From NCBI GenBank assembly GCA_964571225.1, contig CAZNBB010000002.1, positions 7,421 to 71,420 on the forward strand: DNA of 64,000 bases, given 5' to 3'. The notes beneath the pieces were generated by a model. The model had not been told where the DNA came from. It did not search any database and saw nothing but the letters and a program-made list of their open reading frames with translations. A program made the position numbers and the translations under genes. This stretch comes from an uncultured Gammaproteobacteria bacterium (GTDB lineage Bacteria; Pseudomonadota; Gammaproteobacteria; DATFLG01). Below, in pieces: positions 1-64,000 of the stretch. Numbering within the stretch: the first letter of the stretch is position 1; every line of letters begins with the position of its first letter.

Positions 1-1211
1 AGGCGGGTGGTCTGGGTGCGCATTTCCAGACCGGGCTCCTTGACCTGCAGTTCCATGCGCAGACACTCGCTGGGCTGCAGATTCAGCAGCAGCCAGTTGG
101 GCTTGAGCTGCTCGATGGGCGTCTCCCGGAACAGCTGCTGGGGCGGATGCTTGAAACGGATGCTGACCAGGGAATTGTTGGCGGCCATGCGCTTGCCCGT
201 GCGCAGGTAGAACGGCACATAGCGCCAACGCCAGTTGTCGATATACAGCTTGACCGCGGCATAGGTCTCGGTGGTACTGCCCTGGGCCACTCCGGATTCT
301 TCCTGATAGCCGTGTACCTTCTCGCCGCGCACGGCGCCCCGCACGTACTGGGCCCGGAACGCGTGAGCATGGACTGCGCTGTGGGGAATGGGACGTATGG
401 AGCGCAGCACTTTGACCTTCTCATCGCGCAGGGACTCGGCGTCCAGGTTCGCCGGCGGCTCCATGGCCACCAGGGTCAGCATCTGCAGCAGATGGCTCTG
501 GATCATGTCCCGCAGGGCGCCGGCTTCGTCGTAATACCCGGCGCGGCCGTCGATACCCAGCGACTCGGAGTGGGTTATCTGTACGTGGTCGATGTAGTTG
601 CGGTTCCACAGCGGCTCGAGCATCAGATTCGCGAAGCGAAACACCAGGATGTTCTGGACAGTGCCCTTGCCCAGGTAATGGTCGATGCGGAACAACTGCT
701 CCTCCGTGAAATCCCTGTGCAGGCGCTCGTTGAGTATTTCCGCGCTTTCCAGGTCGTAGCCGAACGGCTTTTCCACCACCAGTCGGCGCCATCCGTTGGA
801 CTGCTCGTTGAGGCCGGCCACCGCCAGCTGATGGCTGACCACACTGAAATCGGCGGGACGGATCGCCATGTAGAAGACCAGGTTGCCGGGCAGGTCAGGC
901 CGGTCTTCCAGATACTGGCGCAGCCGCGGGTATACCCCTTCGTCGCCGAGATTGCCCGAAAAGAACCGCAGTCTGGCGGAAAAGCGCTCGAACACCGCCT
1001 CGTTCACACCACGACGCACCCGATCCTGAAGCCACTCGCGCACCGCCTGGCGCCAGGCGGCATCGTCCCACTGGCGGCGGCCAAACCCCACGATGGCCAT
1101 GTCCGCCGGCAGCCGACCGGCTTCCTCCAACCGGTAAAGCGCCGGCATCAGCTTGTTGCACGACAGATTGCCCGTCGCCCCGAAAATCACAAACGTGCAC
1201 GGCTCGAGCAT
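1..1211 (-). CDS. zwf: Glucose-6-phosphate 1-dehydrogenase, 5' part; the C-terminus runs off the window start
   Basis: The minus-strand translation from the ATG at 1211 reads [26 protein letters not shown]...[12 protein letters not shown]. This is the canonical G6PD N-terminus with the EKPFG active-site motif. It is not in the ORF track because there is no stop inside the window. Confidence 0.85.
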
Positions 1212-1271
1212 GTGCTCACTCTCCGCGATTTGGATGACTGATAGATCGGACCGTCAAGATCGGGTGAACGA

Positions 1272-2183
1272 TCACTCCGGCCGAACAATGGCATGGCCAC
1301 CGAACGCGTTGCGCATGGTGGCGAGCAGGCGATTAGCGTAGCCTTCCTGGTCCTGACTTGCGAAGCGCATGGCCAGGGCCAGGGTCATCACCGGCGTGGC
1401 AACACCCTGATCGATTGCCTCCACGGCCGTCCAGCGCCCTTCGCCGGAATCGGCCACCACCGGCGCCACGTCGGTCAGTTCCTGGTCGTCCCGCAACGCG
1501 TCGGCCGTCAGGTCCAGCAGCCAGCTGCGCACCACCGAACCATGGCGCCAAAGCTCCGAAACCTGGGCCAGATCCAGCTCGAACTCGGATTTGCCCCGCA
1601 ACAGCGCAAGCCCTTCGGCCAGGGCTTGCATCATTCCGTACTCGATGCCGTTGTGCACCATCTTGGTGAAATGGCCCGCACCCACCGGACCGACGTGGGC
1701 CCAGCCGCGATCCGGCGCCGGCGCCAGCGCCTTCAGCGCCGGCTCCAGAAGCTCTAGTGCCTGTCGATCCCCACCGGCCATCACGCAGTAGCCTTCGGCG
1801 AGCCCCCAGATGCCGCCGGACACCCCGGCGTCGACGAACTGGATATCGCGTTTGGCCAGCAATGCGCCGCGCCGCTGGCTGTCGTGGTAGTTCGCATTGC
1901 CTCCGTCCACCACGATGTCGCCCGCAGAGAGCAGTTCCGACAAGGTTTCCACATGCTGTTCCGTCACCGCGCCCGCCGGTAGCATCAGCCACAGGATACG
2001 CGGCGCTTTCAGTTGTTCCACGGCGTCGGCCAGGGACTGGGCGGCGATCAATCCTTCTTCGGCTGCCAACGTACCAACAATGTCGGCACTGCGGTTATAA
2101 CCCACCACTTCGATTCCGCTGCGGCACAGACGCCGCGCCATATTGGCGCCCATGCGGCCCAACCCCACCATTGCCATTCGCAT
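1272..2183 (-). CDS. gnd: 6-phosphogluconate dehydrogenase (decarboxylating), short-form Gnd-like NAD(P)-binding enzyme
   Basis: MRMAMVGLGRMGANMARRL Rossmann N-terminus and a 6PGDH-like body (GHFTKMVHNGIEYGMMQ). Start chosen at the conserved N-terminus rather than the longer ORF start at 2354. It lies adjacent to zwf. Confidence 0.8.
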   Translation of the reverse strand: MRMAMVGLGRMGANMARRLCRSGIEVVGYNRSADIVGTLAAEEGLIAAQSLADAVEQLKAPRILWLMLPAGAVTEQHVETLSELLSAGDIVVDGGNANYHDSQRRGALLAKRDIQFVDAGVSGGIWGLAEGYCVMAGGDRQALELLEPALKALAPAPDRGWAHVGPVGAGHFTKMVHNGIEYGMMQALAEGLALLRGKSEFELDLAQVSELWRHGSVVRSWLLDLTADALRDDQELTDVAPVVADSGEGRWTAVEAIDQGVATPVMTLALAMRFASQDQEGYANRLLATMRNAFGGHAIVRPE

Positions 2184-2405
2184 TGCGTGTCTCCCTAGTG
2201 TGGTGCTGCGGATTTGATAAAGCGCTGCGGAGAAGCAAACCTCCTGTTGCGACAGAGCATGCCACCGTCCCGCGCACGCTGGGGGAAGTATAGACACCAA
2301 GCATCGCGCGAGGCCAACCACGGCGCCTTGACGTGCCATGGCACGTTGCCGCACCCTTTTGCGTCTGACCTTCCCACGAAGCCCTCGAGAAACGGCAGAT
2401 TCCGG

Positions 2406-3872
2406 ATGAATGTATTATTCGCCACCAGCGAAGCGCACCCGCTTGTGAAGACCGGCGGCCTGGCTGACGTTTGCGGAAGTCTGCCCCACGCCCTGGGCGA
2501 AATGGGGCAGGATGTACGCCTGGTGCTGCCGGCGTATCCGCAGGCTCGCGAGCGGGCCTGGGACGTACGCACCGTCGCCACCTTGACGCTGCCCTATGTG
2601 CCGGAGCCGGTCACCGTGCTGGAAGGACGATTGCCCGATTCGTCCGTGCCCGTGTATCTGGTGGACTACCCGCTCTACTTCGAGCGCCCCGGCAATCCGT
2701 ACGTCACTCCGGACGGGGTGGACTGGCCCGACAATGCGCAGCGCTTTGCCTGCTTTGCGCGCGCAGCGGTGGCAATCGCGCTGGATCGCGCGGGCCTGGA
2801 CTGGCGCGCCGATGTTGTCCACTGCCACGATTGGCAAAGCGGTCTGGTACCGGCGCTGCTGAGCGAGGAACACCGCCGTCCTGCAACGGTATTCACCATC
2901 CACAACCTCTCGTACCAGGGATTGTTCGACTGGGCCACCTTCCAGTCCCTCAACCTGCCATACAAATGGTGGGTCATGGACGGCCTGGAGTTCTTTTCCC
3001 ACATGTCCTTCATCAAAGGTGGACTGGTGTTTTCCGACTGGCTGACCACCGTCAGCCCCACCTACGCCCGGGAAATCGCTACGCCTGAATTCGGTTGCGG
3101 TCTACAGGGCCTGCTGAGCCATCGGGCGGACCGTCTGGAAGGCATACTGAACGGCGTGGACTACGACGTCTGGGACCCGGCCCACGATGCGCTGATCGCC
3201 CGGCCCTACGATGCCGGCTCCCTGGAAGGCAAAGCCGCCAACAAGACCGAGTTGCAGAAGCGCTTCGATCTGCCCGTCAACGCAAACACGCCTCTGCTGG
3301 CCCATGTGGGACGGCTGGTCGAGCAGAAGGGCATCGATCTGCTGCTTGGTATCCTGCCGGAGCTGGCCCGGCGCGACATGCAGCTCGTACTGCTGGGCAG
3401 CGGGCAGAAGGCGCTGGAGGATGCGGTGCGCTCGGCCCGCAAAGAGTATCCTCAGCGCATCGGCGTCATGATCGGCTACGACGAATCGCTGGCTCACCTG
3501 GTAGAGGCGGGTGCCGATGGTTTTCTCATGCCCTCACGTTTCGAGCCGTGCGGACTGAACCAGATCTACAGCCTGCGCTACGGCACTGCACCGATCGTCC
3601 GGCGCACCGGGGGGCTGGCCGACACCGTGGTCGACGCCGACGCTTTCAATCTGCAGGAAGGGCTGGCCACCGGTTTCGTGTTCGACGATGCGACACCGCA
3701 AGCCCTGCTGGCCGCTATCGACCGCGCCCTGATCCTGCATGGCAACGCCGATGCGTGGCGACGGCTGATCACCGCCGGTATGGCTCAGGATTTCAGCTGG
3801 ACGCGAAGTGCCGAACGCTACCTGGACCTGTATCGCCGGGCGCTGGAATCCGCCGCGGTCACGTCCGCTTAG
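2406..3872 (+). CDS. glgA: Glycogen synthase (ADP-glucose transglucosylase)
   Basis: MNVLFATSEAHPLVKTGGLADV... (KTGGL motif), 489 aa from the internal ATG at 2406. The ORF-track start at 2214 is an upstream extension. Confidence 0.9.
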   Translation: MNVLFATSEAHPLVKTGGLADVCGSLPHALGEMGQDVRLVLPAYPQARERAWDVRTVATLTLPYVPEPVTVLEGRLPDSSVPVYLVDYPLYFERPGNPYVTPDGVDWPDNAQRFACFARAAVAIALDRAGLDWRADVVHCHDWQSGLVPALLSEEHRRPATVFTIHNLSYQGLFDWATFQSLNLPYKWWVMDGLEFFSHMSFIKGGLVFSDWLTTVSPTYAREIATPEFGCGLQGLLSHRADRLEGILNGVDYDVWDPAHDALIARPYDAGSLEGKAANKTELQKRFDLPVNANTPLLAHVGRLVEQKGIDLLLGILPELARRDMQLVLLGSGQKALEDAVRSARKEYPQRIGVMIGYDESLAHLVEAGADGFLMPSRFEPCGLNQIYSLRYGTAPIVRRTGGLADTVVDADAFNLQEGLATGFVFDDATPQALLAAIDRALILHGNADAWRRLITAGMAQDFSWTRSAERYLDLYRRALESAAVTSA

Positions 3873-4021
3873 CCGGGAATTCACGCTCCTTCATGGCAGC
3901 ATCGGTGCCTGCCATCCATTTCCCGCCAGGCGCGCGACCGACGACCGGCGCTGCCACCGAAATTCGAGGCCCAACCGGGCTTTGATATCAGCCCCCTAGG
4001 CAAGCGGGCACCCGGACGGGT

Positions 4022-4027
4022 TATAAT
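4022..4027 (+). promoter_or_regulatory. Candidate sigma70 -10 element (TTATAAT) about 48 nt upstream of the ppc start
   Basis: Near-consensus TATAAT in a GC-rich background, with a weak -35-like TAGGCA 19 nt upstream. By eye only. Confidence 0.25.
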
Positions 4028-4074
4028 TGTGGTCCCTTGGCCCTGTATGCCGCGTCTCCATCGTGGCTTTTTTT

Positions 4075-6930
4075 ATGTCTATGTCACCGAAGCGCAAAGA
4101 AAACCTGGGAGTCGAGCCGCCGCCGCGGGATAAGGAACTGCGGGCCAGGGTGCGATTGTTCGGCAACCTGCTCGGGAATGTGTTGCGGGACCAGGCCGGC
4201 GGCAAGGTCCTCGCGGCCGTCGAAGCACTGCGCAAGGGGTATATCCGGCTGCGCCAGGAGGAAAGCCCCCGCCTGCGCCTGCGGTTGGCCACCATGATCG
4301 AACGTCTCGAACCCGATGTTCTTACCCATGTGGTGCGGGCTTTCAACGTCTACTTCAGCTTGGTGAACATCGCCGAGGAAGCTTTCCAGCATCGTCAGCG
4401 CCGACGTGCCATCCGCTCCGGCGGTCCCCTGTGGCGAGGCTCCTTCGACGACACACTGCGGGAGTTCAACACCGAGGACATGAATCGCGAGCAGCTGCAG
4501 AGTCTGCTCGACCAGACCTGCTACGTGCCGGTCTTCACGGCCCACCCCACAGAATCCAAACGCCGCACCATTATGGAGGCACTGCGGCGCATTTTCGTGA
4601 CCAGCGAGCAGTTGTACGACGCGCGTCTCAACAAGGAAGAGCGCGAACAGGTCATCGACGATCTGCGCACGCAGATCCAGATTCTCTGGAAGACCGACGA
4701 AGTCCGCATCCACCGCCCGCGGGTGCGGGACGAAATCCGCAACGGCCTGTTCTATTTTCGCGAAAGTCTGTTTACCGCCGTGCCGGCCACCTATCGCAAC
4801 CTGGAAAAAGCGATGGCGCGCATTTACGGCGCCGGCCCAGACGGAGCCTCGGCCATCAAGGTGCCCAGCATGCTGCGCTTCGGCTCCTGGATCGGAGGCG
4901 ATCGCGACGGCAACCCGAACGTCAAACCGGAAACCACAGTGCTCGCACTGCGCCTGCAGATGCGCGAAGCGCTGTGCGAATACCTGCGTCGCACCGAGGC
5001 GCTGGGTCATCTGCTGACCCACTCGATCTTGCTGTGCCAGCCATCCGACGCCCTGCTGGCCAGCATCCAGGCCGACGAGGAACGTTTCCCGAAGGCCTTC
5101 GGAGACCATCCGCGACGCTTCAGCCACGAGCCCTATCGACGCAAGCTCTACGTCATGCGCTACCGGCTGCGCCAGAACCTGCGCGAAGTGATCCGGCTGC
5201 TGGACGAGCAGGACAATCCTGCCCAGGGCAGCACCGACCACCGTTACCGATCGGAAGCGGAACTGCTGGAAGAGCTCTACCTGATCCGCGACTCGCTGCG
5301 CCAGCATGGCGACGAAAAGGTCGCCGACCGGGAGCTGAAAGACCTGATCCGGCTGGTGGAGACCTTCGGCTTCTATCTCATGCAACTGGATATCCGCCAG
5401 GAATCCACCCGCCATACCGAGGCGGTTGCCGAGTTGCTTTCTCGTTTTCCCGGCGCACTGGACTATCAGGCCATGGACGAAGACGAGCGCGTGCGGGCGC
5501 TTGCCGACGCGATTGCAGCCCAGGAGACCCCGGACCTGGATCGCAGTTCGCTGGACACTCGCACCCGCGAGACCCTGGAAGTCTTCGATGTCATGCGGCG
5601 CATGCGCGAGGATGTCAGCCCGCGCGCATTCGGCACCTACGTCATATCCATGACCCACAGCGCAAGTCACGTGCTGGAAGTGATGTTCCTGGCACGTCTC
5701 GCCGGACTGGTGGGAAAGACCGCCGACGGCTGGTCGTGCCAGATCCAGGTCAGCCCGTTGTTCGAGACCATTGAGGACCTCGCCCATGTCGAGCAGGTAC
5801 TGACGCGGCTGCTCGACACCCCCGTGTACCGGGCCCTGCTGGCCGCATCGGGCAACTTGCAGGAAGTCATGCTCGGCTATTCGGATTCGTGCAAGGACGG
5901 CGGCATTCTGGCCTCGGCCTGGAACCTGTACGAGGCCCAGAAGAAGATCATCAAGATCACCGAGGAGCGCGGCATTGACTGCCGCCTGTTCCACGGCCGC
6001 GGCGGCACCATCGGGCGAGGCGGCGGACCGACCCACGAGTCCATCCTCGCGCAGCCCCCCGGGACGGTGCACGGTCAGATCAAGTTCACCGAGCAGGGCG
6101 AAGTGCTGTCGTACAAGTACAGCAATGCGGAAACGGCCATCTATGAGCTGACCATGGGCCTGACCGGGCTGCTCAAGGCCAGTCGCAGCATCGTGCAGCC
6201 GGCGGGACCGGACCGTAAGGACTACCTGGGCATCATGGACGAGCTTGCGCGGCTGGGCGAAGAGGCCTATCGCGACCTCACCGACCGCACCGAGGGCTTC
6301 CTGGATTACTTCTACGAAGTGGCGCCGGTCAACGAAATCGCGCTGCTGAACATCGGCTCGCGGCCTTCCCATCGGGCTCGCGCCGACCGTTCGAAATCCT
6401 CCATCCGGGCCATACCCTGGGTGTTCGGCTGGGCCCAATCACGCCACACGCTGCCGGCCTGGTACGGGCTGGGCTACGCCCTCGAAACCTGGCGCGGCAA
6501 CAGTCCCGAACGGCTGGCGAAGCTGCAGACCATGTACCGGGAATGGCCGTTCTTCCGCGCTCTGCTAAGCAACACGCAGATGTCGCTTTTCAAGGCCGAG
6601 ATGAACACCGCGTGGGAATACGCCAGCACCCTGGCCAAGGACGCCGAGTCCGCCGGACAGATATACCGACGGATCCGAGACGAATATCAGCGCACGCTGA
6701 CCCAGGTATTGAACGTAGCCCACACGCAGGTGCTGCTGGAGGAAAATCCGGCCCTGTTTCTGTCGCTGTCACGGCGCAATCCCTACCTGGACCCGCTCAA
6801 CCACATTCAACTGGTACTGCTCAAGCGTTACCGGGATACGGTGGTACCGGAGGAGCAGCGCGAACACTGGCGCGATCCCTTGCTGCGCTCGATCAACGCC
6901 ATCGCCGGCGGGCAGCGCAATACCGGCTGA
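4075..6930 (+). CDS. ppc: Phosphoenolpyruvate carboxylase
   Basis: 951 aa. VPVFTAHPTE motif, FHGRGGTIGRGGGP active-site loop, and C-terminal ...GQRNTG. Start at MSMSPKRKEN. Confidence 0.93.
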   Translation: MSMSPKRKENLGVEPPPRDKELRARVRLFGNLLGNVLRDQAGGKVLAAVEALRKGYIRLRQEESPRLRLRLATMIERLEPDVLTHVVRAFNVYFSLVNIAEEAFQHRQRRRAIRSGGPLWRGSFDDTLREFNTEDMNREQLQSLLDQTCYVPVFTAHPTESKRRTIMEALRRIFVTSEQLYDARLNKEEREQVIDDLRTQIQILWKTDEVRIHRPRVRDEIRNGLFYFRESLFTAVPATYRNLEKAMARIYGAGPDGASAIKVPSMLRFGSWIGGDRDGNPNVKPETTVLALRLQMREALCEYLRRTEALGHLLTHSILLCQPSDALLASIQADEERFPKAFGDHPRRFSHEPYRRKLYVMRYRLRQNLREVIRLLDEQDNPAQGSTDHRYRSEAELLEELYLIRDSLRQHGDEKVADRELKDLIRLVETFGFYLMQLDIRQESTRHTEAVAELLSRFPGALDYQAMDEDERVRALADAIAAQETPDLDRSSLDTRTRETLEVFDVMRRMREDVSPRAFGTYVISMTHSASHVLEVMFLARLAGLVGKTADGWSCQIQVSPLFETIEDLAHVEQVLTRLLDTPVYRALLAASGNLQEVMLGYSDSCKDGGILASAWNLYEAQKKIIKITEERGIDCRLFHGRGGTIGRGGGPTHESILAQPPGTVHGQIKFTEQGEVLSYKYSNAETAIYELTMGLTGLLKASRSIVQPAGPDRKDYLGIMDELARLGEEAYRDLTDRTEGFLDYFYEVAPVNEIALLNIGSRPSHRARADRSKSSIRAIPWVFGWAQSRHTLPAWYGLGYALETWRGNSPERLAKLQTMYREWPFFRALLSNTQMSLFKAEMNTAWEYASTLAKDAESAGQIYRRIRDEYQRTLTQVLNVAHTQVLLEENPALFLSLSRRNPYLDPLNHIQLVLLKRYRDTVVPEEQREHWRDPLLRSINAIAGGQRNTG

Positions 6931-6962
6931 CACGCCGGTCAAGCGGATCGCAGGGGGACAGG

Positions 6963-7343
6963 TCAGGCGACCTGAACGGGGATGGCGTTACGGCAATGGC
7001 TGATGCGGTTGGCGGCGTCGAGGTACACCAAGGTTGGCTTGAAGGCCGCCGCTTCCTGCTGACTGAGCACAGCGTAGGTGCAGATAATGACCCGGTCGCC
7101 GGGGCTGGCCTTGTGGGCGGCGGCACCATTGACGGAAATCACGCCCGAACCTTCCTCGGCACGAATGGCGTAGGTCACGAACCGCTCGCCGTTATCCACG
7201 TTGTAGATATGGATCTGCTCGTACTCGCGGATGCCGGCGGCCTCGAGCAAGGCGGAGTCTATAGCGCAGGACCCCTCGTATTCGAGCTCGGCATGGGTCA
7301 CGCGGGCATGGTGCAGCTTGGCTTTGAGCAAGGTGAGTTGCAT
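6963..7343 (-). CDS. panD: Aspartate 1-decarboxylase
   Basis: 126 aa. [30 protein letters not shown]... (the GS-C pro-enzyme cleavage motif). Confidence 0.92.
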
Positions 7344-7431
7344 GGTGAAACAGCTCCAGCTCTCATCGACCGGAACGTCCTATTATCAGCGATCCCCCCA
7401 GAGCACGCAATGCGCACGCCGGCGGCTCTCC

Positions 7432-8286
7432 CTAACTGACTGATACCGCGACATTGTCGATCAGGCGGGTCCGACCCAGCCGGGCCGCCCCCAGGACCAC
7501 GAGCCCTTCACCGGCATCGCCGGCCGGCTGAGACAGATCGGCGGCACGGCGCACGCTGACATAGTCCGGCGCGAACCCGCCTCCCGCCAGGGAGGTCATG
7601 GCGTCGGCTTCAAGGGCGCTGTAGTCCCGGCCCCCGGCCTGCAGGCGGCTCGCCACCTGCGCCAGAACACGGTGCAGAAGCGGTGCGCGCTGCCGTTCTT
7701 CGGCGGTGAGATAGCGGTTGCGCGAGCTCAACGCCAGACCGTCGGGCTCTCGGACGGTGGGCACACCCACCACCTCCACCGGCCAGCACAGGTCCGCCAC
7801 CATGCGGCGCACCACCAGCAGTTGCTGGAAATCCTTTTCGCCGAAGACCGCCACATCCGGCTGGACCATGTTGAACAGCTTTCCCACCACGGTGGCCACG
7901 CCGGCAAAGTGGCCGGGGCGCGCAGCCCCTTCCAGCCCGGAGCCCAGCTCAGGCACCTCGATGCGAGTGACCGCCGACGCTCCGCCCGGGTACATCACTT
8001 CGACGGCGGGCAGAAACAACAGGTCGGTCCCCGCGCCCCGCAGGGCCCGTTCGTCGTCCCCGGGGGTGCGGGGATAGGCGGCATAGTCCTCACCCGGCCC
8101 GAACTGGAGCGGATTGACGAATACGCTGGCAACCACCCGCTCGCACAGCGCCCTGGCACGCGCCACCAGGGCCAGATGGCCGTCATGCAGGTTGCCCATG
8201 GTGGGCACAAATCCAACCCGCACATTCTCCTCGCGCCACTGCCCGATAAGCCGGCGCAGGGCATCCAGTTGCGTGACTGTCTCCAT
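7432..8286 (-). CDS. panC: Pantoate--beta-alanine ligase
   Basis: METVTQLDALRRL...VGFVPTMGNLHDGHLALV (HxGH motif). The 420-aa track ORF carries an implausible Arg/Gly-rich N-terminal extension, so the start was set at the conserved ATG at 8286. Confidence 0.9.
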   Translation of the reverse strand: METVTQLDALRRLIGQWREENVRVGFVPTMGNLHDGHLALVARARALCERVVASVFVNPLQFGPGEDYAAYPRTPGDDERALRGAGTDLLFLPAVEVMYPGGASAVTRIEVPELGSGLEGAARPGHFAGVATVVGKLFNMVQPDVAVFGEKDFQQLLVVRRMVADLCWPVEVVGVPTVREPDGLALSSRNRYLTAEERQRAPLLHRVLAQVASRLQAGGRDYSALEADAMTSLAGGGFAPDYVSVRRAADLSQPAGDAGEGLVVLGAARLGRTRLIDNVAVSVS

Positions 8287-8300
8287 ACCGGGGGAATCGA

Positions 8301-9113
8301 TCAGTAGCTGTGCTCGGGGCCCGGGAAGGCACCGGATTTGACCGCCTGGACATAGCTCTGCAGCGCTGCGGAAACGCTGTCGTGCCCGACCAGGAAGTCC
8401 TTGACGAAGCGCGGACGTCTGCCGGGCGTGACGCCCAGCATGTCGTAGAGCACCAGCACCTGACCGTCGCAGGCGGCACCGGCCCCGATACCGATCACGG
8501 GAATGGAAAGCCGGTCCGTGATCTGCGCGGCCAGTTCCGCCGGCACACATTCCAGAACCAGCAACCCCGCGCCGGCCCGCTCCAGAGCCAGGGCGTCGGC
8601 GACGATGGTCTGTGCCGTGTCGGCGTCCCGCCCCTGCACCCGGTAGCCACCCAGCTTGTGGACGGACTGGGGCAGCAATCCCAGATGCCCGCACACCGGT
8701 ATGCCGCGCGTGGTCAACGCCTGCACAACGTCCGCAACCACCGCTCCGCCTTCCAGCTTGACCATATGGGCCCCGCCCTCGGCCATCAAGCGGGCCGCAT
8801 TGTCGAGGGCCTTGTCGGGCCCGGCGTAGGTCATGAACGGCATGTCCACGACCCGCAGGGCACGGCCGGCGCCGCGGGCCACGCAGGCGCCGTGGTAAAT
8901 CATATCCGCCAGAGTGACGGGCAGCGTGGAATCGCGCCCCTGCACCACATTGCCCAGCGAATCGCCCACCAGCAGCACATCCACCCCGGCCGTCTGCGCC
9001 TGGCCGGCGAAACTGGCGTCGTAGGCGGTCAGACAGGCGATCTTCTCGCCCGCCTGCTTCATGCGGGCAAGCTCGGCGAGGGTCACGGGTTGTCGCGAGT
9101 TATCGGTCGTCAT
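8301..9113 (-). CDS. panB: 3-methyl-2-oxobutanoate hydroxymethyltransferase
   Basis: 270 aa. MTTDN...LTAYDASFA...[14 protein letters not shown]: a typical PanB. Confidence 0.92.
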
Positions 9114-9191
9114 GGTCAGCGTATTCCGCCCGGGGAGCCGGCGGCCGGCCCATCCACGCAGGCACGGCCGGTGTGCGGCGAATGTGTCAGT

Positions 9192-9842
9192 TTACAGGGA
9201 AACCGGGGCGGGATTGAAATAGTGCCGCCCGCTGCGCACCGAGCGGATGCGATCGAGCAGCATGCCGTAGTCGGCATCGCCGGCCACCAGGTTGATCTCC
9301 GCCGCGTTGACAATCAGCAGGGGAGCATCGCTGTAATGGTGGAAAAAGGTGGTATAGGCGTCCGACAAACGCTCCAGATACGCGATTTCGATGCGCTGTT
9401 CGTGGGCGATGCCGCGCCTGGCGATGCGCCGGCGCAGCACTTCCACCGGTGCCTGCAGGTAAATCACCAGATCCGGTACCGGGGCGTCCACCGTGAGGCT
9501 GGCGTAGACCTGCTCGTAGAGCTTGTACTCCTGATCGTCCAGCGTCAGCCGCGCAAACAGCCTGTCCTTCTCCATCAGAAAGTCGGACACCCGCACCGGC
9601 CGGAACAGATCATGCTGGCGCAGCTCCTGCATTTGACGGGCGCGCTGGAACAGAAAGAACAGCTGGGTCGGCAGGGCACCTTCGCGGGGGTTCTGGTAGA
9701 AACGCTCGAGGAACGGATTCTCTTCGGCCCCTTCCAACAGCAACTCGCTGCCGAAGCTCTTGGCAAGGCGCCTGGCGAGGCTGGTCTTGCCTACCCCGAT
9801 CGGTCCTTCCACCACGATGTAATCGGGATCGCTCTGCGTCAT
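9192..9842 (-). CDS. Deoxynucleoside kinase (dAK/dGK/dCK family)
   Basis: MTQSDPDYIVVEGPIGVGKTSLARRLA (P-loop), ...ERF, DRLFARL and RRRI lid motifs typical of the dNK family. The start overlaps the folK stop (ATGA). Confidence 0.75.
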   Translation of the reverse strand: MTQSDPDYIVVEGPIGVGKTSLARRLAKSFGSELLLEGAEENPFLERFYQNPREGALPTQLFFLFQRARQMQELRQHDLFRPVRVSDFLMEKDRLFARLTLDDQEYKLYEQVYASLTVDAPVPDLVIYLQAPVEVLRRRIARRGIAHEQRIEIAYLERLSDAYTTFFHHYSDAPLLIVNAAEINLVAGDADYGMLLDRIRSVRSGRHYFNPAPVSL

Positions 9843-10330
9843 GCCCCTTCCACCTTTTCCAGACCCGCACGGGGACATGCCTGCAACAGGTCGTCCAGCG
9901 ATCCGCGCCCCGGAATCCGCAGGTGCGGTGCAATCTCCGCCAATGGGTAGAGCACGAATGCCCTCTCATGCATCCCCGGATGGGGCACGGTAAGACCGTC
10001 CTCGCCCAGTTCCAGATCTCCATACAGCAGCAGATCAAGATCCAGCGTACGGGGTCCCCAATGCCGGCCGCGCACACGCTTGTGGGCGGCTTCGATGGCC
10101 TGCAGATGCTTGAGCAGGGTCAGCGGCGGCAGAGTCGTGTCCAGCGCCGCCACCGCATTGATATAGTCGGGCTGGTCCGGCGGACCCATGGGCGGACTGC
10201 GGTACAGCGCCGATACCGGGCCCAAGCGGGTATTGGGCAGCGCATCCAGCGCCTGAAGTGCACGGCGCACCTGCGCCGCCGGATCCTGCAGATTGCTGCC
10301 CAGCCCGATATAAGCCCTGCTCAGGCTCAA
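9839..10330 (-). CDS. folK: 2-amino-4-hydroxy-6-hydroxymethyldihydropteridine pyrophosphokinase (HPPK)
   Basis: Conserved core from ...LSRAYIGLGSNL to DLDLLLYGD and HPGMHERAFVLYPL. There is no ATG, so the proposed start is the TTG at 10330, overlapping the pcnB stop codon (TTGA). This gives 163 aa. The track ORF up to 10738 is an overlap with pcnB. Confidence 0.75.
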   Translation of the reverse strand: MSLSRAYIGLGSNLQDPAAQVRRALQALDALPNTRLGPVSALYRSPPMGPPDQPDYINAVAALDTTLPPLTLLKHLQAIEAAHKRVRGRHWGPRTLDLDLLLYGDLELGEDGLTVPHPGMHERAFVLYPLAEIAPHLRIPGRGSLDDLLQACPRAGLEKVEGA

Positions 10331-11673
10331 CCGGCCGCCTCCCCGGAAGCCCGGCGCGGCGAACGCCGACGCCGGCGTTTGCGTGGCGCCCCGCCTTCGG
10401 TACGCCGATCCCGTTCCTCCGGTTCCAGGGTCTGGAATTCCGTCCACCACTGACAGAGTTCCTCCGGGACCTCGCCACTTTCGCCGCGCAGCAACAGGAA
10501 ATCGTAGGCGGCCCGAAAGCGCGGGTTGCCCAGCAGCCGCTGCGGGCGTTTGCCGGTGCGCTGTTCGAAACGGGGCTGCAGCGCCCAGATCTCGCGCATG
10601 GGCAGGCTGAACCGCTTGGGCAGCGAAACATGCCGGCATTGATCGCTCACGATCTGGCGGCCTGCCGACTGGATCGCCTGGGCTTCGGTCATGCCCTCCT
10701 CGCGGAAACGGGTCAGCCAACGGCTCATTGGAGCCCACAGCAGAGCCGCGAACAGGAACGCAGGCGTCACCGGTTTGTCCGCATTCACCCGCGCATCGGT
10801 GTTGGCAAGGGCCTTGGCAAGCAGCGTCTGGGGAAAGCCTTGCGTCTCCTGGGCAAGGGCCTCCTCGGTGAACGGGAACAGGTGATCGAACAGATCGTAA
10901 TGGCGCAGCAGCTCATAGCTCGGCAGGGCGGCACCGGACATGAACAGTTTGAGTATCTCCTCGTACAGGCGGGCCGGCGGCATTTCTCTCAGCAGGTGGC
11001 CCAGTTCCCAAAGCGGCCCCTCGCTGTCCGGATGGATACGAAAGCCCAGCTTGGCGGCAAAGCGTACGGCGCGCAGCATGCGCACCGGATCCTCGCGATA
11101 GCGGCGTTCCGGGTCGCCGATCAACCGCAGCACCCCGTCCTTGAGATCCGCCATGCCGCCGACGTAATCCACGACAGAGAAGTCGGCGATGTTGTAATAC
11201 AGGGCGTTGACGGTGAAGTCCCGCCTCCAGGCATCTTCCTCGAGGGTGCCGTAGACATTGTCGCGCAGGATGCGACCGTTCTCGATGCGCCGAGCCTGTC
11301 CGTCGTCTTCCTCTTCCTCGTCATCCTCGTCGGGCGCGTACAGGGCCCGGAAGGTGGCCACCTCGATCACTTCACGGCCGAACACCACGTGGGCCAGGCG
11401 GAAACGACGCCCGATCAGGCGGCAATTGCGAAACAGTTGCCGAACCTGCTCGGGATGGGCGTCGGTGCCCACGTCGAAATCCTTGGGCTCGCGCCCGAGC
11501 AGCAGATCGCGCACGCCGCCGCCCACCAGGTAGGCCTGGTAACCGGCGTTGTGGAGGCGATAGAGCACCTTGACCGCATTCGGGCTGATGCTGGCCCTCG
11601 AGATGGTGTGCTCGGGGCGCGCGATCACGGCGGGCTCGGCGGCATACTCCGGTGTCTTCTCTTCGCTGGTCAC
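10327..11673 (-). CDS. pcnB: Poly(A) polymerase I
   Basis: 448 aa. ...LVGGGVRDLLLGREPKDFDVGTDA (NTase motif) and RDFTVNALYY. Upstream of folK as in E. coli. Confidence 0.92.
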   Translation of the reverse strand: MTSEEKTPEYAAEPAVIARPEHTISRASISPNAVKVLYRLHNAGYQAYLVGGGVRDLLLGREPKDFDVGTDAHPEQVRQLFRNCRLIGRRFRLAHVVFGREVIEVATFRALYAPDEDDEEEEDDGQARRIENGRILRDNVYGTLEEDAWRRDFTVNALYYNIADFSVVDYVGGMADLKDGVLRLIGDPERRYREDPVRMLRAVRFAAKLGFRIHPDSEGPLWELGHLLREMPPARLYEEILKLFMSGAALPSYELLRHYDLFDHLFPFTEEALAQETQGFPQTLLAKALANTDARVNADKPVTPAFLFAALLWAPMSRWLTRFREEGMTEAQAIQSAGRQIVSDQCRHVSLPKRFSLPMREIWALQPRFEQRTGKRPQRLLGNPRFRAAYDFLLLRGESGEVPEELCQWWTEFQTLEPEERDRRTEGGAPRKRRRRRSPRRASGEAAG

Positions 11674-11752
11674 AGCGCTCCACTTGTGGAATCAAAACTG
11701 GCGCGTATAATACCATCCCTTCGATTCGCGTGCAGATCGCGGACCAGGCTTC

Positions 11753-11828
11753 GCTCCCATCGTCTAGCGGTCCAGGACGTCGCCCTCTCACGGCGAAAAC
11801 CGGGGTTCGATTCCCCGTGGGAGCGCCA
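11753..11828 (+). tRNA. tRNA-Glu (anticodon CUC)
   Basis: A 76-nt cloverleaf: GCTCCCA acceptor stem, anticodon loop CTCTCAC, GGTTCGATTCC T-arm and a 3' GCCA. Close to the E. coli tRNA-Glu scaffold. Confidence 0.85.
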
Positions 11829-12126
11829 TTCCCGCCGCTTCGGAAGCGCCCGGCGACCGACGTCCACATGGCGCCCCGGGCGCAGAACCACGGCCGGCAA
11901 TCCGGCCTCGGCCCACAGCCCTGCTTCCCCGCAACCCTATGGCGACATGTTGAGCCGGTTCACGTCGGTGGCAACCCGTCCCCTGAGAAGGGTACCGGAT
12001 ACCCGACTCGCGATCCGGCCACCACCGGCTAAAACCGGGGCTGGCTTGGGGGCTTCAACCGCCGGTACAATTCTCATTTTTGTCAGATCGCAGCCCGCCT
12101 TCAGGCCGGGCCGCCGGTGAACCGTA

Positions 12127-13854
12127 ATGTCGAGAACTGACCACGAGCAGGCCACTGGGGCATCGCCGGCCCCCGACCGCGGCCATTGGCTGCGCGATCT
12201 GTTGCTGCTGACGCTGCTGCTGGGTCTGTATCTCGGGTTCCAGATGGGCCAGCGGGCGATATGGAACCCGGACGAAGGTCGGTATTCCGAAATACCCCGC
12301 GAAATGGTGGTCAGCGGCAATTACGTCACCCCCCACCTGGACGGGGTCAAGTATTTCGAGAAGCCGCCCCTGTTCTACTGGCTGCAGGCTGCCTCCATAA
12401 AGGTATTCGGCCTCCATCAGTGGGACCTGCGCCTTTGGCCCGTCCTGTTCGCCCTGTTCGGCAGTCTGATGGTGTACGGGGCGGGGCGCCAGATGTTCGG
12501 GCGACGCGCCGGACTGCTGTCGGCCATGGTGCTGGCCACCAGCCTGCTCTACTACTTTCTGGGACGGGCCATCATCCTGGACATGGCCGTTTCCATTCTG
12601 ATGGCAGCGGCCATGCTGACCTTCCTGCTGGGCGTACGCGGGCCGCCGGGGCCGACCCGGCGAAACTATCTCTGGGCCTTCTACGTCTTCATGGCGCTGG
12701 CCACTCTCACCAAGGGCCTGATCGGCATCGCGCTGCCGGGATTGGTCATCCTTGTGTGGATGGCTTTGCTCAACGAATGGCGTCTGCTGCGCAGCATCTA
12801 CCTGCCCTCCGGACTGCTGATCTATCTGGTGGTGGCCACGCCGTGGCACGTGCTGGTGAGCATCGCCAATCCGGAGTTCCCCTACTTCTATTTCATCCAG
12901 CAACAGTTCCTGCGCTATCTGACCATGAGTGCGCACCGCTACCAGCCGGACTGGTTCTTCATCCCCATCCTGCTGCTGGGCATGGTGCCCTGGACTGTTT
13001 TCATGTTCCAGGCTGTATGGAAGGGCCTGCCCGAATCCTGGGGCCGGCGCAAAGAGCACAAGGAAACGCTGTTCCTCGTGCTGTGGGCAGTGCTGATCTT
13101 CGTGTTCTTCTCCCTGTCGAAGTCCAAGCTGGTGCCCTACATCCTGCCTATCTTTCCGGCCCTCGCCCTGCTGATCGGGCGCTGGCTGGCGCAACAACCC
13201 GCCGCCGGCGCGGTGCGCCGCCCCCTGGCCGTGCTGGCACTGCTGGGCCTGGCCGGGGCGGTTGCCATCGCTATGCTGCCCAACGGACTGGCGCGAAGCC
13301 ACAGCGCGCTGGAGTTCAACCGCATGGTGGGCACTTCGCAGATCTACCTGATGGCGGTAGTGCTGGCCGTTGCCAGCATTGTCCCCTATCTGCTGGCCCG
13401 CCGGGCCCGGCTGGATGTCGCGCTGGTCAGCATGGCGGTGCTGTTCGGAGGGTTTCACACCGTGGTGGGCCACGCGCTGACCGGCCTCGATCCGAAATGG
13501 TCGGTGCGAGCCATGGCCGAGATGATAAAGCCGGAGCTGAAGCCGGACGATGCGGTGGTGACCTATAACACCTACTTCCAGGAACTGCCGGTGTATTTGC
13601 AGCGCCGGGTGATTATCGTCAACTGGAAGAACGAGTTGACCTTCGGCTCAAAATACCAGGACACCAGCGGTTGGATGATTGACACGGCCCAGTTCTGGAA
13701 GCTGTGGAACAGCGACCGCGCAGTCTACGTGTTCGCCAATGCCGGAGACTATCAGCAACTGGTCGAAGGCGCCCACGGACGCTACCGCGTGCTGGCCCGC
13801 AATGCCTACCATGTGCTGCTCACCAACCAGCCGGCCGGCGCCGGTCCACACTGA
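12127..13854 (+). CDS. arnT: Undecaprenyl phosphate-alpha-4-amino-4-deoxy-L-arabinose arabinosyl transferase (GT family 39/83, ArnT-like)
   Basis: 575 aa polytopic protein. N-terminal ...RAIWNPDEGRYSEIPREMVVSGNYVTPHLDGVKYFEKPPLFYWL is the ArnT/PMT family signature loop. Context with arnBCAD supports the call. Confidence 0.8.
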   Translation: MSRTDHEQATGASPAPDRGHWLRDLLLLTLLLGLYLGFQMGQRAIWNPDEGRYSEIPREMVVSGNYVTPHLDGVKYFEKPPLFYWLQAASIKVFGLHQWDLRLWPVLFALFGSLMVYGAGRQMFGRRAGLLSAMVLATSLLYYFLGRAIILDMAVSILMAAAMLTFLLGVRGPPGPTRRNYLWAFYVFMALATLTKGLIGIALPGLVILVWMALLNEWRLLRSIYLPSGLLIYLVVATPWHVLVSIANPEFPYFYFIQQQFLRYLTMSAHRYQPDWFFIPILLLGMVPWTVFMFQAVWKGLPESWGRRKEHKETLFLVLWAVLIFVFFSLSKSKLVPYILPIFPALALLIGRWLAQQPAAGAVRRPLAVLALLGLAGAVAIAMLPNGLARSHSALEFNRMVGTSQIYLMAVVLAVASIVPYLLARRARLDVALVSMAVLFGGFHTVVGHALTGLDPKWSVRAMAEMIKPELKPDDAVVTYNTYFQELPVYLQRRVIIVNWKNELTFGSKYQDTSGWMIDTAQFWKLWNSDRAVYVFANAGDYQQLVEGAHGRYRVLARNAYHVLLTNQPAGAGPH

Positions 13855-13870
13855 GGAGCAGCCCAGCGCC

Positions 13871-15028
13871 ATGAGCGACGAGTTCCTGCCCTTCTCACGC
13901 CCATCCATCAGCCGCGCCGCCATCGAGGAAGTGGTCGCCTGTCTGGAGTCCGGCTGGATCACCACCGGCCCAAGGGTCAAGCGCTTCGAGGAAGCCCTTG
14001 CCGGCTATCTGGGAGCGCCCCGCGTGCTCGCCCTGTCATCAGCGACCGCGGGCCTGCATCTGGCGCTGCTGGCGCTGGACCTGCAGGACGGCGACGAAGT
14101 CATCACCACGCCGCTGACCTTCGCCGCGACTCTCAACACCATCGTGCTGGCGGGCGCCAGGCCGGTGCTGGTGGATGTGGATCCGCATACCTTCAACATT
14201 GATGTGTCGCGCCTGGCTGACGCCATCAACGAACGCACCCGGGCCATCGTGCCCGTGCATTTCGCGGGCCTGCCGGTGGACCTGGATCCGCTCTACGCGC
14301 TGGCGCAGGAACGCAACCTGCGGGTCATCGAAGACGCAGCCCACGCCATCGGCACCGAGTACAAGGGCCGGCGCATCGGGTCGTTCGGCGACACCCAGGT
14401 GTTCAGTTTCCATCCCAACAAGAACATGACCACCGGCGAGGGCGGCTGCATCACCACCCGCGACGACGAGCTGGCGGACAAGGTGGCGCTGCTGCGCTTC
14501 CACGGCATGGACCGTGAAGCCTGGAACCGGTTCGGCAAGACCGGCAGCCAGCACTACGAAATCATCATGCCCGGCTACAAGTACAACATGATGGACATGC
14601 AGGCCGCTCTGGGGCTGCATCAACTGCCCGAGCTGGATGGTTTCATCGCCCGGCGCACCGAACTGGCGCAGCGCTACCAGCGCGCTTTCGATGGGTGGCC
14701 GCAGCTCGCACTGCCCGCCGCTCCGGCCTATCCCTGCCGTCATGCATGGCATCTGTACACGCCCCTGATCGACCCGCAAGCGGCCGGTATGGACCGGGAC
14801 GCATTCATGGCGGCCATGAAATCCCGTAACATCGGGACCGGACTGCATTATCGAGCGGTGCACCTGTATCCGTATTATCGCGAGCACTTCGGCTTCGCAG
14901 CGGGCGATTTCCCGACTGCCGAACGCATCGGCGATCGCATCGTCAGTCTGCCCCTGTTTCCCGGCATGACCGATGCCGATCAGGATCGCGTGATCGCCGC
15001 CATGTCCGGGATTTTCGCAAAGAGCTGA
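13871..15028 (+). CDS. arnB: UDP-4-amino-4-deoxy-L-arabinose--oxoglutarate aminotransferase (DegT/DnrJ/EryC1 family)
   Basis: MSDEFLPFSRPSI...SGWITTGPRVKRFEE...FSFHPNKNMTTGEGG (PLP-lysine region). 385 aa from the internal ATG. The track ORF start at 13679 overlaps arnT. Confidence 0.88.
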   Translation: MSDEFLPFSRPSISRAAIEEVVACLESGWITTGPRVKRFEEALAGYLGAPRVLALSSATAGLHLALLALDLQDGDEVITTPLTFAATLNTIVLAGARPVLVDVDPHTFNIDVSRLADAINERTRAIVPVHFAGLPVDLDPLYALAQERNLRVIEDAAHAIGTEYKGRRIGSFGDTQVFSFHPNKNMTTGEGGCITTRDDELADKVALLRFHGMDREAWNRFGKTGSQHYEIIMPGYKYNMMDMQAALGLHQLPELDGFIARRTELAQRYQRAFDGWPQLALPAAPAYPCRHAWHLYTPLIDPQAAGMDRDAFMAAMKSRNIGTGLHYRAVHLYPYYREHFGFAAGDFPTAERIGDRIVSLPLFPGMTDADQDRVIAAMSGIFAKS

Positions 15029-15031
15029 ACC

Positions 15032-15970
15032 ATGCATCCGTACCTGAGCATCGTCGTACCCGTCTACAACGAACAGGATAACCTGCAGCCCCTGTTCGAC
15101 CGCCTGACCGCCACCCTGGACGCGCTGGACAAGCCCTACGAGATCTGGTTCACCAACGACGGCAGCCGCGACCGTTCCGGCATGCTGTTGGCGCAGTTTC
15201 ACGAACAAAGGCCTCACCAGGTACGGGTCATCGAGTTCAACGGCAACTTCGGTCAGCACCAGGCCATCATGGCGGCCTTCGAGCGGGTACGGGGCGAGGT
15301 GGTGGTGACCCTGGATGCCGATCTGCAGAACCCGCCGGAGGAGATACCCAGGCTGGTCGCGCAGATCGAGGCCGGCCACGACGTGGTTGGGGGCTATCGG
15401 CGGGCCCGTCAGGACACCTGGTTCCGACGCTATGCGTCACGGGCCATAAACCGTGTCAGGGAACACACCACCCATATCCGTATGCGCGACCAGGGCTGCA
15501 TGCTGCGCGCCTATCGACGGGAAGTGGTGGACTGCATCGTACGAACCGGAGAGCGTTCCACCTTCATCCCCGCCCTGGCCCTGAGCTTCTCCAGCCACCC
15601 CACTGAAGTGGAAGTGGCCCATGCCGCCCGCGCGGCCGGAACGTCCAAGTACAGTCTGTACAAGTTGATCCGCCTGAACTTCGACCTGATGACCGGGTTT
15701 TCGCTGGTGCCGCTGCAGATATTCACCATGTTCGGGATGCTGGTCGCCCTGATGAGCGGGCTGTTCGTGTTTTACCTGGCCATCCGCCGGCTGGTGGTGG
15801 GGCCTGAAGCCCAGGGCGTGTTCACCCTGCTGGCCATCCTGTTCTTCCTGGTGGGCATCGTGATCTTCGGCCTTGGGGTGATCGGAGAGTACGTGGGCAG
15901 AATCTACGAACAGGTGCGCAACCGCCCCGGTTTCATGATCCGCACGGTGCTGGAGAAACCCGATGAATGA
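15032..15970 (+). CDS. arnC: Undecaprenyl-phosphate 4-deoxy-4-formamido-L-arabinose transferase (GT2)
   Basis: MHPYLSIVVPVYNEQDNL...TNDGSRD...LDADLQNPPEE (GT2 DxD) plus C-terminal TM helices. 312 aa. Confidence 0.88.
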   Translation: MHPYLSIVVPVYNEQDNLQPLFDRLTATLDALDKPYEIWFTNDGSRDRSGMLLAQFHEQRPHQVRVIEFNGNFGQHQAIMAAFERVRGEVVVTLDADLQNPPEEIPRLVAQIEAGHDVVGGYRRARQDTWFRRYASRAINRVREHTTHIRMRDQGCMLRAYRREVVDCIVRTGERSTFIPALALSFSSHPTEVEVAHAARAAGTSKYSLYKLIRLNFDLMTGFSLVPLQIFTMFGMLVALMSGLFVFYLAIRRLVVGPEAQGVFTLLAILFFLVGIVIFGLGVIGEYVGRIYEQVRNRPGFMIRTVLEKPDE

Positions 15971-16910
15971 AGCGGGCGGCACCCCGCGGGTCCTGGTGTT
16001 CGCCTACCAGGACGTGGGGTATGTCTGCCTGCAGGAACTGATCTGCCGCGGGGTACGGCCGGCGGCCGTATTCACCCACGCGGACGCCGCCGGGGAAAAC
16101 ATCTGGTTCCGCTCGGTGGCGGCACTGGCCGCTGCCCATGACATCGCCGTTCATACACCGGCGTCCGTGAACACGCCGCAATGGACCCAGCGCATCCGCG
16201 ACCTGCAGCCCGATCTGCTGCTGTCGTTCTATTACCGGGATCTCATCGGCACGGCCATCGTCGACATGCCGGCCCTGGGCGCATACAACCTGCACGGCTC
16301 ACTGCTGCCAAAGTACCGGGGACGGGCGCCGGTGAACTGGGCGCTGGTGTTCGGCGAAACGCAAACCGGCGTCACCCTGCACCGCATGGTGGCACGGGCG
16401 GACGCCGGAGACATTGTCGACCAGGAACCGGTAGCCATCGGTCCCGCGGACAGCATCCGCGAGGTCTACGACGGCATCGTGGGTGCGGCAAGGAAGGTCA
16501 TCGCCCGCCAGCTGGACGACCTGCTGAACGGCCGGGTGCGATCCCGCCCCCAGGACGAGGCCGGCGCCACCGTGGTCAAAGGCCGGCGGCCGGACGACGG
16601 GCGCATCGACTGGCGGTGCGACGCACATACGGTCTTCAACCTGGTACGGGCGGTCACCCACCCCTACCCCGGCGCATTTACAGAGGTCGGAGACCGCCGC
16701 TTCTATATCTGGTGGGCCGAACCCGTTGACCAAGATGGGGCCGGCACCGAACCCGGCGAAGTGACCGGGACGGCACCGCTATGCATCGCCTGCGGCCGGG
16801 GCAGCCTGCGGGTACGGCAGTGGCAATGGGAAAATGACCGCCAACGGCGTTCCGACGAACGATTCGATGCGGGTCTGCGCATCGGTCAGCGCCTGGGCAA
16901 CTTTTTTTGA
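15963..16910 (+). CDS. arnA: UDP-L-Ara4N formyltransferase; the ArnA N-terminal domain encoded as a stand-alone gene
   Basis: Aligns along its length to the E. coli ArnA formyltransferase domain (VLVFAYQDVGY, SFYYRDLI, NLHGSLLPKYRGRAPVNWALVFGE, HRMVARADAGDIV). It ends where the E. coli inter-domain linker lies. Its start overlaps the arnC stop (ATGAATGA). Confidence 0.85.
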   Translation: MNEAGGTPRVLVFAYQDVGYVCLQELICRGVRPAAVFTHADAAGENIWFRSVAALAAAHDIAVHTPASVNTPQWTQRIRDLQPDLLLSFYYRDLIGTAIVDMPALGAYNLHGSLLPKYRGRAPVNWALVFGETQTGVTLHRMVARADAGDIVDQEPVAIGPADSIREVYDGIVGAARKVIARQLDDLLNGRVRSRPQDEAGATVVKGRRPDDGRIDWRCDAHTVFNLVRAVTHPYPGAFTEVGDRRFYIWWAEPVDQDGAGTEPGEVTGTAPLCIACGRGSLRVRQWQWENDRQRRSDERFDAGLRIGQRLGNFF

Positions 16911-16940
16911 ACGACAGCACCCCTGGAGGGCGTCACACCA

Positions 16941-17987
16941 ATGAAGATCCTGATTCTCGGCGTTAATGGTTTCATCGGCAACAGCCTGACCGAGCGGATA
17001 CTGAAGGAGCGGGACTGGGAGGTCTACGGAATGGACATGGCCTGTGACAAGCTCGGCGAGAGCCTGGGCCACGACCGCTTCCATTTCGTCGAGGGCGATA
17101 TCACCATCAATCGGGAATGGATCGAGTATCACGTCAAGAAGTGCGACGTCGTGCTGCCCTTGGTGGCCATCGCCACACCCGCCACCTATGTTCAGGATCC
17201 GCTGCGGGTGTTCGAGCTGGACTTCGAGGCGAACCTGGACATCGTGCGTCAGTGCGTACGCTACGGCAAGCGGGTGCTGTTCCCCTCCACCTCCGAAGTC
17301 TACGGGATGTGCCCCGACAGTCAGTTCGACGAGGAAAACTCGAACCTGGTACTGGGCCCCATCCACAAGCAGCGCTGGATCTACTCCTGCTCCAAACAGC
17401 TTCTGGACAGGGTCATCTATGCATACGGCCAGCAACATGGTCTGCGTTTCACCCTGTTCCGTCCGTTCAACTGGATCGGCCCGAAGCTGGACGACGTGCT
17501 CGAGCCCAAGGAAGGCAGCTCCCGTGTGCTGACCCAGTTCATCAGCAATATTCTGCACGGCAAGGATATTCTGCTGGTGGACGGCGGCAGCCAGCGGCGC
17601 AGCTTCACCTATATCGACGACGGCATCGACGCCCTGCTCCGCATCATCGAGAACCAGGACAACTGTGCCGAAGGCCGTATCTTCAACATCGGCAATCCGG
17701 CCAACGACATGTCGGTGAAGGACCTTGCCGAAACCCTGGTCAGGCTGATACGCGAGTATCCCCAGTGGAGCGAACGGGCGGACAAGGTCCGGCTGGTCAC
17801 CACCGAATCGGAAAGCTACTACGGCAGCGGCTATCAGGACATCATGACCCGCGTCCCGTCCATCGAAAACGCCAAGCGCCATCTGGGCTGGTCGCCGAAG
17901 ATCGACCTGGAGACGGCCTTGCGCAAGACGCTGGACTATTACTCACGGCAGGCCGACACCGGGGGCTCGGATAGCACCGCGCAATGA
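16941..17987 (+). CDS. arnA: UDP-glucuronic acid oxidative decarboxylase; the ArnA C-terminal dehydrogenase domain as a separate gene
   Basis: MKILILGVNGFIGNSLTERILKE...HFVEGDI...FPSTSEVYGMC...YSCSKQLLDRV match the E. coli ArnA C-domain almost motif-for-motif. 348 aa. Confidence 0.88.
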   Translation: MKILILGVNGFIGNSLTERILKERDWEVYGMDMACDKLGESLGHDRFHFVEGDITINREWIEYHVKKCDVVLPLVAIATPATYVQDPLRVFELDFEANLDIVRQCVRYGKRVLFPSTSEVYGMCPDSQFDEENSNLVLGPIHKQRWIYSCSKQLLDRVIYAYGQQHGLRFTLFRPFNWIGPKLDDVLEPKEGSSRVLTQFISNILHGKDILLVDGGSQRRSFTYIDDGIDALLRIIENQDNCAEGRIFNIGNPANDMSVKDLAETLVRLIREYPQWSERADKVRLVTTESESYYGSGYQDIMTRVPSIENAKRHLGWSPKIDLETALRKTLDYYSRQADTGGSDSTAQ

Positions 17988-18937
17988 CCCAGCCACAGCT
18001 CGCCATCAAGGTCGACGTGGATACCGAGCGGGGCACCCGTATCGGCGTCCCGAATCTGGTGGCGTTGCTGGAGCGGCTGGGAATTCAGGCGACTTTCCTG
18101 TTCTCCCTGGGGCCGGACAATACGGGCCGGGCCATCAAGCGCATCTTCCGGCCCGGCTTCTTCGGCAAGGTGGTACGCACCAGCGTGGTCAGCACCTACG
18201 GACTGCGCACCCTCATGAACGGCGTACTGCTGCCGGGTCCCCACATAGGACGCCGCCACGGCGCATTGATGCGGTCCGTCAGGGACGCGGGCCATGAGGT
18301 GGGGATCCATTGCTACGACCACATCCGTTGGCAGGATGGTCTGGCCCGCATGAGACCCGACCAGGTGGTCGCCGAACTGGGTAAGGCCCGACAGGAATTC
18401 GAACGCATATTCGCCGAGCCGGCCCGCACCGCGGGAGCGGCGGGCTGGCAGGCAAACGCGGCCAGTCTGTGCGCCTATGACGAGGCCGGTTTCAGCTACG
18501 CCAGCGACGCCCGCGGAAACGAGCCGTTCTTTCCCTGTGCCGGCGCCCGGCGCTACCGCACCCTGCAGATCCCCACCACTCTACCCACCCTGGACGAGTT
18601 GCTGGGGCGCCCCGAGTATCCGGAAACGCGCCTGGTACAGCACTACCTGGAAATGTTGAGCGGCGACCGGCTCAACGTGCTCACTGCCCATGCCGAGATC
18701 GAAGGCATGGCCAAACTCCAGCTGTTCGAGGACCTGCTGCAACAGGCTCGCGCCGCGGATGTGAGCTTCGTGCGCCTGGACCGCTACGCCGCCGCACGCC
18801 TGGCAAGTCCCGATGACATCCCCGCCTGCGAGCTGGTGGCGGGCACCGTGGACGGGCGTTCGGGAACCCTGGCGGTGCAGGGCCGCCCCTGCACCGACTC
18901 CGCGGATCACCAGCCGGCAGGCCTACCCGCCGGCTGA
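17984..18937 (+). CDS. arnD: 4-deoxy-4-formamido-L-arabinose-phosphoundecaprenol deformylase (NodB/polysaccharide deacetylase fold)
   Basis: MTQPQLAIKVDVDTERG...FLFSLGPDN...GHEVGIHCYDH. Its start overlaps the arnA-DH stop (ATGA). 317 aa. Confidence 0.82.
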   Translation: MTQPQLAIKVDVDTERGTRIGVPNLVALLERLGIQATFLFSLGPDNTGRAIKRIFRPGFFGKVVRTSVVSTYGLRTLMNGVLLPGPHIGRRHGALMRSVRDAGHEVGIHCYDHIRWQDGLARMRPDQVVAELGKARQEFERIFAEPARTAGAAGWQANAASLCAYDEAGFSYASDARGNEPFFPCAGARRYRTLQIPTTLPTLDELLGRPEYPETRLVQHYLEMLSGDRLNVLTAHAEIEGMAKLQLFEDLLQQARAADVSFVRLDRYAAARLASPDDIPACELVAGTVDGRSGTLAVQGRPCTDSADHQPAGLPAG

Positions 18938-18947
18938 ATGGCGCCTG

Positions 18948-19280
18948 TCAGTCATGGGCCACATCGGCCAGCTCGCCCATCACCTCGGTGACCGAGGCCT
19001 CGGCGTTGGCCACCAGGCAGACCACATTGCCCACGCTGCACACCGTGTTGTCCTTGCCGCGGACGATCCAGCCTCGCGGCGGAGTCCAGCCCCGGGTCTG
19101 GGTGAACATGGAAAGCTGGTCGGCGTTGCCCTGGACCATACGCTTATAGTCGTGGGCGAACTTGGCCAGCTTCACCATCTGCTCGTCGTCCAGCATCCCG
19201 TAACCCTGCACCAGCACTCCGTCGTCACGAAACTGACAAACCACAGCGACGCCGTCCAGGGCAAGCATTCTCTTGATCAT
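18948..19280 (-). CDS. Small hypothetical protein, paralog 3 of the tandem triplet
   Basis: 110 aa with an SD-like GGGGG before the ATG. Motifs VVCQFRDDGVL, RGWTPPRGWIVRGKDNTVC and a C-terminal part clearly alignable to paralog 1. Confidence 0.6.
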   Translation of the reverse strand: MIKRMLALDGVAVVCQFRDDGVLVQGYGMLDDEQMVKLAKFAHDYKRMVQGNADQLSMFTQTRGWTPPRGWIVRGKDNTVCSVGNVVCLVANAEASVTEVMGELADVAHD

Positions 19281-19289
19281 ACCGCCCCC

Positions 19290-19628
19290 TTACCCCGGCA
19301 AGGCGCCGTAGGCGGCCTGATAATCGGCCGCTTCATTGCGAAGCACGACCCCACGGTTGCCGCTGGCCACCGCCGACCAATCGAAACCGATCATGGTAAA
19401 GCCGTCGATTGGATAGAAGCCCTGGGCACCGGTCATCTTCTCCCAACCCCGTGCCTGCATGGTGGCAATGGAAATGTTGGCCACGCACACGTGGCACAGT
19501 AGATCCAGAGTATCGGGCGTCAAGTCGTTGCCCTCGGCAATGCGATGCTCGCGCAGCTCCCCGCGGTCGGAAAATTCGAACGCCGCCAGCGCTCCAGGCA
19601 ATTCCATCAACTGTTCAAGACTGCTCAT
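19290..19628 (-). CDS. Small hypothetical protein, paralog 2 of the tandem triplet
   Basis: 112 aa with a strong SD (GGGGAGGAATACCAATG). Motifs AAFEFSDRGEL and RGW are shared with the neighbours. Confidence 0.6.
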   Translation of the reverse strand: MSSLEQLMELPGALAAFEFSDRGELREHRIAEGNDLTPDTLDLLCHVCVANISIATMQARGWEKMTGAQGFYPIDGFTMIGFDWSAVASGNRGVVLRNEAADYQAAYGALPG

Positions 19629-19661
19629 TGGTATTCCTCCCCGTCCCCTTGCCTTCTTCGC

Positions 19662-20018
19662 TCAGACGATCGCCTCGATGTCGGCCAGCCGCCGGTACAT
19701 GAGCCCGATGATGTCGTTCATGGACGCATTGGCGTTGTCCAGAAAGCAGAACACGTTGGCCATCACGCACACCGTGAACTTGGGACCGCGCACCACCCAG
19801 CCCCGCGAGGGCGTGAACGCGCACTGGTCACCGCAGTATGCGCCGAGAATGTCCGCCTGCATGTGCACACCCATGGTCGTTGCGCGGCACATGATGGACG
19901 CCATTCGCGCCTGTTCCTCGTCGAGCTGCCCCTTGTAGGTAAAGCGGTCGCCGCGATAGGAATACTCGCCTGCCGCAAACACCCCTTTCAGATTGGAAAG
20001 TTCAGCAACGATTGACAT
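19662..20018 (-). CDS. Small hypothetical protein, paralog 1 of a tandem triplet (possible Roadblock/LC7-like or DUF2173-type fold)
   Basis: 118 aa with its own SD (GGAGTGGAGGTGAAATG). Shares motifs with the next two ORFs (AAGEYSYRGDRF, RGW..RG, TVC..N..C..A.A). Confidence 0.6.
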   Translation of the reverse strand: MSIVAELSNLKGVFAAGEYSYRGDRFTYKGQLDEEQARMASIMCRATTMGVHMQADILGAYCGDQCAFTPSRGWVVRGPKFTVCVMANVFCFLDNANASMNDIIGLMYRRLADIEAIV

Positions 20019-20165
20019 TTCACCTCCACTCCCTCTCAGTGGTTATTGTTATTTGAATGTCAAATCGTTCTTACCATACCCGGCTGCGTGTTGCCACCAT
20101 TGCGCCTTTCCGGGCCGGGTGGTTATTCTTGGCGGGTTTGCTGTTCTCGCCCCGGACTTGCATTG

Positions 20166-20690
20166 ATGGCTGATTCCGCCCCCCCCCGCGCCGCGCCGCA
20201 ACCGGCCGGCCTTGCACGGCGTCTGGCCGCCATGGTGTACGACGGCCTGGTGCTGTTCGCCGTCTTGGTGCTCGCTTCGGCCATCGCACTGGCGGTCAAC
20301 GGGGGCAAGGCCGTGCCGGCGGGCAATCCGCTCAACCAGGCCTGGCTGTTTTTCGTCACCTATTTCTTTTTCGCCTGGTTCTGGACCCATGGCGGCCAGA
20401 CGGTCGGGATGCGGGCGTGGAGGATTCGCGTACAGCGCCGGGACGGCGGCCCCATCTCATGGACCCAGGCGCTGCTCAGGTTCGCACCGGTGCTGCTTCT
20501 GGCGGTGGTGATGTACGTCCCCGACAAGGTCTTCGAGATCGCGCTGATCTGCTGGGGCGTCTTGGTGGCGCTGGACTTTCTGTGGGTATGGGTCGACGCT
20601 GACCGACTCACCTGGCATGACCGCTATGCCAACACGGTGGTGGTAAACGTGCTGCCGCCCGGACCGGCGCCGGACGGCCAGGAACACTGA
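20166..20690 (+). CDS. RDD family membrane protein
   Basis: MADSAPP...LARRLAAMVYDGLVLFAVLVLA...GQTVGMRAWRIRVQRRDG: the RDD motif arrangement with 3 TM segments. The start is the internal ATG of the track ORF at 20046. Confidence 0.7.
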   Translation: MADSAPPRAAPQPAGLARRLAAMVYDGLVLFAVLVLASAIALAVNGGKAVPAGNPLNQAWLFFVTYFFFAWFWTHGGQTVGMRAWRIRVQRRDGGPISWTQALLRFAPVLLLAVVMYVPDKVFEIALICWGVLVALDFLWVWVDADRLTWHDRYANTVVVNVLPPGPAPDGQEH

Positions 20691-20694
20691 AGGG

Positions 20695-21759
20695 TCAGCG
20701 TACGCGACGCAATACGGCCATGCCGCCGAGGAAGAACACCAACGGCGGTGTAAACGCACTCAATGCCGCGTTGAATCCGTACACCAGCCCCAGGTGGCTC
20801 ACCATCTGACTGAAAAGGTAGTACCCCACACCCACCAGTACGCCCACCACCAGGCGCTGACCCATGGCCGCAGAACGCAGTGGCCCGAACACGAAGGGAA
20901 TGGACAGGAACAGCATCACCATGCCGGACAAGGGTGCTGCCAGGCGCATCCAGAACGCCAGTCGATAGCGCCCCGCGTTCAGTCCGTTGTTGCGCAGGTA
21001 GTCGATATAGCGCAGCAGTTCCCGGGCCGAAAGGTTCTCGGGCCGGACCATGACCAACCTGAGCAGGCCGGGGCTGATCAGCGTCTTCCAGGCAAGCTTC
21101 TGCAGATGGCGGACCTGCACACCGTCGGCGCCCACCCGGCTCTGGCGCACGTCTTCCAGCAGCCAGTCGCCGTTGCGGTACATGGCCCGCTTGGCTTCGG
21201 TGGCCACTTTCAGCCGGTGTTCGTCGTCGAACTGATAGACATGAATGTCCGCCAGAATGCCGCCGGGCAGAATCTGGCCGATATTGATGAACCGATCCTG
21301 ATCCCGCGCCCAGAATCCCAACCTGCCCTTGAAGGTGATGCGGTTGGACTGGGCCAGCGCCTGCATCTGAAGGGCATATTGTTCCGCCGGCGCCGCCACC
21401 CACTCGCCCATGGCCGAGGCAGCGACGAGCATGATCAGGCCCACCTGCAGCACCGAACGGGCGATGCGCCCCACCGACACGCCGGCGGCACGAATCGCCA
21501 CCAGCTCGCTGTTGGCGGCCAACTGGCCGAGCCCGAACAGGCTGCCTACCAGCGCGGAGGTGGGAAACAGGTCGTAGGCCGTGCGCGGCAAGGTCAGGAT
21601 GACGTACTCGAAGGCCTGGGGCAGTCCATAGTTGCCGGTGCCCACACTGCTCAGCTCGGTCATCAGCGAGAAGAAGGCTTGAATCGCCAGCAGCACCAGC
21701 AATGCGATGAGCGTGCCCGACACCACCGCCCGGCCGATATAGCGATCCAACAGGTTCAC
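20695..21759 (-). CDS. lptG: LPS export ABC transporter permease LptG
   Basis: Begins VNLLDRYIGRAVV... (GTG start overlapping the lptF stop as GTGA). YjgP/YjgQ permease family, 354 aa. The track ORF to 22077 is an upstream overlap. Confidence 0.85.
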   Translation of the reverse strand: MNLLDRYIGRAVVSGTLIALLVLLAIQAFFSLMTELSSVGTGNYGLPQAFEYVILTLPRTAYDLFPTSALVGSLFGLGQLAANSELVAIRAAGVSVGRIARSVLQVGLIMLVAASAMGEWVAAPAEQYALQMQALAQSNRITFKGRLGFWARDQDRFINIGQILPGGILADIHVYQFDDEHRLKVATEAKRAMYRNGDWLLEDVRQSRVGADGVQVRHLQKLAWKTLISPGLLRLVMVRPENLSARELLRYIDYLRNNGLNAGRYRLAFWMRLAAPLSGMVMLFLSIPFVFGPLRSAAMGQRLVVGVLVGVGYYLFSQMVSHLGLVYGFNAALSAFTPPLVFFLGGMAVLRRVR

Positions 21760-22841
21760 GAAGCCATCCGCCGTCGGCGACGCAGAGGATTGCGTCCGTA
21801 GAGCAGCACACCCGCCGCCGCCAGAGCGAGTCCGTGAACCCACCACATGCCCACCGCCGGCGGCAGATCGCCGTGCTGGACCCACACCCGCGCCGAGCCC
21901 AGCAGGTTGTAATAGATGATGAACACCAGCACGGCCGCAAACAGTCGACCGTAGCGTCCCTGACGGGGCGTGGTGCGGCTGAGGGGCACGGCGAGCACCA
22001 CCAGGACCAGGGCCGCGAGAGGAATGGACAGTCGCCACTGCAGCTCGGCGGTCTGCTCGGGGCGGCCGCCATGCCACAGTTTGGCCGTGGGCGAGGCGTC
22101 GAGATCCATCCTGACCACTGGCTTGGTGGGCTCGATGAGAATGCCCTGGGTCTGGAACCGCATTACCCGGTAGCCGGGATCGCCGGGGAAGCCCTCATAG
22201 CGGTAGCCGTTCTGAAGCACCAGGTAGCGGTCGCCGGTGTTCGGATCGATGCGCTGATGGCCGCTGGCCGCCGAAATGATGCCCAGGCGCCCGTTGTGCC
22301 GGTCCTCTGCGAAGATATCGGTCATCTTTCGCCGGTCCGGTGAAACGTTCTCCACGTAGTAGATGAGATCCCCACCCAGGGCCTCCTGAAAACGGCCGGG
22401 CGCCACCAGCGCCAGACTGGTGGACTGCTTGGCGCTGGCGACGATACGGTAGGCAGCGGCGTTGGCGTGGGGCACGACCACCAGCGACAGCCAGCTGAGT
22501 CCGGCCGCCACCAGCACGCCGAGGGCCAGCAAAGGGCGATACAGTTGCGCCGGGCCGACACCGCAGGCCGACAGCGCGGCCATCTCGCTGTCCTTGTACA
22601 GCCGCCCCAGGGCCAGCAGTACGCCCAGGTACAGGGAAAACGGCAGCAGGGCATCGAGGTATGTCACGGACTTCAGGCCAAGCAGGGTGAAGACCGTGTA
22701 TCCGGGAAGGTCCCCCGCCGCGGCCTGGGCCAGATAGCTGGCCAGCCGATTGCCGAGTACGATCAGCCATAACAGCAAGGTGGTGGCCAGCCAGTTGAGG
22801 ACCACCTCCTTTAGCAGATAGCGATCGACTATCCGTACCAT
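21756..22841 (-). CDS. lptF: LPS export ABC transporter permease LptF
   Basis: MVRIVDRYLLKEVVLNWLATTLLL...: YjgP/YjgQ family, 361 aa from the internal ATG at 22841. Divergent from pepA as in E. coli. Confidence 0.85.
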   Translation of the reverse strand: MVRIVDRYLLKEVVLNWLATTLLLWLIVLGNRLASYLAQAAAGDLPGYTVFTLLGLKSVTYLDALLPFSLYLGVLLALGRLYKDSEMAALSACGVGPAQLYRPLLALGVLVAAGLSWLSLVVVPHANAAAYRIVASAKQSTSLALVAPGRFQEALGGDLIYYVENVSPDRRKMTDIFAEDRHNGRLGIISAASGHQRIDPNTGDRYLVLQNGYRYEGFPGDPGYRVMRFQTQGILIEPTKPVVRMDLDASPTAKLWHGGRPEQTAELQWRLSIPLAALVLVVLAVPLSRTTPRQGRYGRLFAAVLVFIIYYNLLGSARVWVQHGDLPPAVGMWWVHGLALAAAGVLLYGRNPLRRRRRMAS

Positions 22842-23014
22842 TTCCGGGAAGTTAGCTTGCAGTTGCCCATGAAAGCGGACCCGATTTGCATTAAACTGGC
22901 GGTCTCGGGAATTTTCCTGTGGCAGGTGATAGGTAGCGCCGGGCGAGGCCGGGCTACCGTACACCACAAGCCTTACCAACTGCAATCGTGCGATTCTTCC
23001 AAGAGGAGCCCTGC

Positions 23015-24511
23015 ATGGAATTCAGCGTCAAGAGCGGCAACCCTGAAAAACAGCGCGTCGACTGCGTGGTGGTCGGGGTGTTCGAGAACCGCAAGCTGTC
23101 CGCTGCGGCTACCCGGCTGGACAAGGCCAGCGGCGGATTCATCACGAACCTGTTCCGGCGCGGGGACCTGCAGGGCAAGAAGAGCCAGACGCTGATGCTG
23201 CACTCGGTGCCCGACACCCTGTGCGGCCGGGTGCTGATCGTCGGCTGCGGCACCGAAGCCGAATTCAATGAAAAAACCTACCGGGAAGCGGCAGCGGCGG
23301 CCGCCAAGGTTCTCAACGAATCAGGGGCGACCGAGGCGGTCACCTACCTCACCGATATGGCTGTCCAGGAGCGCGATGTCGCCTGGAAGGTCCGTCACTG
23401 CGTGGAGGCCACCGAAGACGCGCTTTACCGCTTCGAACAGTTGAAGAGCAGAAAGGACAAGGTGAAGCGTCCGCTCAAACAGCTGATCGTGAGCGTGCCG
23501 AGCAAGCGGGAACTGCCGGCCGGTGAGCAGGCCGTGAAGGTGGGCCAGGCCATTGCCGGGGGTGTACGGCTGGCAAAGGATCTGGGCAACCTGCCGGGAA
23601 ACATCTGTACGCCCACCTACCTGGCCGGCCAGGCACGGTCGCTGCAGAAGCACCACCGCAAGATCCATGTGGAAGTGTTGGAACGGTCTGACATGGAAAA
23701 GCTCGGCATGGGTGCCCTGCTGTCGGTTGCCCGCGGCAGCCGACAACCGCCGAAGCTCATCGTCATCCACTACCGGGGCGCCGCCAAGGACAAGAAGCCC
23801 GTGGCCCTGGTGGGTAAGGGCGTGACCTTCGACTCGGGTGGCATCTCCATCAAGCCGGGGCAGGCCATGGACGAAATGAAGTTCGACATGTGCGGAGCCG
23901 CCAGCGTGCTGGGCACCTTGAGCGCCTGCGCCACCCTGGGTCTGCCGTTGAACGTGACCGGCGTCATCCCGGCGACGGAAAACCTCCCCGACGGCGACGC
24001 CAGCAAGCCGGGCGACATCGTCACCACCCTGTCCGGCCAGACCGTCGAGATTCTCAACACCGACGCCGAGGGCCGGCTCATTCTTTGCGACGCGCTGACC
24101 TACACCGAGCGCTTCGAACCCGAAGCGGTAATCGATATCGCCACCCTGACCGGTGCCTGCGTCATCGCGCTGGGAAGCCACGCATCGGGCCTGCTGGGTA
24201 ATGATGACGCGCTGACCAACGAACTGCTCGATGCCGGGCGCGCGGCCGGCGATCGGACCTGGGCACTGCCCCTCTGGGATGAGTACCAGGAACAGCTGAA
24301 GAGCAATTTCGCCGATATGGCCAACATCGGGGGACGGGAAGCCGGCACCATTACGGCCGCCTGCTTCCTGTCGCGATTCACCAAGAAATTCCATTGGGCC
24401 CATCTGGATATCGCAGGAGTGGCCTGGAATTCGGGGGCCAACAAGGGCGCCACCGGAAGGCCGGTGCCCCTGCTCACCCAGTATCTGCTGGGAGTCGCCG
24501 GCCAGGGTTGA
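23015..24511 (+). CDS. pepA: Leucyl aminopeptidase (M17)
   Basis: MEFSVKSGNPEKQ..., the NTDAEGRL motif and VGKGVTFDSGG. SD AGGAG 6 nt upstream. 498 aa. Confidence 0.92.
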   Translation: MEFSVKSGNPEKQRVDCVVVGVFENRKLSAAATRLDKASGGFITNLFRRGDLQGKKSQTLMLHSVPDTLCGRVLIVGCGTEAEFNEKTYREAAAAAAKVLNESGATEAVTYLTDMAVQERDVAWKVRHCVEATEDALYRFEQLKSRKDKVKRPLKQLIVSVPSKRELPAGEQAVKVGQAIAGGVRLAKDLGNLPGNICTPTYLAGQARSLQKHHRKIHVEVLERSDMEKLGMGALLSVARGSRQPPKLIVIHYRGAAKDKKPVALVGKGVTFDSGGISIKPGQAMDEMKFDMCGAASVLGTLSACATLGLPLNVTGVIPATENLPDGDASKPGDIVTTLSGQTVEILNTDAEGRLILCDALTYTERFEPEAVIDIATLTGACVIALGSHASGLLGNDDALTNELLDAGRAAGDRTWALPLWDEYQEQLKSNFADMANIGGREAGTITAACFLSRFTKKFHWAHLDIAGVAWNSGANKGATGRPVPLLTQYLLGVAGQG

Positions 24512-24553
24512 GGTCCATGACCGGGGCCGGCGCCCCGGGCTGGGAACGCTGAT

Positions 24554-24979
24554 ATGACGCGCATCGACTTCTACGTGCTGGGCGGCAACGGCCCCAACGA
24601 CCGACCACTGCTGGCCTGCCGGTTGGCCGAAAAGGCGTTCCAGCGTGGCCATCAGGTCTATATTCATACTGAGTCGCCGGCTCAAAGCCGGCTGCTGGAC
24701 GACCTGCTGTGGACCTTCCGGGCCGGCAGCTTCGTACCCCACGGCCCGCCCGAGCAGGCCGGGGAGGTCCCGGTAGTGGTCGGTGACGGCGGCGAACCGG
24801 ACAGCCACACCGGCGTGCTCATCAACCTGGCCCCGGAGGTACCGCTGTTTTTCAGTCGATTCGCACGGGTGGCCGAACTGGTGGACCAGAACGACGCCCA
24901 GTTGAAAGCGGGGCGGGAACGCTATCGATTCTACAAGGAGCGTGGCTACGAATTGGCCTCGCACAAGCTCAACGGATAG
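24554..24979 (+). CDS. holC: DNA polymerase III subunit chi
   Basis: 141 aa. MTRIDFYVLGGNGPNDRPLLACRLAEKAFQRGHQVYIHT: a typical HolC, in the conserved pepA-holC-valS order. Confidence 0.88.
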   Translation: MTRIDFYVLGGNGPNDRPLLACRLAEKAFQRGHQVYIHTESPAQSRLLDDLLWTFRAGSFVPHGPPEQAGEVPVVVGDGGEPDSHTGVLINLAPEVPLFFSRFARVAELVDQNDAQLKAGRERYRFYKERGYELASHKLNG

Positions 24980-24983
24980 TCCC

Positions 24984-25355
24984 ATGAATCAGGCCGGCAG
25001 CAACTACCGACAGGGACCTGCGGACGATGCACAGTCCGAGGTCTGCAACGCGAACTTTCCCCTGGACGAGCATGGCGTTCCGATCCTCTATGAGGTGGTG
25101 GCGCCCGAACGCTGGCACCAGGAGGGCAGCCCGGCGGCAGAGGCCGGCGAGGACCTGCTGGCGGACATCGTCCCGCGCCTGGAAGTGCTGCTGCAGGCGC
25201 GCCTGGACTCTGCCGTGGACGAGGCCATGCACCACGCCATGGAACAGGCACTGCAGGCCGCGGAACGGCGCCTGCGCGACGACCTGCACAGCCAGTTGCA
25301 CCACGTCCTGCCCACGTTGATCGCCGAAGTCCTGCAGAAGCGCTCCGGCCACTGA
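24984..25355 (+). CDS. Hypothetical protein (acidic, about 123 aa) between holC and valS
   Basis: An ORF in the position where several gammaproteobacteria carry a small conserved gene. No recognisable motif and the start is uncertain. Confidence 0.4.
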
Positions 25356-25450
25356 CGAGCCCTAAGCACGGCCGGCGGCAGCTTCAGTGGAGTATAATGC
25401 GCGGCTGCTGCGGGCCGACCGCGTCCTATAACAAACCCGAAGCCGACCCC

Positions 25451-28318
25451 ATGATGGACAAGACATACGACCCCCACGCCATCGAACAGCGCTGGTACGA
25501 AACCTGGGAGAGCCGCGGCTACTTCACGCCCCGCGGAGCCGGCGAGCCGTACTGCATCATGATCCCGCCGCCCAATGTCACGGGCAGCCTGCATATGGGG
25601 CACGCCTTTCAGGACACCCTGATGGACGCCCTCACCCGCTATCACCGCATGCGCGGCGACCGCACCCTGTGGCAGGCCGGCAGCGACCACGCCGGCATCG
25701 CCACCCAGATGGTGGTGGAGCGCCAGCTCAACGCCGAAAACCGCACCCGCCACGACCTGGGACGCGACGCCTTCATCGACAAGGTGTGGGAATGGAAGCA
25801 GACATCCGGCGGCACCATCACCCGCCAGTTGCGCCGCATGGGGGCGTCCCTGGACTGGTCCCGGGAGCGGTTCACCATGGACGAGGGCTTGTCCGAAGCG
25901 GTGCGCGAGGTATTCGTGCGCCTGCACGAGGAAGGGCTCATCTATCGCGGCAAACGGCTGGTCAACTGGGATCCCGTGCTGCACACGGCCGTTTCGGACC
26001 TGGAAGTCGTCTCCCAGGAGGAAAGCGGCCATCTGTGGCATATGCGCTATCCGCTGAGCGACGGCTCCGGCCATCTGGTGGTCGCCACCACCCGCCCGGA
26101 GACCATGCTCGGAGACACGGCGGTGGCCGTCCACCCCGACGACGGACGCTACCGCGAACTGGTGGGCAGGACGGTGCGCCTGCCCCTGGCGGAGCGGGAC
26201 ATTCCGGTGATCGCCGACGAGTACGTGGACCCGGAATTCGGCACCGGTTGCGTGAAGATCACACCGGCCCATGACTTCAACGACTACGGCGTCTGGCAGC
26301 GCCACCAGTCCGAGCTGGAAAGCCAGCCGTTCGGCGGGCTGATCAACCTGTTCAAGGTGGACGCGCGGCTCAAGGACAGCCCTCTGGACGACTCAGGCTT
26401 TACCCGCAGGCCCGCGGACGACGACGGCGCGGCGGCAAAACCTACCTGCGAGCTCATCCCCGAAAAATACCGGGGGCTGGACCGCTACGAGGCCCGCGAC
26501 GTTATCGTCCATGACCTGGAAGAGCTGGGCCTGTTGGAAAAGACCGACGACCACAAGCTGATGGTGCCCCGCGGCGACCGCTCGGGAGCGGTGGTGGAGC
26601 CGTTCCTGACCGACCAGTGGTTCGTCAAAATCGGCCCGCTGGCCGAACCGGCCATACGGGCGGTGGAAACCGGCCGGGTGCGCTTCGTTCCGGACAACTG
26701 GAAGAACACCTACTTCGAGTGGATGCGCAACATCCAGGACTGGTGCATCTCCCGCCAGATCTGGTGGGGCCACCGCATCCCGGCCTGGTACGATGAGGCC
26801 GGCCATGTGTTCGTGGGCCGTTCGGAGCAGGAGGTGCGCGAGCGCCACAGCCTGGGCGCCGATGTGGCGCTGACCCAGGACGAGGACGTGCTGGACACCT
26901 GGTTCTCCTCGGCCCTGTGGCCGTTCAGCACTCTGGGGTGGCCCCACCGGACCGAGGAACTGGACACCTTCTACCCCACCAGCGTGCTGGTGACCGGTTT
27001 CGACATCATTTTCTTCTGGGTGGCCCGCATGATCATGATGGGCCTGAAATTCATGGACGACGTGCCGTTCCGGGAAGTCTATATCCACGGCCTGGTGCGC
27101 GACGCCCATGGGCAGAAGATGTCCAAATCGAAGGGCAACGTGCTGGATCCCATCGATCTGATCGACGGCATCGACCTGGAATCCCTGGTGGCCAAACGCA
27201 CGGCGGGCCTCATGCAGCCCCAGATGCGGGGCAAGATCGAGAAATCCACCCGCAAGGAGTTCCCCGACGGCATCCCTGCCCTGGGTACCGACGCCCTGCG
27301 CTTCACCTTTGCGGCCCTGGCTTCCACCGGGCGGGACATCAACTTCGATATGGGTCGTGTCGAGGGCTACCGCAATTTCTGCAACAAGCTCTGGAACGCC
27401 GCCCGCTACGTGCTCATGAACACCGAGGGGGAAGACTGCGGGCAGCATGGGGGCGATGTGACCCTGAGTGCCGCCGACCGCTGGATCGTCTCGCGTCTGC
27501 AGCAGACCGAACGCACCGTGGCGGACGCCATGGCGGAGTACCGTTTCGATCTGGCCGCCCAGGCCCTCTACGAGTTCACCTGGAACGAGTACTGCGACTG
27601 GTATCTGGAGCTGTCCAAACCCGTATTGACCGCCGCCGACAGCACCGACAGCCAACGTCGCGGCACCCGCCGCACCCTGGTGCAGGTGCTGGAGACGCTG
27701 CTGCGGCTGGGCCACCCGCTGATGCCGTTCATCACCGAGGAAATCTGGCAGCGGGTCGCGCCCCTGGCCGGTCGCGAAGGAGACACGGTCATGCTGCAGC
27801 CTTTCCCCGAGCCGGACGCATCCCTGATCGACCCGGAAGCGACGGCCGAGATGGAGTGGGTAATGGGTGTGATCCTGGGGGTGCGCAAGATCCGCAGCGG
27901 CATGAACATCGCGCCGGGCAAGCCCCTGCCGGTGCTGCTGGCCGACGGCTCGGCCCAGGACCGCGAGCGCGAGGCCCGTCAACGCCATTACCTCAGGGCA
28001 TTGGGCCGCCTGGAGTCCATCACCTGGGTCGCGGACGGCGATACCGCGCCGGAATCGGCAACGGCGTTGGTGGGTCAGCTCAAAGTGCTGATCCCCATGG
28101 CCGGTCTCATAGACAAGGAAGCCGAACTGGCACGCCTGGGCAAGGAGATCGAGCGGGTGGCGGCGGACCTGGGACGCTGCGAAAGCAAGCTGCAGAACGC
28201 CAACTTCGTGCAGCGCGCGCCCGCCGAGGTCGTAGCGAAGGAGCAGGGGCGCGCCAGTGATCTGAAGAGCGCGCTGGCGGACCTGGAGAGTCAACGCGTG
28301 CGCATTGCCGCACTTTAG
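25451..28318 (+). CDS. valS: Valine--tRNA ligase
   Basis: [20 protein letters not shown]..., [14 protein letters not shown] (HIGH) and KMSKSKGN. 955 aa. Confidence 0.95.
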
Positions 28319-28459
28319 TGGTTCGTGGGGGGAAATAGTGTGCCGCCGCCAGACGGCGGCGCGTTACTGGAACCCATCTCAAAATGCATCTCGCCCGCCG
28401 ATCCTGCGGTGCGCGTCGCGCCTTGTCTTGACGGCCGATCCACTATTTTGAAATAGGCT

Positions 28460-28669
28460 CTACTGCCCCGCGGAGCGCAGCACCAGCTGGACCACCCCCC
28501 AGACGGTCAGCACGAACAGGACCGTGGCGATGACGCCGGCGACTATATAGGGTGTCGCGCTGTTGCCGGAGAAATCCTCCCGGTGCTTGCGGCTGCTCTG
28601 GACGCCGAACATGCTGGCAAACACACTGGCGAAAACCTTGCGTAACGAAGGGGTCGATTGCTCACTCAT
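28460..28669 (-). CDS. Small membrane protein (DUF2970-like)
   Basis: 69 aa. A hydrophobic helix (VAGVIATVLFVLTVWGVVQLVL) after a basic N-terminus. Confidence 0.5.
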   Translation of the reverse strand: MSEQSTPSLRKVFASVFASMFGVQSSRKHREDFSGNSATPYIVAGVIATVLFVLTVWGVVQLVLRSAGQ

Positions 28670-28922
28670 AACATGCCCTGCTTCATTTCGGTGGCCGCTG
28701 GCCGCTCAATTGTACGACGGCCCCGAACCCCTCACCAGCGGGGTACCGGCGCCGGCGCTCTCAAGTTGTTGATAGAAAGGCCGCTAAACGCGTAGTCAGG
28801 CATAATTTTAACTAGATAAAACGTAGGGTTGTGCATGTTGCGGCAATCGTTGACCCCGATTGCGGCACGGAAGCCTTGACACCCGCATGCGCCTTCGGAG
28901 AAGCACAGGAGCAAGGCTGTCA

Positions 28923-29984
<1,062 letters not shown>

Positions 29985-30220
29985 CCATCCCGCCGTCTGC
30001 GCCGCGCCGCTCAAGTTCGGCCGCCCCGTGCCGATTCACCCCGTAAGCCGGGAAAAACCGGTTTCCGCGCCGCTCCCGATCAAAGCGGGGGCGGAGACAA
30101 CGGAGCGGCGGCCCCGACGCCGGCCATAGGGTCGCGCGCCGGGGCCGACGTGCCACAGCACGGCGAACAGCGTCTGGCTGCGCGCCGGACGCGACCGGCC
30201 ATCGGTCGCGCCCAACGACT

Positions 30221-31255
30221 ATGCGACACTCCCCCACACCCACGCATCGACGGCGCCCCGCACGGCCCATGACCGGCCCGGACGGCGCGAGCGCAATCCG
30301 CACGACCCATCTGAGGGTTGTGGCGACCCTGGGTACCCTGGCTGCGGTGGCGTGGACGCAGACCGGCGATGCGCGATCCTGGACCGCCGTACTCATCCTG
30401 AGCACCTATGTTGCGATCACTGCGGGCGTGCAACTGGCGGCCCGCCGCGCCCCCATTCGATCCGCGCTCACACGCCCTGCCTCGCTGTTCGCGGACGTGG
30501 CCGTCACCACATTGGGGATCTATTACTCGGGCGACGCCGCGGCGGCGATGTTGCCCGTGTATGTAACCCTGTGCGCCGAATACGGCATGCGCTTCGGAGC
30601 CCGCTATCTGTGGTGGGCCGCCACCCTGGGCGCGGCGGGGGTACTGTGCCTGTGGGTGCTCGACAATGGCGCACTGCGTTCGCACCTGACGGTGGTCGGC
30701 CTGGCGGGCGGTATCGCCATCGCCATGGTATATCTGGACGCTCTGTGGGCGAGGCGGCGCTCCGCCGCCACCGACCGCGGGCAAACCGAAGCGACGGCAC
30801 AATCCGCCGACACGATCCCGCCGCCCAGGACCGCCGAGGGCACGTGCGCGCAGATTCAGGCACCGGCGTGGACGATCGCACGGGAAACGCCATTGATGGA
30901 CGAACGGATTCTGGCAGATCTCCGGTGTCTGAGCGGGAACAGGGACTTCATGGCTGTGCTGGCCGACGGCTTCGTAGAGGAAACGCAATCCCTGTCGCAG
31001 GATCTGCAACAAGCGGTCGAGAACCATGACCACGGGGCCTACCAGGACTGTCTGTACGCTCTCAAGAGCAGCGCCGCCAACATCGGCGCCCGCCAGTTGC
31101 ACCAGCTTTGCCAGCAGGCCCTCGCCGCGGATGCCGGGGACAGCGACAACGGCGGCCGCCAGTGGCTGTCCCGGATTCGCCAATGCATATGCCGGACCCA
31201 CAGGGCTTTGCTGGACACTGGAGTCATGGGCCGCGAGGCCCGGCACCAGGATTGA
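30221..31255 (+). CDS. Polytopic membrane protein with a C-terminal Hpt-like domain (putative phosphotransfer protein)
   Basis: The N-terminal roughly 190 aa contain multiple TM helices and are paralogous to the N-terminus of the adjacent kinase (LPVYVTLCAEYGMRFGARYLWWAATLGAAG vs FPVYLWVAVGNGLRYGGRYLLLATGLALTG). The C-terminus carries ...LYALKSSAANIGARQL, an Hpt signature with Tyr where His is expected. The start is uncertain and may be the ATG at 30269. Confidence 0.65.
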   Translation: MRHSPTPTHRRRPARPMTGPDGASAIRTTHLRVVATLGTLAAVAWTQTGDARSWTAVLILSTYVAITAGVQLAARRAPIRSALTRPASLFADVAVTTLGIYYSGDAAAAMLPVYVTLCAEYGMRFGARYLWWAATLGAAGVLCLWVLDNGALRSHLTVVGLAGGIAIAMVYLDALWARRRSAATDRGQTEATAQSADTIPPPRTAEGTCAQIQAPAWTIARETPLMDERILADLRCLSGNRDFMAVLADGFVEETQSLSQDLQQAVENHDHGAYQDCLYALKSSAANIGARQLHQLCQQALAADAGDSDNGGRQWLSRIRQCICRTHRALLDTGVMGREARHQD

Positions 31256-31293
31256 CCCCCGGCCACCCTACCGGGGGCCCACCATCGGCCCGT

Positions 31294-33456
31294 TCATTGC
31301 GCCTGTCCGGCGGGTACCGCAGCGGCTGTCGAAATGCCTGCCGCCACCAACTCGAGCAGTCGATCCGGCTCCACCGGCTTGGTCAGAAAGTAATCGGCAC
31401 CGGCCCCGTAGGCCGCCTGCTGACTCTCCCGGGTTGCGTCCGCAGTCAGCACGATGACCGCCGTCCCCCGCCGTCCGGCGGGAAGCGCGGCGCGGTAGCG
31501 GCGTACCGCGTCCAGCCCCGACAGATCCGGCATCTGTATATCGACGATCGCCAACGGGTAGCGGTCGGTATTCAACTCGGCCAGCAGCGCCGCGCCGGAG
31601 CCGACCAGGTCGGGCCGGTAGCCCGCCCTTTCCAGCACGCGTCGTATCACCAGTTGATTGATCCGGTTGTCCTCCCCCACCAGTATGCGCACGTCCCGGG
31701 GCCGGCTTGCAGCGGTCGCCGGCTGCTCTGCCACGGGCGCAGTCCTGTTGTACAGGATCTGCGCCAGATGCACAGCCGCACAGAGTTCCGCAGCGTCCAA
31801 CGGCAGACCTGCGATGGCGCTGTAACCGGCCTGCAGCGCACGCTCCCGGCCCGCAACCGACAGGTCCGCGGCCAACAGCAGCCAGCGCGGGCCGGAATCG
31901 GGACCTTTGCGACGCCAGTGCGTCGGCAACGCCAGTACCCTCGCGTCACTGCAATTTTCAGCGACGACCCATACCCAGCGCCTGGCTTCCCGGTCCGGAC
32001 GCCACTCCAGCGCATCGACCAGCTCCTGGCGCGTATGGCAGAAGGTGGCGCCGGTGACGCCCGCCGCCCGGAACTGTCCGTCCAGCACGGCCGCATCCTC
32101 CCCCCGCACGGAATACACCAGAACTTCTGCACCCACGGGCCTTTCCAGCGGATGATCTGACGCCGGCACTGTCTCCAGGCCAAGTTCGATCCAGAAGCAA
32201 CTCCCCGCTCCGGGGCTGCTCTGCACCCCGATGCTCCCGCCCATCAATTCCACCAGCTGCTTGGCGATCGCCGTGCCCAGCCCGGTGCCTCCGAACCGGC
32301 GTGCCGTGGAATCGTCCGCCTGGCGGAACCGTTCGAAGATGTGGGCTTGCGCCTGTGGCGCGATGCCGGCGCCCGTATCGCGCACTTCCAGACGCAGCCA
32401 CTGGGCCTGGGGATGGGACTGAGCCCTGCACAAGCGGATAACCACCTGCCCGCGGTCCGTGAATTTCACCGCATTGCCCACCAGGTTCGTCATCACCTGG
32501 CGCAGGCGGCTGGCGTCCCCGCGGCGGTGGAACGGCAGCCGTGTATCCACATCCAGCAACAGGGACAGCCCCTTCGCGGCCGCCTGGGCCCGGAACATGT
32601 GCCAGACCGACGACAGCAGCTCGTACAGGTCGAACGGGTTGTCTTCCAGGGTGATGCGCGCTTCTTCGACCTTGGCGAAATCCAGCACCTCGTCCACCAG
32701 TGCCCCCAGGCCCACCGCCGACTCGTGGATATCCTGCACCAGTTCCTTGTCCTGGGCGGTGAGATCCCGTCCCTGCAACAGATGGCTGAGTCCGATGACC
32801 GCATTGAGGGGCGTGCGCAACTCGTGGCTCATATTGGCGAGAAAGCGGCTCTTGGCGTCATTGGCCGCCTGGGCGTGACGCCTCTGGGCATCCAGTTGCC
32901 GCAACAGACGCCAAACGTAGAAGGGCACCACGCTGAGCAGCAGGATCATGCCGGTCATCAGTGTCGGCTGCCCGTACCAGAAGGGGGTGGCTACCGCCAT
33001 TGCCACGAAACCCGTGAGCGCCAACCCGGTGGCCAACAGCAGATAGCGCCCTCCATAGCGCAAGCCGTTGCCCACCGCGACCCACAGGTAGACCGGAAAC
33101 AGCGGCACCCCGAAGGTGCCCAGGTAGTGCATGACGGCACTGAGACCGGCGATGTCGGCCAGCGCGGCGGCCACCCGTCGCATGGCGGACACGTTGCGGC
33201 TGAAGACGATGAGCGCCACCCACCCACAGGACAGCACGGCGAACGCCGCGCCGATGACAATCACGGGGTCGGTGATGCCGGCGACGGCCCCGACCTCGAG
33301 TCGCACGAGGGCCGTTACATAGGCAAGATAAGCAACAGCGATCCCGACCCGGATGAGCGCCTGCTCGTGCTCGGTATCCTGCCGCCCCGCTCCGAGACGG
33401 GCCAAGCGCCCGATCAACGGATTGCGGCCCATCCGACTGGTTTCTTTTGCATCCAC
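31294..33456 (-). CDS. Hybrid sensor histidine kinase: membrane sensor domain, HisKA, HATPase_c, a degenerate receiver-like region, then REC
   Basis: H-box ...FLANMSHELRTPLNAV, G-boxes DTGAGIA and GGTGLGTAI, and a C-terminal REC with ILVGEDN...IVDIQMPDLSGLD...TKP. 720 aa. Confidence 0.88.
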   Translation of the reverse strand: MDAKETSRMGRNPLIGRLARLGAGRQDTEHEQALIRVGIAVAYLAYVTALVRLEVGAVAGITDPVIVIGAAFAVLSCGWVALIVFSRNVSAMRRVAAALADIAGLSAVMHYLGTFGVPLFPVYLWVAVGNGLRYGGRYLLLATGLALTGFVAMAVATPFWYGQPTLMTGMILLLSVVPFYVWRLLRQLDAQRRHAQAANDAKSRFLANMSHELRTPLNAVIGLSHLLQGRDLTAQDKELVQDIHESAVGLGALVDEVLDFAKVEEARITLEDNPFDLYELLSSVWHMFRAQAAAKGLSLLLDVDTRLPFHRRGDASRLRQVMTNLVGNAVKFTDRGQVVIRLCRAQSHPQAQWLRLEVRDTGAGIAPQAQAHIFERFRQADDSTARRFGGTGLGTAIAKQLVELMGGSIGVQSSPGAGSCFWIELGLETVPASDHPLERPVGAEVLVYSVRGEDAAVLDGQFRAAGVTGATFCHTRQELVDALEWRPDREARRWVWVVAENCSDARVLALPTHWRRKGPDSGPRWLLLAADLSVAGRERALQAGYSAIAGLPLDAAELCAAVHLAQILYNRTAPVAEQPATAASRPRDVRILVGEDNRINQLVIRRVLERAGYRPDLVGSGAALLAELNTDRYPLAIVDIQMPDLSGLDAVRRYRAALPAGRRGTAVIVLTADATRESQQAAYGAGADYFLTKPVEPDRLLELVAAGISTAAAVPAGQAQ

Positions 33457-33563
33457 TGCGCGACGGTCGACCGGAGCGAATAAGGTTCCGGGCAGCTTAC
33501 ATCAGCTGCGCCGGGGACCGAAACCGAACGCACCTCCCCCTGGCCCCGGGCAAACCCGCACCA

Positions 33564-35009
33564 TCACCTTCCGCCGGCGCGCAGCTCCCGATGGGCGGTC
33601 AGCGCCTCCCGGCGGGTGAGATCGAAGTCCACCACCCTCGGCGCGTAATCCGCGGCATCCCACGCCCGGTCCCGGCGCCCCGCCTCCGCGCCGACCCACG
33701 GCTGGTGCACCCAACGGTCAGGCACATGGGCCAGCTCGGGCAGCCAGCGACGTACGTACGCCCCTTCGGAGTCGAAACGTTCACCCTGGCGTATGGGGCT
33801 GAAGATTCGAAAATAGGGTGCCGCGTCCACACCCGTGCCGGCGACCCACTGCCAGCCCAGGGAGTTGTTGGCGAGGTCGGCATCCACCAGCGTGTCCCAG
33901 AACCAACGGGCGCCTTCCTGCCAGGGTACGCGGCAGTTCTTGACCAGGAAGGAAGCGGCCAGCATGCGGGCCCGGTTGTGCATCCAGCCGGTGTGCCACA
34001 GCTCGCGCATGCCCGCGTCCACCATGGGGTACCCGGTGCGACCCTGCTGCCAGCGACGCAGCAGGTCGCCGTAACCGGTACGCCAGGGAAACCGGTCAAA
34101 GCGTCGATCCATGGAGCGGCGGTCCGTATCGGGCCAGTGGTGCAGGACATAGGCGGCGAATTCCCGCCAAGCCAGCTGGCGCAGGAAGCTCTCGGCGCCC
34201 GTCCGTCCAGCCGCGCCGCCCCCCTCGCCGATTGCCTGTACAGCGTGCCAGAGTTGACGGGGCGAGAGCTCGCCGAAGTGCAGATAGGGCGAGAGCCCGG
34301 ATACGCCGTCGGTCCCCGGCCAGTCACGGGCGGTTGGGTAATGCTCAAGGTCCTGGTCACAAAAGGCGGCCAGCCGCCGGTTGGCGGCATCCTCTCCCGC
34401 CTCCCAGCGGGCCTCCAGGCCGTCGGCCCAGGCATGCCCGGGAGCAAGCTCCAACTCCCGCAGTACCGAACCCGGCGGCCAGCGGTCCGGGGCTGGGATA
34501 CGCTTTGGTGCAGGCATAGCGGACGCTACGCTGAGTCGGGCATACCAGGCCTTCCAATAGGCGGAAAATACCCGATAGGGCGTGCCGGCCTGGCTCAGCA
34601 CGGCATCGGGCTCGACCAGCAGTGCGCCCCGGCAGGTAACCACCCGCGCGCCGTCGGCCTCCAGAGCCGCCGCCACTCGCGCGTCGCGGGCGGCGACCCC
34701 GGGTTCGTAGGCTCGCTGCCAGTACACGGCCGTCGCGCCTATGGACCGGCGCAGCGCCTGCAAGGCTTCCAGGGAAGGGCCGCGGCGAACCACCAGGCGC
34801 GACTTCCGACCTTCGAGACGGCGCGCGAACCGCTCCAGGCTGCGGTCCAGCCACCAGCGGCTGGCGGCGCCGGGCTCCCAAGGCGATTCTTCTTCCGGTG
34901 CATGGATATACACCGGCACCACCGCGTCGTGGGCGGCAAGAGCGGCGCTGAGCGCCGGGTGATCCGCCAACCGCAGATCACGTCGGAACCAGACGATGGC
35001 AGTGCTCAA
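33564..35009 (-). CDS. phr: Deoxyribodipyrimidine photolyase (CPD photolyase)
   Basis: ...STAIVWFRRDLRLADHPAL..., TGYPMVDAGMRELWHTGWMHNRARM and NNSLGWQWVAGTGVDAAPYFRIFSP (FAD-binding). The proposed start is the TTG at 35009 (MSTAIVWF), giving about 481 aa. The 778-aa track ORF is an N-terminal overrun into hemH. Confidence 0.85.
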   Translation of the reverse strand: MSTAIVWFRRDLRLADHPALSAALAAHDAVVPVYIHAPEEESPWEPGAASRWWLDRSLERFARRLEGRKSRLVVRRGPSLEALQALRRSIGATAVYWQRAYEPGVAARDARVAAALEADGARVVTCRGALLVEPDAVLSQAGTPYRVFSAYWKAWYARLSVASAMPAPKRIPAPDRWPPGSVLRELELAPGHAWADGLEARWEAGEDAANRRLAAFCDQDLEHYPTARDWPGTDGVSGLSPYLHFGELSPRQLWHAVQAIGEGGGAAGRTGAESFLRQLAWREFAAYVLHHWPDTDRRSMDRRFDRFPWRTGYGDLLRRWQQGRTGYPMVDAGMRELWHTGWMHNRARMLAASFLVKNCRVPWQEGARWFWDTLVDADLANNSLGWQWVAGTGVDAAPYFRIFSPIRQGERFDSEGAYVRRWLPELAHVPDRWVHQPWVGAEAGRRDRAWDAADYAPRVVDFDLTRREALTAHRELRAGGR

Positions 35010-35120
35010 GGTTTTCCCGGCAAACGGATTGCTGACCAGCAGCAAGAATGAACGACCCTTGGGCACCGGGCAAGTGCGTTCGTTATACTGAACCGCGTCG
35101 TTCCAACGCAGGCAGCAGAC

Positions 35121-36230
35121 ATGACTCAATACCAGGGCGAAGCCGCCTACGAACACGGCAGCGGTTCCTGCACCGGCGTGTTGGTGACCAATCTGGGGAC
35201 CCCGGACGCTCCCACGGCGACGGCGCTGCGCCGCTATCTGGCGCAGTTCCTGTGGGATCCGCGGGTGGTCGAGTTCCCGCGGCCTCTGTGGTGGCTGATC
35301 CTGCGCATCATCCTGCGGATACGCCCGCGCCGGGCGGCCCGCAGTTACGCGCGGGTATGGACCGAAGAGGGCTCGCCGCTGCTGGTCATCTCCCGCCGCC
35401 AGGCCGCCGCCCTGCAGACAGCGCTGCAGGAACGCTTCGGCGGCCCCGTGGAAGTCGTCCTGGGAATGCGTTACGGCCGTCCTTCCATCCGGGCGGCCAT
35501 GGAGCAACTGCGCAGTCGCGGAGCACGGCGGCTGCTGGTGCTGCCGTTGTACCCCCAGTACTCGGCCGCCACCACAGCGTCCACCTTCGACGCGGTGGCC
35601 GACGTGCTGAAATCGTGGCGGTGGATACCCGAACTGCGCTTCGTTCAGCATTATCCCGACGATCCCGGCTACATTGCCGCCCTGGCTGCCAGCATCCGGG
35701 AACATTGGGCCGAGCATGGGCAGGCCGACCGGCTGCTGTTCTCCTTCCACGGCGTGCCCAAGCGCTACCTGCACGCGGGCGACCCTTATCATTGCGAATG
35801 TCAGCGCACCGCCCGCCTGCTGGCCGAGGCCCTGGAGCTGCCGGATACCAGCTGGCAGGCCACCTTTCAATCCCGCTTCGGACGGGAGGAGTGGCTGCAA
35901 CCGTACACCGACGAGACCCTCAAGAGCCTGCCGGGACAGGGTGTACGTTCAGTCCAGGTCGTTTGCCCGGGATTCAGCGCCGACTGCCTGGAAACCCTGG
36001 AGGAGATCGCCGAACAGAACCGGGATTTCTTTCTCGCCGCGGGCGGCGAGCGCTACGAATACATCCCCGCCCTGAACGACCGCCCCGACCATATCGACGC
36101 CTTGACGCAACTGGTGGCGCGCCACACCGGCGGCTGGCCGGAAGGCGGCGCGGACTGGTCCGAACACGCCGACCGCGAGTCGCGGGAAGCGAGTCGCCGC
36201 AGCGCCCTGGCGGCCGGCGCCGCGCGCTGA
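35121..36230 (+). CDS. hemH: Ferrochelatase
   Basis: 369 aa. ...GVLVTNLGTPDAPT...LVLPLYPQYSAATT...FSFHGVP. Divergent from phr. Confidence 0.9.
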   Translation: MTQYQGEAAYEHGSGSCTGVLVTNLGTPDAPTATALRRYLAQFLWDPRVVEFPRPLWWLILRIILRIRPRRAARSYARVWTEEGSPLLVISRRQAAALQTALQERFGGPVEVVLGMRYGRPSIRAAMEQLRSRGARRLLVLPLYPQYSAATTASTFDAVADVLKSWRWIPELRFVQHYPDDPGYIAALAASIREHWAEHGQADRLLFSFHGVPKRYLHAGDPYHCECQRTARLLAEALELPDTSWQATFQSRFGREEWLQPYTDETLKSLPGQGVRSVQVVCPGFSADCLETLEEIAEQNRDFFLAAGGERYEYIPALNDRPDHIDALTQLVARHTGGWPEGGADWSEHADRESREASRRSALAAGAAR

Positions 36231-36260
36231 GCTCGCCCGGCGGGCGGCAGCCGGACTGAC

Positions 36261-37259
36261 ATGAAAGCGCGTCAGACAACCGCGCGGAATACCCCAGACG
36301 ATGCCGCGAACAGGCCAACCATCCGCATCGGCGTCAGCAGCTGCCTGCTCGGTGAGCGCGTGCGCTACGACGGCAACGACAAACGCGACGCCTACGTCAC
36401 CGGCACTCTGAGCCGCTATTTCGATCTGGTACCCGTGTGTCCCGAGGTGGCTGTGGGACTGGGTGTGCCCCGCCCCCCCATCCGCCTGGTGGGCGATGTG
36501 AAGTCACCGCGGGCACTGGGCGTGCACGATCCGGCCCTGGACCCGACCGACGCTCTGCGCGCCTTCGGCCGGACAATGGCGACCGAGCTCAGCGCTATCA
36601 GCGGATATCTGTTCAAGAGCCGTTCCCCCAGCTGCGGCATGGAAGGGGTGCCCGTCTACCCGACGGTGGGGTCACGGAGGGCCCGTAAAGGGGTCGGGCT
36701 CTATGCACGGGAAATCATGAACGCCCACCCCCTGCTGCCGGTCGAAGAGGAAGGACGTCTGGCGGATGCCGGGCTCAGGGACAACTTTCTGGAAAGGGTG
36801 TTCGCATTGCGGCGCTGGCAGGAAACCATGCTTGCCGATCCCAGCCCCGAAGGGCTGGCGGCTTTTCACAGGGCGCATCGCCTTTCGCTGATGGCCCATG
36901 GACGCGGACCCCTGGGCGCTCTCGACGACGCCTTGGCGCGCATTGGCGACACGGACATCCGACAACTCGCGGGAGAGTATTTCAGCGTGTTCATGACCGC
37001 GCTCAAATGCCGCGCGACGCCGCACCGCCATATCCGTGTGCTTCGCCATCTGTTGGCTCGCCTGCGCCCGTATCTTGACGGCGACGACAAAGAGGAGTTG
37101 CTCATGCTGATCGAAGCCTACCGGTGCGGCCGCCTTCCCCGGATCATGCTTCTGGTCTTGTTCGGACATCATTTCCGGCGTCATCCCGACCCTGCCATCG
37201 TTCAGTCGGTGTATCTCTATCCCGGCCCCGAAGAACTGACGCTGCGCAGCGCACTGTAG
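36261..37259 (+). CDS. ybgA: YbgA-like protein (DUF523/DUF1722 fusion)
   Basis: ...IGVSSCLLGERVRYDGNDKRD...CPEVAVGLGVPRP...SRSPSCGMEG (the DUF523 Cys motifs) followed by the DUF1722 helical part. YbgA is the classic phr neighbour. Confidence 0.75.
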   Translation: MKARQTTARNTPDDAANRPTIRIGVSSCLLGERVRYDGNDKRDAYVTGTLSRYFDLVPVCPEVAVGLGVPRPPIRLVGDVKSPRALGVHDPALDPTDALRAFGRTMATELSAISGYLFKSRSPSCGMEGVPVYPTVGSRRARKGVGLYAREIMNAHPLLPVEEEGRLADAGLRDNFLERVFALRRWQETMLADPSPEGLAAFHRAHRLSLMAHGRGPLGALDDALARIGDTDIRQLAGEYFSVFMTALKCRATPHRHIRVLRHLLARLRPYLDGDDKEELLMLIEAYRCGRLPRIMLLVLFGHHFRRHPDPAIVQSVYLYPGPEELTLRSAL

Positions 37260-37271
37260 ACTATCGAACTC

Positions 37272-38525
37272 ATGAGACTACTCCCACCCTTCACAACGCT
37301 GCTGGCGTTGGCCGCCCTGTTGCTGTCGAACGCCGTAGCAGCAAAACCGCGCATCGTGCTTCCGGAATACCGCCTGCAGCCCGATCAGTTGGGTGTGGTC
37401 GTCAATGATGAAGATCCGTTGAGCGTGCGCATCGCCCGTTACTACCAGCGCAAACGGCACATTCCTGCCCGCAACATGATTCACGTGCGCTTCACGCCGG
37501 GCCACAATTTCATGGCGCCCGACGAGTTCAAGCGCATCAAGGCGGACGTGGATCGCCAGACGCCCAATGCCGTCCAGGCCTACGCCTTGACCTGGGCCGC
37601 TCCCTTCCGAGTCGGATGCATGTCCATCACCACAGCCTTCGCCGTGGGCTTCGACCGCCGCTACTGCGCCAAGCAGCGGTGCGGCCGCACCCATCCCAGC
37701 CCCTACTTCGACAGCCCCAGTACTGCACCGTACCGGGACTTTGGAATGCGTCCGACCATGGAACTGGCTGCGACCAGCTTTGCCCGCGCCAAGGCGCTCA
37801 TTGACCGTGGCGTAGCGGCCGACGACAGCGACCCTTCCGGCACCGCGTACCTGGTGAGCACCACCGACAAGGCACGCAATGTGAGAGCCGTGTTATACCC
37901 GCGTATAAAGCAACTGTTCGGGCCGCGCCTTCGAATACGGATCGTGCACGCCAACGCCATCCGCGACCGCCATGACGTCCTGTTCTATTTCACGGGCGAG
38001 GTGCATGTACCGGATCTGGACACACTAACCTTCCGCCCGGGTGCCATTGCCGACCACCTGACATCCGCCGGCGGACAACTTTTCGGCGGCCGTCAAATGA
38101 GCAGTCTGCGATGGCTGCAGGCCGGCGCCACCGGCAGTTACGGCACCGTGGTGGAACCGTGCAACTATCTGCAGAAGTTTCCCAACCCGGCGGTCGTGAT
38201 GCGGTGGTACCTGCAGGGAGAAACCCTGATAGAGGCCTACTGGAAGAGCGTGGCCTGGCCGGGCCAGGGCCTGTTCATAGGCGAACCGCTGGCCAGCCCC
38301 TTCGGGGGGTACCGGCTGCAGGTGGACCCCGATGCCCTGTGGCTTGACACCCACGTGCTGGCACCCGGGCGCTATCGGCTGCAGACCGCTCCCAGTCCGG
38401 TGGGGCCTTATCGCAACCGCAATGTGGTCATTACAGCCCGCTTCGGGCAGACCCGCTTCCGTCTGCCCCGCTTGCACGCGCCGGTGTATCGGCTGCAGCC
38501 GCTGCCCGCGCCGTACGGACTCTGA
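37272..38525 (+). CDS. Secreted hypothetical protein (signal peptide, 417 aa)
   Basis: MRLLPPFTTLLALAALLLSNAVAAKP signal peptide and a long unbroken ORF. No motif I can name. Confidence 0.55.
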   Translation: MRLLPPFTTLLALAALLLSNAVAAKPRIVLPEYRLQPDQLGVVVNDEDPLSVRIARYYQRKRHIPARNMIHVRFTPGHNFMAPDEFKRIKADVDRQTPNAVQAYALTWAAPFRVGCMSITTAFAVGFDRRYCAKQRCGRTHPSPYFDSPSTAPYRDFGMRPTMELAATSFARAKALIDRGVAADDSDPSGTAYLVSTTDKARNVRAVLYPRIKQLFGPRLRIRIVHANAIRDRHDVLFYFTGEVHVPDLDTLTFRPGAIADHLTSAGGQLFGGRQMSSLRWLQAGATGSYGTVVEPCNYLQKFPNPAVVMRWYLQGETLIEAYWKSVAWPGQGLFIGEPLASPFGGYRLQVDPDALWLDTHVLAPGRYRLQTAPSPVGPYRNRNVVITARFGQTRFRLPRLHAPVYRLQPLPAPYGL

Positions 38526-38531
38526 ACAAGC

Positions 38532-39836
38532 TCACTGCTCTGCCGCGTCGCGCGCGCCGCGGGCGGGATCGACCGCCAGCAGCAGCCCGCCGCCGGCGAC
38601 AAACAGCACCACTACCGACAGGATGGACAACCGTGGGTTGCCGGTAAGCACGGCGACCCAGCCCATCAGCGCCGGACCCAGCACGGCGGCGAACTTGCCC
38701 AGCATGTTGTAGAAGCCGAAGAACTCACCCGTGCGCTGGGCGGGAATCAGGCGGGCGTACATGGACCGGCTCAGGGACTGCACACCACCCTGCACCAGGC
38801 CGACCATCACGGCGAGCAGATAGAACTGCCAGACATGGTTCATGAACACGCCCTGCACAGTGACGCCGATGTAGACCACCAGCCCGAGCAGGATGGCCGT
38901 CTTGGCACCGATGCGGGCACCCAACCAGCCGAAGCCTAGCGCAGCCGGAAATCCCACGAACTGGGTGATCAGCAGGGCGACGATCAGGCTGTTGCTGGGA
39001 AACCCCAGCGACAGTCCATAGTCAACGGCCATTCGTATCACCGTGTCCACGCCGTCGATGTATAGCCAATAGGCCGCCAGAAACAGGAATGCCTGGGGCA
39101 GGTGCCCGACTTCCCTGAGCGTCTGCAGCAACCGGCGCAGACTGTCCGCCAGCGGCCTGCCGGGCCCGCGCGTTGGCCCATACCCCAATTCGCGCACGAA
39201 CAGCAGCAGGGGAACGGAAAACACGGCCCACCAGACGGCCACCGTCAGGAAGGAAATCCGCACCGCCTGTGCGCTGCCGGAAAGGCCGAACCACTGCGGG
39301 TGCAGGGTCATCAATACGTTCGCGGTGAACAGTAGTCCGCCACCCAGGTAGCCCAGGGCATAACCGAGTGCCGACAGCCGGTCCATGTCGGTCCGGCCCG
39401 CCACCACGACCAGCAGAGCGTCATAAAACAAATTGGCGCCCGCAAAGCCTATAACCGCCAGACCGTACAGCAGCGCCGCCAGATGCCAGGCGCCCTTGCC
39501 GACGAAATACAGGCCTGCGGTCATCACGATGCCCAGCAAAGCGAACGCGGCCAGCAGAACCTTCCGCCACTGCAACCGGTCCGCCAGGGCACCCAGCAAA
39601 GGTGCCACCAGCAGCACGGTCAGGCTGGCTCCGGAGTTGGCGAGCCCGAGATGGAACGTGCTTTCCACCACCGGTGCTCCGGCGTTCCAGTACTGCTTGA
39701 AGAACACCGGAAAGAAGCCGGCCATGACTGTGGTGGAGAAAACGGAGTTGGCCCAGTCATAGAACGCCCACGACCAGGCCGCCCGCCGGCCGCCTCCCGC
39801 CGGCGGCGCCGAACCGGATGAGTGGAGGTCAGCCAT
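38532..39836 (-). CDS. MFS transporter (UMF1-like)
   Basis: 434 aa. 12 predicted TM segments; AFYDWANSVF and GEFFGFYNMLGKFAAVLGP are typical of the UMF1/YjdL-like MFS clade. Confidence 0.8.
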   Translation of the reverse strand: MADLHSSGSAPPAGGGRRAAWSWAFYDWANSVFSTTVMAGFFPVFFKQYWNAGAPVVESTFHLGLANSGASLTVLLVAPLLGALADRLQWRKVLLAAFALLGIVMTAGLYFVGKGAWHLAALLYGLAVIGFAGANLFYDALLVVVAGRTDMDRLSALGYALGYLGGGLLFTANVLMTLHPQWFGLSGSAQAVRISFLTVAVWWAVFSVPLLLFVRELGYGPTRGPGRPLADSLRRLLQTLREVGHLPQAFLFLAAYWLYIDGVDTVIRMAVDYGLSLGFPSNSLIVALLITQFVGFPAALGFGWLGARIGAKTAILLGLVVYIGVTVQGVFMNHVWQFYLLAVMVGLVQGGVQSLSRSMYARLIPAQRTGEFFGFYNMLGKFAAVLGPALMGWVAVLTGNPRLSILSVVVLFVAGGGLLLAVDPARGARDAAEQ

Positions 39837-39887
39837 GGGCGTGTCGCGGAGCCGGTCCGCGACAACTGTGCATCCGCCCGGGGTCGG

Positions 39888-40718
39888 TCACAGATACCAC
39901 CACGCGAGAGCGGCCAGCCCCATCGCGGCGCAATAGAATCCGAACGGACGCAGCGCCTTCACTTCGTGGGTATTGAAGTAGCGCATCAGTATCCACGTGC
40001 TCAGGTACGCACAGACGCCGGCAACAACGCCTGCACCGAAGACCGTGCCGACCTGCATGTGGGCATGAGCCCGAAACAGCTTCGGCACCTCCAGCAGGCC
40101 GGCTGCACCGATGATGGGCGTCGCCAGCAGGAACGAAAAACGTGCCGAGGCACCATAGTCCAGGCCGTTGGCCAGGCCGGCAACCAGCGTAACGCCGGAG
40201 CGCGACATGCCGGGGATCAAGGCGAGCGATTGCGCAAACCCGATCAGCAGCGCGCGACCCCAGCCCATGGTCTCCAGTTGCCGGCTGTTGGGGGTGCGGC
40301 GCTTGAGTGCGTCGCCGGCAAACAGCACGAAACCATTCAGGACCAGGAATACCGCCACTACCGTAAGACTGCCGAACAGCAGCCTGAGTTTCTTCTCCAG
40401 AGCCAACCCCAACAGCCCTGCCGGCACGGTCGCCACCACCAGCAGCCAGAACAGCCGCGCATGGGCATTGGACGTGCCGCCGCGCGCGCGGATCACGCCG
40501 CCCAGCAGATCGCGCCAGTCACGCCAGAAATACAGCAGCAGGGCGCTGGCCGTACCCAGATGGAGTACCACGAGAAATGGCAGAAAATCCGGATTGTCGC
40601 GGTTGAGATCCCATCCCAGCATGATAGGCAGCAACACCCCGTGTCCGAGGCTGCTGATGGGAAACAACTCGGTAATACCCTGCATGACGGCGAACAGCAA
40701 TATATGTAGCTCGTTCAT
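39888..40718 (-). CDS. uppP: Undecaprenyl-diphosphate phosphatase
   Basis: 276 aa. MNELHILLFAVMQGITELFPISSLGHGVLLP (the BacA signature). Confidence 0.92.
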   Translation of the reverse strand: MNELHILLFAVMQGITELFPISSLGHGVLLPIMLGWDLNRDNPDFLPFLVVLHLGTASALLLYFWRDWRDLLGGVIRARGGTSNAHARLFWLLVVATVPAGLLGLALEKKLRLLFGSLTVVAVFLVLNGFVLFAGDALKRRTPNSRQLETMGWGRALLIGFAQSLALIPGMSRSGVTLVAGLANGLDYGASARFSFLLATPIIGAAGLLEVPKLFRAHAHMQVGTVFGAGVVAGVCAYLSTWILMRYFNTHEVKALRPFGFYCAAMGLAALAWWYL

Positions 40719-40915
40719 AGACGGACCTGGCTGCGAAGGGCAAAGCCCGGATTATATACGGCAAAGGGTGCGAATTGTGCGACGGCACGGTCAGCCGCAG
40801 GCGGCCGCGGTCATTTGCGTTGATTTCAGCGGCCCCGTACCATCCGACGTGGGAGCCGCGCAAAGGAACAGCGATCGCGGCGCCGAACGCTACAACCTGC
40901 ACACCGGGGGCAGCT

Positions 40916-41125
40916 ATGACAGACCATGTCTACAAGACCATTGAGCTGACAGGGTCCTCGACCACGGGCACCGACGACGCCATTCGCAACGCCATTGCGC
41001 AAGCCGCCAAGTCGGTGCGTCACATGGACTGGTTCGAGGTCATGGAAACCCGCGGCAACATCCGCGACGACCGGGTCGCCTATTGGCAGGTGACGGTGAA
41101 AGTGGGCTTCCGGCTGGAAGACTGA
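40916..41125 (+). CDS. Dodecin family flavin-binding protein
   Basis: 69 aa. [49 protein letters not shown]...[11 protein letters not shown]. The track ORF start at 40775 is an extension. Confidence 0.8.
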
Positions 41126-41160
41126 AGGTATCGACCGGTCGGCAACGGGGACGGCAAAGA

Positions 41161-41541
41161 TTGCAGAACGCAAAACTGTTCTTGACGATCGGGGCGGCCA
41201 ATGGCGCCCTGGCGGTGATCCTGGGCGCGTTTGGGGCCCACATGCTGCGCTCGCATCTGTCGCCCCAGATGTACAGCGTGTTTCATATCGCCGAGCAATA
41301 TCACTTCTATCATGCGTTGGGATTGCTCGCCGTCGGGCTGACTACACTGCACCTGCCGGCATCCCGCTATCTGGCGTGGTCGGGGTGGCTGATGACGGCA
41401 GGTATCGTGCTGTTCTCCGGCAGCCTCTATGCCCTCGCGCTGACCGATGTGCGCTGGCTGGGGGCCATAACCCCTTTCGGTGGAACGGCATTCATCGCCG
41501 CCTGGATCGTGCTTGCCGTCGGCGTCGCCAAGGGCCTGTGA
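41161..41541 (+). CDS. DUF423 family membrane protein (YgdD-like)
   Basis: Four TM helices, GAANGALAVILGAFGAH... The start is proposed at the TTG at 41161 (MQNAKLFLTIG) because the upstream part of the ORF is non-hydrophobic. Confidence 0.6.
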   Translation: MQNAKLFLTIGAANGALAVILGAFGAHMLRSHLSPQMYSVFHIAEQYHFYHALGLLAVGLTTLHLPASRYLAWSGWLMTAGIVLFSGSLYALALTDVRWLGAITPFGGTAFIAAWIVLAVGVAKGL

Positions 41542-41578
41542 AAACCCGGCACCGGGGCGGCAAGGGGAGGACCAGCTG

Positions 41579-41767
41579 ATGAGAATCGAAGTGAGCGGCT
41601 TCCTGGGCCTGCTGCTGCTGATCGTGGACGTCTGGGCCATCGTCAACGTGTTCCAAAGCCGGGCATCCACCGGTGCCAAGGTGTTCTGGACGGTACTGAT
41701 CCTGCTGCTTCCCGCCCTGGGACTGATCGTCTGGCTGCTTGCCGGCCCCCGCAGCGCGGCACCCTAG
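41579..41767 (+). CDS. Small membrane protein (PLD nuclease N-terminal domain or cardiolipin synthase N-terminal-like)
   Basis: 62 aa. MRIEVSGFLGLLLLIVDVWAIVNVFQSRASTGAKVFWTVLILLLPALGLIVWLLAGPR, with a strong SD AAGGGGAGG upstream. Confidence 0.65.
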   Translation: MRIEVSGFLGLLLLIVDVWAIVNVFQSRASTGAKVFWTVLILLLPALGLIVWLLAGPRSAAP

Positions 41768-41868
41768 TGGTCCATGCGGGCACCCGCCCCCCCGGACCGG
41801 GGCAACCCCGTCGGTACCCAACTGCGCTAGAATAGCCACCACACTCCGTAAGCGATCCGGACCCCCAA

Positions 41869-43089
41869 ATGCTCGATCAGACACTGACGCTAATCTTGGC
41901 GGGCGGCCTGGGCTCGCGCCTGCACCCGTTGACGGCCGACCGGGCCAAGCCCGCGGTACCTTTCGGCGGTAAATACCGCATTATCGACTTCACCCTCGCC
42001 AACTGCCTGCACTCCGGGCTGCGGCGGGTGCTGGTGCTGACCCAGTACAAGTCGCATTCGCTGCAGAAGCACCTGCGGGACGGTTGGTCGATCTTCAACC
42101 CGGAGCTCGGCGAGTACATCACCACCGTACCCGCGCAGATGCGCACAGGAGAGCAATGGTACGCCGGAACGGCCGATGCGATTTTCCAGAACCTTTACCT
42201 GTTGGAGCGCAGCGGGGCGCGCTGGGCGCTGGTCCTGTCGGGGGATCACATCTACCGCATGGACTATGCCGCCATGCTGGACTTCCATCGCGAACACGAC
42301 GCCGAAGCCACCGTGGCATGCATGCCCGTACCGCTGTCCGAAGCCGGCGACTTCGGCATCATGCAGACCGACAGCAACGGCCGGATCACGGGTTTCGAGG
42401 AGAAGCCGACCACGCCCCAACCCCTGGCCGAGGCTCCGGGACACGCCATGGCGTCAATGGGCGTTTACCTGTTCTCGATGGAACTGCTGCTGGATACCCT
42501 GAACGCCGATCATGAGAAGGCCGATTCCAGCCACGACTTCGGCAACGACATTCTGCCCACCCTCATCAGGGAGCGGCGGGTCTACGGCTACCGGTTCGGC
42601 GAGCCCCGCGGGCGTGTCACGCCGGATCGCTACTGGCGCGACGTGGGAACGATAGACGCCTTCTACAAAGCCAACATGGATCTGCTGGACCCGGTGCCGC
42701 CGCTGGACCTGTACCAGCACGACTGGCCCATCAGAACCTATCAGGGTCAGACGCCTCCCGCCCGCACGGTGCCCGGAAGCTCAGGCAACGAGGGCATCTT
42801 CATCAACTCGATCGTTGCCGGCGGCGTTGTCATCGCCGGCGGCAGCGTCCAACACTCGGTACTGTTCTCCCAGGTGCAGATCGGGGACGAAGCGGTGGTG
42901 GAGGAATCGCTGCTGTTCGACGGGGTACAGGTGGGCGATGGCGCTCGCCTCAAACGCTGCATCATCGACAAGCATGTGTCCGTGCCCGCCGGCACCCACA
43001 TCGGCTACAACCCGGAAGCGGATCGCGCGCGCTTCACCGTGTCACCGGAAGGCATCGTCGTGGTGCCCAGGGGTTACCGCTTCCCATAG
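41869..43089 (+). CDS. glgC: Glucose-1-phosphate adenylyltransferase
   Basis: 406 aa. MLDQTLTLILAGGLGSRLHPLTADRAKPAVPFGGKYRIIDFTLANC: a typical GlgC. Confidence 0.92.
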   Translation: MLDQTLTLILAGGLGSRLHPLTADRAKPAVPFGGKYRIIDFTLANCLHSGLRRVLVLTQYKSHSLQKHLRDGWSIFNPELGEYITTVPAQMRTGEQWYAGTADAIFQNLYLLERSGARWALVLSGDHIYRMDYAAMLDFHREHDAEATVACMPVPLSEAGDFGIMQTDSNGRITGFEEKPTTPQPLAEAPGHAMASMGVYLFSMELLLDTLNADHEKADSSHDFGNDILPTLIRERRVYGYRFGEPRGRVTPDRYWRDVGTIDAFYKANMDLLDPVPPLDLYQHDWPIRTYQGQTPPARTVPGSSGNEGIFINSIVAGGVVIAGGSVQHSVLFSQVQIGDEAVVEESLLFDGVQVGDGARLKRCIIDKHVSVPAGTHIGYNPEADRARFTVSPEGIVVVPRGYRFP

Positions 43090-43116
43090 GGCCCGGAGGG
43101 TTCAGGCGAAATTCGG

Positions 43117-43147
43117 AAAAAAAGACGGGGTGCGTGATACGCACCCC
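43117..43147 (-). terminator. Rho-independent terminator oriented for the minus strand
   Basis: A perfect 8-bp stem (GGGGTGCG/CGCACCCC) with a 5-nt loop, followed on the minus strand by TCTTTTTTT. Lies between the convergent glgC and prfC. Confidence 0.7.
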
Positions 43148-43454
43148 GAAAACCCACGAGTTGGAGGAGAGACGATCAATGAAGCTCCCGATGTTGAGAA
43201 GCTTCGACAGTGTTAGAGCAGTATCCGTGCCAACTGCGTATTTGCCTCCATTCAACAAGTTAGCATTTGCCCCCGTGTCGGCATTCCGGCGGCGCGCACC
43301 ATCGTGACGCACCGCGCACCGGGGCAGTCCACAGCCGCCCGGCGGCGGCACTGAACGCCTCCCGGCCGCGTTCGGCACAATGTGGCCCGCCGCGTGCCGA
43401 GCAGCGCGGACCGGGACCGCCCTGGCGAAGACGGTGGCGCTGCAGTCTGCGGAA

Positions 43455-45035
<1,581 letters not shown>

Positions 45036-45104
45036 ACTCGTGCGGGGTGTTGCTGATGGAATGGACTTCAGTGGCGCATTATAGCGCGATTCGCCGCCCG
45101 GCGC

Positions 45105-45572
45105 CTATGCCAGTGCGCAGGCCAGAATGAGCGCGTCCTCCCGGCCGTCGTCCGACGGATAGTAGTTGCGGCGCACGCCCACCTCGTTGAAGCCCATGCT
45201 CTCGTACAGATGAACGGCGGCAGCGTTGGACGGACGCACCTCCAGCAGAACCATCTCCGCCTCGTGCCGGCGGGCCAGATCCATGAGGTGAGCCAGAATC
45301 CGACGCCCGATCCCCTTGCCCTGGGACTCGGGCCGCACACACAGATTGAGAATATGGGATTCGCCGGCGGCCACGCTCATCACGCCGTAGCCCTCGATGA
45401 CGGCCCCCCGCTCGTAGACCCAGCAGCAGTAACCCACCCGCAGGCAGTCCCTGAAGATGCCCAGGGTCCAGGGATACTCGTAGGCACGCCGCTCGATCTC
45501 CATGATCGCCATGAGGTCGCCCTCCACCATCGGGCGCATGCGTGCATCGGGATCTTTCAGTACAGCGCTCAT
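45105..45572 (-). CDS. rimI: Ribosomal-protein-alanine N-acetyltransferase (GNAT)
   Basis: ...ERRAYEYPWT...LLEVRPSNAAAVHLYESMGFNEV. The true start may be the internal ATG at about 45539. Confidence 0.8.
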   Translation of the reverse strand: MSAVLKDPDARMRPMVEGDLMAIMEIERRAYEYPWTLGIFRDCLRVGYCCWVYERGAVIEGYGVMSVAAGESHILNLCVRPESQGKGIGRRILAHLMDLARRHEAEMVLLEVRPSNAAAVHLYESMGFNEVGVRRNYYPSDDGREDALILACALA

Positions 45573-45578
45573 GGCCAG

Positions 45579-46322
45579 TCACCGTCGGCTTGTCGTGGCG
45601 ACGCCGTCGTTGCCCTGGGGTTCCGCCAGCAGCCGACGGGCCATCAGCAGGTCCTGCCAGGCCTTGCGCTTTTCCGCCGGCGAGCGCAGTAGATAGGCCG
45701 GATGGTAAGTCACCACCACCGGCGTACCGGCAGTCCCATAGCTGTGCACCCGGCCCCGCAGGCGACCCAGGGGCGCGTCGGTCTTAAGCAGGTTCTGGGC
45801 GGCCACACGCCCCACCGCCAGAATCAGCCGAGGCGCCACCAGCTCGACCTGACGTTGTAGATAGGGTTCGCAGCACACCACCTCTTCCGGGCGCGGGTCG
45901 CGGTTGTTGGGTGGGCGGCATTTGAGAATATTGGCGATGTACACGGCGTCGCGCCGCAGGCCAATGGCCTGAAGCATGGCATTGAGCAGTTGCCCGGCGC
46001 GTCCCACGAAGGGCTCGCCCTGGCGGTCCTCCTCCGCGCCCGGGGCTTCTCCCACCACCATCCAGTCCGCGCTCTCATTGCCGACGCCGAAGACGGTCTG
46101 GGCGCGACTCTGGTGCAACACGCAGCGCGTGCAGCCCTGCACCGACTCCTTCAGGGACGGCCAGTCGAGCCCGGCGCCGCCGGTCGACCGGGTTGCGCCC
46201 GACTCCGCCCCGGTGCGTGCAGCCACGTCCGCGGACGATCCGGCTTCGCCGAGCGGACGCCGGGCCCACCGCTGGATGCCCATGGCATCGAGGTACGCCT
46301 GCTGCTGCACTGTCGTCGGCAT
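45579..46322 (-). CDS. Uracil-DNA glycosylase, family 4
   Basis: 247 aa. ...CTRC.L...VFGVGN..A..M.VGEAPG..ED..G.PFVGRAGQLL... and HPAYLLR: the family-4 UDG motifs. A typical rimI neighbour. Confidence 0.82.
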   Translation of the reverse strand: MPTTVQQQAYLDAMGIQRWARRPLGEAGSSADVAARTGAESGATRSTGGAGLDWPSLKESVQGCTRCVLHQSRAQTVFGVGNESADWMVVGEAPGAEEDRQGEPFVGRAGQLLNAMLQAIGLRRDAVYIANILKCRPPNNRDPRPEEVVCCEPYLQRQVELVAPRLILAVGRVAAQNLLKTDAPLGRLRGRVHSYGTAGTPVVVTYHPAYLLRSPAEKRKAWQDLLMARRLLAEPQGNDGVATTSRR

Positions 46323-46341
46323 AACCGCTCCGCGCCCGAAT

Positions 46342-47892
46342 TCACACGTCCCCGAGCTGCGGGTGTTCCCTGTCCACCCGCTGCAGGATCTTGTTCAGAG
46401 CATTGATATAGGCCTTGGCCGACGCGATGACGATATCGGTGTCGGCGCCCTGGCCGTTGACGATGCGGCCGCCCTTTTCGAGCCGCACCGTAACCTCGCC
46501 CTGGGAATCCGTGCCCGAGGTGATGTTGTTCACGGAATATAACAGCAGGGTCGATCCGCTGTCGGCAATCGCCTCGATAGCCTTGAAGGTGGCATCCACC
46601 GGTCCGCTGCCGGGCGCGCTGGCACCCTTTTCCTCGCCGTCCACCCACAGGGTCATATCGGCCCGGGGCTGCTCGCCGGTCTCGGAGCACACCCGCATGG
46701 CCACCAGCTTGATGCGCTCGTTCTCCTGGGCGATGTCGAGTTCGGTGACCAGGGCCTGCAGGTCCTCGTCATAGATCTCGTGCTTCTTGTCGGCCAGGTC
46801 CTTGAAGCGTGTGAACGCCGCGTTGAGGTCCTCCTCGGCGGCAAAGGTCACGCCCAGTTCCGCCAGTCGGGTGCGGAACGCGTTGCGCCCTGAATGCTTG
46901 CCCAGCACCATGCGGTTGGTGGCCCAGCCCACGTCCTCGGCACGCATGATCTCGTAGGTCTCGCGACTCTTGAGCACCCCGTCCTGGTGGATCCCGGATT
47001 CATGGGCGAAGGCGTTGGCCCCCACGATGGCCTTGTTGGGCTGCACCGCAAAACCGGTGATGCCGGAGACCAGCCGGGAGCAGGGCACGATCTGTGTGGT
47101 GTCCAGGTCCACGTCGCAAGGCACGATGTCCCGGCGGGTGCGCACGGTCATGACGATCTCTTCCAGGGCCGCATTGCCGGCCCGTTCGCCCAGGCCGTTG
47201 ATGGTGCATTCCACCTGCCGCGCACCGTTCATGACCGCCGACAGGGAGTTGGCCACCGCCAGACCGAGATCGTTATGACAGTGCACGGAGAATACCGCCT
47301 TGTCGGCGTTTGGAATGCGCTCGCGCAGGGTACGGATGAGGCCGCCGAACTGCTCGGGGACGTTGTAGCCGACGGTATCGGGGATGTTCACGGTGCCGGC
47401 GCCGGCGTCGATCACCGCCTCGAGGATACGGCACAGAAAGTCGATCTCGGAACGCCCCGCATCCTCGGGCGAGAACTCCACGTCGTCCGTGAGCTGACGG
47501 GCCTGACGCACAGCCCGCACCGCCTGCTCCAGAACCTGGTCGGGCTCCATGCGCAGCTTCATCTTCATGTGGATGGGCGAGGTGGCGATGAAGGTATGGA
47601 TGCGTGCGCGCTCGGCGTCCCGCAACGCCTCGCCGGCCCGGGCGATGTCCTTGTCCAGGGCCCGCGCCAGACCGCAGACCGTGCTGTCCTTGACCACGCG
47701 GGCCACCGCCTGGACGGCTTCGAAGTCACCGACGCTGGCAATGGGGAAACCCGCCTCGATCACGTCCACGCGCATGCGCTCAAGCGCCTTGGCGATGCGG
47801 ATCTTCTCATCCTTGGTCATGGACGCACCGGGACTCTGCTCGCCGTCCCGCAACGTCGTGTCAAAGATAATCAGTTTGTCTTTTTCGCTCAT
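46342..47892 (-). CDS. leuA: 2-isopropylmalate synthase
   Basis: 516 aa. ...[19 protein letters not shown]...[13 protein letters not shown]... Confidence 0.93.
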
Positions 47893-48100
47893 GCCCTCGC
47901 TCCGCTCGGCCGTGGTCCGGCACCCCCGACGGGCGCACCGTCACACCGGGCATCAGGATATCAAAGCAACCCGCTTTGTGCTCGCCGACCCGGGTCCGGC
48001 GACGGTGCCGACCCCACGGCTTCCCAAGGGGAGCTATTTCCGCGCCGCAGGGGGAACCCGGGGGACCCCGGGGCGCCGCCCCCCGCCAGCGCCCCCAACA

Positions 48101-48127
48101 ACGCAAAAAGGCGCCCGCAGGCGCCTT
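48101..48127 (-). terminator. Rho-independent terminator oriented for the minus strand, downstream of the 48154..49362 gene
   Basis: An 8-bp stem (AAGGCGCC/GGCGCCTT) with a CGCA loop, followed on the minus strand by TTTTTGCGTTGTT. Confidence 0.65.
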
Positions 48128-48153
48128 CGCGAATCGCAACGGGAGCGCAGCGG

Positions 48154-49362
48154 CTACTGAATTCCGCCGGGTGCCGCACCCTTGCCGGCAAGAAACACAT
48201 CCGTCTGGCGCACATTGTCCCCGTTCATCACGGTGTGGATATCCACGGTTCCCCCAAGAGCGCCCGCGTTCTTGCCGAAGAAGGCGCCCTGCACCTTGCC
48301 GGTCAGGCCGTCGCTCAGCTTGTTCGACACCACATTCGCTCCGGAAATGGTACCGGACGCGGTGAATGCCACCTGCCCCACCAGATAGTCGCCGTTGCTG
48401 AGGTGCTCGATATGGGCGCCGGAGGTATCCAGGGCGCCTGTGGAGTGGCCCCAGGAGCCGTTCCAGGTACCGTGGCCGAAATCCACCGTGATCGCCACCG
48501 GGGTGCCGTTTGCCAGCATGCTGCCTCCGTAGCTGGCCTGCACATCGCCGGCCTGCAGCTTGTCCAAGTCGAGTTGGGAGGTCGTGATGCCGGTCACGAA
48601 CTGGCCGGACCCGCCGGTGTGGTCGGGGGTGCGGTTGTAGATGATGTTGTCCACGGTCGCAAGCACGGAATAGGCGACATAACGAAGTGTGCCGTCGGAC
48701 CAGGTCCCGGCCACCACATCGGGGTTCGCCGCATAGGGCAGTACACCGCTGACCTCGGATTTGTGGTCGAATCGTTCCGCCGGCGTCGCGGGCCCCAGCG
48801 CCCGATGAAAAGTGGTCTGGGTGGCACTGCCCACCATGGCATTCGCGGCCGTCTGGCCGACCGACAGGTTCTGCACCGACACCTGGGGGTACGCGCTGTC
48901 GCCGGGGTTGGTCGGGGTCACGACATAGGAGGCGCTCTGCCCTTCGGCGCCGTTGGTGGCGGCCGCCACCAAGGCCGCCACGGTGGTCTCGAAGCTGGCC
49001 GGCACCGGCCCGCCGTGATAGCCCTGCGCCCCGGTCTCGGTCTCGCTGTTTGCGGCCACATAGCCCGCGTCGCGCGCGTAAGTGGCAAAGCCGCAAGCCG
49101 CTCCGGCGACGCAGGGGCCCTGCACCGTGATGGTCGGCTTCTGGACCTGGGGCGTGTTCTCGCTGTTGCGCGGCGTGTTCTGTGTGGAAAGGTTCAGCAG
49201 CGCCACCGGGTGACCGCCTGCGGCGGGAGCCAGCACCGCCCAAGGCCCCCAGGAGTAGACGGAATCGTCATCGTGGGCCTTGTGCGTGGTGTTGGCGGCC
49301 ACCGGGCCGGCAGCCAGAGCAAAGGCGATGCCGGCTGCCAGCACGCTCCTGGAACGGGTCAT
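48154..49362 (-). CDS. Secreted protein with a TbpB/HpuA-type (lipoprotein-5-like) C-terminal beta-barrel; putative Slam-dependent cargo, hemophore-like
   Basis: Signal peptide MTRSRSVLAAGIAFALAAGPVAA with no lipobox Cys. The C-terminus matches the TbpB-fold signature block by block: ASYGGS, AITVDFGHGTWNG, YLVGQVAFTASGTISGANVV, GKVQGAFFGKNAGALGGTV, DVFLAGKG. SD GGAGGAG before the ATG at 49362. Confidence 0.65.
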   Translation of the reverse strand: MTRSRSVLAAGIAFALAAGPVAANTTHKAHDDDSVYSWGPWAVLAPAAGGHPVALLNLSTQNTPRNSENTPQVQKPTITVQGPCVAGAACGFATYARDAGYVAANSETETGAQGYHGGPVPASFETTVAALVAAATNGAEGQSASYVVTPTNPGDSAYPQVSVQNLSVGQTAANAMVGSATQTTFHRALGPATPAERFDHKSEVSGVLPYAANPDVVAGTWSDGTLRYVAYSVLATVDNIIYNRTPDHTGGSGQFVTGITTSQLDLDKLQAGDVQASYGGSMLANGTPVAITVDFGHGTWNGSWGHSTGALDTSGAHIEHLSNGDYLVGQVAFTASGTISGANVVSNKLSDGLTGKVQGAFFGKNAGALGGTVDIHTVMNGDNVRQTDVFLAGKGAAPGGIQ

Positions 49363-49651
49363 GTTTGTCTCCTCCGAGGGATCGCCGGCCACCTACGCCG
49401 GCAGGCTTTCGACTGCTTAAGCAATCGCTGTGCCACAGCTTTTATGGGTAATAAATACAGCCAGTTAGCTATATAAACAAACGCACCGCCTTCGGCATTG
49501 TAAATTAATTCGACTCGCCTGCCGGAGCAGGAATGGAGCAACAGACTGAAAAGTCCGGAAAATACTTAGCTTGCTCGTGATCGCATGCAATGTTGCGCCG
49601 GATATCGATGTAAATAATTCCGACGAGCGCCGTCCCATCCCTTTGCTTGGA

Positions 49652-50980
49652 TTAGAAATTCCGTGACAGGCTCAGGCTTACCTGGTGCCGTCGGTAGCGA
49701 TACACCGCATCATTGGAGCGATTGTCCGTGTAACGGAAGACACCGTTGATGGACCACTTCTCCAGTCGCCCGGTGGTGAATCGATGCTTGAATCCGATGG
49801 TCGCCTCGCGTTCCTGCTCGTCGCGCACCACACCCAGGGTGTCGACGCCGTCGTATTTGAGATCGTTGTAGTACAGACGGCCATAGATCGTACCGCCGCT
49901 CCAGGCATGCACGAACGCGGCCAGGTAACCGCCCGGACCGGTGTAGCCGAACTGATTGTCGTCGGCCGAGAAGTCGTACCAGTCCACGCCGCCCTGGATC
50001 GCCACCTTACGCTCGTTGAAATAATGGGCGTAGGAGACGCCCGCGCGTCGATACAGCCCGTCGCGCCCGCCGTTGCCCCCCTGAATGGTGGGTCTGTCGT
50101 CCCGGTAGCTGCGCTTGGACAGGGTACCGTCCAAGGACACCTCCGCATCCTTGAACTGCCAGGTGACGCGCGGATTGAGGGAGCTGAACAACGCCAGGCC
50201 ATGCCCCCCGAGCCATACATAGTCGAGTTGAACCGGCAGCGCGGCACGCCAGTGACGCAGCACCACCCACGCCGGCCCGGTACTGGCGCTCAGTACGCTG
50301 AGATCGAAGGCGTGTTGCTGGAAGTAGGAACGCTGATAGGCGTCCAGTTCACTCTGCCAGAGGAACTGTCCCACCTGCTGCCCGGCGCGAAAGCGCTTGC
50401 CGGGTTGATAGCGATGCACAACGCCGGCGGAGAGCACCACTGCGGTGTCGCTCTTGGGCAGCGAACTGGGCAGCACCGTCAGAAGCTGGCCCTGATAGGG
50501 CACAATGTCGCTGATGGGACCGATGTTCACATTGGAGTCGTACATGGTGCCGACCGAAACGAACGGCGTGAACCGGCTGGGTACGTCCAGCTTCTTCTGG
50601 TCCTCGTTGACCTGGGCCAGGAACGCCAGAATGCTCACCCGCACATTGGGCGGCACATGGGGATCCTTGAGCACCCTTTCGGCCGCCTTGCGTGCCTTGT
50701 CGTAATCGAGTGCACGGTAATAGGCGACGGCCAGTTCCAGACGTGCCCGATGCAGGTCGGGGGCATTGCTCAGGATCTGCTGGAACGCCTCGATGGCGGA
50801 AAACAGCTGGTCGCTGCGCAATGCCTTCATGCCTTTCTCGAACAGGATCTGATTGGGATCCTGGCTGGCGTCTGTCGGCTCGGCGGCTGCCGCCTGCCAG
50901 GATGCCAGCCCGATCAGCAAGGCCACGAACGCAGGGATCACGCGGCTGCGCACAGCCAGAATTTTTCTTATTGGTGACAT
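49652..50980 (-). CDS. Outer-membrane protein with an N-terminal TPR region plus a C-terminal beta-barrel: Slam-like (surface lipoprotein assembly modulator, DUF560-type architecture)
   Basis: 442 aa from the ATG at 50980: signal peptide MSPIRKILAVRSRVIPAFVALLIGLASWQAAAA, a TPR-like helical region (AYYRALDYDKARKAAERVL), then about 300 aa of alternating beta-strand pattern ending ...VSLSLSRNF with a terminal Phe. The 748-aa track ORF is an artefactual fusion with the antisense of the BTLCP gene. Confidence 0.6.
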   Translation of the reverse strand: MSPIRKILAVRSRVIPAFVALLIGLASWQAAAAEPTDASQDPNQILFEKGMKALRSDQLFSAIEAFQQILSNAPDLHRARLELAVAYYRALDYDKARKAAERVLKDPHVPPNVRVSILAFLAQVNEDQKKLDVPSRFTPFVSVGTMYDSNVNIGPISDIVPYQGQLLTVLPSSLPKSDTAVVLSAGVVHRYQPGKRFRAGQQVGQFLWQSELDAYQRSYFQQHAFDLSVLSASTGPAWVVLRHWRAALPVQLDYVWLGGHGLALFSSLNPRVTWQFKDAEVSLDGTLSKRSYRDDRPTIQGGNGGRDGLYRRAGVSYAHYFNERKVAIQGGVDWYDFSADDNQFGYTGPGGYLAAFVHAWSGGTIYGRLYYNDLKYDGVDTLGVVRDEQEREATIGFKHRFTTGRLEKWSINGVFRYTDNRSNDAVYRYRRHQVSLSLSRNF

Positions 50981-51205
50981 TTGTGCTATCCGTCCCGGCG
51001 TCAGCGCGCCGATTTTTCTTTGTCTTGAGCCTTCTCGGGGCCACGTGGCGTACATGATAGAGGTTGCCGGCATTCTCCACAATCGGCCTGTGCCGAACCG
51101 GACCCACGGTTGGCGGTCTATCTGCGAGCTGATAGACTCCGGCCAAAACCGGCCGCAGGACATGACATTACGATGCCTGCGGTGGAGAACGAACCCAGAG
51201 GCTCG

Positions 51206-51859
51206 ATGACACGTCGACTCCTTCTGCTGCTGTCGCTGTTGATCGGTTGTCTGGTCCCCCTGACCGGTACCGCCCGCGCTTCCGCCCAACCCGACACCCT
51301 GTTCGGCTACCGGGGAACCGAAGAAACCGGCGTACGGGTCTTCCATCAATGGGTCAGGGTTCTGGAACGTCATATCCGCGATGACGTGCCGGAAGGCGAC
51401 TGCAGCGAACGACGCCTCAACACCTGTCATTTGCGGCACTGGTACGCTTTTCTGCGCTCGATCCGCAAGCTTCCCAAACTGGAACAGATCCGGCGGGTCA
51501 ACACCTTCGCGAACAACGTCAGGTATGTGCTGGACATCGACAACTACGGCGTTCCGGACTACTGGGCGGACGCCAAGGAATTTCTCTACAATGGCGGCGA
51601 CTGCGAGGACTACGCCATCACCAAGCTGTTCTCCCTGCGATGGCTGGGTTTTCCTCCCAGTTCGGTGCGTCTGGTGGTGCTTCAGGACACCAATCTGCGC
51701 GTAGCCCATGCGGTGCTCGCCGTCTATCTGCATGGCAAGACGTACATCCTGGACAACCAGACGCAGCAGGTCGTGACGGACACGCAGATCGTGCATTACG
51801 TACCGGTGTATGCGATCAACGAGAACCACTGGTGGCTGTATACGCCGCCACCCTCCTGA
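51206..51859 (+). CDS. Periplasmic transglutaminase-like cysteine proteinase (BTLCP, LapG-like)
   Basis: Signal peptide MTRRLLLLLSLLIGCLVPLTGTARA and a catalytic triad context GGDCEDYAITK (Cys), AHAVLAVY (His), ILDNQ (Asp), matching PF06035-type proteins. Confidence 0.75.
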   Translation: MTRRLLLLLSLLIGCLVPLTGTARASAQPDTLFGYRGTEETGVRVFHQWVRVLERHIRDDVPEGDCSERRLNTCHLRHWYAFLRSIRKLPKLEQIRRVNTFANNVRYVLDIDNYGVPDYWADAKEFLYNGGDCEDYAITKLFSLRWLGFPPSSVRLVVLQDTNLRVAHAVLAVYLHGKTYILDNQTQQVVTDTQIVHYVPVYAINENHWWLYTPPPS

Positions 51860-51931
51860 CGAGGTCCGCTCTATGCCCGATATCAACGCCTTCGCCATGT
51901 CCGCTGCAGGTTCCCGCAGCCGGCATCATTC

Positions 51932-54022
51932 ATGAGTCGCGGCCTTCGCAACCCCGCTGTGGCGGGCGGCGCAATCCTGCTGCTGCTGGTCGCCGCCGGC
52001 GTGGCCGCCGTACTCTGGTACGTCTCACTGGAACAGCAACGGGACCTGCATGACTGGCAGATCCGTCTCGGCCTGATCGCCGACAGCCGCGCTGACGCCG
52101 TCGACCGCTGGGTGACTACACAGTTCGACGCACTGCAGGAACTGGCGGACAACGCCTCCCTGCAGATGTACGCCACCCAGTTGGAGTTGCAACCCAAGCT
52201 GCAGAGCGACAACGTCGAGCCCGCCCAGCTCAGCTACCTGCGCAGCCTGATCATCGCCACCGCCCAGCGCAGGGGCTTCATCGACCCAAGCCCGCTCAGT
52301 ACCGTCATCCGGGCCAACGTACCCGGTCACAGCGACGCCGGACTGGCCCTGCTCGATCCGGGCGGCAAGCTGCTGGTGGCCACACCCGGCATGCCCGCGC
52401 TGGACAAGGGCTACCGGGCCGCCGCCCGGCGGGCCGTGGAGACCGGGCAGCGAACAGTTCGCGACATTCATCTGAACGCGGCCGGAACCCCGGTCATGGG
52501 CTTCGTCGTCCCGGTCTACGCCGTACAGGGAGCACAACAGGGCCGCACCGCCCATGCGATCGCTGTGATCCTCGGGGTGAAGAACGTACAAAGCAGCCTC
52601 TATCCGCTGATCCGCAGTCACAACCTGCTCACGGACCAGGACCAGACTCTGCTGGTGCGCCGCGAGGGCAATTCGGTGGTCTATCTGAGTCCGCTGGAGG
52701 ACAGCAGCCGTCCCACGTCGCGGCGGCTCGCCCTGAATAACCCGGACCTGGCGGCGGCGTTTGCGCTCCAGCACCCGGGCGCGTTCGCGCGACTGCACAA
52801 CTATCAGGGTACGGACGTACTGATGACCAGCCGCCAGCTGAGCGCGGCCCCGTGGGTGCTGGTCCAGGAAGCCGGCGCCGCGCCCGCTCTGAAGGAATCG
52901 AACGATCACCGGCGCTTTCTGCTGACCGCCCTGCTGCTGACCATCTTTCTGGTCGCCGCCAGCCTGGTGGCGGCCTGGCGTCACGGCACCAGTGTGCGCG
53001 CTCTGACCATGGCGGAACACCTGCGTACGACGTCCCGCGAGTTGGAAGTACGCACCGCGCTGCTGCATGCGATCACCGACAACGTCACCGACCACATCTA
53101 TCTCGCGGACCCGCAGCAGCATTTCATATTCGCCAACGGCTCCCTGGCACAGGTCACCGGATTGGCCGGCGGGGACTTCGCCGGCAAATCCCTCACCAGC
53201 GTGCTGGGGCCAGAGACAGCGAAGAGACTGTCCGATTTTGCGGACCAGGCGCTGCAGGACAATCATCCGGTGGTGGTTACCCGCTCGTTGGATCTGGGCG
53301 ACGGCAGCCGGGTGTTCCACTGCGCTTTCATTCCACTGGCACACGTGAACGGCCTGGAGCGTACCGTACTGACCGTGCTGCACGACATCACGGATCTTCA
53401 GCAGGCGCAGATCAAACGCTCGGCGCTGCTGCGCCAGTTGATCATCACCCTGGTACGGGTCGTGGACATGCACGATCCCTATTCCGCCAATCACTCGGCG
53501 CGCATGGCGGAGGTGGCGCTGGCGGTGGGACGGTCCATGCTGCTGAGCCAGACGGAGCTTGAGACCCTGGAACTGGCAGCGCAGCTGGCGAATCTTGGAA
53601 AGATCTTCGTTCCCAAGGAAATACTCACCAAGACCGGCGCTCTCACCGAGGCCGACCAGGAGGTCCTCAAGAAGCATGTCCAGTACACACTGGACATGCT
53701 CTCCGGAATCGACTTCGACGGACCGGTACTGGAAACCATCGCCCAGAAGCAGGAGCACTGCGATGGCAGCGGCTATCCGAAGGGACTGATTGGGGACGAG
53801 ATGCTGCTGACCGCGAAGATACTGGCCGTGGCCAACGCCTTCGTCGCCATGGTCAGCCCGCGCGCCTATCGCGACGCCGTGTCGGTGGACGCAGCCCTGG
53901 ACCGGCTGTTGGCCGACAGTCACAGCCGCTACGATCGCCATGTGGTCGCCGCGCTGTTCCACGTGGCCGAGAACCGGTCCGACTGGTCAACATGGCCGAA
54001 GATACAGCCGCCGGAAGCCTAG
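51932..54022 (+). CDS. Membrane-bound HD-GYP phosphodiesterase with a large periplasmic sensor domain and a cytoplasmic PAS-like region
   Basis: TM1 (AILLLLVAAGVAAVLWYV), a periplasmic domain of about 300 aa, TM2 (FLLTALLLTIFLVAASLVAAW), a PAS-like segment, then HD...HCDGSGYPKGL (HD-GYP). 696 aa. Confidence 0.8.
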   Translation: MSRGLRNPAVAGGAILLLLVAAGVAAVLWYVSLEQQRDLHDWQIRLGLIADSRADAVDRWVTTQFDALQELADNASLQMYATQLELQPKLQSDNVEPAQLSYLRSLIIATAQRRGFIDPSPLSTVIRANVPGHSDAGLALLDPGGKLLVATPGMPALDKGYRAAARRAVETGQRTVRDIHLNAAGTPVMGFVVPVYAVQGAQQGRTAHAIAVILGVKNVQSSLYPLIRSHNLLTDQDQTLLVRREGNSVVYLSPLEDSSRPTSRRLALNNPDLAAAFALQHPGAFARLHNYQGTDVLMTSRQLSAAPWVLVQEAGAAPALKESNDHRRFLLTALLLTIFLVAASLVAAWRHGTSVRALTMAEHLRTTSRELEVRTALLHAITDNVTDHIYLADPQQHFIFANGSLAQVTGLAGGDFAGKSLTSVLGPETAKRLSDFADQALQDNHPVVVTRSLDLGDGSRVFHCAFIPLAHVNGLERTVLTVLHDITDLQQAQIKRSALLRQLIITLVRVVDMHDPYSANHSARMAEVALAVGRSMLLSQTELETLELAAQLANLGKIFVPKEILTKTGALTEADQEVLKKHVQYTLDMLSGIDFDGPVLETIAQKQEHCDGSGYPKGLIGDEMLLTAKILAVANAFVAMVSPRAYRDAVSVDAALDRLLADSHSRYDRHVVAALFHVAENRSDWSTWPKIQPPEA

Positions 54023-54072
54023 TGGTCGGCGCGACGATAGGTAGGGAAGAAGCCGGAAACGAAAGCCCCGCT

Positions 54073-54867
54073 CTAACCCGGCCCGCCGCCGCTGCGGTTG
54101 GCCCGCTCCCTGCGGCGTTTGCGCAATCCCGAAAGGGTTAGAACAGGCCCGGAGAGGGCATAGATCAGAAAGACCGAAAACAGCACCTTGGGCGGATCCA
54201 CGGAAGTCAGCACGAACACCAGCACTACCAGCAGCACTGCCACGAAGGGCACGCGATCGCGGAAGTCGATTTCCTTGAAGCTGTAGTAACGGATATTGCT
54301 CACCATCAGCAGGCCCATCAGCACGGTCAGCACAAAGCCCGGAGCGATCATCTCCGCACCCGGAATCTTCATGTCGGAACCCACCCACACCAGACCGGCC
54401 AGCACGGCGGCCGCCGACGGGCTGGGCAATCCCTGGAAGTAGCGTTTGTCGGCGGTACCGACCTGAGTATTGAAGCGCGCCAGGCGCAGGGCAGCGCCGG
54501 CGGCGTAGATGAAAGCGGCGAGCCAGCCCAGCTTGGCCCAGGCCCAACCGAATCCCGACATGTCCCGCAGGGCCCATTCGTAGATGACCAACGACGGAGC
54601 CAGACCGAAGCACACCAGATCGGACAGACTGTCGTACTGGACCCCGAAATCGCTCTGGGTATTGGTCAGGCGGGCAACGCGGCCGTCCAGGCCGTCCATG
54701 AGCATGGCCACGAAAATGGCAATGGCGGCCGGACCGAAATGGTCGCTCATGGCCGCGACGATGGCGTAGAAGCCCGCGAACAGCCCTGCCGTGGTGAGCA
54801 GGTTGGGAAGCAGGTAGATGCCTTTGCGGCGTCTGGGCTCTGGGCTTTCCGTTTCCGGATCGGACAT
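54073..54867 (-). CDS. pssA: CDP-diacylglycerol--serine O-phosphatidyltransferase (CDP-alcohol phosphatidyltransferase type)
   Basis: 264 aa. ...DGLDGRVAR...GVQYDSLSD... (the CDP-OH transferase motif D-G-x2-A-R...G-x3-D-x3-D). Confidence 0.85.
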   Translation of the reverse strand: MSDPETESPEPRRRKGIYLLPNLLTTAGLFAGFYAIVAAMSDHFGPAAIAIFVAMLMDGLDGRVARLTNTQSDFGVQYDSLSDLVCFGLAPSLVIYEWALRDMSGFGWAWAKLGWLAAFIYAAGAALRLARFNTQVGTADKRYFQGLPSPSAAAVLAGLVWVGSDMKIPGAEMIAPGFVLTVLMGLLMVSNIRYYSFKEIDFRDRVPFVAVLLVVLVFVLTSVDPPKVLFSVFLIYALSGPVLTLSGLRKRRRERANRSGGGPG

Positions 54868-54958
54868 GATCGCTTGCCGTCGCTACCGCGGGGAACTGCT
54901 GTGGGCTGACCCGTCGGCCGGTGGCCGCTTCGCTCGGAAGCGGCCACCGGCCCAGGGC

Positions 54959-56095
<1,137 letters not shown>

Positions 56096-56587
56096 TCAGA
56101 GCCGCAGGGCCTTTTCCCCGCGGGCGATCCCCGAAACCCCCGATCGGACCACCTCCAGGATGAGGGAACGATCCACCGCCTGCAGGAAGGCATCCAGCTT
56201 GTCGCCGGTACCGGTCAGCTCGATGGTATAGGAGGTGTCGGTAACGTCGATGACGCGTCCGCGGAATATATCGCTCAGACGCTTGAGCTCCTCGCGGGCG
56301 CCGCCTATGGCTCGCAGCTTGACCAGCAGCATTTCCCGCTCGATGTGCTCGCCTTCCGTCATGTCCATCAGGCGCACCACGTCGATCAGCTTGTTGAGCT
56401 GTTTGATGATCTGCTCGATGATTTCGTCCGTCCCGCTGGTGACCAGTGTCATACGCGACAGGGATGGATCTTCGGTCGGCGCCACCGTCAGGGACTCGAT
56501 GTTATAGCCGCGCGCGGAGAACAACCCGGCCACCCGCGACAGGGCGCCCGCCTCGTTCTCCATCAGGATCGAAATGATATGCCGCAT
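56096..56587 (-). CDS. ilvH: Acetolactate synthase small (regulatory) subunit
   Basis: 163 aa. MRHIISILMENEAGALSRVAGLFSARGYNIESLTV (ACT domain). Confidence 0.92.
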   Translation of the reverse strand: MRHIISILMENEAGALSRVAGLFSARGYNIESLTVAPTEDPSLSRMTLVTSGTDEIIEQIIKQLNKLIDVVRLMDMTEGEHIEREMLLVKLRAIGGAREELKRLSDIFRGRVIDVTDTSYTIELTGTGDKLDAFLQAVDRSLILEVVRSGVSGIARGEKALRL

Positions 56588-56675
56588 CTGAGAAATCCGC
56601 TAAACGAGCCCAAATCAGGGCGCAACTCGGCGCCTCCGCCCGCAGGCCCCGGTGGGCCCGCACCTAGCCGCCGAC

Positions 56676-58370
56676 CTACACCAGTATCATTTCGTTCTGG
56701 CCGGCCCCGGCCGGAATCATCGGATAGACGTTCTCCGTCTGATCGGTGATGAAATCCAGGAACACCACCCGGTCCTTGATCTTCATTGCCTCGCGCAGCG
56801 CCGGTTCCACGTCGGCCGGTTTGTCGATGCGCATACCGGCATGTCCGTAGCTCTCGGCCAGCTTCACGAAGTCCGGCAGGGACTCCATGTACGACATGGC
56901 ATACCGGCCCTGGTAGAAGAACTCCTGCCACTGGCGCACCATGCCCAGGTACCGGTTGTTCAGATTGACGATCTTTATGGGCAGGCCGTACTGCCGGCAG
57001 GTAGACAGCTCCTGAATACACATCTGGATGCTGCCCTCGCCGGTCACGCACACCACCGTCTCGTCGGGGTGCGCGAACTGCACGCCCATGGCGGCGGGAA
57101 AACCGAAACCCATCGTGCCCAGCCCGCCTGAGTTGATCCAGCGCCGGGGCTCGTCGAATTTGTAGAACTGGGCGGCCCACATCTGGTGCTGGCCCACGTC
57201 GGAGGTGACGAAGGCTTTGCCCTCCGTGATCTGGTAGAGGCTTTCCAGCACAAACTGCGGTTTGACGATCTCGCTTTCGCGGTCGTACTTGAGGCAGTCC
57301 ATGGATCGCCATTCATCGATCTGCTTCCACCATTCGGCGAGCGCCTCCTGATCCGGCTTGCGCCCGCCATCCTCGATGAGCTTGGTCATGGCGGCCAGCA
57401 CAGGCTCCACCGATCCCACGATGGGCACGTCCACTTTCACGTTCTTGGATATGCTGGCCGGATCGATGTCCACGTGCACGATCTTGGCGGTGGGACAGAA
57501 CTTGGCCACGTTGCCCGTCACCCGGTCGTCGAACCGTGCGCCGATGGCAATCAACACATCGCAGTTGTGCATGGCCATGTTGGCTTCGTAGGTGCCGTGC
57601 ATGCCCAGCATGCCCACGAACTGGCGGTCGGTGGCAGGATAGGCGCCCAGCCCCATGAGGGTATTGGTGATCGGGAAGTTCAGCTGGCGCACCAGGCGCG
57701 TGAGCGCCGCGGACGCTTCGCCCAGGATCACGCCGCCGCCCGTGTACACCATGGGACGCTTGGCCGTCAGCATCAGGTCCACGGCCTTGCGGATCTGTCC
57801 GGGGTGGCCTTTGACGGTCGGGTTGTAGGAGCGCATGGAGATGCGCTCGGGATAGTCGAATTCTGTGCGGTTGGCGCTGATGTCCTTGGGAATGTCCACC
57901 ACCACGGGACCCGGGCGGCCGGTGGTGGCCACGTAGAACGCCTTCTTGATGGTAGTGGCCAGATCCCGCACGTCCTTGACCAGGAAGTTGTGCTTCACGC
58001 ACGGCCGGGTGATGCCGATGTTGTCCACTTCCTGGAAGGCGTCGTTGCCGATCAGGTTGGTGTTGACCTGACCGGTGAACACCACCATGGGAATGGAATC
58101 CATGTAGGCGGTGGCGATGCCGGTGACGGCATTGGTGGCTCCGGGGCCGGAGGTGACGATCACCACCCCGGGACGCCCGGTGGCGCGGGCGTAGCCGTCG
58201 GCCGCATGGGTGGCGGCCTGTTCGTGCCGGACCAGGATGTGTTTGACGTCGTCCTGGCGGTACAACGCATCGTAGATATGCAGTACCGCGCCGCCCGGAT
58301 ACCCGAAAATATACTCGACGCCCTCCTCCTTCAGGCAGCGGACGAAGATTTCGGCACCGGTCAGTTCCAC
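56676..58370 (-). CDS. ilvI: Acetolactate synthase large subunit
   Basis: ...[26 protein letters not shown]... and the TPP motif GDGSIQM. The start is proposed at the second GTG (MELTGAEIF) with SD GGAGA 6 nt upstream. The track start at 58391 is also possible. Confidence 0.9.
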
Positions 58371-58470
58371 GCTGGTCTCCTGCAGATCCACGACTGTCAG
58401 TGCGCGGCTCGCGGGTTTCCGGTGACGGACCGCAGGCCGCGCCGTTTGCCCACAACCACACGAACGTCAA

Positions 58471-58495
58471 CAAAAAACGCCCGACGACCGGGCGA
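58471..58495 (-). terminator. Rho-independent terminator or candidate attenuator, about 80-100 nt upstream of ilvI
   Basis: A 6-bp GC stem (CGCCCG/CGGGCG) with an ACGAC loop, followed on the minus strand by TTTTTTGTTG. Confidence 0.55.
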
Positions 58496-58590
58496 TGGCG
58501 CCGCACTGGCGCGATATTGGAAACTACTTATATTGCCACCGATGGTCAAGAGAATCCACGGGCGGCGGGCCTTGGAGAGGCGTTGCGGCG

Positions 58591-58621
58591 AAAAACGGGG
58601 CCCGACCACAGGACTGGCCCC
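58591..58621 (-). terminator. Rho-independent terminator downstream of the MutS2-like gene
   Basis: A GGGGCC/GGCCCC stem with a 13-nt loop, followed on the minus strand by GTTTTTCGCC. Confidence 0.5.
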
Positions 58622-58672
58622 GCCCCCCCGGCTGCGGTCCGGCACCGGCAGTGCCCAGGTAGCTGGGCCGTG

Positions 58673-60247
58673 CTAGGAACCGGAGCGCCCGCGAGTGATG
58701 TGCTCCAGGTGCTGCCGGGCTCGCTCAATCAGGGCACGCTCGATACCGTTCTGCTCGGCGACCACCAGACCGAGGGATTGGCCCGGCACCCCCACCTGCA
58801 GCAGATACGTGGGCCGCAGCCGATCATGATCGAAGCGCATGGAGGCGTTCAGCAGGTGTGGCCGGTTGGCCGCGTACTCCTTGAGCGGAGAGAGGTGGGT
58901 GTTGACGATGCCCTGCACCTCGCGCTCGGACAACTCGTCCAGCACGGCCATGGCCAGCGCCGCCCCTTCTTCCGGATCGGTACCGGTGCCCAGTTCATCG
59001 AGCAGCACCAGGGTGCTGGCGTCGGCTTCCTGCAGGATGCGTTTGAGCACTTCCACATGGCCGGCGAACGTGGACAGATGATGGAACAGGCTTTGCCGGT
59101 CCCCCACGTCAACCATGACCCGCCGGTAGTGCCCCACCACGCAGTCGCCTTCGGCGGGAATGTGCAGCCCGCAGTGGGCCATGGCGACCAGCAGTCCCAC
59201 CGTCTTCAGCGCCACCGTCTTGCCGCCGGTGTTGGGGCCGGATATCAGCATCAACCGCTGCGAAGGGTCCAGCCGGATCGACAGGGGCACCGGCCGCTCC
59301 AGGGTGCCGTCGGCGAACTGCAGGAGCAGCAACGGATGATAGGCCTCGTTGAGCTCCACCAACCGCTCTTCCACCAGCTTGGGGGCATGGGCATTCATGG
59401 TGGCGCTGAGCCGCCCGGCCGCCAGTGCCAGATCGATCCAGGTCAGCGCCGCAATCAGTTCCTCCAGGGCGCCGTGGTGAGCCCGCAGCTCGGTGGTGAT
59501 GTTGCGCAGCACACGCTGCTGCTCGGCATTGAGCTTGCCGGTGACGGTCTCCAGGCGATTGTTGGCCTGCACGGCCTCCATGGGCTCCACCACCGCATCA
59601 CGGCCGCCCATGGCGCTGCCGCGGCGCACGCCGCGGACCTTGTCGGCCAGCCGTTCATGGATCACCACCACCGCCCGGTCGTTGTGCCAGACGACTTTGT
59701 CGGGATCCTTGAGGTGCTCCTTGATATCGGCACGCTGCATACGCTCGAGCACCACCGCCTCGGCATCCTTGCGCAAGGCGCTGGATTGGGCATGAAGCGC
59801 TTCGAGCTCCGCGCTGGCGTCGACCCTCAGATGCCCTCCGCCTTCGATGCTGCGATCCAGCAGCTCGATGAGCTGGGGCGGCGCACGCAGGATCGCGGCG
59901 TCGCCCGGAAACAGCGCCGGGTAATCGGCCAGCGCGGCGGCCATGTCCGCCGCGGCCCCCAGGATCTGGCGCACGTTGAAAAGAGCCGTGCCGCTGAGGG
60001 CCGCACCCGGCGAGGAGGCCTGACGAAGGGCGGCACGCACGTCGGGAAGCTGGCCGAGACGGGGCGCCCGCCCGCCGTCCAGCGCCTCCCTGGCGGTGGT
60101 CACCGAAGCCTGCATACGGCGGGCCACGCCGAGGTCCGGCGCCGGATCGAGGTTGCGGGCGGCGTCGGCGCCGTAAGGCGTTTCGGACAACCGTTCCAGC
60201 AGGCGCCGGATGGCTTCGAATTCGAGCTCTTTCAGGTCGGCTTGCAT
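58673..60247 (-). CDS. MutS2-family ABC ATPase (MutS domain V) with no C-terminal Smr domain in this ORF
   Basis: MLISGPNTGGKTVALKTVGL (Walker A) and TLVLLDELGTGTDPEEGAALAMAVL (Walker B/D-loop). 524 aa from the ATG at 60247 (MQADLKELEFEAIRR). The ORF ends about 25 aa after the ATPase core. Confidence 0.75.
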   Translation of the reverse strand: MQADLKELEFEAIRRLLERLSETPYGADAARNLDPAPDLGVARRMQASVTTAREALDGGRAPRLGQLPDVRAALRQASSPGAALSGTALFNVRQILGAAADMAAALADYPALFPGDAAILRAPPQLIELLDRSIEGGGHLRVDASAELEALHAQSSALRKDAEAVVLERMQRADIKEHLKDPDKVVWHNDRAVVVIHERLADKVRGVRRGSAMGGRDAVVEPMEAVQANNRLETVTGKLNAEQQRVLRNITTELRAHHGALEELIAALTWIDLALAAGRLSATMNAHAPKLVEERLVELNEAYHPLLLLQFADGTLERPVPLSIRLDPSQRLMLISGPNTGGKTVALKTVGLLVAMAHCGLHIPAEGDCVVGHYRRVMVDVGDRQSLFHHLSTFAGHVEVLKRILQEADASTLVLLDELGTGTDPEEGAALAMAVLDELSEREVQGIVNTHLSPLKEYAANRPHLLNASMRFDHDRLRPTYLLQVGVPGQSLGLVVAEQNGIERALIERARQHLEHITRGRSGS

Positions 60248-60414
60248 GAGGACAATGGCAGACGGGGGAACGGTTATCCTAGCAAAGCGCGCCGCAGGGT
60301 CGCCATAATGTGTGACGGGGACACTGTTTTCCCTCTTTCGAGCATGGTAAAGACCAAGCTGCAATGACCGGTTGCGCTCCCGGGCACAGCCGCACAACAG
60401 TTGAGGCAATCGCG

Positions 60415-60879
60415 ATGACACGATCCACCGGCCTGTTGCTGGCCCTGTTGCTGGGCGCCGCGACTACCGCTCACGGGGCTATCTATAAGTGGACCGACAG
60501 CCAGGGCGGCGTCCACTACTCCCAGCAGCCCCCCACCGGGGCGAAAGCCCAGGAGGTGCCGCCGGCGCCGCCGCCGGCGGAGAATCCGGATACGGTCAGA
60601 TCCGAGCTCAAATCCCGCGTCGATGCCATGCAAAAGCAGCAGGACGCGCGCAGCAAGGCCGAAAAGCAGAAGCAGGAGGCGGCGCAGAAGAAGGCCCTGC
60701 GCGAGCGCAACTGCCGGGCCGCCCGCGCGAACCTGCAGGCGCTCACCAGCGGCGGGCGAAAGCGCTACCGCATGCCCGACGGCTCGGTGAGCTACCTGTC
60801 CTCCGAACAGACCGAGAGCCGCATCAAGGAAGCGCGGGACCAGATCGCCAAGAGCTGCGGGCCCGCCAAAGGAGAGTGA
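60415..60879 (+). CDS. DUF4124-domain periplasmic protein
   Basis: Signal peptide MTRSTGLLLALLLGAATTAHG, then IYKWTDSQGGVHYSQQPP (the DUF4124 signature), then a Lys/Gln/Ala-rich low-complexity tail. Confidence 0.65.
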   Translation: MTRSTGLLLALLLGAATTAHGAIYKWTDSQGGVHYSQQPPTGAKAQEVPPAPPPAENPDTVRSELKSRVDAMQKQQDARSKAEKQKQEAAQKKALRERNCRAARANLQALTSGGRKRYRMPDGSVSYLSSEQTESRIKEARDQIAKSCGPAKGE

Positions 60880-60883
60880 CGCC

Positions 60884-61228
60884 ATGCCGCTGCTGAGAAT
60901 CCAGACCAACCAGTCCATCGCCCCTGAACGGCGCCAATCCCTCGCCGCTCGGGCTTCGGCATTGGTATCCGAGTTGCTCGGCAAACCGGAACGCTACGTG
61001 ATGGTCGCGCTGGAGCCGGACTGTCACATGCTGTTTGCCGGCTCAGACGCGCCGCTTGCGAACATGGAACTGAAAAGCATCGGGCTGCCGGAGTCGGAAA
61101 CCGCTCGATTCTCGGACGCCCTCTGCCGGCTGGTCCGGGACGAACTGGGTGTGGAGGCCGAGCGAGTCTACATCGAGTTCGTGGATGCCCCTCGCAGGAT
61201 GTGGGGCTGGAACGGCGGCACCTTCTAA
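60884..61228 (+). CDS. MIF/tautomerase-superfamily protein
   Basis: 114 aa. MPLLRIQTNQS... with an N-terminal Pro-1 after Met, a MIF-family hallmark. Confidence 0.6.
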   Translation: MPLLRIQTNQSIAPERRQSLAARASALVSELLGKPERYVMVALEPDCHMLFAGSDAPLANMELKSIGLPESETARFSDALCRLVRDELGVEAERVYIEFVDAPRRMWGWNGGTF

Positions 61229-61289
61229 AGCCTGTCAGCGGGATTCGCAGGGCCCCTGTCGGCGTCCTTTTCCTCGAACGCCGATCGCC

Positions 61290-62078
61290 TCACTGCAGGG
61301 AACGCTCCAGGAAGGAGACGGTCGCCTGCCAGGCGGCCTGTGCCGCCACCCCGTCATAGCCGTCGCTGGAAGGCGAAGCGAAGCCATGGTCGGCATTGTA
61401 GACGTGAATTTCCAGCGGCTGATCGGCCTGCCGCATGGCTTTCCAGAAGGCGGCCACCTGGTCCGGCGTGACGCGGGTGTCCCGGGACGCGAAGATGCCC
61501 AGCACAGGTCCCTGCAGGGCCGACAGTTTCGAGGCGTCGTGCAGGGGAACCCCGTAGTAGTCCACCACCACCGATATGGCGTCGGGCATGCGCACGGCGG
61601 CACGCAGCGCCTCGCGGCCGCCAAGCCCCCATCCCATGATCACCAGCGGGCGCCCCGGTGCCTGCGCAGCCTGCACGGCGGCCTTGATCTTGGCATCGAC
61701 GGCCTTGGTGTCGAGGGCCCGTATCCACCGGCGCGCCTGATCCGGATCGTCCGTCACACGGCCCCCGTACAGATCCACCGCCACGGCCCGGTAGCCCTGA
61801 CCGGCGAAACGGTCGGCCCAGGACTTCACGCCGCGAGTCAGGCCCCGCCAGTCGTGAATCAGCACAATCCCACGATTGGCGCTGCTCGAGCCGCTGACGT
61901 AGGCCTTGAAGGCCGCACCGGAGGCGGTCTTGAGCGCCACCATTCTGCCCTGCAGGGAACCTGAGACCAGCGGATCGAATTCGGTCTCGCCGGTGCCGGG
62001 AAGCATCGCAGCCACCGCCACCTGGACGGCCGTCAGCCAGATCAACACCGCTACCGCCAGTGAACGCCTCACGTGCAC
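61290..62078 (-). CDS. Dienelactone hydrolase family protein (secreted)
   Basis: Signal peptide, then VLIHDWRGL, GWGLGG (nucleophile elbow) and DHGF. Confidence 0.75.
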   Translation of the reverse strand: MHVRRSLAVAVLIWLTAVQVAVAAMLPGTGETEFDPLVSGSLQGRMVALKTASGAAFKAYVSGSSSANRGIVLIHDWRGLTRGVKSWADRFAGQGYRAVAVDLYGGRVTDDPDQARRWIRALDTKAVDAKIKAAVQAAQAPGRPLVIMGWGLGGREALRAAVRMPDAISVVVDYYGVPLHDASKLSALQGPVLGIFASRDTRVTPDQVAAFWKAMRQADQPLEIHVYNADHGFASPSSDGYDGVAAQAAWQATVSFLERSLQ

Positions 62079-62275
62079 TCCTTCGGTTTTGTCCCCGGCA
62101 CCATTTGCTCCAGGGCTCCTTCACCCGGTGCGCTAGTATAAGACGAAACCACCCCGTTAAAGGTCAATCCGACGTGTGAGAGCAAGACCACGCCCACACA
62201 GCCCCTGTACCGCGACAGCCCCCGCCCGCTAGAATTCCATTCTTACCGTCATCGAGCAGCGACAGGCCCCACAAC

Positions 62276-63991
62276 ATGCGCGTATCCCAGTTCCCTCTGT
62301 CCACCGTCAAGGAAACCCCCGCCGACGCGGAAATCGTCAGCCACCAGCTGATGCTGCGCGCCGGTATGATCCGCAAGCTGGCGGCGGGGGTCTACAGTTG
62401 GCTGCCCCTGGGGCTGCGCGTGCTGCGCAAGGCCGAAGCCATCGTGCGCGAGGAGATGAACCGCGCCGGAGGCCTGGAACTGCTGATGCCGGCGGTGCAG
62501 CCCGCCGAGCTGTGGCAGGAATCCGGACGCTGGGAGCAGTACGGCCCCGAACTGCTGCGCCTGCGGGACCGCCATGAGCGCGAGTTCTGCTTCGGCCCCA
62601 CCCATGAGGAAGTGATCACCGACCTGGTGCGCCGGGAGATCCGCAGCTACAAGCAGCTGCCGCTGAACTTCTACCAGATTCAGACCAAGTTCCGCGACGA
62701 AATCCGGCCCCGCTTCGGGATCATGCGCGCCCGAGAGTTTCTCATGAAGGACGCCTATTCGTTTCATGCCGACGCCGAATCCCTGCAGGCGACCTATGAG
62801 GTCATGTACGACACCTACAGCCGCATCTTCAGACGGCTGGGGCTGGAGTTCCGGGCGGTGCTGGCGGACACCGGTTCCATCGGCGGCCATGCCTCCCATG
62901 AATTCCATGTGCTGGCCGAATCCGGGGAGGACGCCATCGCGTTTTCCGATGCCGGCGACTACGCCGCCAATGTGGAACTGGCCGAGGCGCTGGCGCCGGC
63001 CGGCGAGCGCCCGAGCCCCTACACGGTGATGGAAACCGTGGACACCCCCGGCCAGCACACCATCGAGCAGCTCAGCGCTTTCCTCAAGCTGGAGGCGCAC
63101 CAATGCGTGAAGACCCTGATGCTGCAGGGGAGCGACAACGGCGTGGTGGCCCTGGTGCTGCGCGGCGATCACGAGCTCAACGCGGTGAAAGCTGAAAAGC
63201 TGGATGCAGTGGCCGCCCCGCTGACCTTCGCCACCGAGGCACAGATCCGCGCAGCGGTGGGCTGCTCGCCGGGGTCCCTGGGGCCGGTGGGCCTCACCAT
63301 CCCCGTGTACGCCGACCGGGCCGCCGCCCATCTGGCCGACTTCGTATGCGGCGCCAACGAGGACGGCAAGCATCTGACCGGCGTGAACTGGGGCCGGGAC
63401 CTGCCCGAACCGACCGTGGTGGACATCCGCAACGTAGTGGCCGGCGATCCGAGCCCGGACGGTCACGGTGCGCTCGCCATCGCCCGGGGTATCGAGGTGG
63501 GCCATATCTTCCAGCTCGGGGAGAAATACAGCCGGGCCATGGGCGCCACGGTGCTGGACGAACAGGGGCGGGAGGTGACCATGGCCATGGGCTGCTACGG
63601 GATCGGCGTGTCCCGGGTGGTGGCCGCCGCCATCGAGCAGAACCATGACGACAACGGCATCCGTTGGCCGGCGCCCATCGCGCCCTTCCAGGTGGCCCTG
63701 CTGCCGATGAACGCCAAGAAGTCCCAGCGGGTGCGCGAGGCCGCCGAGGCCCTGTACGGCCAGTTGCAGGACGCCGGTCTGGACGTTCTGTTCGACGACC
63801 GGGACGTGCGTCCCGGAGTCATGTTCGCCGACATGGAGCTGATCGGCATTCCGTACCGGGTGGTGGTGGGCGAGAAGAACCTGGACCAGGACCGGGTGGA
63901 GTTCAAGGCCCGCCACGAGGGGGAATCCCAGACCGTCGGACTGGCCGAGATCGCGGCATACCTCAAGGAAAGGGTCGCAGCCGCCGACTAA
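62276..63991 (+). CDS. proS: Proline--tRNA ligase
   Basis: 571 aa. [46 protein letters not shown]... (class II with an INS editing domain). Confidence 0.95.
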
Positions 63992-64000
63992 CCTGCACGG

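Follow-up and report, generated by a model that had tools for sequence, protein, structure and literature searches.

A putative L-Ara4N lipid A modification operon of Burkholderiales type, with a two-gene ArnA and no small flippase gene nearby, in an uncultured gammaproteobacterium

Introduction

Is an arn cluster in which arnT comes first, ArnA is divided between two genes and neither arnE nor arnF follows arnD an aberrant version of the L-Ara4N pathway, or an established one? The question is raised by positions 12127-18937 of a 64-kb stretch of DNA from the metagenome-assembled genome of an uncultured gammaproteobacterium (the whole stretch being hereafter the window), where a sequence-only reading had described an operon of "unusual organisation", had considered its split ArnA as either ancestral or a product of fission, and had raised the worry of an assembly error at the junction. 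The analysis presented here indicates that the cluster is very probably a complete, functional and chromosomal L-Ara4N lipid A operon of Burkholderiales type, in which the split of ArnA is old and a small flippase gene has been secondarily lost, with flipping provided in trans.

Results

The cluster consists of six tightly packed genes, all on the + strand, in the order arnT, arnB, arnC, a formyltransferase gene (arnA1), a decarboxylase gene (arnA2) and arnD, all of them where the sequence-only reading had placed them. Intergenic distances are, in order, 16, 3, -8, 30 and -4 nt, and because this spacing spans only -8 to +30 nt, the six genes would most likely be carried by a single transcript starting in a conserved stretch of ~100 nt 5' of arnT. 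This stretch is the proximal part of the upstream intergenic region (11829..12126, + strand), presumed to contain promoter and 5' UTR, and upon alignment it is near-invariant, including TACAAT at 12066-12071, relative to a sister metagenome-assembled genome (GCA_035266965.1, 88.6% nucleotide identity; hereafter the sister genome). Upstream of arnT, a strict sigma-70 scan gave no match, and neither direct repeats nor a PmrA box of the enterobacterial type were found, while the enterobacterial and pseudomonad operons are under PmrA/PhoP regulation. The upstream neighbour, outside the operon, is a tRNA-Glu gene (anticodon CUC; 11753..11828, + strand; ARAGORN, with an Rfam tRNA score of 61.9 bits) that occupies the identical place in the sister genome. 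Its 3' end has no second copy within the 64-kb window and GC content is level across the cluster, in agreement with the earlier impression that nothing signals a tRNA-linked island.

The first gene, arnT (12127..13854), encodes a 575-aa undecaprenyl-phosphate-L-Ara4N:lipid A transferase of the GT-C type (GT83/GT39-like), with Pfam PMT_2, PMT and Arnt_C (PF18583) matches and about 10 predicted TM segments. ArnT aligns over its full length with the structure of Cupriavidus metallidurans ArnT (5EZM, E 1.3e-73), keeping the PDEGRY and YFEKPP motifs, and the ArnT model is its sole NCBIfam match, at 245 bits. The product of arnB (13871..15028) is a PLP-dependent UDP-4-keto-arabinose aminotransferase of 385 aa (Pfam DegT_DnrJ_EryC1, E 6e-131), a length also called in independent assemblies; its start is placed at the ATG at 13871, preceded by GAGGAG and 16 nt past the arnT stop, instead of at 13679, where the mechanical ORF begins. 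It is followed by arnC (15032..15970), for a GT2 undecaprenyl-phosphate transferase (Pfam Glycos_transf_2), and the cluster is closed by arnD (17984..18937), for a 317-aa undecaprenyl-phosphate-L-Ara4FN deformylase (Pfam Polysacc_deac_1), which overlaps arnA2 by 4 nt (ATGA). Top NCBIfam matches for ArnB, ArnC and ArnD are the models of the same names (444, 351 and 250 bits, respectively). These scores lie below the respective cutoffs of 631, 529 and 382 bits, as that of ArnT does below its 567-bit equivalog cutoff, the equivalog cutoffs of all four having been trained on enterobacteria.

The two halves of ArnA are recognized by curated models of their own. Overlapping arnC by 8 nt, arnA1 (15963..16910) encodes a stand-alone UDP-L-Ara4N N-formyltransferase of 315 aa (Pfam Formyl_trans_N and Formyl_trans_C) that keeps the counterparts of E. 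coli N102, H104 and D140 (Asn-His-Asp). Its PDB matches are ArnA N-terminal domains (E ~1e-77), and the NCBIfam stand-alone model NF005414, at 369.5 bits against a 316-bit cutoff, outscores the fused ArnA model. For its part, arnA2 (16941..17987) encodes a stand-alone NAD-dependent UDP-glucuronate C4-oxidase/decarboxylase of 348 aa (Pfam Epimerase) that reaches 609 bits with NF008872, well above the 294-bit cutoff. Among PDB entries it is matched most closely by 3SLG, a stand-alone PbgP3 protein of Burkholderia pseudomallei (E 5e-151), with the C-terminal domain of E. coli ArnA ranking lower. The GxxGxxG motif is retained, together with counterparts of T432, S433, E434, Y463, K467 and R619, the SDR catalytic residues known from E. 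coli ArnA structures.

The ArnA junction (16908..16940, + strand) was read directly from the sequence as the TGA stop of arnA1 and a 30-nt spacer containing GGAGG. Both ORFs share one frame, a placement that the sequence-only reading had missed, and are parted only by this lone TGA and the 30 nt. E. coli ArnA runs straight through the junction in tblastn searches, and alignment puts the break at its residues ~308/309, within the inter-domain linker, as had been proposed; the proposal that the second ORF has its own start and does not overlap the first is likewise confirmed by an ATG with GGAGG 11 nt upstream. This shared frame, the continuity of the E. coli alignment and the position of the TGA, directly after a run of seven T, are what would be expected if the split were an artefact of sequencing or assembly at that run, or a recent nonsense mutation producing a nascent pseudogene from a fused arnA. 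On the contrary, (i) two metagenome assemblies made independently (JGI and Logan) show an identical junction, (ii) the sister genome retains the TGA although its run of T is broken, (iii) the downstream ORF possesses its own ATG and GGAGG, (iv) stand-alone models fit both ORFs better than the fused model NF005998, under whose 777-bit cutoff both fall, (v) formyltransferase and decarboxylase are separate ORFs, in differing frames, in all of the about 60 related loci having both, and (vi) dN/dS is low in both halves (0.19 and 0.045). The split is real, the worry about an assembly error is refuted, and an artefact or fresh nonsense mutation deserves next to no credence.

The shared frame would also allow partial read-through of the TGA, giving a fused ArnA besides the two separate proteins, with a would-be linker (TTAPLEGVTP) about as long as that of E. 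coli; moreover, window and sister genome agree at 30/30 positions of this spacer, against only 12/16 for the arnT-arnB spacer. However, the ribosome-binding site accounts for such conservation, and chance alone gives a common frame in one third of cases, which is about the share seen among the related loci, whose gaps between both genes range from a 4-nt overlap to >1 kb and cover all three frame offsets. Read-through being impossible in relatives with overlapping or out-of-frame genes, we regard it as extremely unlikely. Since the split is common to every relative examined, with spacers and frames that vary, a recent fission of arnA also appears unlikely. Judged from these comparisons, the two-gene ArnA is the normal and old state of a widespread cluster type.

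The same holds for the layout as a whole. Of 34 related loci that are complete and come from several phyla, 31 share the order arnT-arnB-arnC-formyltransferase-decarboxylase-arnD with split ArnA, and replicons of Ralstonia solanacearum and Variovorax are annotated likewise, both as to order and split. In B. cenocepacia, the order is arnT, arnB, arnC, arnA1, arnA2, followed by BCAL1935 (PMC4993015), arnA1 and arnA2 being two distinct genes that are both required (PMC3123600). Curated NCBIfam models exist for stand-alone formyltransferase and decarboxylase, and the window ORFs pass both. By gene order and content, then, the operon is of the already described Burkholderia/Ralstonia type and is not unusual, an epithet that it received because only the enterobacterial and pseudomonad layout had served as reference.

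What the window does lack is a small flippase gene. No ArnE, ArnF or SMR homologue was detected in the 64 kb by tblastn with proteins from E. coli, Ralstonia, Variovorax and the relatives, nor by HMM search of all window ORFs of at least 70 aa, and its small multi-TM ORFs are limited to RDD, DUF423 and PLDc_N proteins, without any SMR, EamA or GtrA candidate. The reported absence of arnE and arnF after arnD is hence confirmed and extends to the whole window, including the immediate surroundings of the cluster. In 24 related loci, a gene for a 121-aa protein with 4 TM segments lies between arnT and arnB; it gives Pfam EamA and SMR matches and is homologous to both E. coli ArnE (7e-16) and ArnF (5e-13). 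In the window and in the sister genome, the arnT-arnB gap is 16 nt and this gene is absent. An adjacent small arnE/F-like gene is also absent from 18 of the 31 loci with the same order, its presence being frequent but not universal. Because a neighbour-joining tree of ArnB+ArnC+ArnA2, without bootstrap support, nests the window and the sister genome within the clade of carriers, the data point to secondary loss, in the window lineage, of the one SMR/EamA-like homologue of arnE/F still present in its closest relatives. Purifying selection acts on the six genes that remain, with dN/dS values between window and sister genome of 0.04-0.19, compared to 0.055 for pcnB.

Discussion

Domain and model matches bear out the claim that all catalytic steps, cytoplasmic and periplasmic, are encoded, the cluster comprising decarboxylase, formyltransferase, ArnB, ArnC, ArnD and an ArnT with its periplasmic C-terminal domain. 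By homology with the E. coli, Salmonella and Burkholderia systems, Ugd, encoded outside the window, would make UDP-glucuronate, ArnA2 would convert it by oxidative decarboxylation into UDP-4-keto-arabinose, ArnB would transaminate this intermediate to UDP-L-Ara4N, and ArnA1 would N-formylate the latter. ArnC would then transfer Ara4FN to undecaprenyl phosphate and ArnD would remove the formyl group from the lipid-linked sugar, which, once flipped to the periplasmic leaflet, would serve ArnT to add L-Ara4N to the lipid A phosphates, making the surface less negatively charged and reducing its affinity for cationic peptides.

Two readings of the cluster as a whole compete with this proposal. Its product or acceptor might be a different one, the genes supplying UDP-xylose or modifying LPS core or proteins instead of lipid A, as would suit an ArnT under its equivalog cutoff and the proposal that Burkholderia ArnT modifies a core sugar as well (PMC5377068). 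Nonetheless, the joint presence of aminotransferase, formyltransferase, undecaprenyl-phosphate transferase, deformylase and an ArnT bearing Arnt_C is specific to the L-Ara4N route, which makes such a deviation very unlikely. The cluster might also be decaying, or non-functional, for want of its dedicated flippase. Polymyxin resistance disappears when arnE/F is lost in E. coli, Dickeya and P. aeruginosa, that is, wherever such a loss has been tested (PMC9574504, PMC10632790, PMC13552734), so an arn cluster without these genes may, by analogy, work poorly unless a substitute is present, and the 64 kb holds no homologue. Against decay, none of the six ORFs is disrupted, their catalytic residues are conserved, dN/dS has stayed at the low values given above since the divergence of the two gene-less genomes, and whole clades of Geobacter and Opitutaceae retain the same cluster without the small gene; we therefore consider decay highly improbable. 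Returning to a functional operon, purifying selection on the remaining genes implies that the flip step is probably supplied in trans, either by a homologue relocated elsewhere in the genome or by another flippase for polyprenyl-phosphate-linked sugars.

The closest parallels are found in the Burkholderiales, the Burkholderia comparison being drawn from published papers and from the Ralstonia and Variovorax sequences. In the B. cenocepacia arn cluster (Ortega et al. 2007, as cited in PMC4993015, PMC3123600 and PMC5729917), arnT likewise comes first, arnA1 and arnA2 are separate and the deformylase gene is last; the pathway is essential in Burkholderia and the cluster is reported to form two transcriptional units, whereas the close packing of the window genes gives the appearance of a single unit. 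Gene order on the Ralstonia solanacearum megaplasmid and on the plasmid of Variovorax sp. RA8 is that of the window, except that in both an SMR-family gene of 123-129 aa, lacking in the window, is placed between arnT and arnB. Identity between window and Ralstonia proteins ranges over 39-62%, and these clusters include the locus type of the characterised decarboxylase RsU4kpxs (Gu et al. 2010, as cited in PMC5607165).

With the enterobacterial and pseudomonad arnBCADTEF operon (pmrHFIJKLM), as in E. coli K-12, the window shares the enzymology, all catalytic residues of E. coli ArnA being conserved in its ORFs, with identities of 48% for ArnB, 47% for ArnC, 51% for ArnA (across both ORFs), 35% for ArnD (over 295 aa) and 30% for ArnT. 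It differs in that this operon encodes a fused ArnA and has arnT behind arnD, followed by two SMR genes, arnE and arnF. Outside Enterobacterales and pseudomonads, it is the norm for arnA to be split and for arnT to come first, and annotators need not take either for an anomaly or an assembly error. As a discovery, the operon carries little weight, since many bacteria have a Burkholderia-type arn cluster and an uncultured gammaproteobacterium now joins them.

A further useful point concerns the flip step. An adjacent arnE/F-like gene is lacking in many arn clusters, that of the window among them, although purifying selection on them persists, an observation that fits poorly with the strict need for ArnE/F in E. 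coli, Dickeya and Pseudomonas and suggests that textbook accounts of the pathway understate how interchangeable flipping is. Geobacter/Geomonas and Opitutaceae clusters (e.g., loci L036 and L064) show the same six-gene layout and have no small SMR gene up to 2.5 kb away. They are more distant (67-71% identity to the window for ArnA2 and 43-62% for ArnB) and, because they fall in clades apart in the tree, their lack of the gene is independent of the loss in the window. It is conceivable, though we hold it only tentatively and as rather doubtful, that the window lineage and, independently, these clusters modify lipid A with L-Ara4N without any SMR-type ArnE/F in the genome, the flip being left to a flippase that is non-homologous or promiscuous, or to a membrane enzyme of the pathway. 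If so, the substitute flippase would naturally be sought by comparing the window lineage, from which the small gene disappeared recently, with L006-like genomes, its nearest relatives, which keep it.

Gene Content of the arn Operon

All six genes of the operon lie on the + strand, and the gene calls of the sequence-only reading proved correct as judged from domains, E. coli matches and conserved residues. The first one, arnT (12127-13854), encodes a protein with PMT_2 and Arnt_C domains, and is followed by arnB, for a DegT-family aminotransferase. The mechanical ORF call places the beginning of arnB at 13679, too far upstream, the correct start codon being the ATG at 13871. These two genes precede arnC (15032-15970), encoding a GT2 enzyme, the formyltransferase gene arnA1 (15963-16910), the gene of the SDR-type decarboxylase, arnA2 (16941-17987), and arnD (17984-18937), which codes for a polysaccharide-deacetylase-type deformylase. 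From arnT through arnD, intergenic spacings are, in order, 16, 3, -8, 30, and -4 nt, a spacing that fits a single transcription unit. The encoded proteins share 30-51% identity with the Arn proteins of E. coli, and the formyltransferase and decarboxylase keep all the residues that we take to be catalytic in E. coli ArnA (N102, H104 and D140 for the former; T432, S433, E434, Y463, K467 and R619 for the latter). In addition, ArnT can be aligned over its whole length with structure 5EZM, the ArnT of Cupriavidus metallidurans.

Two Separate ORFs for ArnA

In the alignment with E. coli ArnA the break falls at residues ~308/309, within the inter-domain linker, and the decarboxylase ORF has its own ATG with a GGAGG 11 nt upstream, which bears out the earlier claim that ArnA is encoded by two ORFs broken at the linker. 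Since arnA1 and arnA2 share one reading frame, a detail absent from the sequence-only reading, with a single TGA (16908-16910) and 30 nt between them, and this TGA is immediately 3' of a seven-T run, it was worth ruling out that the stop stems from missequencing or from a nonsense mutation. Considering that (i) two metagenome assemblies made independently, one from JGI and one from Logan, both contain this very formyltransferase protein and the same junction, at 99.9% identity to the window in a gapless alignment, (ii) the locus of the sister MAG GCA_035266965.1 (L084), 88.6% identical in nucleotides and with flanking genes as in the window, retains the TGA despite an interrupted T run, (iii) the stand-alone NCBIfam models NF005414 and NF008872 score, respectively, 369 bits on the formyltransferase (cutoff 316) and 609 bits on the decarboxylase (cutoff 294), both outscoring the fused ArnA model on these ORFs, and (iv) among solved structures the decarboxylase matches the stand-alone PbgP3 protein 3SLG best, and the E. 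coli ArnA domain less well, both explanations are excluded. The first two points also dispose of the error at the junction for which the sequence-only reading had recommended a check.

The single in-frame TGA might also permit low-level read-through from arnA1 into arnA2, and the 30-nt spacer between them (16908-16940 together with the TGA) is identical at 30/30 positions in L084, versus only 12/16 for the arnT-arnB spacer. Nonetheless, the ribosome-binding site probably accounts for this conservation, and among relatives the spacers between formyltransferase and decarboxylase genes range from a 4-nt overlap to >1 kb, with all three frame offsets seen, so that the shared frame of the window is ascribed to chance and read-through appears highly improbable.

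Distribution of the Layout

The organization of the operon had been described as unusual, a view that comparison with other genomes does not sustain. The decarboxylase, used as query with one genome per species, yielded 80 loci from Acidiferrobacterales-like gammaproteobacteria, Nitrospirota, Geobacteraceae, Opitutaceae and other Verrucomicrobiota, alphaproteobacteria, and others. Formyltransferase and decarboxylase are separate ORFs in every related locus holding both, and the order arnT-arnB-arnC-formyltransferase-decarboxylase-arnD is exact in 31 of the 34 loci having all six genes. Annotations show this order also on the megaplasmid of Ralstonia solanacearum and on a plasmid of Variovorax, and the Burkholderia cenocepacia cluster is given as arnT, arnB, arnC, arnA1, arnA2, BCAL1935 (PMC4993015). 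The decarboxylase model owes its curated name to a characterised Ralstonia enzyme, RsU4kpxs (PMC5607165, citing Gu et al. 2010). The operon is of the known Burkholderiales-type arn class, as a variant without the adjacent SMR flippase gene, and not a new organization. The split form extends across many phyla, fused genes being met only in enterobacteria (E. coli K-12 and annotated Pantoea plasmids), and this spread suggests that the fused arnA is the derived state.

Order variants are rare, with the decarboxylase gene between arnT and arnB in L030, arnT last in L058, and arnD before the decarboxylase gene in L077. Another group of loci (L018, 3656-8664; L054, 5817-11047; L021; L028; L042; with L019 and L037 as partial cases) displays an arnT-(SMR gene)-arnB-arnC-decarboxylase arrangement without formyltransferase and arnD, only unrelated genes being found up to 8-10 kb downstream. 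These loci may make L-Ara4N without the formylation/deformylation cycle, or may have both genes elsewhere in the genome.

Absence of an Adjacent Flippase Gene

In agreement with the sequence-only reading, which reported arnE/arnF as missing, tblastn and HMM searches detected no arnE/F homologue in the 64 kb window, and its small multi-TM ORFs, exclusively RDD, DUF423 and PLDc_N, include no known glycolipid flippase. In 24 related loci, among them those of all closest relatives with adjacent arnT (L001-L007, L009, L012, L014-L017), the space between arnT and arnB (or arnC) is occupied by an ORF of 121 aa for which four TM segments are predicted. This ORF matches Pfam EamA and SMR, and the profile made from its copies matches E. 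coli ArnE (7e-16) and ArnF (5e-13), as well as the proteins, annotated as "SMR family transporter", that Ralstonia and Variovorax encode at this position. Both in the window and in L084 the arnT-arnB gap is 16 nt. Upon neighbour-joining of concatenated ArnB, ArnC, and ArnA2 (no bootstrap), the two fall inside the clade carrying the small gene, beside L006, a close relative that has it, and secondary deletion in their lineage is, from this nesting, the best reading of its absence.

Among carriers, the Muproteobacteria locus L009 (1422-6925) has an arnT-like gene that seems to be disrupted by a frameshift and shares 62% identity with the ArnT of the window, more than any other sequence from beyond the lineage of the window; it is followed by a 537-aa ORF and by another arnT-like gene, divergent at 30% identity, and then by the SMR gene and arnB.

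The small gene is also missing from 18 of the 31 same-order loci, essentially those of the Geobacter and Opitutaceae clades, and within 2.5 kb of these 18 no other small multi-TM ORF was found, save two unrelated-looking ones. Deletion of arnE/F is reported to lower the polymyxin MIC from >1000 to 1.6 µg/mL in Dickeya (PMC10632790) and from 1280 to 0.5 µg/mL in P. aeruginosa (PMC13552734), and to abolish polymyxin resistance in E. coli and Salmonella, as reviewed (PMC9574504). Because resistance is lost upon this deletion where tested, lineages without the small gene probably have a substitute for the missing flippase, such as a homologue that has moved elsewhere in the genome or another kind of flippase. 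An L-Ara4N pathway truly devoid of ArnE/F is rather doubtful.

Since the divergence of the window and L084, both without the small gene, the six arn genes have been under purifying selection, with dN/dS values of 0.10 for arnT, 0.07 for arnB, 0.04 for arnC, 0.19 for arnA1, 0.045 for arnA2, and 0.15 for arnD, compared with 0.055 for the housekeeping gene pcnB. Such low values indicate that the arn pathway is being kept, not decaying.

Upstream Region and Genomic Context

The stretch of ~100 nt leading up to arnT (12020-12126) is nearly invariant between the window and L084, the distal intergenic part showing indels. It contains TACAAT at 12066-12071, a candidate -10 element on sequence grounds, with no good -35 element, a combination that would suit an activator-dependent promoter. 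A strict scan returned no sigma-70 promoter upstream. Neither direct repeats nor a PmrA box (enterobacterial consensus YTTAAK-N5-YTTAAK, ≤2 mismatches), which the sequence-only reading had proposed looking for, were detected upstream of arnT, and terminator-like matches were no more than in shuffled sequence.

A tRNA-Glu(CUC) gene (11753-11828), also present in L084, is separated by 298 nt from the arnT start; the usual bacterial tRNA-Glu anticodon is UUC. GC-rich inverted repeats are located 3' of it, at 11831-11883. The window has no second copy of the tRNA 3' end and no integrase is near the cluster, as had been noted from the sequence alone; there is also no GC shift across the cluster, and codon-position GC is like that of its neighbours. 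While the arn clusters of relatives are in unrelated neighbourhoods, L084 alone has flanks in common with the window (dNK-folK-pcnB-tRNA-Glu ... DUF2173). A genomic island was rejected on the lack of a tRNA 3'-end repeat, of a GC shift, and of flanks common with relatives other than L084.

ugd is absent from the window. An undecaprenyl-diphosphatase gene (BacA/UppP; 39888-40718, - strand), which bears on lipid-carrier supply, is 21 kb from the operon and unlinked to the cluster. Three tandem paralogous DUF2173 genes (18948-20018, - strand; 110, 112, and 118 aa) are convergent to arnD, the nearest of their stop codons being only 10 nt from that of arnD; in L084, too, arnD is followed by a DUF2173 gene.

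Follow-up and report, generated by a model that had tools for sequence, protein, structure and literature searches.

Our best explanation for a run of three adjacent paralogous genes of the DUF2173 family, termed here A, B and C, is that they constitute one conserved operon encoding a Roadblock-type hetero-oligomer that regulates or scaffolds a partner encoded elsewhere, a reading to which we give a slightly better than even chance of being correct. The genes lie within a 64-kb stretch of DNA that was analysed as a whole (referred to as the window; Table 1). The DUF2173 assignment of the proteins and their Roadblock label are already known from public annotation; what appears to be undescribed in the searchable literature is that A-B-C is an ancient operon of fixed order, that it is strongly conserved, and that it is independent of a GTPase gene and of the arn genes.

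Layout of the triplet and selection on its genes

A preliminary description of this DNA reported three minus-strand open reading frames of 118, 112 and 110 aa separated by 33 and 9 nt, which the sequence bears out (A-B and B-C spacers, respectively). It also credited each frame with its own Shine-Dalgarno sequence, and such sites are indeed present: GGAGG-type ribosome-binding sites precede A and B at a distance of 5-8 nt (5 nt before the ATG in A), and C is preceded by a weaker, G-rich AAGGGGG. Across related loci, a ribosome-binding site was found upstream of A in 69 of 74 cases, of B in 81 of 85 and of C in 53 of 75. In these loci the median spacer length is 42 nt between A and B and 9 nt between B and C (range -7 to 26 for the latter); translation of C is probably coupled to that of B. 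Exact-sequence look-up returned MEJ2644986.1 as a 100% match to A and MEJ2644987.1 as a 100% match to B.

The three window proteins are mutually alignable, as had been claimed, with pairwise identities of 27-33% and 13 invariant columns. A and C have in common the cysteine pair TVC..(G/A)N..C, so that the two conserved cysteines ascribed to the first and third paralogs are real; in A this cross-strand pair reads VCV..N.FCF, and a further conserved cysteine is located in helix α2 (IMCRATT). B is the most divergent paralog. It is without the β4/β5 pair and carries the signature LLCHVCVAN..IATMQARGW, whose CHVC segment is located in helix α2, and its residues C47, N50, Q57, G60, W61 and P72 are invariant. 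A central RGW...RG motif had been described for all three proteins; it is found in A and C, but B contains (D/G)GF..(I/V)G at this position.

The promoter of A-B-C is inferred to lie in the intergenic region that A shares with the divergent RDD gene, a region that measures 136-240 nt across loci. A consensus scan found no σ70 site upstream of A, and a scan for σ54-type -24/-12 elements found none before the triplets, unlike the single-copy subfamily described below. The leader of A (window 20019-20070) contains an A-rich run of A-R-N type triplets, AAATAACAATAAC, which directly precedes the ribosome-binding site, and the equivalent leaders in loci L001, L002, L004 and L005 contain runs of such triplets (e.g. 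AACATAACAAAAAC and ACAACAACAAAATAAC) that are alike in kind, not in sequence, to that of the window. The A-rich run could be a candidate site for an RNA-binding regulator. At the other end of the operon, an 8-bp G+C-rich inverted repeat (CAGCCGGC / GCCGGCTG) with a 10-nt loop is located directly 3' of the C stop codon, within the last codons of arnD; no T-run follows it, and it is absent from the output of the terminator scan. In the window all three genes are in frame with one another; the intervals between them consist of a stop and 11 further codons in one case and of a stop and 3 (GGG) in the other. The shared frame is kept in just 16 of 63 loci and is therefore attributed to chance, not taken as evidence of read-through.

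A, B and C are real genes under strong purifying selection. Comparisons with close relatives yield dN/dS values of 0.03-0.13 for A and 0.05-0.12 for B (0.03-0.14 over all three genes), and the orthologues of each paralog are intact and 57-98% identical in ~90 loci. Median identity to the window proteins among 80 metagenomic loci is 62% for A (75 loci), 69% for B (80 loci) and 68% for C; the corresponding medians for LptF, LptG and RDD, computed over the same loci, are 41-43%. That the three are instead chance ORFs or decaying duplicates, non-functional and thrown up by a GC-rich genome, is a reading with next to no chance of being right. Its one point of support is that a naive GC3-based gene caller, ranking by GC3 x length, chose an antisense ORF of 159 aa (GC3 0.79) that overlaps A and B over these two genes. 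The homologues and the selection signal belong to A and B, so that the antisense ORF can be put down, as an artefact, to the G+C content of 65%. The DUF2173 E-values (Pfam, 1e-33 and below), the conservation in ~90 loci and the low dN/dS place the triplet far beyond chance, and together with the recurrent ribosome-binding sites these data refute the non-functional reading.

Table 1. Features of the window and of related DUF2173 loci (positions without a locus name refer to the window)
Feature	Position	Strand	Remarks
Paralog A, DUF2173	19662-20018	-	First operon gene; 118 aa; PF09941 E 6.1e-36
Paralog B, DUF2173	19290-19628	-	Second operon gene; 112 aa; PF09941 E 9e-33
Paralog C, DUF2173	18948-19280	-	Third operon gene; 110 aa; PF09941 E 4e-35
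RDD-A intergenic region	20019-20165	.	Divergent; presumed promoter and leader of A-B-C
RDD-family membrane protein	20166-20690	+	Divergent from A; Pfam RDD E 9e-23
Antisense ORF	19459-19938	+	Overlaps A and B
Inverted repeat	18911-18936		3' of C
arnD	17984-18937	+	Pfam; convergent with C, 10 nt between stop codons
arn cluster with tRNA gene	11753-18937		arnT, arnB, arnC, arnA and arnD (to 18937); between C and pcnB
arnT	12127-13854
ArnA formyltransferase ORF	15963-16910		Formyl_trans_N/C
ArnA dehydrogenase/decarboxylase ORF	16941-17987		Epimerase
tRNA gene	11753-11825		Between arn cluster and pcnB
pcnB	10327-11673		Beyond arn cluster and tRNA gene
Response regulator with HD-GYP-type HD_5	28860-29984
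Hpt protein	30221-31255
Hybrid histidine kinase	31294-33456
PAS-HD_5 protein	51932-54022
Two DsrE genes	L019 3422-6784		Near DUF2173
TusA, FlpD, HdrA-like	L101 6789-11920		Near DUF2173
Rhodanese with Sulf_transp	L013 10660-12460		Near DUF2173
Cysteine desulfurase-like with SulP/STAS	L010 5535-7769		Near DUF2173
P0128	L010 8001-9143		Two DUF2173 domains and C-terminal SCP2
Single-copy DUF2173 locus	L013 7766-8606
Single-copy DUF2173 locus	L015 5445-7603
Single-copy DUF2173 locus	L101 4410-6619
Single-copy DUF2173 locus	L103 4418-6617
Small Cys protein	L015 7412-7603
Small Cys protein	L101 6431-6619
Small Cys protein	L103 6426-6617
Small Cys protein	L013 8355-8606		Fused

Family, fold and other forms of DUF2173

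All three proteins are full-length members of DUF2173 (PF09941), scoring 123.4 (A), 113.2 (B) and 120.7 bits (C) over model positions 2-105 of 106, as compared to a gathering score of 26.1 bits. They are small single-domain proteins in the range of ~105-130 aa and display the family motifs GV.AAGEF..dG.L and W.P..GW..G and a cysteine in β4, a pattern from which B deviates between β3 and β5, where it contains GF.P..GF and has no β4 cysteine. The family is itself small: when 1.84 billion cluster representatives (50% identity) were searched exhaustively with a profile, 209 scored at E <= 1e-3.

The best-known Roadblock/LC7 proteins regulate small GTPases (MglB, the conservons and Ragulator) or serve as dynein light chains. 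To relate DUF2173 to this fold, an AlphaFold model of C was computed from an alignment of 105 sequences, residue 1 being omitted from the model and from alignments A1-A3; a prediction of A without an alignment had a pLDDT of 41 and was useless. C is modelled whole as one compact soluble domain, a sandwich of the order α-β-β-α-β-β-β(-α), and it can be superposed on Roadblock domains of solved structure. The predicted structure thus places DUF2173 within the Roadblock/LC7 fold superfamily, as one of its divergent branches, and the two possibilities raised in the preliminary description, a Roadblock/LC7 or a DUF2173-type domain, are both right, the latter by Pfam and the former by the model. Of the two profiles it named, however, only DUF2173 matches all three proteins: searches with Pfam Robl_LC7 (PF03259) returned no match for A, B or C even at E <= 1. 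Some other DUF2173 members carry a weak sequence signal to Robl_LC7 and LAMTOR5, and 10 of 105 diverse members have weak Robl_LC7 matches (best E 2.5e-4). Searches of PDB sequences with profiles built from 3 and 105 sequences found no Roadblock protein and nothing relevant, and NCBIfam contains no family for the triplet proteins. PADLOC reported nothing and PHROGs a single insignificant match (B, E 0.0037), so no defence or phage link is indicated. Within each paralog, conservation peaks at the β1-β2 hairpin, at α2, and at the loop and strand of β3, and α3 is variable. The α2 helix and the β3 edge strand form the dimer interface of the solved Roadblock proteins MglB, LAMTOR2/3, LAMTOR4/5 and dynein LC7.

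DUF2173 also occurs as single-copy genes and as two-domain fusions, both distinct from the triplet. Natural fusions of two DUF2173 domains are represented by P0149, P0173 and P0237 (L009), and P0128, an actinobacterial-looking, GC-rich sequence, joins two such domains to a C-terminal SCP2 domain and follows genes for SulP, STAS and a cysteine desulfurase-like Aminotran_5 protein. Single-copy members form a subfamily of 118-120 aa whose genes are located ~215-235 nt 3' of a gene encoding a PAS-σ54 enhancer-binding protein, an arrangement present in four independent contexts; they are preceded by a σ54-type -24/-12 element 40-50 nt before the ATG and, further upstream, by palindromes (e.g. TGGCACGCCCTGTGCT in L013). 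Downstream of the single-copy gene follows a conserved cysteine protein of 62-63 aa (..ARPM..DG..WLCDK.[IV]DP...Q.CW.C..) that has no Pfam match, and L013 carries it as a fusion to the DUF2173 C-terminus (P0243), which provides a Rosetta-stone link. The single-copy subfamily is thus distinguished by σ54 control and a cysteine-protein partner, and the triplets have neither.

A literature search found no functional study of DUF2173, of COG4831 or of a Roadblock protein in a sulfur relay, only one passing mention each of DUF2173 and COG4831. The DUF2173 mention, of a sulfur-induced 'membrane protein' in the Sulfolobaceae (PMC11323534), was set aside, as the protein has several transmembrane domains, whereas A, B and C are soluble.

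Age of the triplet and its changing neighborhood

Gene order within the triplet is fixed. The 80 metagenomic loci, which were recovered with a trimmed B-type alignment and all come from the window clade, have A upstream of B in 67 of 67 and C downstream in 64 of 64 cases where the flank permits a call, and the three genes were never found apart in the loci examined. A scan of genome contigs with the three-paralog alignment yielded 4 loci. The best 120 database matches resolve into three orthogroups, with 65-98% identity within a group and 20-33% to the other two paralogs; when DUF2173 representatives were clustered by single linkage, chimeric or frameshifted metagenomic proteins bridged the A, B and C groups. 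Far more distant triplets were identified in MAGs of Sulfuriferula (L019/L020) and of another gammaproteobacterium (L017/L018); Thiobacillus and Hydrogenophilales MAGs contributed related single matches. Both L017 and L019 are colinear with the window, their first, second and third genes corresponding to A, B and C, respectively. A neighbor-joining tree that includes the distant triplets recovers position 2 (B) as monophyletic in 100 of 100 bootstraps and position 3 (C) in 82 of 100; the bootstrap value for monophyly of the position 1 (A) genes is 21 of 100. Judged from this colinearity and the tree, the triplication and its gene order would therefore be older than the split of several beta-/gammaproteobacterial lineages, or the operon would have been transferred between them as a unit.

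The surroundings of the triplet are far less constant. Pfam assignments place the arn cluster (arnT, arnB, arnC, a split arnA and arnD) on one side of it in the window and RDD, LptG, LptF and PepA on the other, and they confirm the RDD gene that had been noted at 20166. The window clade has the arrangement pepA / lptF-lptG / RDD (opposite strand) / A-B-C: RDD is upstream of A in 44 of 48 loci, being missing in the other four, and LptG in 26 of 34. The 3' side of C varies, being occupied by purL (8 loci), pcnB and folK (7 loci), moeA, a phoH-like gene and others. Of the distant triplets, that of L017 follows clpB and that of L019 a two-component system and dsrE-like genes; these are unrelated sites on the chromosome, and no RDD, lpt or arn gene is next to either. 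No neighbor gene is conserved across clades; the triplet alone is. As to whether the triplet travels with arn, RDD or a GTPase gene, a question raised when it was first described, it does so with RDD-lptFG in this clade only, and neither with arn nor with a GTPase gene nearby.

The arn genes deserve separate mention, as the preliminary description featured them in its title. It is correct that arnD converges on C, but the emphasis is misleading. An arn cluster is found 3' of C only in L005 and L022, the two closest relatives, and it stands beside the triplet in 1 of ~37 metagenomic loci, plus L005. In 7 related loci pcnB follows C directly, whereas in the window the arn block separates the two genes; beyond it and the tRNA gene are also a deoxynucleoside kinase, panB and panD. 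The block has the look of an insertion or rearrangement particular to this lineage, beside a tRNA gene, and its adjacency to the triplet is incidental, without a functional link. Two further observations concern the window at large. ArnA is split over two ORFs, whereas the E. coli enzyme is a single bifunctional protein. Among the signaling genes of the window, the response regulator-HD and hybrid kinase have a similar pair beyond valS in L001 and L002 and are thus part of conserved synteny.

Possible roles and relation to known Roadblock systems

The favored reading would operate as follows. A, B and C would assemble as a hetero-oligomer built from Roadblock-type dimers through the α2 helix and the β3 edge, and B and C would probably be made in equal amounts by translational coupling. 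The complex would be cytoplasmic, and it would regulate or scaffold a partner whose gene lies elsewhere; by analogy this partner may be an NTPase other than a neighboring small GTPase. Assembly into a hetero-oligomer is suggested because the genes always keep together and in order and B and C are probably coupled, and because paired DUF2173 fusions exist, α2 and β3 are conserved, and there is a precedent in the binding of the bacterial Roadblock paralogs MglB and MglC to each other (PMC7949163). Against it, an odd number of Roadblock paralogs has no simple fit to dimers, and strict co-occurrence could also reflect three homodimers acting in one pathway in place of one complex. The suggestion of an NTPase partner draws on analogy within the superfamily.

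Three other roles were weighed against this hetero-oligomer model. The triplet may resemble MglB and act on a small Ras-like GTPase of the MglA/Rup type encoded elsewhere in the genome, as its GAP or GEF, and it is relevant that coupling to mglA is typical and not obligatory, as 328 of 749 MglB homologues are orphans (Wuichet 2014). We nevertheless consider this role improbable, as no small GTPase gene was found within ~10 kb in eight independent kinds of context or among the neighbors of the 80 metagenomic loci, and the sole GTPase in the window is the translation factor RF3 (prfC), 23 kb from the triplet. The earlier remark that no GTPase gene is adjacent therefore holds for the window and for every related locus examined. 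The lack of any Robl_LC7 match for the window proteins and a structural-alignment identity to MglB of ~13-15% also speak against an MglB-like role. Still less probable is an envelope module in which the triplet works with the divergent RDD protein and LptFG (LPS export) and, in this lineage, with arn (lipid A modification). The frequent presence of RDD divergent from A and of LptG upstream, the intergenic region shared by RDD and A, and the fusion of the distant relative P0128 to lipid-binding SCP2 are consistent with such a module, but RDD, Lpt and arn are all absent at the distant triplets, RDD is missing from four loci of the same clade, and arn accompanies the triplet in only 2 related loci. 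Moreover, the identities of A, B and C exceed those of RDD, LptF and LptG by a degree unlike that of tightly co-evolving partners, and no membrane or signal segment is predicted in A, B or C, in line with the compact soluble domain modelled for C.

The conserved cysteines raise the further possibility of a redox, metal or sulfur module, in which the proteins would sense redox state or persulfides, carry sulfur, or bind a metal or an Fe-S cluster, in connection with sulfur or redox metabolism; this is unlikely in our estimation, and it may coexist with the hetero-oligomer model. Several observations are compatible with it. The nearly invariant cysteines of A and C are directly opposed on the β4-β5 hairpin (TVCSVGNVVCLV), the α2 cysteine of B within CHVC is invariant, and a cysteine is widespread at this site in DUF2173 as MCAAN. 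In 4 of 8 independent contexts, genes of sulfur trafficking or redox metabolism lie within a few genes of DUF2173, the family is carried by Sulfuriferula, Thiobacillus, Hydrogenophilales and Chromatiales, among others, and the single-copy subfamily has its small Cys-rich partner, fused in one lineage. However, no sulfur genes are located near the triplet in the window clade (~90 loci), and the cysteine positions vary among the paralogs. As both faces of the Roadblock sheet are covered by helices, the cysteines may be buried in the core, and since sulfur genes are abundant in these organisms, the 4 of 8 contexts may be due to chance. The sulfur-trafficking literature that was found mentions no Roadblock protein.

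A bolder proposal is that the triplet is a self-contained, GTPase-independent Roadblock heterocomplex of beta-/gammaproteobacteria, the bacterial equivalent of scaffolds built from several Roadblock paralogs (e.g. Ragulator), and that it would sense a redox or sulfur signal through its conserved cysteines or relay it to a partner other than a small GTPase. We advance it tentatively, with a small but real chance of being right; if true, such a complex would be a new functional class in the Roadblock superfamily. Hundreds of bacterial orphan Roadblock genes were without a characterised function as of 2014 (PMC4316618). The triplet is a clean case, combining ancient paralogs in fixed order, constraint above that of the adjacent essential LPS exporter genes, and no GTPase gene nearby. 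Solving it would reveal the role of bacterial Roadblock proteins that have no GTPase partner encoded alongside, and would also supply a function for DUF2173. The finding has no bearing on arn or polymyxin resistance. It provides a well-defined experimental target; it neither overturns the understanding of the superfamily nor makes a long-standing question directly testable.

The closest known likeness is to DUF2173/COG4831 itself, annotated as a 'Roadblock/LC7 domain', of which A, B and C are full-length members (103-107 of 106 model positions) and under which NCBI and JGI already label these exact proteins; the entry is silent on function and on a fixed three-paralog operon. The MglB/MglC system of Myxococcus xanthus and Thermus thermophilus comprises MglB, a GAP acting on the small GTPase MglA, and MglC, a paralog of MglB, with structural identities to the triplet of 9-15%. 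Whereas mglB adjoins mglA, the triplet consists of three paralogs with no mglA-like gene near, as no mglA-type small GTPase gene was found within ~four genes in any neighborhood examined. Conservons are units of four genes (PMC4316618; PMC13343842) that encode a Roadblock protein together with a sensor kinase, a small GTPase and a DUF742 protein. The actinobacterial conservon Roadblocks CvnB and MfpD (PDB 3kye, 3leq) differ from the triplet in that such partners are not near it, and no partner of a CvnA-D operon flanks it in any locus examined. The eukaryotic Ragulator heterodimers LAMTOR2/3 and LAMTOR4/5 and the Asgard archaeal Roadblock proteins are also among the closest systems. Ragulator works with Rag GTPases that carry Roadblock domains of their own and with the membrane anchor p18; no counterpart of these was seen beside the triplet, and no Rag-like gene was seen in its neighborhoods. 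A Ragulator-like scaffold consists of obligate paralog heterodimers on which Rag-type GTPases dock, and the strict co-occurrence of A, B and C is compatible with a presumed assembly of this kind.

Follow-up and report, generated by a model that had tools for sequence, protein, structure and literature searches.

Within a 64,000-nucleotide stretch of contig CAZNBB010000002.1 (assembly GCA_964571225.1, an uncultured Gammaproteobacteria bacterium), hereafter the window, the gene of an outer-membrane protein (OMP) lies beside that of a secreted protein with a TbpB-like fold, and the question raised by this locus is how such a cargo is handled once it is exported. The initial annotation had described a Slam-like OMP with a non-lipidated, TbpB-fold cargo and had favoured a hemophore of the HphA kind. 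Both reading frames were found where they had been drawn, on the minus strand (Table 1), and the description of the two proteins stood, but it ended at position 50980 and missed a BTLCP protease and a degenerate HD-GYP receptor encoded beyond it. Protease and receptor accompany the pair in most of the related genomes and change the likely mechanism.

Organization and conservation of the cassette

GC content was ~64%, and the closest relatives were uncultured gammaproteobacterial MAGs. The cargo gene lies 289 bp downstream of the OMP gene on the same strand, the two are transcribed divergently from the BTLCP protease gene, and the gene for a DvhD-type receptor adjoins that of the protease. The OMP/cargo pair is best read as the export half of this four-gene cassette (48154..54022). 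Synteny was compared across 82 non-redundant sources with an OMP homologue (38-98% identity). In 63 of these a cargo-family ORF directly followed the OMP gene, on its strand, and cargo downstream, BTLCP divergent and receptor beside BTLCP were found together in 60/82; departures were mostly contig ends. Flanking housekeeping genes (ilvC-pssA, leuA) were common to only ~16-23 loci, so the cassette was regarded as the conserved unit, and conserved flanks were rejected as the cause of the linkage. Protease and receptor remained linked to the OMP-cargo pair across differing genomic flanks and several orders. The family spans at least 80 species-level genomes, with 338 cargo representatives at 50% identity.

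Table 1. Coordinates of the cassette genes, their domains and motifs, and the intergenic elements (nucleotide positions in the window; residues numbered within each protein).
Feature	Position	Strand	Residues	Remarks
Slam/T11SS-like OMP	49652..50980	-	442 aa	AF2 architecture; borderline Pfam TPR_Slam and SlipAM
OMP signal peptide			1-33	SPI-type, cleavage ...WQAAAA/EPTD
OMP TPR helices	50588..50857	-	42-131	AF2
OMP barrel	49655..50578	-	135-442	AF2, roughly 14 strands
Cargo, non-lipidated	48154..49362	-	402 aa	
Cargo signal peptide			1-23	SPI, cleavage between MTRSRSVLAAGIAFALAAGPVAA and N
Cargo N-terminal arm			24-81	disordered
Conserved N-terminal motif of cargo	49216..49272	-	31-49	DDDSVYSWGPWAVLAPAAG; near-invariant in alignment
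Cargo linker	49120..49215	-		motif to first folded element (PCVAGAACGF, aa 83); predicted disordered
Cargo handle and barrel	48178..49119	-	82-395	TbpB-like
Cargo TbpB_B_D match	48232..48522	-	281-377	Pfam
Sigma-54-type -24/-12 element	49421..49435	-		TGGCAC-N5-TTGC; ~59 nt upstream of cargo ATG
Divergent intergenic region	50981..51205			between OMP and protease genes; presumably both promoters
BTLCP protease	51206..51859	+	217 aa	LapG/DvhG-family periplasmic cysteine protease (Peptidase_C93)
Protease Ca-site and Cys motif	51593..51613	+		GGDCEDY
Protease His	51704..51718	+		AHAVL
Protease Asp	51746..51757	+		ILDN
DvhD-type inner-membrane receptor	51932..54022	+	696 aa	
Receptor layout				TM 9-29, periplasmic ~30-328, TM 329-349, PAS 376-489, degenerate HD-GYP 507-671
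Receptor motif replacing HD	53585..53602	+		LANLGK
Receptor motif replacing HH	53744..53779	+		KQ

The outer-membrane protein and its cargo

The N-terminal TPR region and barrel proposed for the OMP were borne out by the AF2 model (pLDDT 91.5), in which helices at residues 42-131 are followed by ~14 long strands over 135-441; the protein has the proposed signal peptide and terminal Phe, ending in ...LSRNF. Profile searches agreed in part. The match to SlipAM/DUF560 (PF04575) was marginal (22.2 bits, gathering score 22, aa 321-442 only), and that to TPR_Slam fell under its gathering score (28.2 vs. 35.2 bits). Among 65 OMP homologues, TPR_Slam was matched by 49, SlipAM by 32 (best 1.4e-11) and DUF2860 by 39, and the homologues are annotated in their sources as 'surface lipoprotein assembly modifier' or as DUF560/DUF2860. 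A PDB fold search returned generic barrels only, the best being the 14-strand OmpG and CymA, and also PelB; the PDB holds no Slam structure. Membership of DUF560 as judged by Pfam is borderline, which counts against the explanation preferred below.

The signal of the cargo is of SPI type, as originally read, and no lipobox Cys was found near its end in the window cargo or in any homologue; the cargo belongs to the non-lipidated T11SS subclass. Its C-terminus is a TbpB-family 8-strand barrel, the fold first proposed for it beside a Slam-like OMP, with a Pfam TbpB_B_D match (27 bits, gathering score 26) and a fold model. The NCBIfam slam_lipo score was far under cut-off (30 vs. 80 bits). The structure model is of moderate confidence only (pLDDT 63), a further point against the preferred explanation. 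Beyond the barrel, the passenger domain gave no family assignment; if it resembles the Lap substrates, it may be an adhesin or a matrix protein. Cargo fold and OMP architecture fit a T11SS pair, and the features of the pair are well beyond chance, although single-sequence Pfam scores are only borderline.

A predicted cut site and linker in the cargo arm

Cargo-family ORFs are otherwise only ~27% identical, yet 70/73 carry WG[PR]Wxx[L]xPAA[G/A] in a region that is disordered in AF2 (pLDDT <50). The PAAG of the window cargo (aa 46-49) lies in the disordered arm and is conserved family-wide. It fits the experimentally defined LapG/DvhG cleavage site [T/A/P]AAG, which is cut between both alanines (PMC13090378), and the predicted LapG-type scissile bond is that between Ala47 and Ala48. 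The linker that follows contains 14% Pro in the window cargo (homologues: median 42 aa, 8-29% Pro) and is a candidate barrel-spanning tether. Several features of the arm count against the preferred explanation: the fourth motif position is Ala instead of Gly in ~1/3 of homologues, three homologues have A-E or A-S instead of A-A, no 'DP' element stands ahead of the site as it does in LapA, and only ~24 residues lie N-terminal to the predicted cut in the window cargo, whereas the retention modules of LapA and DvhA are folded and ~100 aa long. A more distant cargo subfamily has an additional 4-Cys domain of ~70 aa.

The protease and the receptor

The protease ORF opens at 51110, and the start was placed at the ATG at 51206. 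The protein scored 61 bits against Peptidase_C93 (PF06035; gathering score 27) and matched the LapG structures 4fgo (1e-17) and 4u65_E (2e-17), with GDCED, AH and LD retained. These similarities point to a BTLCP fold with a C-H-D triad and flanking Ca-binding D/E. Under a strict pattern, the DCE Ca/Cys motif was present in 68/80 protease homologues. The window protein has LIGC, and a lipobox-like string occurred in 10/80 homologues; lipidation was rejected as a feature of the family.

The best solved relative of the receptor was the PAS/HD-GYP module of DvhD from Desulfovibrio vulgaris (9rc0, 9rbz), with 9rc0 matched at E 7e-50 by single sequence and DvhD at 5.9e-72 by profile. At the HD position, 66/68 receptor homologues have AN, SN or CN and none has HD; KQ mostly stands in for HH, and GYP is retained. 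Alignment mapping indicated that 6/8 canonical c-di-GMP contacts of DvhD are identical (Y523, L577, Y621, M646, R650, Y652); E668 is replaced by Asp and K582 by Gln, and the latter counts against the preferred explanation. By sequence, the receptor has a PAS and HD-GYP module that lacks metal ligands and keeps most of the predicted nucleotide contacts. The periplasmic domain matched Pfam dCache_1 weakly and below threshold (17.7 bits, gathering score 45), and a 45-sequence profile gave no sequence match to the DvhD dCache domain (9RC2), which again counts against that explanation.

Promoter and regulator scans

Both intergenic regions were scanned for Fur, Zur, Crp, Fnr, NikR and PmrA consensus sites, and nothing convincing was found. 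For 49363..49651, where a Fur or other metal-regulator site might have been expected of a hemophore, there was no Fur box (best match, 7/19 mismatches). The scan for sigma-70 promoters gave no site, and 50981..51205 contained neither a consensus sigma-70 nor a Fur site. The sigma-54-type element lies within a block conserved in the alignment with locus L001, and such an element occurs upstream of the cargo in 8/69 loci, against ~0.006 expected per 550 nt. Terminator-like matches were weak. An Rfam scan of 47800..52000 (E≤1) gave no match, so no c-di-GMP riboswitch is present there.

Proposed mechanism

On balance we lean towards a type 11 secretion system (T11SS) that is coupled to an 'inside-out' c-di-GMP switch of the Lap/Dvh kind. 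The OMP would thread the C-terminal TbpB-like domain of the cargo to the cell surface, while the short conserved N-terminal peptide (...SVYSWGPWAVLAPA) would remain periplasmic and the disordered linker of ~35-60 aa would fill the OMP barrel, so that the cargo would be tethered with no need of a lipid anchor. While c-di-GMP is high, the receptor would restrain the protease, the polarity being that of LapD/LapG and DvhD/DvhG. When c-di-GMP drops, the protease would cut between Ala47 and Ala48 in the invariant P-A-A-G, and the TbpB-like domain would be released, or its surface display would end. Homology and synteny suggest each of these steps: the cut, the tether and the response to c-di-GMP.

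This reading is preferred because of the synteny, the motif, the protease, the receptor, the cargo fold, the OMP architecture, and the reach of LapG beyond T1SS. CdrA of P. aeruginosa is a two-partner-secreted protein. According to the literature, this adhesin other than LapA is cleaved off the cell surface by LapG, and LapG control already reaches beyond T1SS. More tentatively, the arrangement may define a widespread family in environmental Gamma- and Betaproteobacteria that couples a Slam-like T11SS to Lap/Dvh-type signalling, the N-terminal peptide of the cargo being threaded back through the barrel and the cargo shed upon the cut between the alanines of P-A-A-G.

With characterized T11SS/Slam pairs (Neisseria Slam1-TbpB; Acinetobacter HsmA-HphA; Xenorhabdus HrpB-HrpC and NilB-NilC) the window pair shares a TPR and ~14-strand DUF560-like OMP and a neighbouring Sec-exported cargo with a C-terminal TbpB-type 8-strand barrel, and non-lipidated cargos are known among them. 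In contrast to those pairs, the OMP here belongs to DUF560/DUF2860 only distantly and at the borderline, and its TPR region is short, while its cargo has a conserved N-terminal WGxW...PAAG arm. The genes of the pair are also tied to those for a BTLCP protease and a c-di-GMP receptor, and no TonB, Fur or iron link was seen in the window. DvhD/DvhG of Desulfovibrio vulgaris (PMC10990149, PMC13090378) has the same receptor layout (TM-periplasmic-TM-PAS-metal-ligand-deficient HD-GYP), a BTLCP encoded beside the receptor, and the substrate motif [T/A/P]AAG. Its substrates are giant RTX-type adhesins of T1SS whose retention modules are folded, whereas the only linked candidate here is a 402-aa Sec/T11SS protein; likeness of the periplasmic domain to dCache is undetectable by sequence, and the host is gammaproteobacterial. 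In the LapD/LapG/LapA system of Pseudomonas fluorescens and relatives, a periplasmic Ca-dependent BTLCP likewise cuts a di-alanine and frees a surface protein under inside-out c-di-GMP control, but the present receptor is not a GGDEF-EAL LapD, and the LapD_MoxY_N domain, T1SS and RTX repeats are absent.

Alternative explanations

In a plain hemophore-type T11SS pair, the OMP would constitutively secrete a soluble ligand scavenger and the protease and receptor would serve some other substrate not linked to the pair, for instance a T1SS adhesin encoded elsewhere in the genome. This is distinctly unlikely. The HphA-like reading of the initial annotation found no support: there was no Fur box, riboswitch or adjacent TonB-dependent receptor in the window, and a TonB-dependent receptor was present in only 12 related loci. 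Compared with hemophilin/HphA-type hemophores, no heme-related context was found and the handle domain of the cargo is much larger; the hemophore paradigm has no N-terminal cleavage-type motif or Pro-containing arm, and the cargo has both. The window contains no ORF of at least 1,000 aa, hence no giant adhesin, and the constancy with which protease and receptor stay with the pair, across flanks and several orders, speaks against an unlinked substrate. The invariant PAA(G/A) in the disordered arm would also be left unexplained. The same synteny and motif are equally consistent with a maturation or licensing cut, in which the N-terminal peptide would hold the cargo in the periplasm (e.g., on the OMP TPR or a chaperone) until c-di-GMP-gated BTLCP cleavage, which the OMP would require before it could export the protein, and the very short peptide of the window's subfamily resembles a pro-peptide or docking tag more than a plug. 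This too is unlikely: there is no Lap/Dvh precedent, as cleavage in those systems frees an already displayed protein (PMC13090378), and the long Pro-containing linker after the site suits a barrel-spanning tether and is unneeded for a pro-peptide.

That the OMP is a DUF2860/porin-like barrel and no translocon, with the TbpB-like protein periplasmic or OM-associated and the cassette unrelated to secretion, was considered very improbable. Pfam assigns many homologues to DUF2860 as readily as to SlipAM, and the best PDB matches are generic 14-strand barrels and PelB, with no solved Slam for comparison. However, TPR_Slam is matched by 49/65 homologues, and T11SS pairs are defined by a TPR and barrel OMP whose gene directly precedes that of a TbpB_B_D-domain protein (PMC8406197, PMC12282271), which is the arrangement found here.

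Relation to published surveys and significance

Pairs of this kind had been called poorly catalogued, a view that is outdated now that surveys cover >3,000 T11SS OMPs (PMC12282271, PMC8406197). In the accessible portions of the T11SS surveys and their supplements, PF06035/C93 and a protease or c-di-GMP partner are not mentioned, and the published co-occurrence analyses, in the portions available, cover clusters 1 and 3 only and do not mention the sulfur-oxidiser-like clade. In the literature searched, no paper linking T11SS/Slam with LapG or BTLCP was found, and no relevant paper linking T11SS with c-di-GMP.

The T11SS/Slam field has so far centred on host-associated nutrient receptors, lipid-anchored or simply released, and the Lap/Dvh field on giant adhesins. 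If the proposed switch is true, c-di-GMP-controlled periplasmic proteolysis would be extended to another secretion route, lipid-free tethering would be a new anchoring mode for T11SS cargo, and the release would be the first regulated-release mechanism for T11SS. The cassette would then offer a tractable four-gene system, with a 402-aa substrate in place of a 3,000-5,000-aa adhesin, and would help to dissect the DvhD-type restraint of BTLCP, the mechanism of which is stated to be open (PMC13090378). Beyond this, the cassette draws attention to a large and uncharacterised clade of T11SS among free-living bacteria that resemble sulfur oxidisers.

Outer-membrane protein and cargo

The initial annotation had proposed a Slam-dependent hemophore-type pair on two minus-strand ORFs, 49652..50980 and 48154..49362. 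Both were present (GC content was ~64% across the whole window), and the Slam architecture ascribed to the outer-membrane protein (OMP) was recovered. TPR_Slam matched it with 28.2 bits, under the Pfam gathering score of 35.2, and SlipAM/DUF560 with 22.2 bits vs 22, over aa 321-442 only. More than 229 homologues (40-98% identity) were retrieved from a large protein database, some named at source 'surface lipoprotein assembly modifier', 'DUF560 domain-containing' or 'DUF2860 family'; among 65 scanned with Pfam, 49 matched TPR_Slam, 39 DUF2860 and 32 SlipAM (best 1.4e-11). The AF2 model, computed from an alignment of homologues (pLDDT 91.5), had five TPR helices at 42-131 and then 14 long strands up to the C-terminus. 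Its best structural matches in the PDB, which holds no Slam structure, were PelB and two barrels of 14 strands, CymA and OmpG.

For the cargo, the claims of a TbpB-type C-terminal barrel and of a non-lipidated protein also stood. TbpB_B_D was matched at aa 281-377 (27 bits vs gathering score 26, Pfam), and NCBIfam slam_lipo scored 30 bits, far below its cut-off of 80. The AF2 model was moderate (pLDDT 63), with residues 1-81 disordered and 82-395 all-beta, and Foldseek agreed (TbpB C-lobe, E 5e-5). A word-indexed search found the family sparse (8, then 18 matches); a full HMMER scan gave 338 representatives at 50% identity, diverging down to ~27% identity. Despite this divergence, DDSVY(S/R)WG(P/R)WAVL(A/S)PAAG was near-invariant in the alignment just past the signal peptide. 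WG[PR]Wxx[L]xPAA[G/A] was present in 70/73 cargo-family ORFs of the genome loci, the others being two N-termini with a YGRW variant and one C-terminal fragment; P-A-A was kept in ~63-66 of the 70, the next residue being G in 38 and A in 24. After the motif came a linker, 36 aa long in the window (family median 42 aa; 8-29% Pro), which led to the first folded element at PCVAGAACGF. Cargo N-termini were of two architectures. In the window type, just 10-18 residues separated signal peptide and motif, and in the distant type a four-Cys module of ~70 aa preceded it (DCxxxLxRWAxDPxxxPxxxxxxC…DPCxGPxAAxSVxCWGPW before the PAA(A/G) site, in loci L064, L035, L038 and others). By analogy with LapA, this module could be a folded retention plug.

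Features of the four-gene cassette in the window
Feature	Position	Strand	Description
Cargo ORF	48154..49362	-	402 aa; signal peptide MTRSRSVLAAGIAFALAAGPVAA, cleaved before N; lipobox absent
Cargo motif D31-G49	49216..49272	-	predicted scissile bond Ala47-Ala48; within disordered arm
Sigma-54-type -24/-12 element	49421..49435	-	TGGCAC-N5-TTGC; ~59 nt upstream of cargo start; well conserved
OMP ORF	49652..50980	-	442 aa; SPI-type signal peptide cleaved between …WQAAAA and EPTD; C-terminal …LSRNF
BTLCP gene	51206..51859	+	Peptidase_C93/BTLCP, 61 bits vs gathering score 27
Lipobox-like string of BTLCP	51206..51250	+	MTRRLLLLLSLLIGC
Receptor gene	51932..54022	+	hydrophobic helices 9-29 and 329-349; ~300-aa domain between; then PAS_4, HD_5

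Protease and receptor

Upstream of the OMP and divergent from it, two genes that the initial annotation had not seen encode a LapG/DvhG-family cysteine protease (BTLCP) and a DvhD-type receptor. The protease ORF opens at 51110; the start at 51206 is the Met from which the homologue in locus L001 is called. The product aligned to LapG crystal structures from Legionella and P. fluorescens (1e-17) and conserved GGDCEDY, in which the Ca-site D/E residues flank the catalytic Cys, as well as AH and LD. Its N-terminus is a lipobox-like string, LAGC in close relatives, but only 10/80 BTLCP homologues had anything similar; most had an ordinary signal peptide followed by FPxDLFGY.

In the PDB the receptor was matched best by two structures of Desulfovibrio vulgaris DvhD, PAS/HD-GYP and HD-GYP (9rc0/9rbz; 7e-50 for the single sequence and 5.9e-72 when a profile of 45 sequences was used). 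DvhD, which has a dCache-PAS-HD-GYP layout, binds c-di-GMP, but with SQ in place of the HD motif and MN in place of HH it cannot hydrolyse the nucleotide. The BTLCP under its control, DvhG, cleaves T1SS adhesins between the two alanines of [T/A/P]AAG (PMC13090378; PMC10690286). The window receptor had AN and KQ at the HD and HH positions. Across 68 homologues the HD position was AN in 61, SN in 4, CN in 1 and never HD, with GYP retained. Published canonical-site residues of DvhD were placed on the HMMER alignment (offset inferred from P567, R569, L577, K582, Y523 and K520). The c-di-GMP contacts Y523, L577, Y621, M646, R650 and Y652 were identical, E668 was Asp and K582 was Gln. The inter-helix domain gave only a weak dCache_1 match, and no sequence match to the DvhD dCache structure; the DvhD authors describe the dCache similarity as invisible at sequence level.

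Conservation of the cassette

Synteny was assessed on 80 fetched loci encoding OMP relatives (38-83% identity; 148 confirmed in the GTDB species set), using six-frame ORFs of all loci with HMMs and phmmer. The source MAGs were labelled Thiohalobacter, Thiohalobacterales, Thiogranum, Chromatiaceae, Pseudomonadales, Rhodocyclaceae, Methyloversatilis and unclassified Gammaproteobacteria. The two divergent genes travelled with the OMP across loci: a BTLCP was found in 80/84 sources, an HD-GYP protein in 72/84 and a cargo-family ORF in 71/84. The exact window arrangement occurred in 60/82 sources after duplicate removal, and contig ends cut most others. Only ~7-23 loci had the window's housekeeping flanks, prfC-rimI-udg-leuA and, at the opposite end, pssA-ilvC, so the four genes form the conserved unit. 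No ORF of at least 1,000 aa was present in the window, and therefore no giant adhesin lies nearby.

In the window the cassette is inserted into a housekeeping neighbourhood, separating pssA-ilvC from leuA-udg-rimI-prfC (43455..47892 and 54073..55981), that is common to closer relatives only. The lineage of locus L025 lacks the cargo gene, and its OMP gene is followed immediately by leuA. Six Pseudomonadales-like loci (L058, L059, L066, L067, L074, L078) carry the cargo gene after the BTLCP, on the opposite strand, at the receptor's usual place; no receptor was found near the cassette in these, and three of them have PAEG or PASG, a degenerate form of the di-alanine. In L003 (Thiohalobacter sp. 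IOR34, CP128988.1, 6904..11285) the OMP homologue (52% identity) adjoins a DDE transposase and is followed by a Lactamase_B_3 protein of 581 aa; the locus lacks BTLCP, receptor and cargo-family genes and is probably a disrupted cassette. In ~35-42 loci of a distant subfamily, two extra genes follow the cargo (L018:9538-11369; L016:9736-12030), encoding a cohesin-like protein of ~200 aa, in one example with a PEP-CTERM-like end, and an L,D-transpeptidase (YkuD plus PG-binding domain). They hint at a peptidoglycan link; neither adjoins the window cassette.

Upstream regions

A Fur site in 49363..49651, suggested for checking by the initial annotation, was not found: no Fur-like box was present there or in 50981..51109. 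No Rfam element was found, and no TonB-dependent receptor adjoined the cassette within the window. Just 12 of the related loci encoded such a receptor, upstream of the DvhD-type receptor gene (e.g. L020:1995-4073). A similar set of loci has an isocitrate/isopropylmalate dehydrogenase downstream, which makes the association look specific to a lineage and not an element of the cassette. The sigma-54-type element was found upstream of the cargo gene in 8/69 loci, the window included (~0.006 expected per 550 nt); it is conserved in L001 and is also present in L006, L010, L011, L014, L046 and L071. In this lineage, therefore, an RpoN-dependent promoter apparently serves the cargo gene separately from the OMP gene. 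Nothing in the Fur, Rfam, TonB or sigma-54-type evidence points to iron. The T11SS pair with a non-lipidated cargo was upheld; the hemophore reading was not.

Proposed mechanism

Sequence analysis and structure prediction show four tightly syntenic genes, for a T11SS-like OMP, a TbpB-fold cargo that is not lipidated, an intact BTLCP and a degenerate DvhD-like receptor, and a conserved PAA(G/A) site is predicted within an accessible arm of the cargo. The steps past domain assignments and synteny are ones that we infer. The BTLCP would cut the cargo at this site, and the c-di-GMP-loaded receptor would restrain the protease, with polarity as in Lap and Dvh; such protease-cargo coupling under c-di-GMP control is slightly favoured. 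The uncut N-terminal peptide may keep the cargo attached with its linker threaded through the barrel, so that cleavage would free the surface domain. This tether-and-release version specifically is held tentatively, at a little under even chances. Its main weakness is that the would-be retention peptide is tiny in the window's subfamily, and for that reason a less likely alternative is retained in which cargo cleavage would be required before export, as maturation or licensing.

Relation to known systems

Each module is known. T11SS/Slam pairs, soluble cargos among them, have been surveyed (PMC8406197; PMC12282271), and BTLCP proteases with c-di-GMP receptors are represented by LapD/LapG and, since recently, by DvhD/DvhG with its HD-GYP-type receptor; the DvhD study discusses no substrates other than T1SS adhesins (PMC13090378). 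A literature search outside subscription journals returned no paper for DUF560 with LapG or for 'surface lipoprotein assembly modifier' with 'transglutaminase-like cysteine', and just two generic reviews for T11SS with c-di-GMP; the two surveys and the supplements searched mention neither BTLCP, C93, HD-GYP nor c-di-GMP. The combination, in which a T11SS would be coupled to a Lap/Dvh-type switch, appears undescribed. Of greater interest than the annotated pair is that the four genes form a conserved cassette and that the cargo carries an invariant LapG-type site.

Follow-up and report, generated by a model that had tools for sequence, protein, structure and literature searches.

A predicted sigma-54 promoter region with two conserved upstream sites between a Slam-like gene and its candidate cargo gene in an uncultured gammaproteobacterium

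The 289-bp spacer that separates a Slam-like gene from its putative cargo gene is, with a probability of roughly 0.8, an enhancer-dependent sigma-54 (RpoN) promoter region that would drive the cargo gene independently of the Slam gene. This reading is drawn from comparison of the spacer with its orthologs and with the window (the whole stretch of DNA analysed, 64 kb). A candidate sigma-54 element and two upstream 17-bp sites lie in the spacer. What the DNA shows directly is the motifs themselves, that they occur nowhere else in the window, and that their order, orientation and spacing are conserved at ten diverged loci. An earlier, sequence-only reading had placed the cargo promoter and regulator sites here, which the conserved sigma-54-like element and the two sites support; it had also suggested comparing the spacer across related genomes, and phylogenetic footprints were found when this was done. 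Its boundaries for the spacer were exact, as the cargo ATG occupies 49362-49360 (minus strand) and the Slam stop codon 49654-49652, leaving 289 bp between them; the upstream gene product ends in ...LSLSRNF* at that stop. The spacer and its flanking genes are as follows:

48154 to 49362, minus strand: cargo gene, 402 aa, with a Sec signal peptide, a disordered N-terminus with PAAG and a TbpB/fHbp-like body
49363 to 49651, minus strand: Slam-cargo intergenic spacer, 289 bp, 50.5% GC, the lowest-GC 289-bp stretch in the 64-kb window
49652 to 50980, minus strand: Slam/T11SS-like outer-membrane protein gene, 442 aa, with N-terminal TPR and a DUF560/SlipAM barrel

The identification of the two flanking genes as Slam-like and as a TbpB-fold cargo held up, through matches to TPR_Slam, SlipAM and TbpB_B_D and through Foldseek. 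Pfam matches of the Slam gene were weak (SlipAM: 22.2 bits, cut-off 22; TPR_Slam: 28.2 bits, below the cut-off of 35.2), and the cargo matched TbpB_B_D at 27 bits (cut-off 26) and the NCBIfam model slam_lipo ("Slam-dependent surface lipoprotein") at a sub-threshold E = 5e-7. The cargo signal peptide is of the Sec type and has no lipobox cysteine, so the protein is predicted to be non-lipidated. Searches of PDB sequences with both proteins returned only TPR matches and a marginal HpuA at E = 0.4, and structure prediction was therefore used. The AlphaFold (AF2) model of the cargo, built on a 31-sequence alignment, had a mean pLDDT of 76.5, with residues 78-397 confident and residues 1-77 disordered; its best Foldseek matches in the PDB were TbpB, fHbp, NHBA and hemophilin (probability 1.0), all of them known Slam/T11SS cargos. 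Sequence and model together support a Slam/T11SS and cargo pair, with secretion of the cargo predicted.

For comparison, orthologous loci were taken with cargo identities of 96% (L004), 86% (L010, a fragment), 81% (L005), 49% (L007) and 41% (L018), together with distant loci at ∼34% (L020) and roughly 26 to 31% (L021-L025). Ten diverged loci, spanning cargo identities from 96% to about 26%, share the promoter and site architecture. The promoter and leader features of the window are:

49419 to 49436, minus strand: candidate sigma-54 promoter block GTGGCACAGCGATTGCTT, invariant in the ortholog spacer alignment
49435 to 49421, minus strand: candidate sigma-54 core TGGCACAGCGATTGC, TGGCAC-N5-TTGC, with the -24 GG at 49434-49433 and the -12 GC at 49422-49421
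49407 to 49411, minus strand: predicted transcription start, ∼49409, placed 12 nt downstream of the -12 C
49383 to 49403, minus strand: putative 5'UTR stem-loop CUGCCGGC-GUAGGUG-GCCGGCG, of low confidence
49369 to 49375, minus strand: Shine-Dalgarno sequence GGAGGAG of the cargo gene as read from the sequence, kept in L004, L005, L010 and L013

The sequence TGGCACAGCGATTGCT (49435 to 49420) matches the sigma-54 consensus at 10 of 10 positions, its GG and GC lying exactly 10 bp apart and its -12 C 59 nt 5' of the cargo ATG. Over both strands of the window (128 kb) there is one exact TGGCA[CT]-N5-TTGC, and it is this cargo-strand copy in the spacer. When the spacers of the window, L004, L005 and L007 were aligned, GTGGCACAGCGATTGCTT stood out as the sole sharply conserved block amid divergence, and shuffled spacers of the window, L005 and L007 attained the sigma-54 score in 0.02 to 0.06% of trials. 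A cargo-strand GG-N10-GC element (8 to 10 of 10 positions) is found 36 to 72 nt before the ATG in 10 of the 11 loci with a long spacer; over ten loci, shuffles equalled the observed score at a frequency of 0.0002 to 0.037 per locus. The predicted 5'UTR is ∼47 nt long in the window and its equivalent measures 44 to 60 nt in 9 of 10 loci (24 nt in L021). In four lineages (the window, L005, L007 and L018), nt 7-27 of the predicted transcript could fold into a GC-rich hairpin, with stems that differ in sequence; one compensatory pair was seen, the folding energy was no better than that of shuffles (z about 0.3), and the hairpin could be a 5' stabilising stem-loop.

Three further sequence features were recorded. 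A sigma-54-like sequence with one mismatch, TGGCACGGATACTGC, lies at 43218-43232 (minus strand), in the gap where prfC and a GlmU-like NTP-transferase gene converge, and is probably a chance occurrence because no gene lies downstream in that orientation. Within the spacer, a 10-bp palindrome, TGCTTAAGCA, covers -12 to +1 (49410-49427), and a 15-nt inverted repeat (I1; 49392-49406 and 49517-49531; 87% complementary, arms 110 nt apart) encloses the proximal site and the promoter. Since neither could be made out in L005 when the alignment was inspected, both were taken to be chance.

Upstream of the promoter lie two copies of a conserved site and an AT-rich stretch:

49609 to 49625, minus strand: distal site CGTCGGAATTATTTACA, centred at -208, 110 bp from the proximal site; its reverse complement is ATGTAAATAATTCC
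49499 to 49515, minus strand: proximal site AGTCGAATTAATTTACA, centred at -98; its reverse complement is TGTAAATTAATTCG
49436 to 49499, minus strand: AT-rich stretch of ∼65 bp, ∼41% GC, from the proximal site to the -24 element; it holds TTTTATGGGTAATAAATACAG, TATATAAACAAAC and a sigma-70 candidate

The sites emerged from an unbiased enumeration of every 4-mer/gap/4-mer pattern, in which GTCG-N7-TTAC, in gene orientation, was the only pattern that three diverged spacers each contained two or more times; the full 17-bp motif was defined from these same data. GTCG-N7-TTAC occurs twice in the 64-kb window, both times in the spacer and in the same orientation (49624 to 49610 and 49514 to 49500), and the only direct-repeat family that a search for repeats returned consists of these two sites at their 110-bp distance. 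From 19 distinct sites at ten loci the consensus is tGTCGrAAwwAtTTACa, a 17-bp, 6-N5-6 pseudo-dyad that always has one orientation. Relative to the predicted start, site centres fall at -97 to -123 for the proximal site (10 of 10 loci) and at -208 to -232 for the distal site; the spacing is 108 to 115 bp in nine loci (exactly 110 in four), the exception being L007, which has three sites at intervals of 74 and 100 bp. The window and L004 agree fully (100%) in the proximal site and promoter and at 95% (20/21) of the distal site, as against 81% of the inter-site DNA and 90 to 94% of third codon positions, a pattern that is a classical phylogenetic footprint. The two sites, at about -98 and -208, are candidate enhancer sites whose motif fits no activator consensus tested: comparison with the NtrC, NifA, TyrR, PhhR, GlrR, FleQ and CbrB consensus sequences in six to eight spacers gave none that consistently beat shuffles. 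The IHF consensus WATCAANNNNTTR was perfect in L005 only, where it lies between the two sites; it had one mismatch in L007, L018 and L021 and two in the window, which is chance level.

From this arrangement we infer that sigma-54 is used, that transcription starts where predicted, that the protein bound at the sites is an enhancer-binding protein and that it acts by looping. In such a mechanism, sigma-54 RNA polymerase would form a closed complex on TGGCAC-N5-TTGC, and an AAA+ enhancer-binding protein encoded outside the window would bind tGTCGrAAwwAtTTACa at both upstream positions. The DNA from the proximal site to the -24 element, low in GC and unconstrained in sequence, would permit looping, possibly with IHF in some lineages; the activator would contact the holoenzyme through the loop and its ATP hydrolysis would open the promoter. 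A spacing of 110 bp is about 10.5 helical turns, which would place the two sites on the same face of the DNA. The transcript would begin near 49409, with a short 5'UTR bearing the hairpin and then GGAGGAG. Slam itself would have a promoter of its own in the divergent region, and since it would be expressed separately, cargo would appear only with the activator's signal. No convincing sigma-54 or site motif was found in the divergent regions between the LapG-like and Slam genes at seven loci, and a six-frame search of the 64-kb window (GAFTGA, Walker A, RpoN box) returned neither rpoN nor a gene for an enhancer-binding protein; the presence of both rpoN and the activator in this gammaproteobacterium is assumed.

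A different role for the repeats is conceivable, although we consider it unlikely: the sigma-54 promoter may be real while the 17-bp sites are operators of another regulator, for example of the LysR type with a T-N11-A or TGT-N11-ACA site, and the true enhancer lies elsewhere or is unrecognised. Such a regulator would modulate or repress the promoter, or read-through from Slam. The asymmetry and constant orientation of the sites, and a distal site that in L025 borders on or runs into the end of the Slam gene, would suit an operator, whereas the position of the proximal site is a classical enhancer distance and the 17-bp, 6-N5-6 layout is that of NtrC-type sites. For enhancers, a pair of sites separated by 110 bp is unusual; on the other hand, a sigma-54 promoter requires an enhancer-binding protein, and apart from the promoter only these sites are conserved in the spacer. 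Sites of LysR proteins are usually found at sigma-70 promoters, at about -65/-35. In the literature searched, TGT-N11-ACA was reported only for the LysR-family regulator PsrA (PMC8754645), and a regulator that is not an enhancer-binding protein consequently stays a rival.

We regard as very improbable that a sigma-70 promoter under Fur, Zur or Mur control drives the cargo gene, as in iron-regulated Slam cargo operons. The idea draws on characterised Slam/T11SS cargos serving mostly in the acquisition of iron, heme or metals (PMC8560813, PMC12282271) and on the AT-rich, AATAAT-like elements of the spacer, but these elements form the inner part of the two conserved 17-bp sites. The sigma-70 candidate named in the sequence-only reading, TTGTTT-N17-TATTTA, does occur on the minus strand; its proposed role did not hold, as the hexamers match at 3/6 and 3/6 positions (6/12), pass no scan and are unconserved, the equivalent of the -35 hexamer being absent in L005 and L007. 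A metalloregulator target was likewise not borne out, the best Fur and Zur matches equalling those in shuffled sequence: the Fur 19-mer GATAATGATAATCATTATC was matched with 7 to 9 mismatches, its 7-1-7 form with 5 and Zur with 10 to 11, and no Fur 19-mer lay within 3 mismatches anywhere in the window. The earlier reading, which could not make out a convincing canonical Fur box by eye, agrees with these consensus scans. Scans of the spacer for sigma-70 promoters and terminators gave no sigma-70 site and three weak terminator-like hairpins, none of them conserved and one overlapping the distal site; for a Slam terminator, the first 76 to 105 nt after the stop codon folded no better than shuffles in five loci.

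The composition of the spacer had been put at ∼40% GC, which is too low for the whole (50.5%) and is closer to the values of its parts: a core of ∼100 bp (49421-49520) has 43% GC, and the ∼65 bp from the proximal site to the -24 element about 40 to 41%. The dip relative to the ∼65% GC of the window does exceed chance. Stretches of 289 bp average 64.8% GC (sd 3.5), the spacer is the sole place where they fall below 52% (minimum of 48.1% at 49403), and a rough gene call of the window shows no intergenic gap of 60 bp or more with a lower GC; orthologous spacers are also low (40 to 58% against 55 to 66% for their loci). All four AT runs quoted earlier exist in the spacer, two of them (TGTAAATTAATTCG and ATGTAAATAATTCC) as the reverse complements of the two 17-bp sites and two (TTTTATGGGTAATAAATACAG and TATATAAACAAAC) within the AT-rich stretch. 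In 9 of 10 loci that stretch has 23 to 42% GC, while its sequence is hardly conserved; composition kept without sequence, in DNA that would have to loop, fits a bendability or architectural role for the low-GC segment between enhancer and sigma-54 promoter.

That the AT-richness instead marks a junction left by horizontal transfer, or a target of an H-NS/MvaT-like xenogeneic silencer with no specific promoter architecture, appears highly improbable. The spacer is indeed the lowest-GC stretch of the window and the Slam gene, at 61.6% GC, is slightly under its neighbours, but the low-GC part is only ∼100 bp long and falls exactly between conserved elements, and xenogeneic silencing is not needed to explain the composition. 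A horizontally acquired junction, as first suggested, is contradicted by a gene order kept in relatives down to 26 to 49% cargo identity, low-GC marine relatives included, and by GC3 values close to native (cargo 0.83, Slam 0.78, housekeeping neighbours 0.86); blastn gave no match to plasmids. That the spacer codes for a small protein, or for an RNA such as a small RNA or riboswitch-like leader, is scarcely credible. A hairpin recurring at the same place in the predicted 5'UTR and minus-strand ORFs of 57 and 60 aa might speak for it, but outside the three conserved blocks the spacer diverges faster than third codon positions and with indels, which is incompatible with a conserved ORF or long structured RNA, folding energies are no better than those of shuffles, and no Rfam family reaches its gathering score there (best: narK RNA, 17.5 bits against 43.2; the only Rfam match in the window is a tRNA at 11753-11825, outside the spacer).

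The sigma-54 reading is also consistent with how the long spacer is distributed among relatives. The exact cargo protein is present in MAGs and metagenome contigs, and a scan of a genome collection with the Slam alignment gave two loci. Across the orthologous loci the order HD-GYP, LapG-like protease, Slam, spacer, cargo is kept, usually with leuA next; the protease/Slam/cargo module also occurs in L017, L018, L020, L024 and L025, with different downstream genes. Among the 11 loci with a long spacer, L020 (34% cargo identity) is the single exception: its 400-bp spacer (3601-4000; 39% GC) has neither a sigma-54 element nor 17-bp sites, so its regulation must differ. In distant low-GC relatives the gap between Slam and cargo is only 13 to 57 bp (L015, 1-190; L016, 2250-2261; L017, 2913-2964) and neither a sigma-54 element nor 17-bp sites were found in these three loci; Slam and cargo are presumably co-transcribed there. 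As the elements are missing where the gap is short, the long spacer goes with an internal promoter, and by this sequence comparison the long, putative sigma-54 spacer is clade-specific.

Some loci differ in gene content around the cargo. The L020 cargo (525 aa) has a long Pro-rich linker of PVxxPQ repeats, in a genome of 44.5% GC. In the marine relative L017 a second, larger TbpB_B_D protein (626 aa; 4842-6722, plus strand) is encoded downstream of the first cargo, which suggests one Slam with multiple cargos. A gene of ∼180 to 200 aa without a Pfam match directly follows the cargo in L021 (3511-4122), L023 (2649-3194) and L025 (4048-4644) and is absent from the window; in those three loci it possibly shares the predicted sigma-54 transcript of the cargo.

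Divergently from the Slam gene, two genes point to a possible fate of the cargo after secretion:

51206 to 51859, plus strand: divergent neighbour, gene of a LapG-family cysteine protease (Peptidase_C93, 61 bits; NCBIfam CystProtLapG, E = 4e-25)
51932 to 54022, plus strand: gene of a membrane protein with PAS and HD-GYP and two hydrophobic segments, after the protease gene

The GDCEDYA / HAV / LDN catalytic pattern of the LapG-like protease is apparently intact. An N-terminal S-x3-WG-x-W...PAAG motif (DSVYxWGxW...PAAG; cargo residues 33-49) is invariant in the cargo family (n = 31) and falls in the segment that AlphaFold leaves disordered. LapG has been shown by experiment to cleave at PAAG in Vibrio cholerae FrhA (PMC6890996). 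As in the LapADG system described there, a LapG-family protease and a c-di-GMP-related HD-GYP membrane protein lie beside a surface or secreted PAAG protein; unlike in LapADG, the candidate substrate here would be a Sec/T11SS cargo rather than a T1SS RTX adhesin, and in place of a LapD (GGDEF-EAL) gene there is only a PAS/HD-GYP protein with a periplasmic domain. By this analogy, PAAG in the cargo, the adjoining LapG-like gene and the validated FrhA motif make a LapG-type release switch on a T11SS cargo plausible, and it is apparently undescribed, as nothing connecting LapG with T11SS or Slam was found in the literature searched. A fuller scheme, to which we give a low likelihood, is that the spacer is the input of an undescribed display and release system, in which a sigma-54-activated cargo is retained at the surface by its N-terminus and released by the LapG-like protease under HD-GYP control. 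In that scheme the activator would possibly be a c-di-GMP-responsive, FleQ/VpsR-like protein recognising tGTCGrAAwwAtTTACa; the cargo would be held at the cell surface via its DSVYxWGxW...PAAG segment, and the neighbouring protease, controlled by the periplasmic-sensor HD-GYP protein, would free it. If true, a Lap-type c-di-GMP retention switch would have been transplanted onto a type 11 secretion system.

Taken as a sigma-54 promoter region, the spacer may be set beside known systems of two kinds. Multi-site sigma-54 promoters include glnAp2 (NtrC), nifH (NifA, TGT-N10-ACA) and glmY (GlrR-QseF), the last with TGTC-N10-GACA at three sites from about -100 to -240 plus IHF. The spacer resembles enhancer-dependent sigma-54 promoters in its TGGCAC-N5-TTGC element with GG and GC 10 bp apart, its site at about -100 with a further one upstream, its AT-rich and presumably bendable intervening DNA and its short predicted leader, and it shares the 17-bp, 6-N5-6 geometry of NtrC sites. 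Its half-sites, TGTCGr and TTTACa, differ from those of NtrC, NifA, TyrR/PhhR, GlrR, FleQ and CbrB, its TGT...ACA being separated by N11 against N10 (NifA) and N12 (TyrR), and unlike those of the systems named its sites are asymmetric, in a single orientation and ∼110 bp apart.

Known Slam/T11SS cargos have been studied in pathogens and are mostly under iron/Fur control, often co-transcribed with partner genes. As at the Fur-regulated Slam/T11SS loci (tbpBA, lbpBA, hpuAB and the hemO-locus hphA/hemophilin), a Slam/DUF560 gene here adjoins a cargo of TbpB/fHbp fold with a predicted C-terminal 8-stranded barrel. Unlike those loci, this one has no Fur box and its cargo has its own predicted sigma-54 promoter in a spacer of ∼290 bp; the cargo is predicted to be non-lipidated and bears the N-terminal DSVYxWGxW...PAAG motif, and the hosts are uncultured environmental Gammaproteobacteria. 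The searched literature held no link of RpoN or sigma-54 to Slam, T11SS or DUF560, and the words "sigma", "RpoN" and "promoter" are absent from a survey of T11SS cargos (PMC12282271). If our reading is right, a clade of environmental Gammaproteobacteria would uncouple cargo from secretion pore by means of a sigma-54 promoter, and the new 17-bp site would serve as DNA bait for the activator, and hence for the inducing signal of an uncharacterised T11SS cargo family, and as a motif with which to find the rest of the regulon in uncultured genomes. The regulatory model is precise enough to be tested by point mutations at GG/GC and at both sites. By every sequence criterion testable here, the spacer belongs to the class of enhancer-dependent sigma-54 promoters, and what is new is the motif and the context; as the promoter is of a standard kind, the advance is contextual rather than conceptual.

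What the first reader, a model, noticed from the sequence alone, without database searches (positions are those of the whole stretch)
51206..54022. LapG-like periplasmic cysteine protease paired with a membrane HD-GYP phosphodiesterase instead of a GGDEF-EAL LapD-type receptor
BTLCP/LapG proteases (the Cys-His-Asp context is present here) are normally partnered with LapD-like inner-membrane c-di-GMP receptors. These sequester the protease and control release of a surface adhesin or other cargo. Here the downstream gene encodes a two-TM protein with a roughly 300-aa periplasmic domain, a PAS-like segment and an intact HD-GYP catalytic domain. That would couple a periplasmic protease partner directly to c-di-GMP hydrolysis rather than to c-di-GMP binding. 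The pair is transcribed divergently from the Slam-like gene. That raises the possibility, by inference only, that the BTLCP processes the Slam-exported protein or another surface substrate. No RTX/LapA-like giant adhesin is present in the window.
Basis: partly seen in the sequence, partly recalled or inferred. Interest (0 to 1): 0.7.

Follow-up and report, generated by a model that had tools for sequence, protein, structure and literature searches.

The report
c-di-GMP protease switch beside Slam exporter
The gene pair is real, but the membrane protein is a non-enzymatic cyclic-di-GMP sensor that probably controls the neighbouring protease, and this known kind of switch sits here beside a Slam-type outer-membrane exporter whose small cargo carries the protease's cleavage motif, a pairing I found described in no paper.

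Summary
A BTLCP protease gene (51206-51859) is followed by a gene for a two-TM, periplasmic-domain, PAS, HD-GYP protein (51932-54022), divergent from a Slam-like OMP gene.

The HD-GYP domain is not intact: HD reads AN, HH reads KQ, and the last Asp is Asn. The same losses occur in all 121 close homologues and in 114 distant ones. The cytoplasmic half matches Desulfovibrio DvhD (PDB 9rc0, E 7e-50). The modelled periplasmic dCache domain matches DvhD's (9rc2) best in the PDB. This is therefore a DvhD/DvhG-type c-di-GMP receptor plus protease, a kind published in 2024-2026.

What appears new is the partner:
- The receptor gene follows the BTLCP gene in 72/72 loci.
- A Slam-like OMP gene is adjacent in 66/74 loci, including loci with unrelated flanks.
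- In 43/46 loci the gene next to the OMP encodes a secreted protein with a near-N-terminal motif DSVYxWGxW-x5-PAAG. This fits the LapG/DvhG cleavage consensus [T/A/P]AAG. In the window it lies at 49216-49266.

No T1SS or giant adhesin is nearby. The likely function is c-di-GMP-gated proteolytic release or maturation of a Slam/T11SS cargo. All evidence is computational.

The parts
48154..49362 (-). Candidate cargo and protease substrate. It is a 402-aa secreted protein with a signal peptide but no lipobox Cys. It has an N-terminal cleavage-type motif, a CxAGAxCGFAT loop and a weak C-terminal TbpB/Slam-cargo-like beta-barrel.
   Evidence: Pfam TbpB_B_D scores 27.0 bits (cut-off 26). NCBIfam slam_lipo gives E 5e-7, below its cut-off. 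In the alignment of 20 long homologues, W38 G39 W41 A47 A48 C84 G87 C90 G91 are invariant. The AF2 model failed (pLDDT 27.8).
49216..49266 (-). Motif DSVYSWGPWAVLAPAAG (residues 33-49). PAAG fits the LapG/DvhG cleavage consensus [T/A/P]AAG. The predicted scissile bond is A47|A48 (49219-49224).
   Evidence: Translation verified. The regex W[GA].W.{4,7}P[AS][AS] hits 45 of 2410 ORFs in 90 loci. Every hit lies next to the Slam-like gene, or next to the BTLCP gene where Slam is absent. Position counts: P 42/43, A 43/43, A 41/43, G 37/43.
49652..50980 (-). Slam/T11SS-like outer-membrane protein of 442 aa: signal peptide, N-terminal TPR and C-terminal barrel.
   Evidence: In the window protein, TPR_Slam gives E 2.7e-6 and SlipAM scores 22.2 bits (cut-off 22). 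Among 30 orthologues, TPR_Slam matches 30/30 and SlipAM 17/30. Start MSPIRK verified.
50981..51205 (.). Divergent intergenic region between the Slam-like gene and the BTLCP gene; presumed to hold both promoters.
   Evidence: Gene coordinates. No sigma-70 consensus site was found.
51206..51859 (+). Periplasmic BTLCP cysteine protease of the LapG/DvhG type, 217 aa. Catalytic C133 (51602-51604), H168, D183; Ca-site D132/E134/D135.
51932..54022 (+). DvhD-like inner-membrane c-di-GMP receptor of 696 aa: TM1, dCache, TM2, PAS, degenerate HD-GYP.
   Evidence: PDB 9rc0/9rbz (DvhD PAS/HD-GYP) match at E 7e-50 and 2e-42. It lies immediately downstream of the BTLCP gene in 72/72 loci.
52025..52915 (+). 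Periplasmic double-Cache (dCache) domain, residues 32-328.
   Evidence: AF2 pLDDT 89.9. The best Foldseek match in the PDB is 9rc2, 'DvhD, periplasmic domain' (E 1.9e-12, TM 0.75). The next dCache match has E 1.4e-8. Pfam dCache_1 is weak (E 0.0026). There is no LapD_MoxY_N hit.
53057..53401 (+). Cytoplasmic PAS domain.
   Evidence: PAS_4 E 7.7e-13, residues 383-489.
53450..53944 (+). Degenerate HD-GYP domain. HD reads AN (53588-53593), HH reads KQ (53747-53752), the last Asp reads N635 (53834-53836). GYP is retained (53771-53779).

Best explanation
The pair is a DvhD/DvhG-type (Lap-like) 'inside-out' c-di-GMP switch.

Proposed steps:
1. The 696-aa protein is a receptor, not an enzyme. Its degenerate HD-GYP domain binds c-di-GMP (inferred).
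2. The signal passes through the PAS domain and the membrane helices to the periplasmic dCache domain (inferred).
3. At high c-di-GMP the dCache domain restrains the periplasmic BTLCP protease (inferred by homology to DvhD).
4. At low c-di-GMP the protease is free (inferred).

Unlike Lap and Dvh systems, the module is not wired to a T1SS giant adhesin. It sits beside a Slam/T11SS-like outer-membrane protein and the small secreted protein encoded next to that protein.

That secreted protein carries a conserved near-N-terminal tag, DSVYxWGxW-x5-PA|AG. I propose this is the protease's docking and cleavage site. Cleavage would remove the N-terminal ~23 residues of the mature window protein. This would release the Slam-handled cargo from the cell envelope, or otherwise mature it.

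Shown by computation: the domain anatomy, the degeneracy, the fold match and the synteny statistics. Inferred only: c-di-GMP binding, protease control, cleavage at PAAG, Slam-dependent export and the direction of the effect.
For: Receptor identity:
- Sequence match to DvhD PAS/HD-GYP (9rc0, E 7e-50).
- The modelled periplasmic domain matches DvhD's dCache (9rc2) best in the whole PDB.

Loss of catalysis:
- HD reads AN, HH reads KQ and the last Asp reads N when aligned to PmGH, V-cGAP3 and PA4781.
- In 121 homologues: A 110, N 117; K 115, Q 103; N 121/121.
- In 114 representatives at 50% identity or less, the aligned column counts show no intact HD.
- DvhD (SQ and MN at the same sites) binds c-di-GMP with Kd ~0.3 uM and does not hydrolyse it (PMC10990149, PMC13090378).

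c-di-GMP contacts of DvhD kept here: Y523 is Y517, L577 is L, Y621 is Y615, M646 is M640, R650 is R644 (121/121) and Y652 is Y646.

Protease: intact Cys-His-Asp triad and Ca site.

Linkage:
- The receptor gene follows the BTLCP gene in 72/72 loci.
- A Slam-like OMP gene is adjacent in 66/74 loci.
- The module keeps together in loci whose flanks are unrelated to leuA/pssA (L007, L008, L009).

Substrate:
- The motif protein is adjacent to the OMP gene in 43/46 loci. The motif occurs nowhere else among 2410 ORFs.
- It stays next to the BTLCP gene where the Slam gene is missing (L001, L057).
- It is also present in AT-rich loci such as L023, so it is not a G+C artefact.
- PAAG fits the experimentally defined [T/A/P]AAG site with a di-Ala scissile bond (PMC13090378).
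Against: - There is no biochemical evidence of any kind.
- Two DvhD phosphate or bridging-site contacts differ: K582 is Q, R569 is E, and K520 is H.
- The NCBIfam LapG equivalog score is far below its cut-off (88.8 vs 320).
- Slam membership is marginal by curated thresholds (SlipAM 22.2 vs 22; TPR_Slam 28.2 vs 35.2).
- Many cargo versions are only 100-150 aa and have no recognisable Slam-cargo barrel.
- The piece removed from the window protein (~23 aa) is too small to act as a LapA-type plug. The retention mechanism is therefore unexplained.
- The 'DP' turn of LapG substrates is not evident.
- The cargo structure could not be modelled, and no complex modelling was possible.
- Substrates elsewhere in the genome cannot be excluded from a 64-kb window.
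Confidence: 0.62

Rival explanations
1. First reader's model. The HD-GYP protein is an active c-di-GMP phosphodiesterase. Its activity is linked to the periplasmic protease, so the protease partner is coupled to c-di-GMP hydrolysis rather than binding.
For: The HD_5 domain hit is strong (E 1.5e-41). The GYP motif, H521 and H582 are retained.
Against: The HD, HH and final Asp metal ligands are all replaced, and the replacements are conserved across the family. The closest characterised homologue, DvhD, carries equivalent substitutions, binds no metal and shows no hydrolysis in vitro (PMC13090378).
Confidence: 0.03
2. The pair is an ordinary Lap/Dvh-type regulator of a T1SS giant adhesin encoded elsewhere in the genome. 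The adjacency to the Slam-like gene is inherited synteny without a functional link, and the PAAG motif serves another purpose.
For: All characterised BTLCPs act on large adhesins (T1SS LapA/DvhA; T5bSS CdrA; PMC13090378, PMC4694147). Many loci share the leuA...pssA-ilv context, which suggests vertical inheritance. The window covers only 64 kb.
Against: The OMP, motif-protein, BTLCP and receptor genes stay together in loci with unrelated flanks and in a rearranged order (L032, L056, L059, L064). The motif is the most conserved part of an otherwise fast-evolving protein (~30% identity). It matches the protease's known consensus and tracks the BTLCP gene even without Slam. No T1SS or adhesin gene lies within 10 kb in any of about 90 loci annotated with my HMMs.
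Confidence: 0.1
3. Same components, opposite logic. Cleavage at PAAG is a maturation or licensing step, such as removal of an N-terminal pro-peptide or tether. It would be needed before Slam-dependent export or before assembly with the VPLPA-CTERM protein, rather than releasing an already displayed protein.
For: The segment removed is short (17-25 aa in most versions), unlike a folded retention module. Long versions carry two PAAG sites flanking small Cys-containing segments. A VPLPA-CTERM/PEP-CTERM-tailed protein (19/30 loci) and a YcbB-like L,D-transpeptidase (9/25 loci) often accompany the module, which hints at envelope assembly.
Against: There is no precedent for a BTLCP acting as a pro-protein convertase. 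In Lap, Dvh and CdrA systems, cleavage releases the protein from the cell.
Confidence: 0.2
4. The dCache domain is a conventional small-molecule sensor signalling inward, and the BTLCP gene is an unrelated neighbour.
For: The fold is a generic dCache, shared with chemoreceptors and kinases.
Against: The adjacency holds in 72/72 loci, frequently with 4-bp overlaps. The output domain is catalytically dead, so inward signalling would have no enzymatic output. The best structural match is DvhD's protease-controlling dCache.
Confidence: 0.04

Closest known systems
DvhD/DvhG (DVU1020/DVU1019) of Desulfovibrio vulgaris Hildenborough (Karbelkar et al. 2024, PMC10990149; Font et al. 2026, PMC13090378)
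   Same: A BTLCP protease gene is followed by a gene for a TM-dCache-TM-PAS-degenerate-HD-GYP c-di-GMP receptor. The same metal-ligand positions are lost. The cytoplasmic half is clearly homologous (E 7e-50). The periplasmic fold is the best PDB match. The candidate substrate has a [T/A/P]AAG-type site.
   Different: The Dvh operon encodes a T1SS and a giant RTX-type adhesin with a folded N-terminal retention domain. Here the neighbours are a Slam/T11SS-like OMP and a 100-430-aa protein with a short N-terminal tag. The periplasmic domains share only ~15% identity. The lineage is Gammaproteobacteria (Thiohalobacter, Methylococcales and relatives), not Desulfovibrionales. The protease has a plain signal peptide, not the TM anchor of DvhG.
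LapD/LapG/LapA of Pseudomonas fluorescens
   Same: The logic is the same: a degenerate c-di-GMP-turnover domain acts as receptor, signals inside-out, and controls a periplasmic Ca-dependent BTLCP that cuts at a di-alanine.
   Different: There is no LapD_MoxY_N, HAMP, GGDEF or EAL domain, no T1SS and no giant adhesin. The LapG equivalog model scores 88.8 against a cut-off of 320.
CdrA/CdrB with LapG of Pseudomonas aeruginosa (PMC4694147)
   Same: This is the precedent that a LapG-type protease can control a cargo of a secretion route other than T1SS (two-partner secretion).
   Different: The transporter family differs (T5b vs Slam/T11SS). The receptor there is the canonical LapD.
Slam / type 11 secretion systems (Hooda 2017, PMC5449769; Grossman 2021, PMC8406197; Grossman 2025, PMC12282271)
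   Same: The OMP combines an N-terminal TPR with a DUF560-type barrel. The cargo gene is adjacent. The window cargo has a weak TbpB-like C-terminal barrel and lacks a lipobox, like hemophilin-type secreted cargo.
   Different: The OMP is a very divergent member with marginal scores. Many cargos lack the barrel. The T11SS papers I searched do not mention a protease, c-di-GMP or an HD-GYP partner.

Membership tests
DvhD-type c-di-GMP receptor | Two TM helices flanking a periplasmic dCache domain | tested here: met
   AF2 pLDDT 89.9. The best PDB hit is 9rc2, the DvhD periplasmic domain (E 1.9e-12). Pfam dCache_1 is weak.
DvhD-type c-di-GMP receptor | Cytoplasmic PAS plus HD-GYP homologous to DvhD | tested here: met
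   9rc0 E 7.3e-50 over residues 376-677.
DvhD-type c-di-GMP receptor | Metal-coordinating HD and HH motifs replaced (non-catalytic) | tested here: met
   AN, KQ and N635 in the window protein; conserved in 121 close and 114 distant homologues.
DvhD-type c-di-GMP receptor | Canonical-site c-di-GMP contact residues conserved | tested here: inconclusive
   Six of eight are kept (Y, L, Y, M, R, Y) and E668 is D. K582 is Q. At the bridging site P567 is kept but K520 is H and R569 is E.
DvhD-type c-di-GMP receptor | Encoded immediately next to a BTLCP protease gene | tested here: met
   72/72 loci.
DvhD-type c-di-GMP receptor | Binds but does not hydrolyse c-di-GMP | not testable with these tools
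   Needs ITC and HPLC assays.
Dvh/Lap adhesin-control system | Operon or neighbourhood with a T1SS and a giant adhesin bearing an N-terminal retention module | tested here: not met
   The largest window ORF is 973 aa and is housekeeping. No such genes appear in the loci.
LapG/DvhG BTLCP proteases | Peptidase_C93 fold with a Cys-His-Asp triad and a flanking Ca-binding D-C-E-D motif | tested here: met
LapG/DvhG BTLCP proteases | NCBIfam LapG equivalog score | tested here: not met
   88.8 bits against a cut-off of 320. This is a separate subfamily.
LapG/DvhG BTLCP proteases | Cognate substrate with a [T/A/P]AAG site preceded by hydrophobic docking residues | tested here: met
   The candidate carries YxWGxW-x5-PAAG and is conserved in 43/46 loci. 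Cleavage itself was not tested.
LapD | LapD_MoxY_N periplasmic domain, HAMP, degenerate GGDEF-EAL | tested here: not met
   No such Pfam hits.
Active HD-GYP phosphodiesterases | Complete H...HD...H...HH...D metal site | tested here: not met
Slam / T11SS outer-membrane proteins | N-terminal Slam-type TPR plus C-terminal DUF560 (SlipAM) barrel | tested here: inconclusive
   In the window protein, TPR_Slam scores 28.2 (cut-off 35.2) and SlipAM 22.2 (cut-off 22). Among orthologues, 30/30 and 17/30 match at E<0.01.
Slam / T11SS outer-membrane proteins | Adjacent cargo with a C-terminal TbpB-like beta-barrel | tested here: inconclusive
   In the window cargo, TbpB_B_D scores 27.0 (cut-off 26). Among long cargos, TbpB_B_D matches 3/20 and slam_lipo 6/20. 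Short cargos lack the barrel. The AF2 model failed.
Slam / T11SS outer-membrane proteins | Cargo export depends on the OMP | not testable with these tools
   Needs co-expression and surface-exposure assays.

The most novel reading that the evidence does not exclude
A widespread gammaproteobacterial module in which a DvhD-type c-di-GMP receptor and its BTLCP protease gate a Slam/type-11-secretion cargo through a short portable N-terminal tag (DSVYxWGxW-x5-PA|AG). About 177-508 clusters at 50% identity share the receptor's periplasmic domain. This would make T11SS the third secretion route, after T1SS and T5bSS, under Lap-type proteolytic control. The tag would possibly be held by the OMP's periplasmic TPR domain rather than by a folded plug.
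Probability: 0.55. Interest if true: 0.8.

Novelty: new variant of a known kind. Interest (0 to 1): 0.7.

Why it matters
Lap-type switches are the best-understood way bacteria turn intracellular c-di-GMP into a cell-surface change. So far they are tied to giant adhesins exported by T1SS, with one T5bSS case. If this reading holds, three things follow.

1. DvhD-type HD-GYP receptors are not a Desulfovibrio peculiarity. They form a large, old family in sulfur-oxidising and methanotrophic Gammaproteobacteria.
2. Slam/T11SS cargo can be placed under second-messenger control. No T11SS study that I searched reports this.
3. A 17-residue tag may be enough to make a protein a BTLCP substrate. That would help in predicting substrates and in engineering releasable surface display.

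The module is present in a cultured organism with a complete genome, Thiohalobacter thiocyanaticus (AP018052). The hypothesis is therefore directly testable.

Tried and rejected
- **Genome scan.** The survey therefore rests on metagenome contigs and 8 exact-protein look-ups.
- **Cargo model.** The AF2 model of the 402-aa cargo, built from 9 sequences, failed (pLDDT 27.8). It was not used, and no fold search was run on it.
- **Cargo homologues.** A profile of 20 cargos against PDB sequences found nothing. The homologue search for the cargo found only 8 proteins.
- **Promoters.** The sigma-70 promoter scan of 47800-54200 found nothing.
- **Lipoprotein idea.** I considered that the BTLCP is a lipoprotein, because the window sequence reads LLIGC. 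The Cys is not conserved in 45 homologues, so I rejected this.
- **VPLPA tail as second site.** I considered that the VPLPAAxW tail of the accompanying protein is a second di-Ala cleavage site. The di-Ala is not conserved there (variants PGA and PLP), and the tail matches the VPLPA-CTERM sorting domain, so I rejected this.
I rejected the reading of MHDPYS as the catalytic motif.
- **Literature.** Searches for Slam/DUF560/T11SS together with transglutaminase, c-di-GMP, HD-GYP or LapG found nothing. Galperin & Chou 2022 on HD-GYP diversity could not be read.
Full report
**1. What is in the window**

The region 43.4-60.4 kb holds these genes:
- prfC, rimI, a UDG gene and leuA on the minus strand.
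- A 402-aa secreted protein, 48154-49362(-).
- A 442-aa outer-membrane protein, 49652-50980(-).
- After a 225-bp divergent gap, a 217-aa BTLCP, 51206-51859(+).
- A 696-aa membrane protein, 51932-54022(+).
- pssA, ilvC, ilvH and ilvI on the minus strand.

**2. The protease**

- It matches Pfam Peptidase_C93 (E 9e-17).
- It aligns to the two solved LapG proteins (4fgo and 4u65, E ~1e-17).
- In 45 homologues the Ca/catalytic motif D132-C133-E134-D135, H168 and D183 are invariant, as are two further cysteines, C66 and C74.
- It belongs to a tight subfamily of 55-65% identity, with 1953 hits.
- It falls far below the NCBIfam LapG equivalog threshold (88.8 vs 320 bits).
- The N-termini are hydrophobic signal-like segments without a conserved lipobox.

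**3. The 'HD-GYP' protein is a degenerate receptor of the DvhD type**

The best matches among solved structures are 9rc0 and 9rbz, 'HD domain/sensory box protein' (E 7e-50 and 2e-42). These are the PAS/HD-GYP fragments of Desulfovibrio vulgaris DvhD (PMC13090378).

I aligned the domain to the active enzymes PmGH (4mcw), V-cGAP3 (5z7c) and PA4781 (4r8z). The name-giving HD reads A553-N554. The HH of the HHE motif reads K606-Q607. The last Asp ligand reads N635. H521, H582 and the GYP motif remain.

The substitutions are not decay, because they are conserved:
- In 121 homologues: A 110 and N 117; K 115 and Q 103; N 121/121.
- In 114 full-length representatives at 50% identity or less, the aligned column counts show no intact HD. 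The D position is N in 107/115, and the last Asp is N in 103/115.

DvhD carries SQ and MN at the same places. It binds no metal, does not hydrolyse c-di-GMP, and binds it with a Kd of about 0.3 uM (PMC13090378, PMC10990149). Most of DvhD's canonical-site contacts are kept here: Y517, L, Y615, M640, R644 (121/121) and Y646. K582 is Q, and two bridging-site residues differ.

**4. The periplasmic domain**

- Pfam gives only a weak dCache_1 hit and no LapD_MoxY_N hit.
- An AF2 model of residues 32-328, built from a 51-sequence alignment, is confident (pLDDT 89.9).
- Its best match in the whole PDB is 9rc2, 'DvhD, periplasmic domain' (E 1.9e-12, TM 0.75).
- Generic dCache sensors follow, four orders of magnitude weaker.
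- Both halves of the protein therefore point to DvhD.
- The domain alone finds 177 clusters at E<=1e-30 and 508 at E<=1e-10 among 1.84 billion representatives. Nearly all of the 150 listed hits are ~690-720 aa.

**5. Linkage**

I assembled 90 loci from eight exact-protein look-ups and one metagenome scan seeded with the BTLCP alignment. I annotated them with HMMs built from the window and five seed loci. Two later look-ups (L090, L091) fit the same pattern.

- The receptor gene lies immediately downstream of the BTLCP gene in 72/72 loci with enough sequence. The two genes often overlap by 4 bp.
- A Slam-like OMP gene is divergent upstream in 62/74 loci, and downstream on the same strand in 4/74.
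- Of the other eight loci, three have the cargo gene but no OMP gene. Five are cut before the region where the downstream arrangement would show.
- Many loci share the leuA...pssA-ilv frame. L007, L008 and L009 have entirely different flanks yet keep the module. This argues for function rather than inherited synteny.

**6. The OMP**

TPR_Slam matches 30/30 orthologues and SlipAM (DUF560) matches 17/30 at E<0.01. The window protein scores 28.2 and 22.2 bits, against cut-offs of 35.2 and 22. It is a divergent Slam/T11SS-like protein, and its membership is marginal by curated thresholds.

**7. The cargo and its tag**

The gene next to the OMP gene always encodes a signal-peptide protein of 100-430 aa. 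These proteins evolve fast (~30% identity) but share a near-N-terminal motif, (D)S(V)YxWGxW-x5-PAAG.

- A regex for the motif hits 45 of 2410 ORFs. Every hit is the gene beside the Slam-like gene, or beside the BTLCP gene where the OMP is absent.
- The motif protein is present in 43/46 loci with at least 700 bp beyond the OMP gene. One of the three exceptions, L014, instead has a gene there that resembles a transposase on my reading; no family search was run on it.
- Around the di-alanine: [LIV] at -3 in 42/43, P at -1 in 42/43, A in 43/43, A in 41/43 and G in 37/43.
- The motif is equally present in AT-rich loci, so it is not a composition effect.

PAAG fits the experimentally defined LapG/DvhG site [T/A/P]AAG, which is cut between the alanines and preceded by hydrophobic docking residues (PMC13090378).

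In the window the motif is DSVYSWGPWAVLAPAAG, at 49216-49266. Cleavage would remove about 23 residues from the mature protein.

Long versions, including the window's, add a CxAGAxCGFAT loop and a C-terminal domain that weakly matches TbpB_B_D and slam_lipo. Some have an extra N-terminal Cys-containing helical segment followed by a first PAAG.

**8. Accessory genes**

A protein ending in a VPLPA-CTERM/PEP-CTERM-type tail occurs in 19/30 loci. A YcbB/LdtD-like L,D-transpeptidase occurs in 9/25. Neither is in the window.

**9. What is absent**

No ORF in the window exceeds 973 aa. The large ORFs encode PEP carboxylase, ValRS, a hybrid kinase and a photolyase. No T1SS or adhesin gene appears in the annotated loci.

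**10. Mechanism proposed**

At high c-di-GMP the degenerate HD-GYP dimer binds the nucleotide. The PAS and TM helices transmit the change, and the dCache domain restrains the BTLCP. At low c-di-GMP the BTLCP cuts PA|AG in the Slam-associated protein.

The direction (release versus maturation) and the way the short tag retains the protein are inferences. One possibility is docking of the tag to the OMP's TPR domain.

**11. Comparison with what is known, and novelty**

The connection to a Slam/T11SS-like exporter and a short-tag cargo is not in the Dvh papers. It is also not in the T11SS papers I could search. I therefore rate it a new variant of a known kind.

Thiohalobacter thiocyanaticus (AP018052) carries the full module, including the tag protein (…EEDSVYSWGRWEVLAPAAGG…). 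It offers an experimental entry point.

**12. Limits**

- Everything here is computational.
- The survey is biased towards relatives of the query BTLCP.
- Slam and cargo-barrel assignments are weak.
- No complex modelling was possible.
- The cargo model failed.

Noticed in passing
L002:6602-7210, L004:6521-7141, L007:5926-6495, L023:7066-7722, L044:5028-5699, L090:4490-5092 (no counterpart in the window): A 190-290-aa secreted protein ending in VP[LVI]P[AG]AxWL...GL...RR[KR] usually follows the tag protein. The tail matches the VPLPA-CTERM sorting domain (TIGR03370 above cut-off in 3 of 5 tested) and weakly matches the flocculation-associated PEP-CTERM protein PepA. No exosortase gene was seen in the loci.
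   Followed up: partly
L002:5251-6468, L004:4944-6440, L007:4372-5886, L008:4359-5531, L009:3997-5547: A YcbB/LdtD-like L,D-transpeptidase (Scaffold, PG_binding_1 and YkuD domains; PRK10594 E 1e-69) closes the module in 9 of 25 loci with enough sequence. This raises the possibility of a peptidoglycan link for one of the module's proteins. It is absent from the window.
   Followed up: partly
L002:7280-8437, L004:7177-8316, L007:6623-7855, L008:6568-7698, L009:6247-7350: Longer cargo versions carry an extra N-terminal segment, ERDCxEILxRWAADPxSVPxxLVDxCKE, with two conserved Cys. It is followed by a first PAAG (for example DIKPAAG) upstream of the CWGPW...PAAG site. These versions thus have two candidate cleavage sites and a possible disulfide-stabilised retention element.
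   Followed up: no
L014:1641-2339 and L014:1-368: In one locus the position next to the Slam-like gene holds ORFs that look like transposase genes (my reading of the translations; no family search was run) instead of the tag protein. This looks like a disrupted module.
   Followed up: no
window 54867-54959: In L001, L002, L004 and L090 a small phosphatidylserine decarboxylase gene (PS_Dcarbxylase, ~205 aa) lies between pssA and ilvC. In the window pssA (54073-54867) is followed directly by ilvC (54959-55981).
   Followed up: no
window 48114-48133(-) and 49622-49639(-): Terminator-like hairpins lie just after the cargo gene and between the Slam-like gene and the cargo gene. None lies between the BTLCP gene and the receptor gene (72-bp gap).
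   Followed up: no
window 33564-35900(-): The photolyase ORF is 778 aa, but its Pfam domains start only at residue ~301. Either the ORF is over-extended in this G+C-rich DNA or it has an unassigned N-terminal extension.
   Followed up: no
window 10258-12120(+): A 620-aa ORF has no Pfam match at E<=1e-5. It may be a spurious ORF in G+C-rich sequence or an unannotated protein.
   Followed up: no
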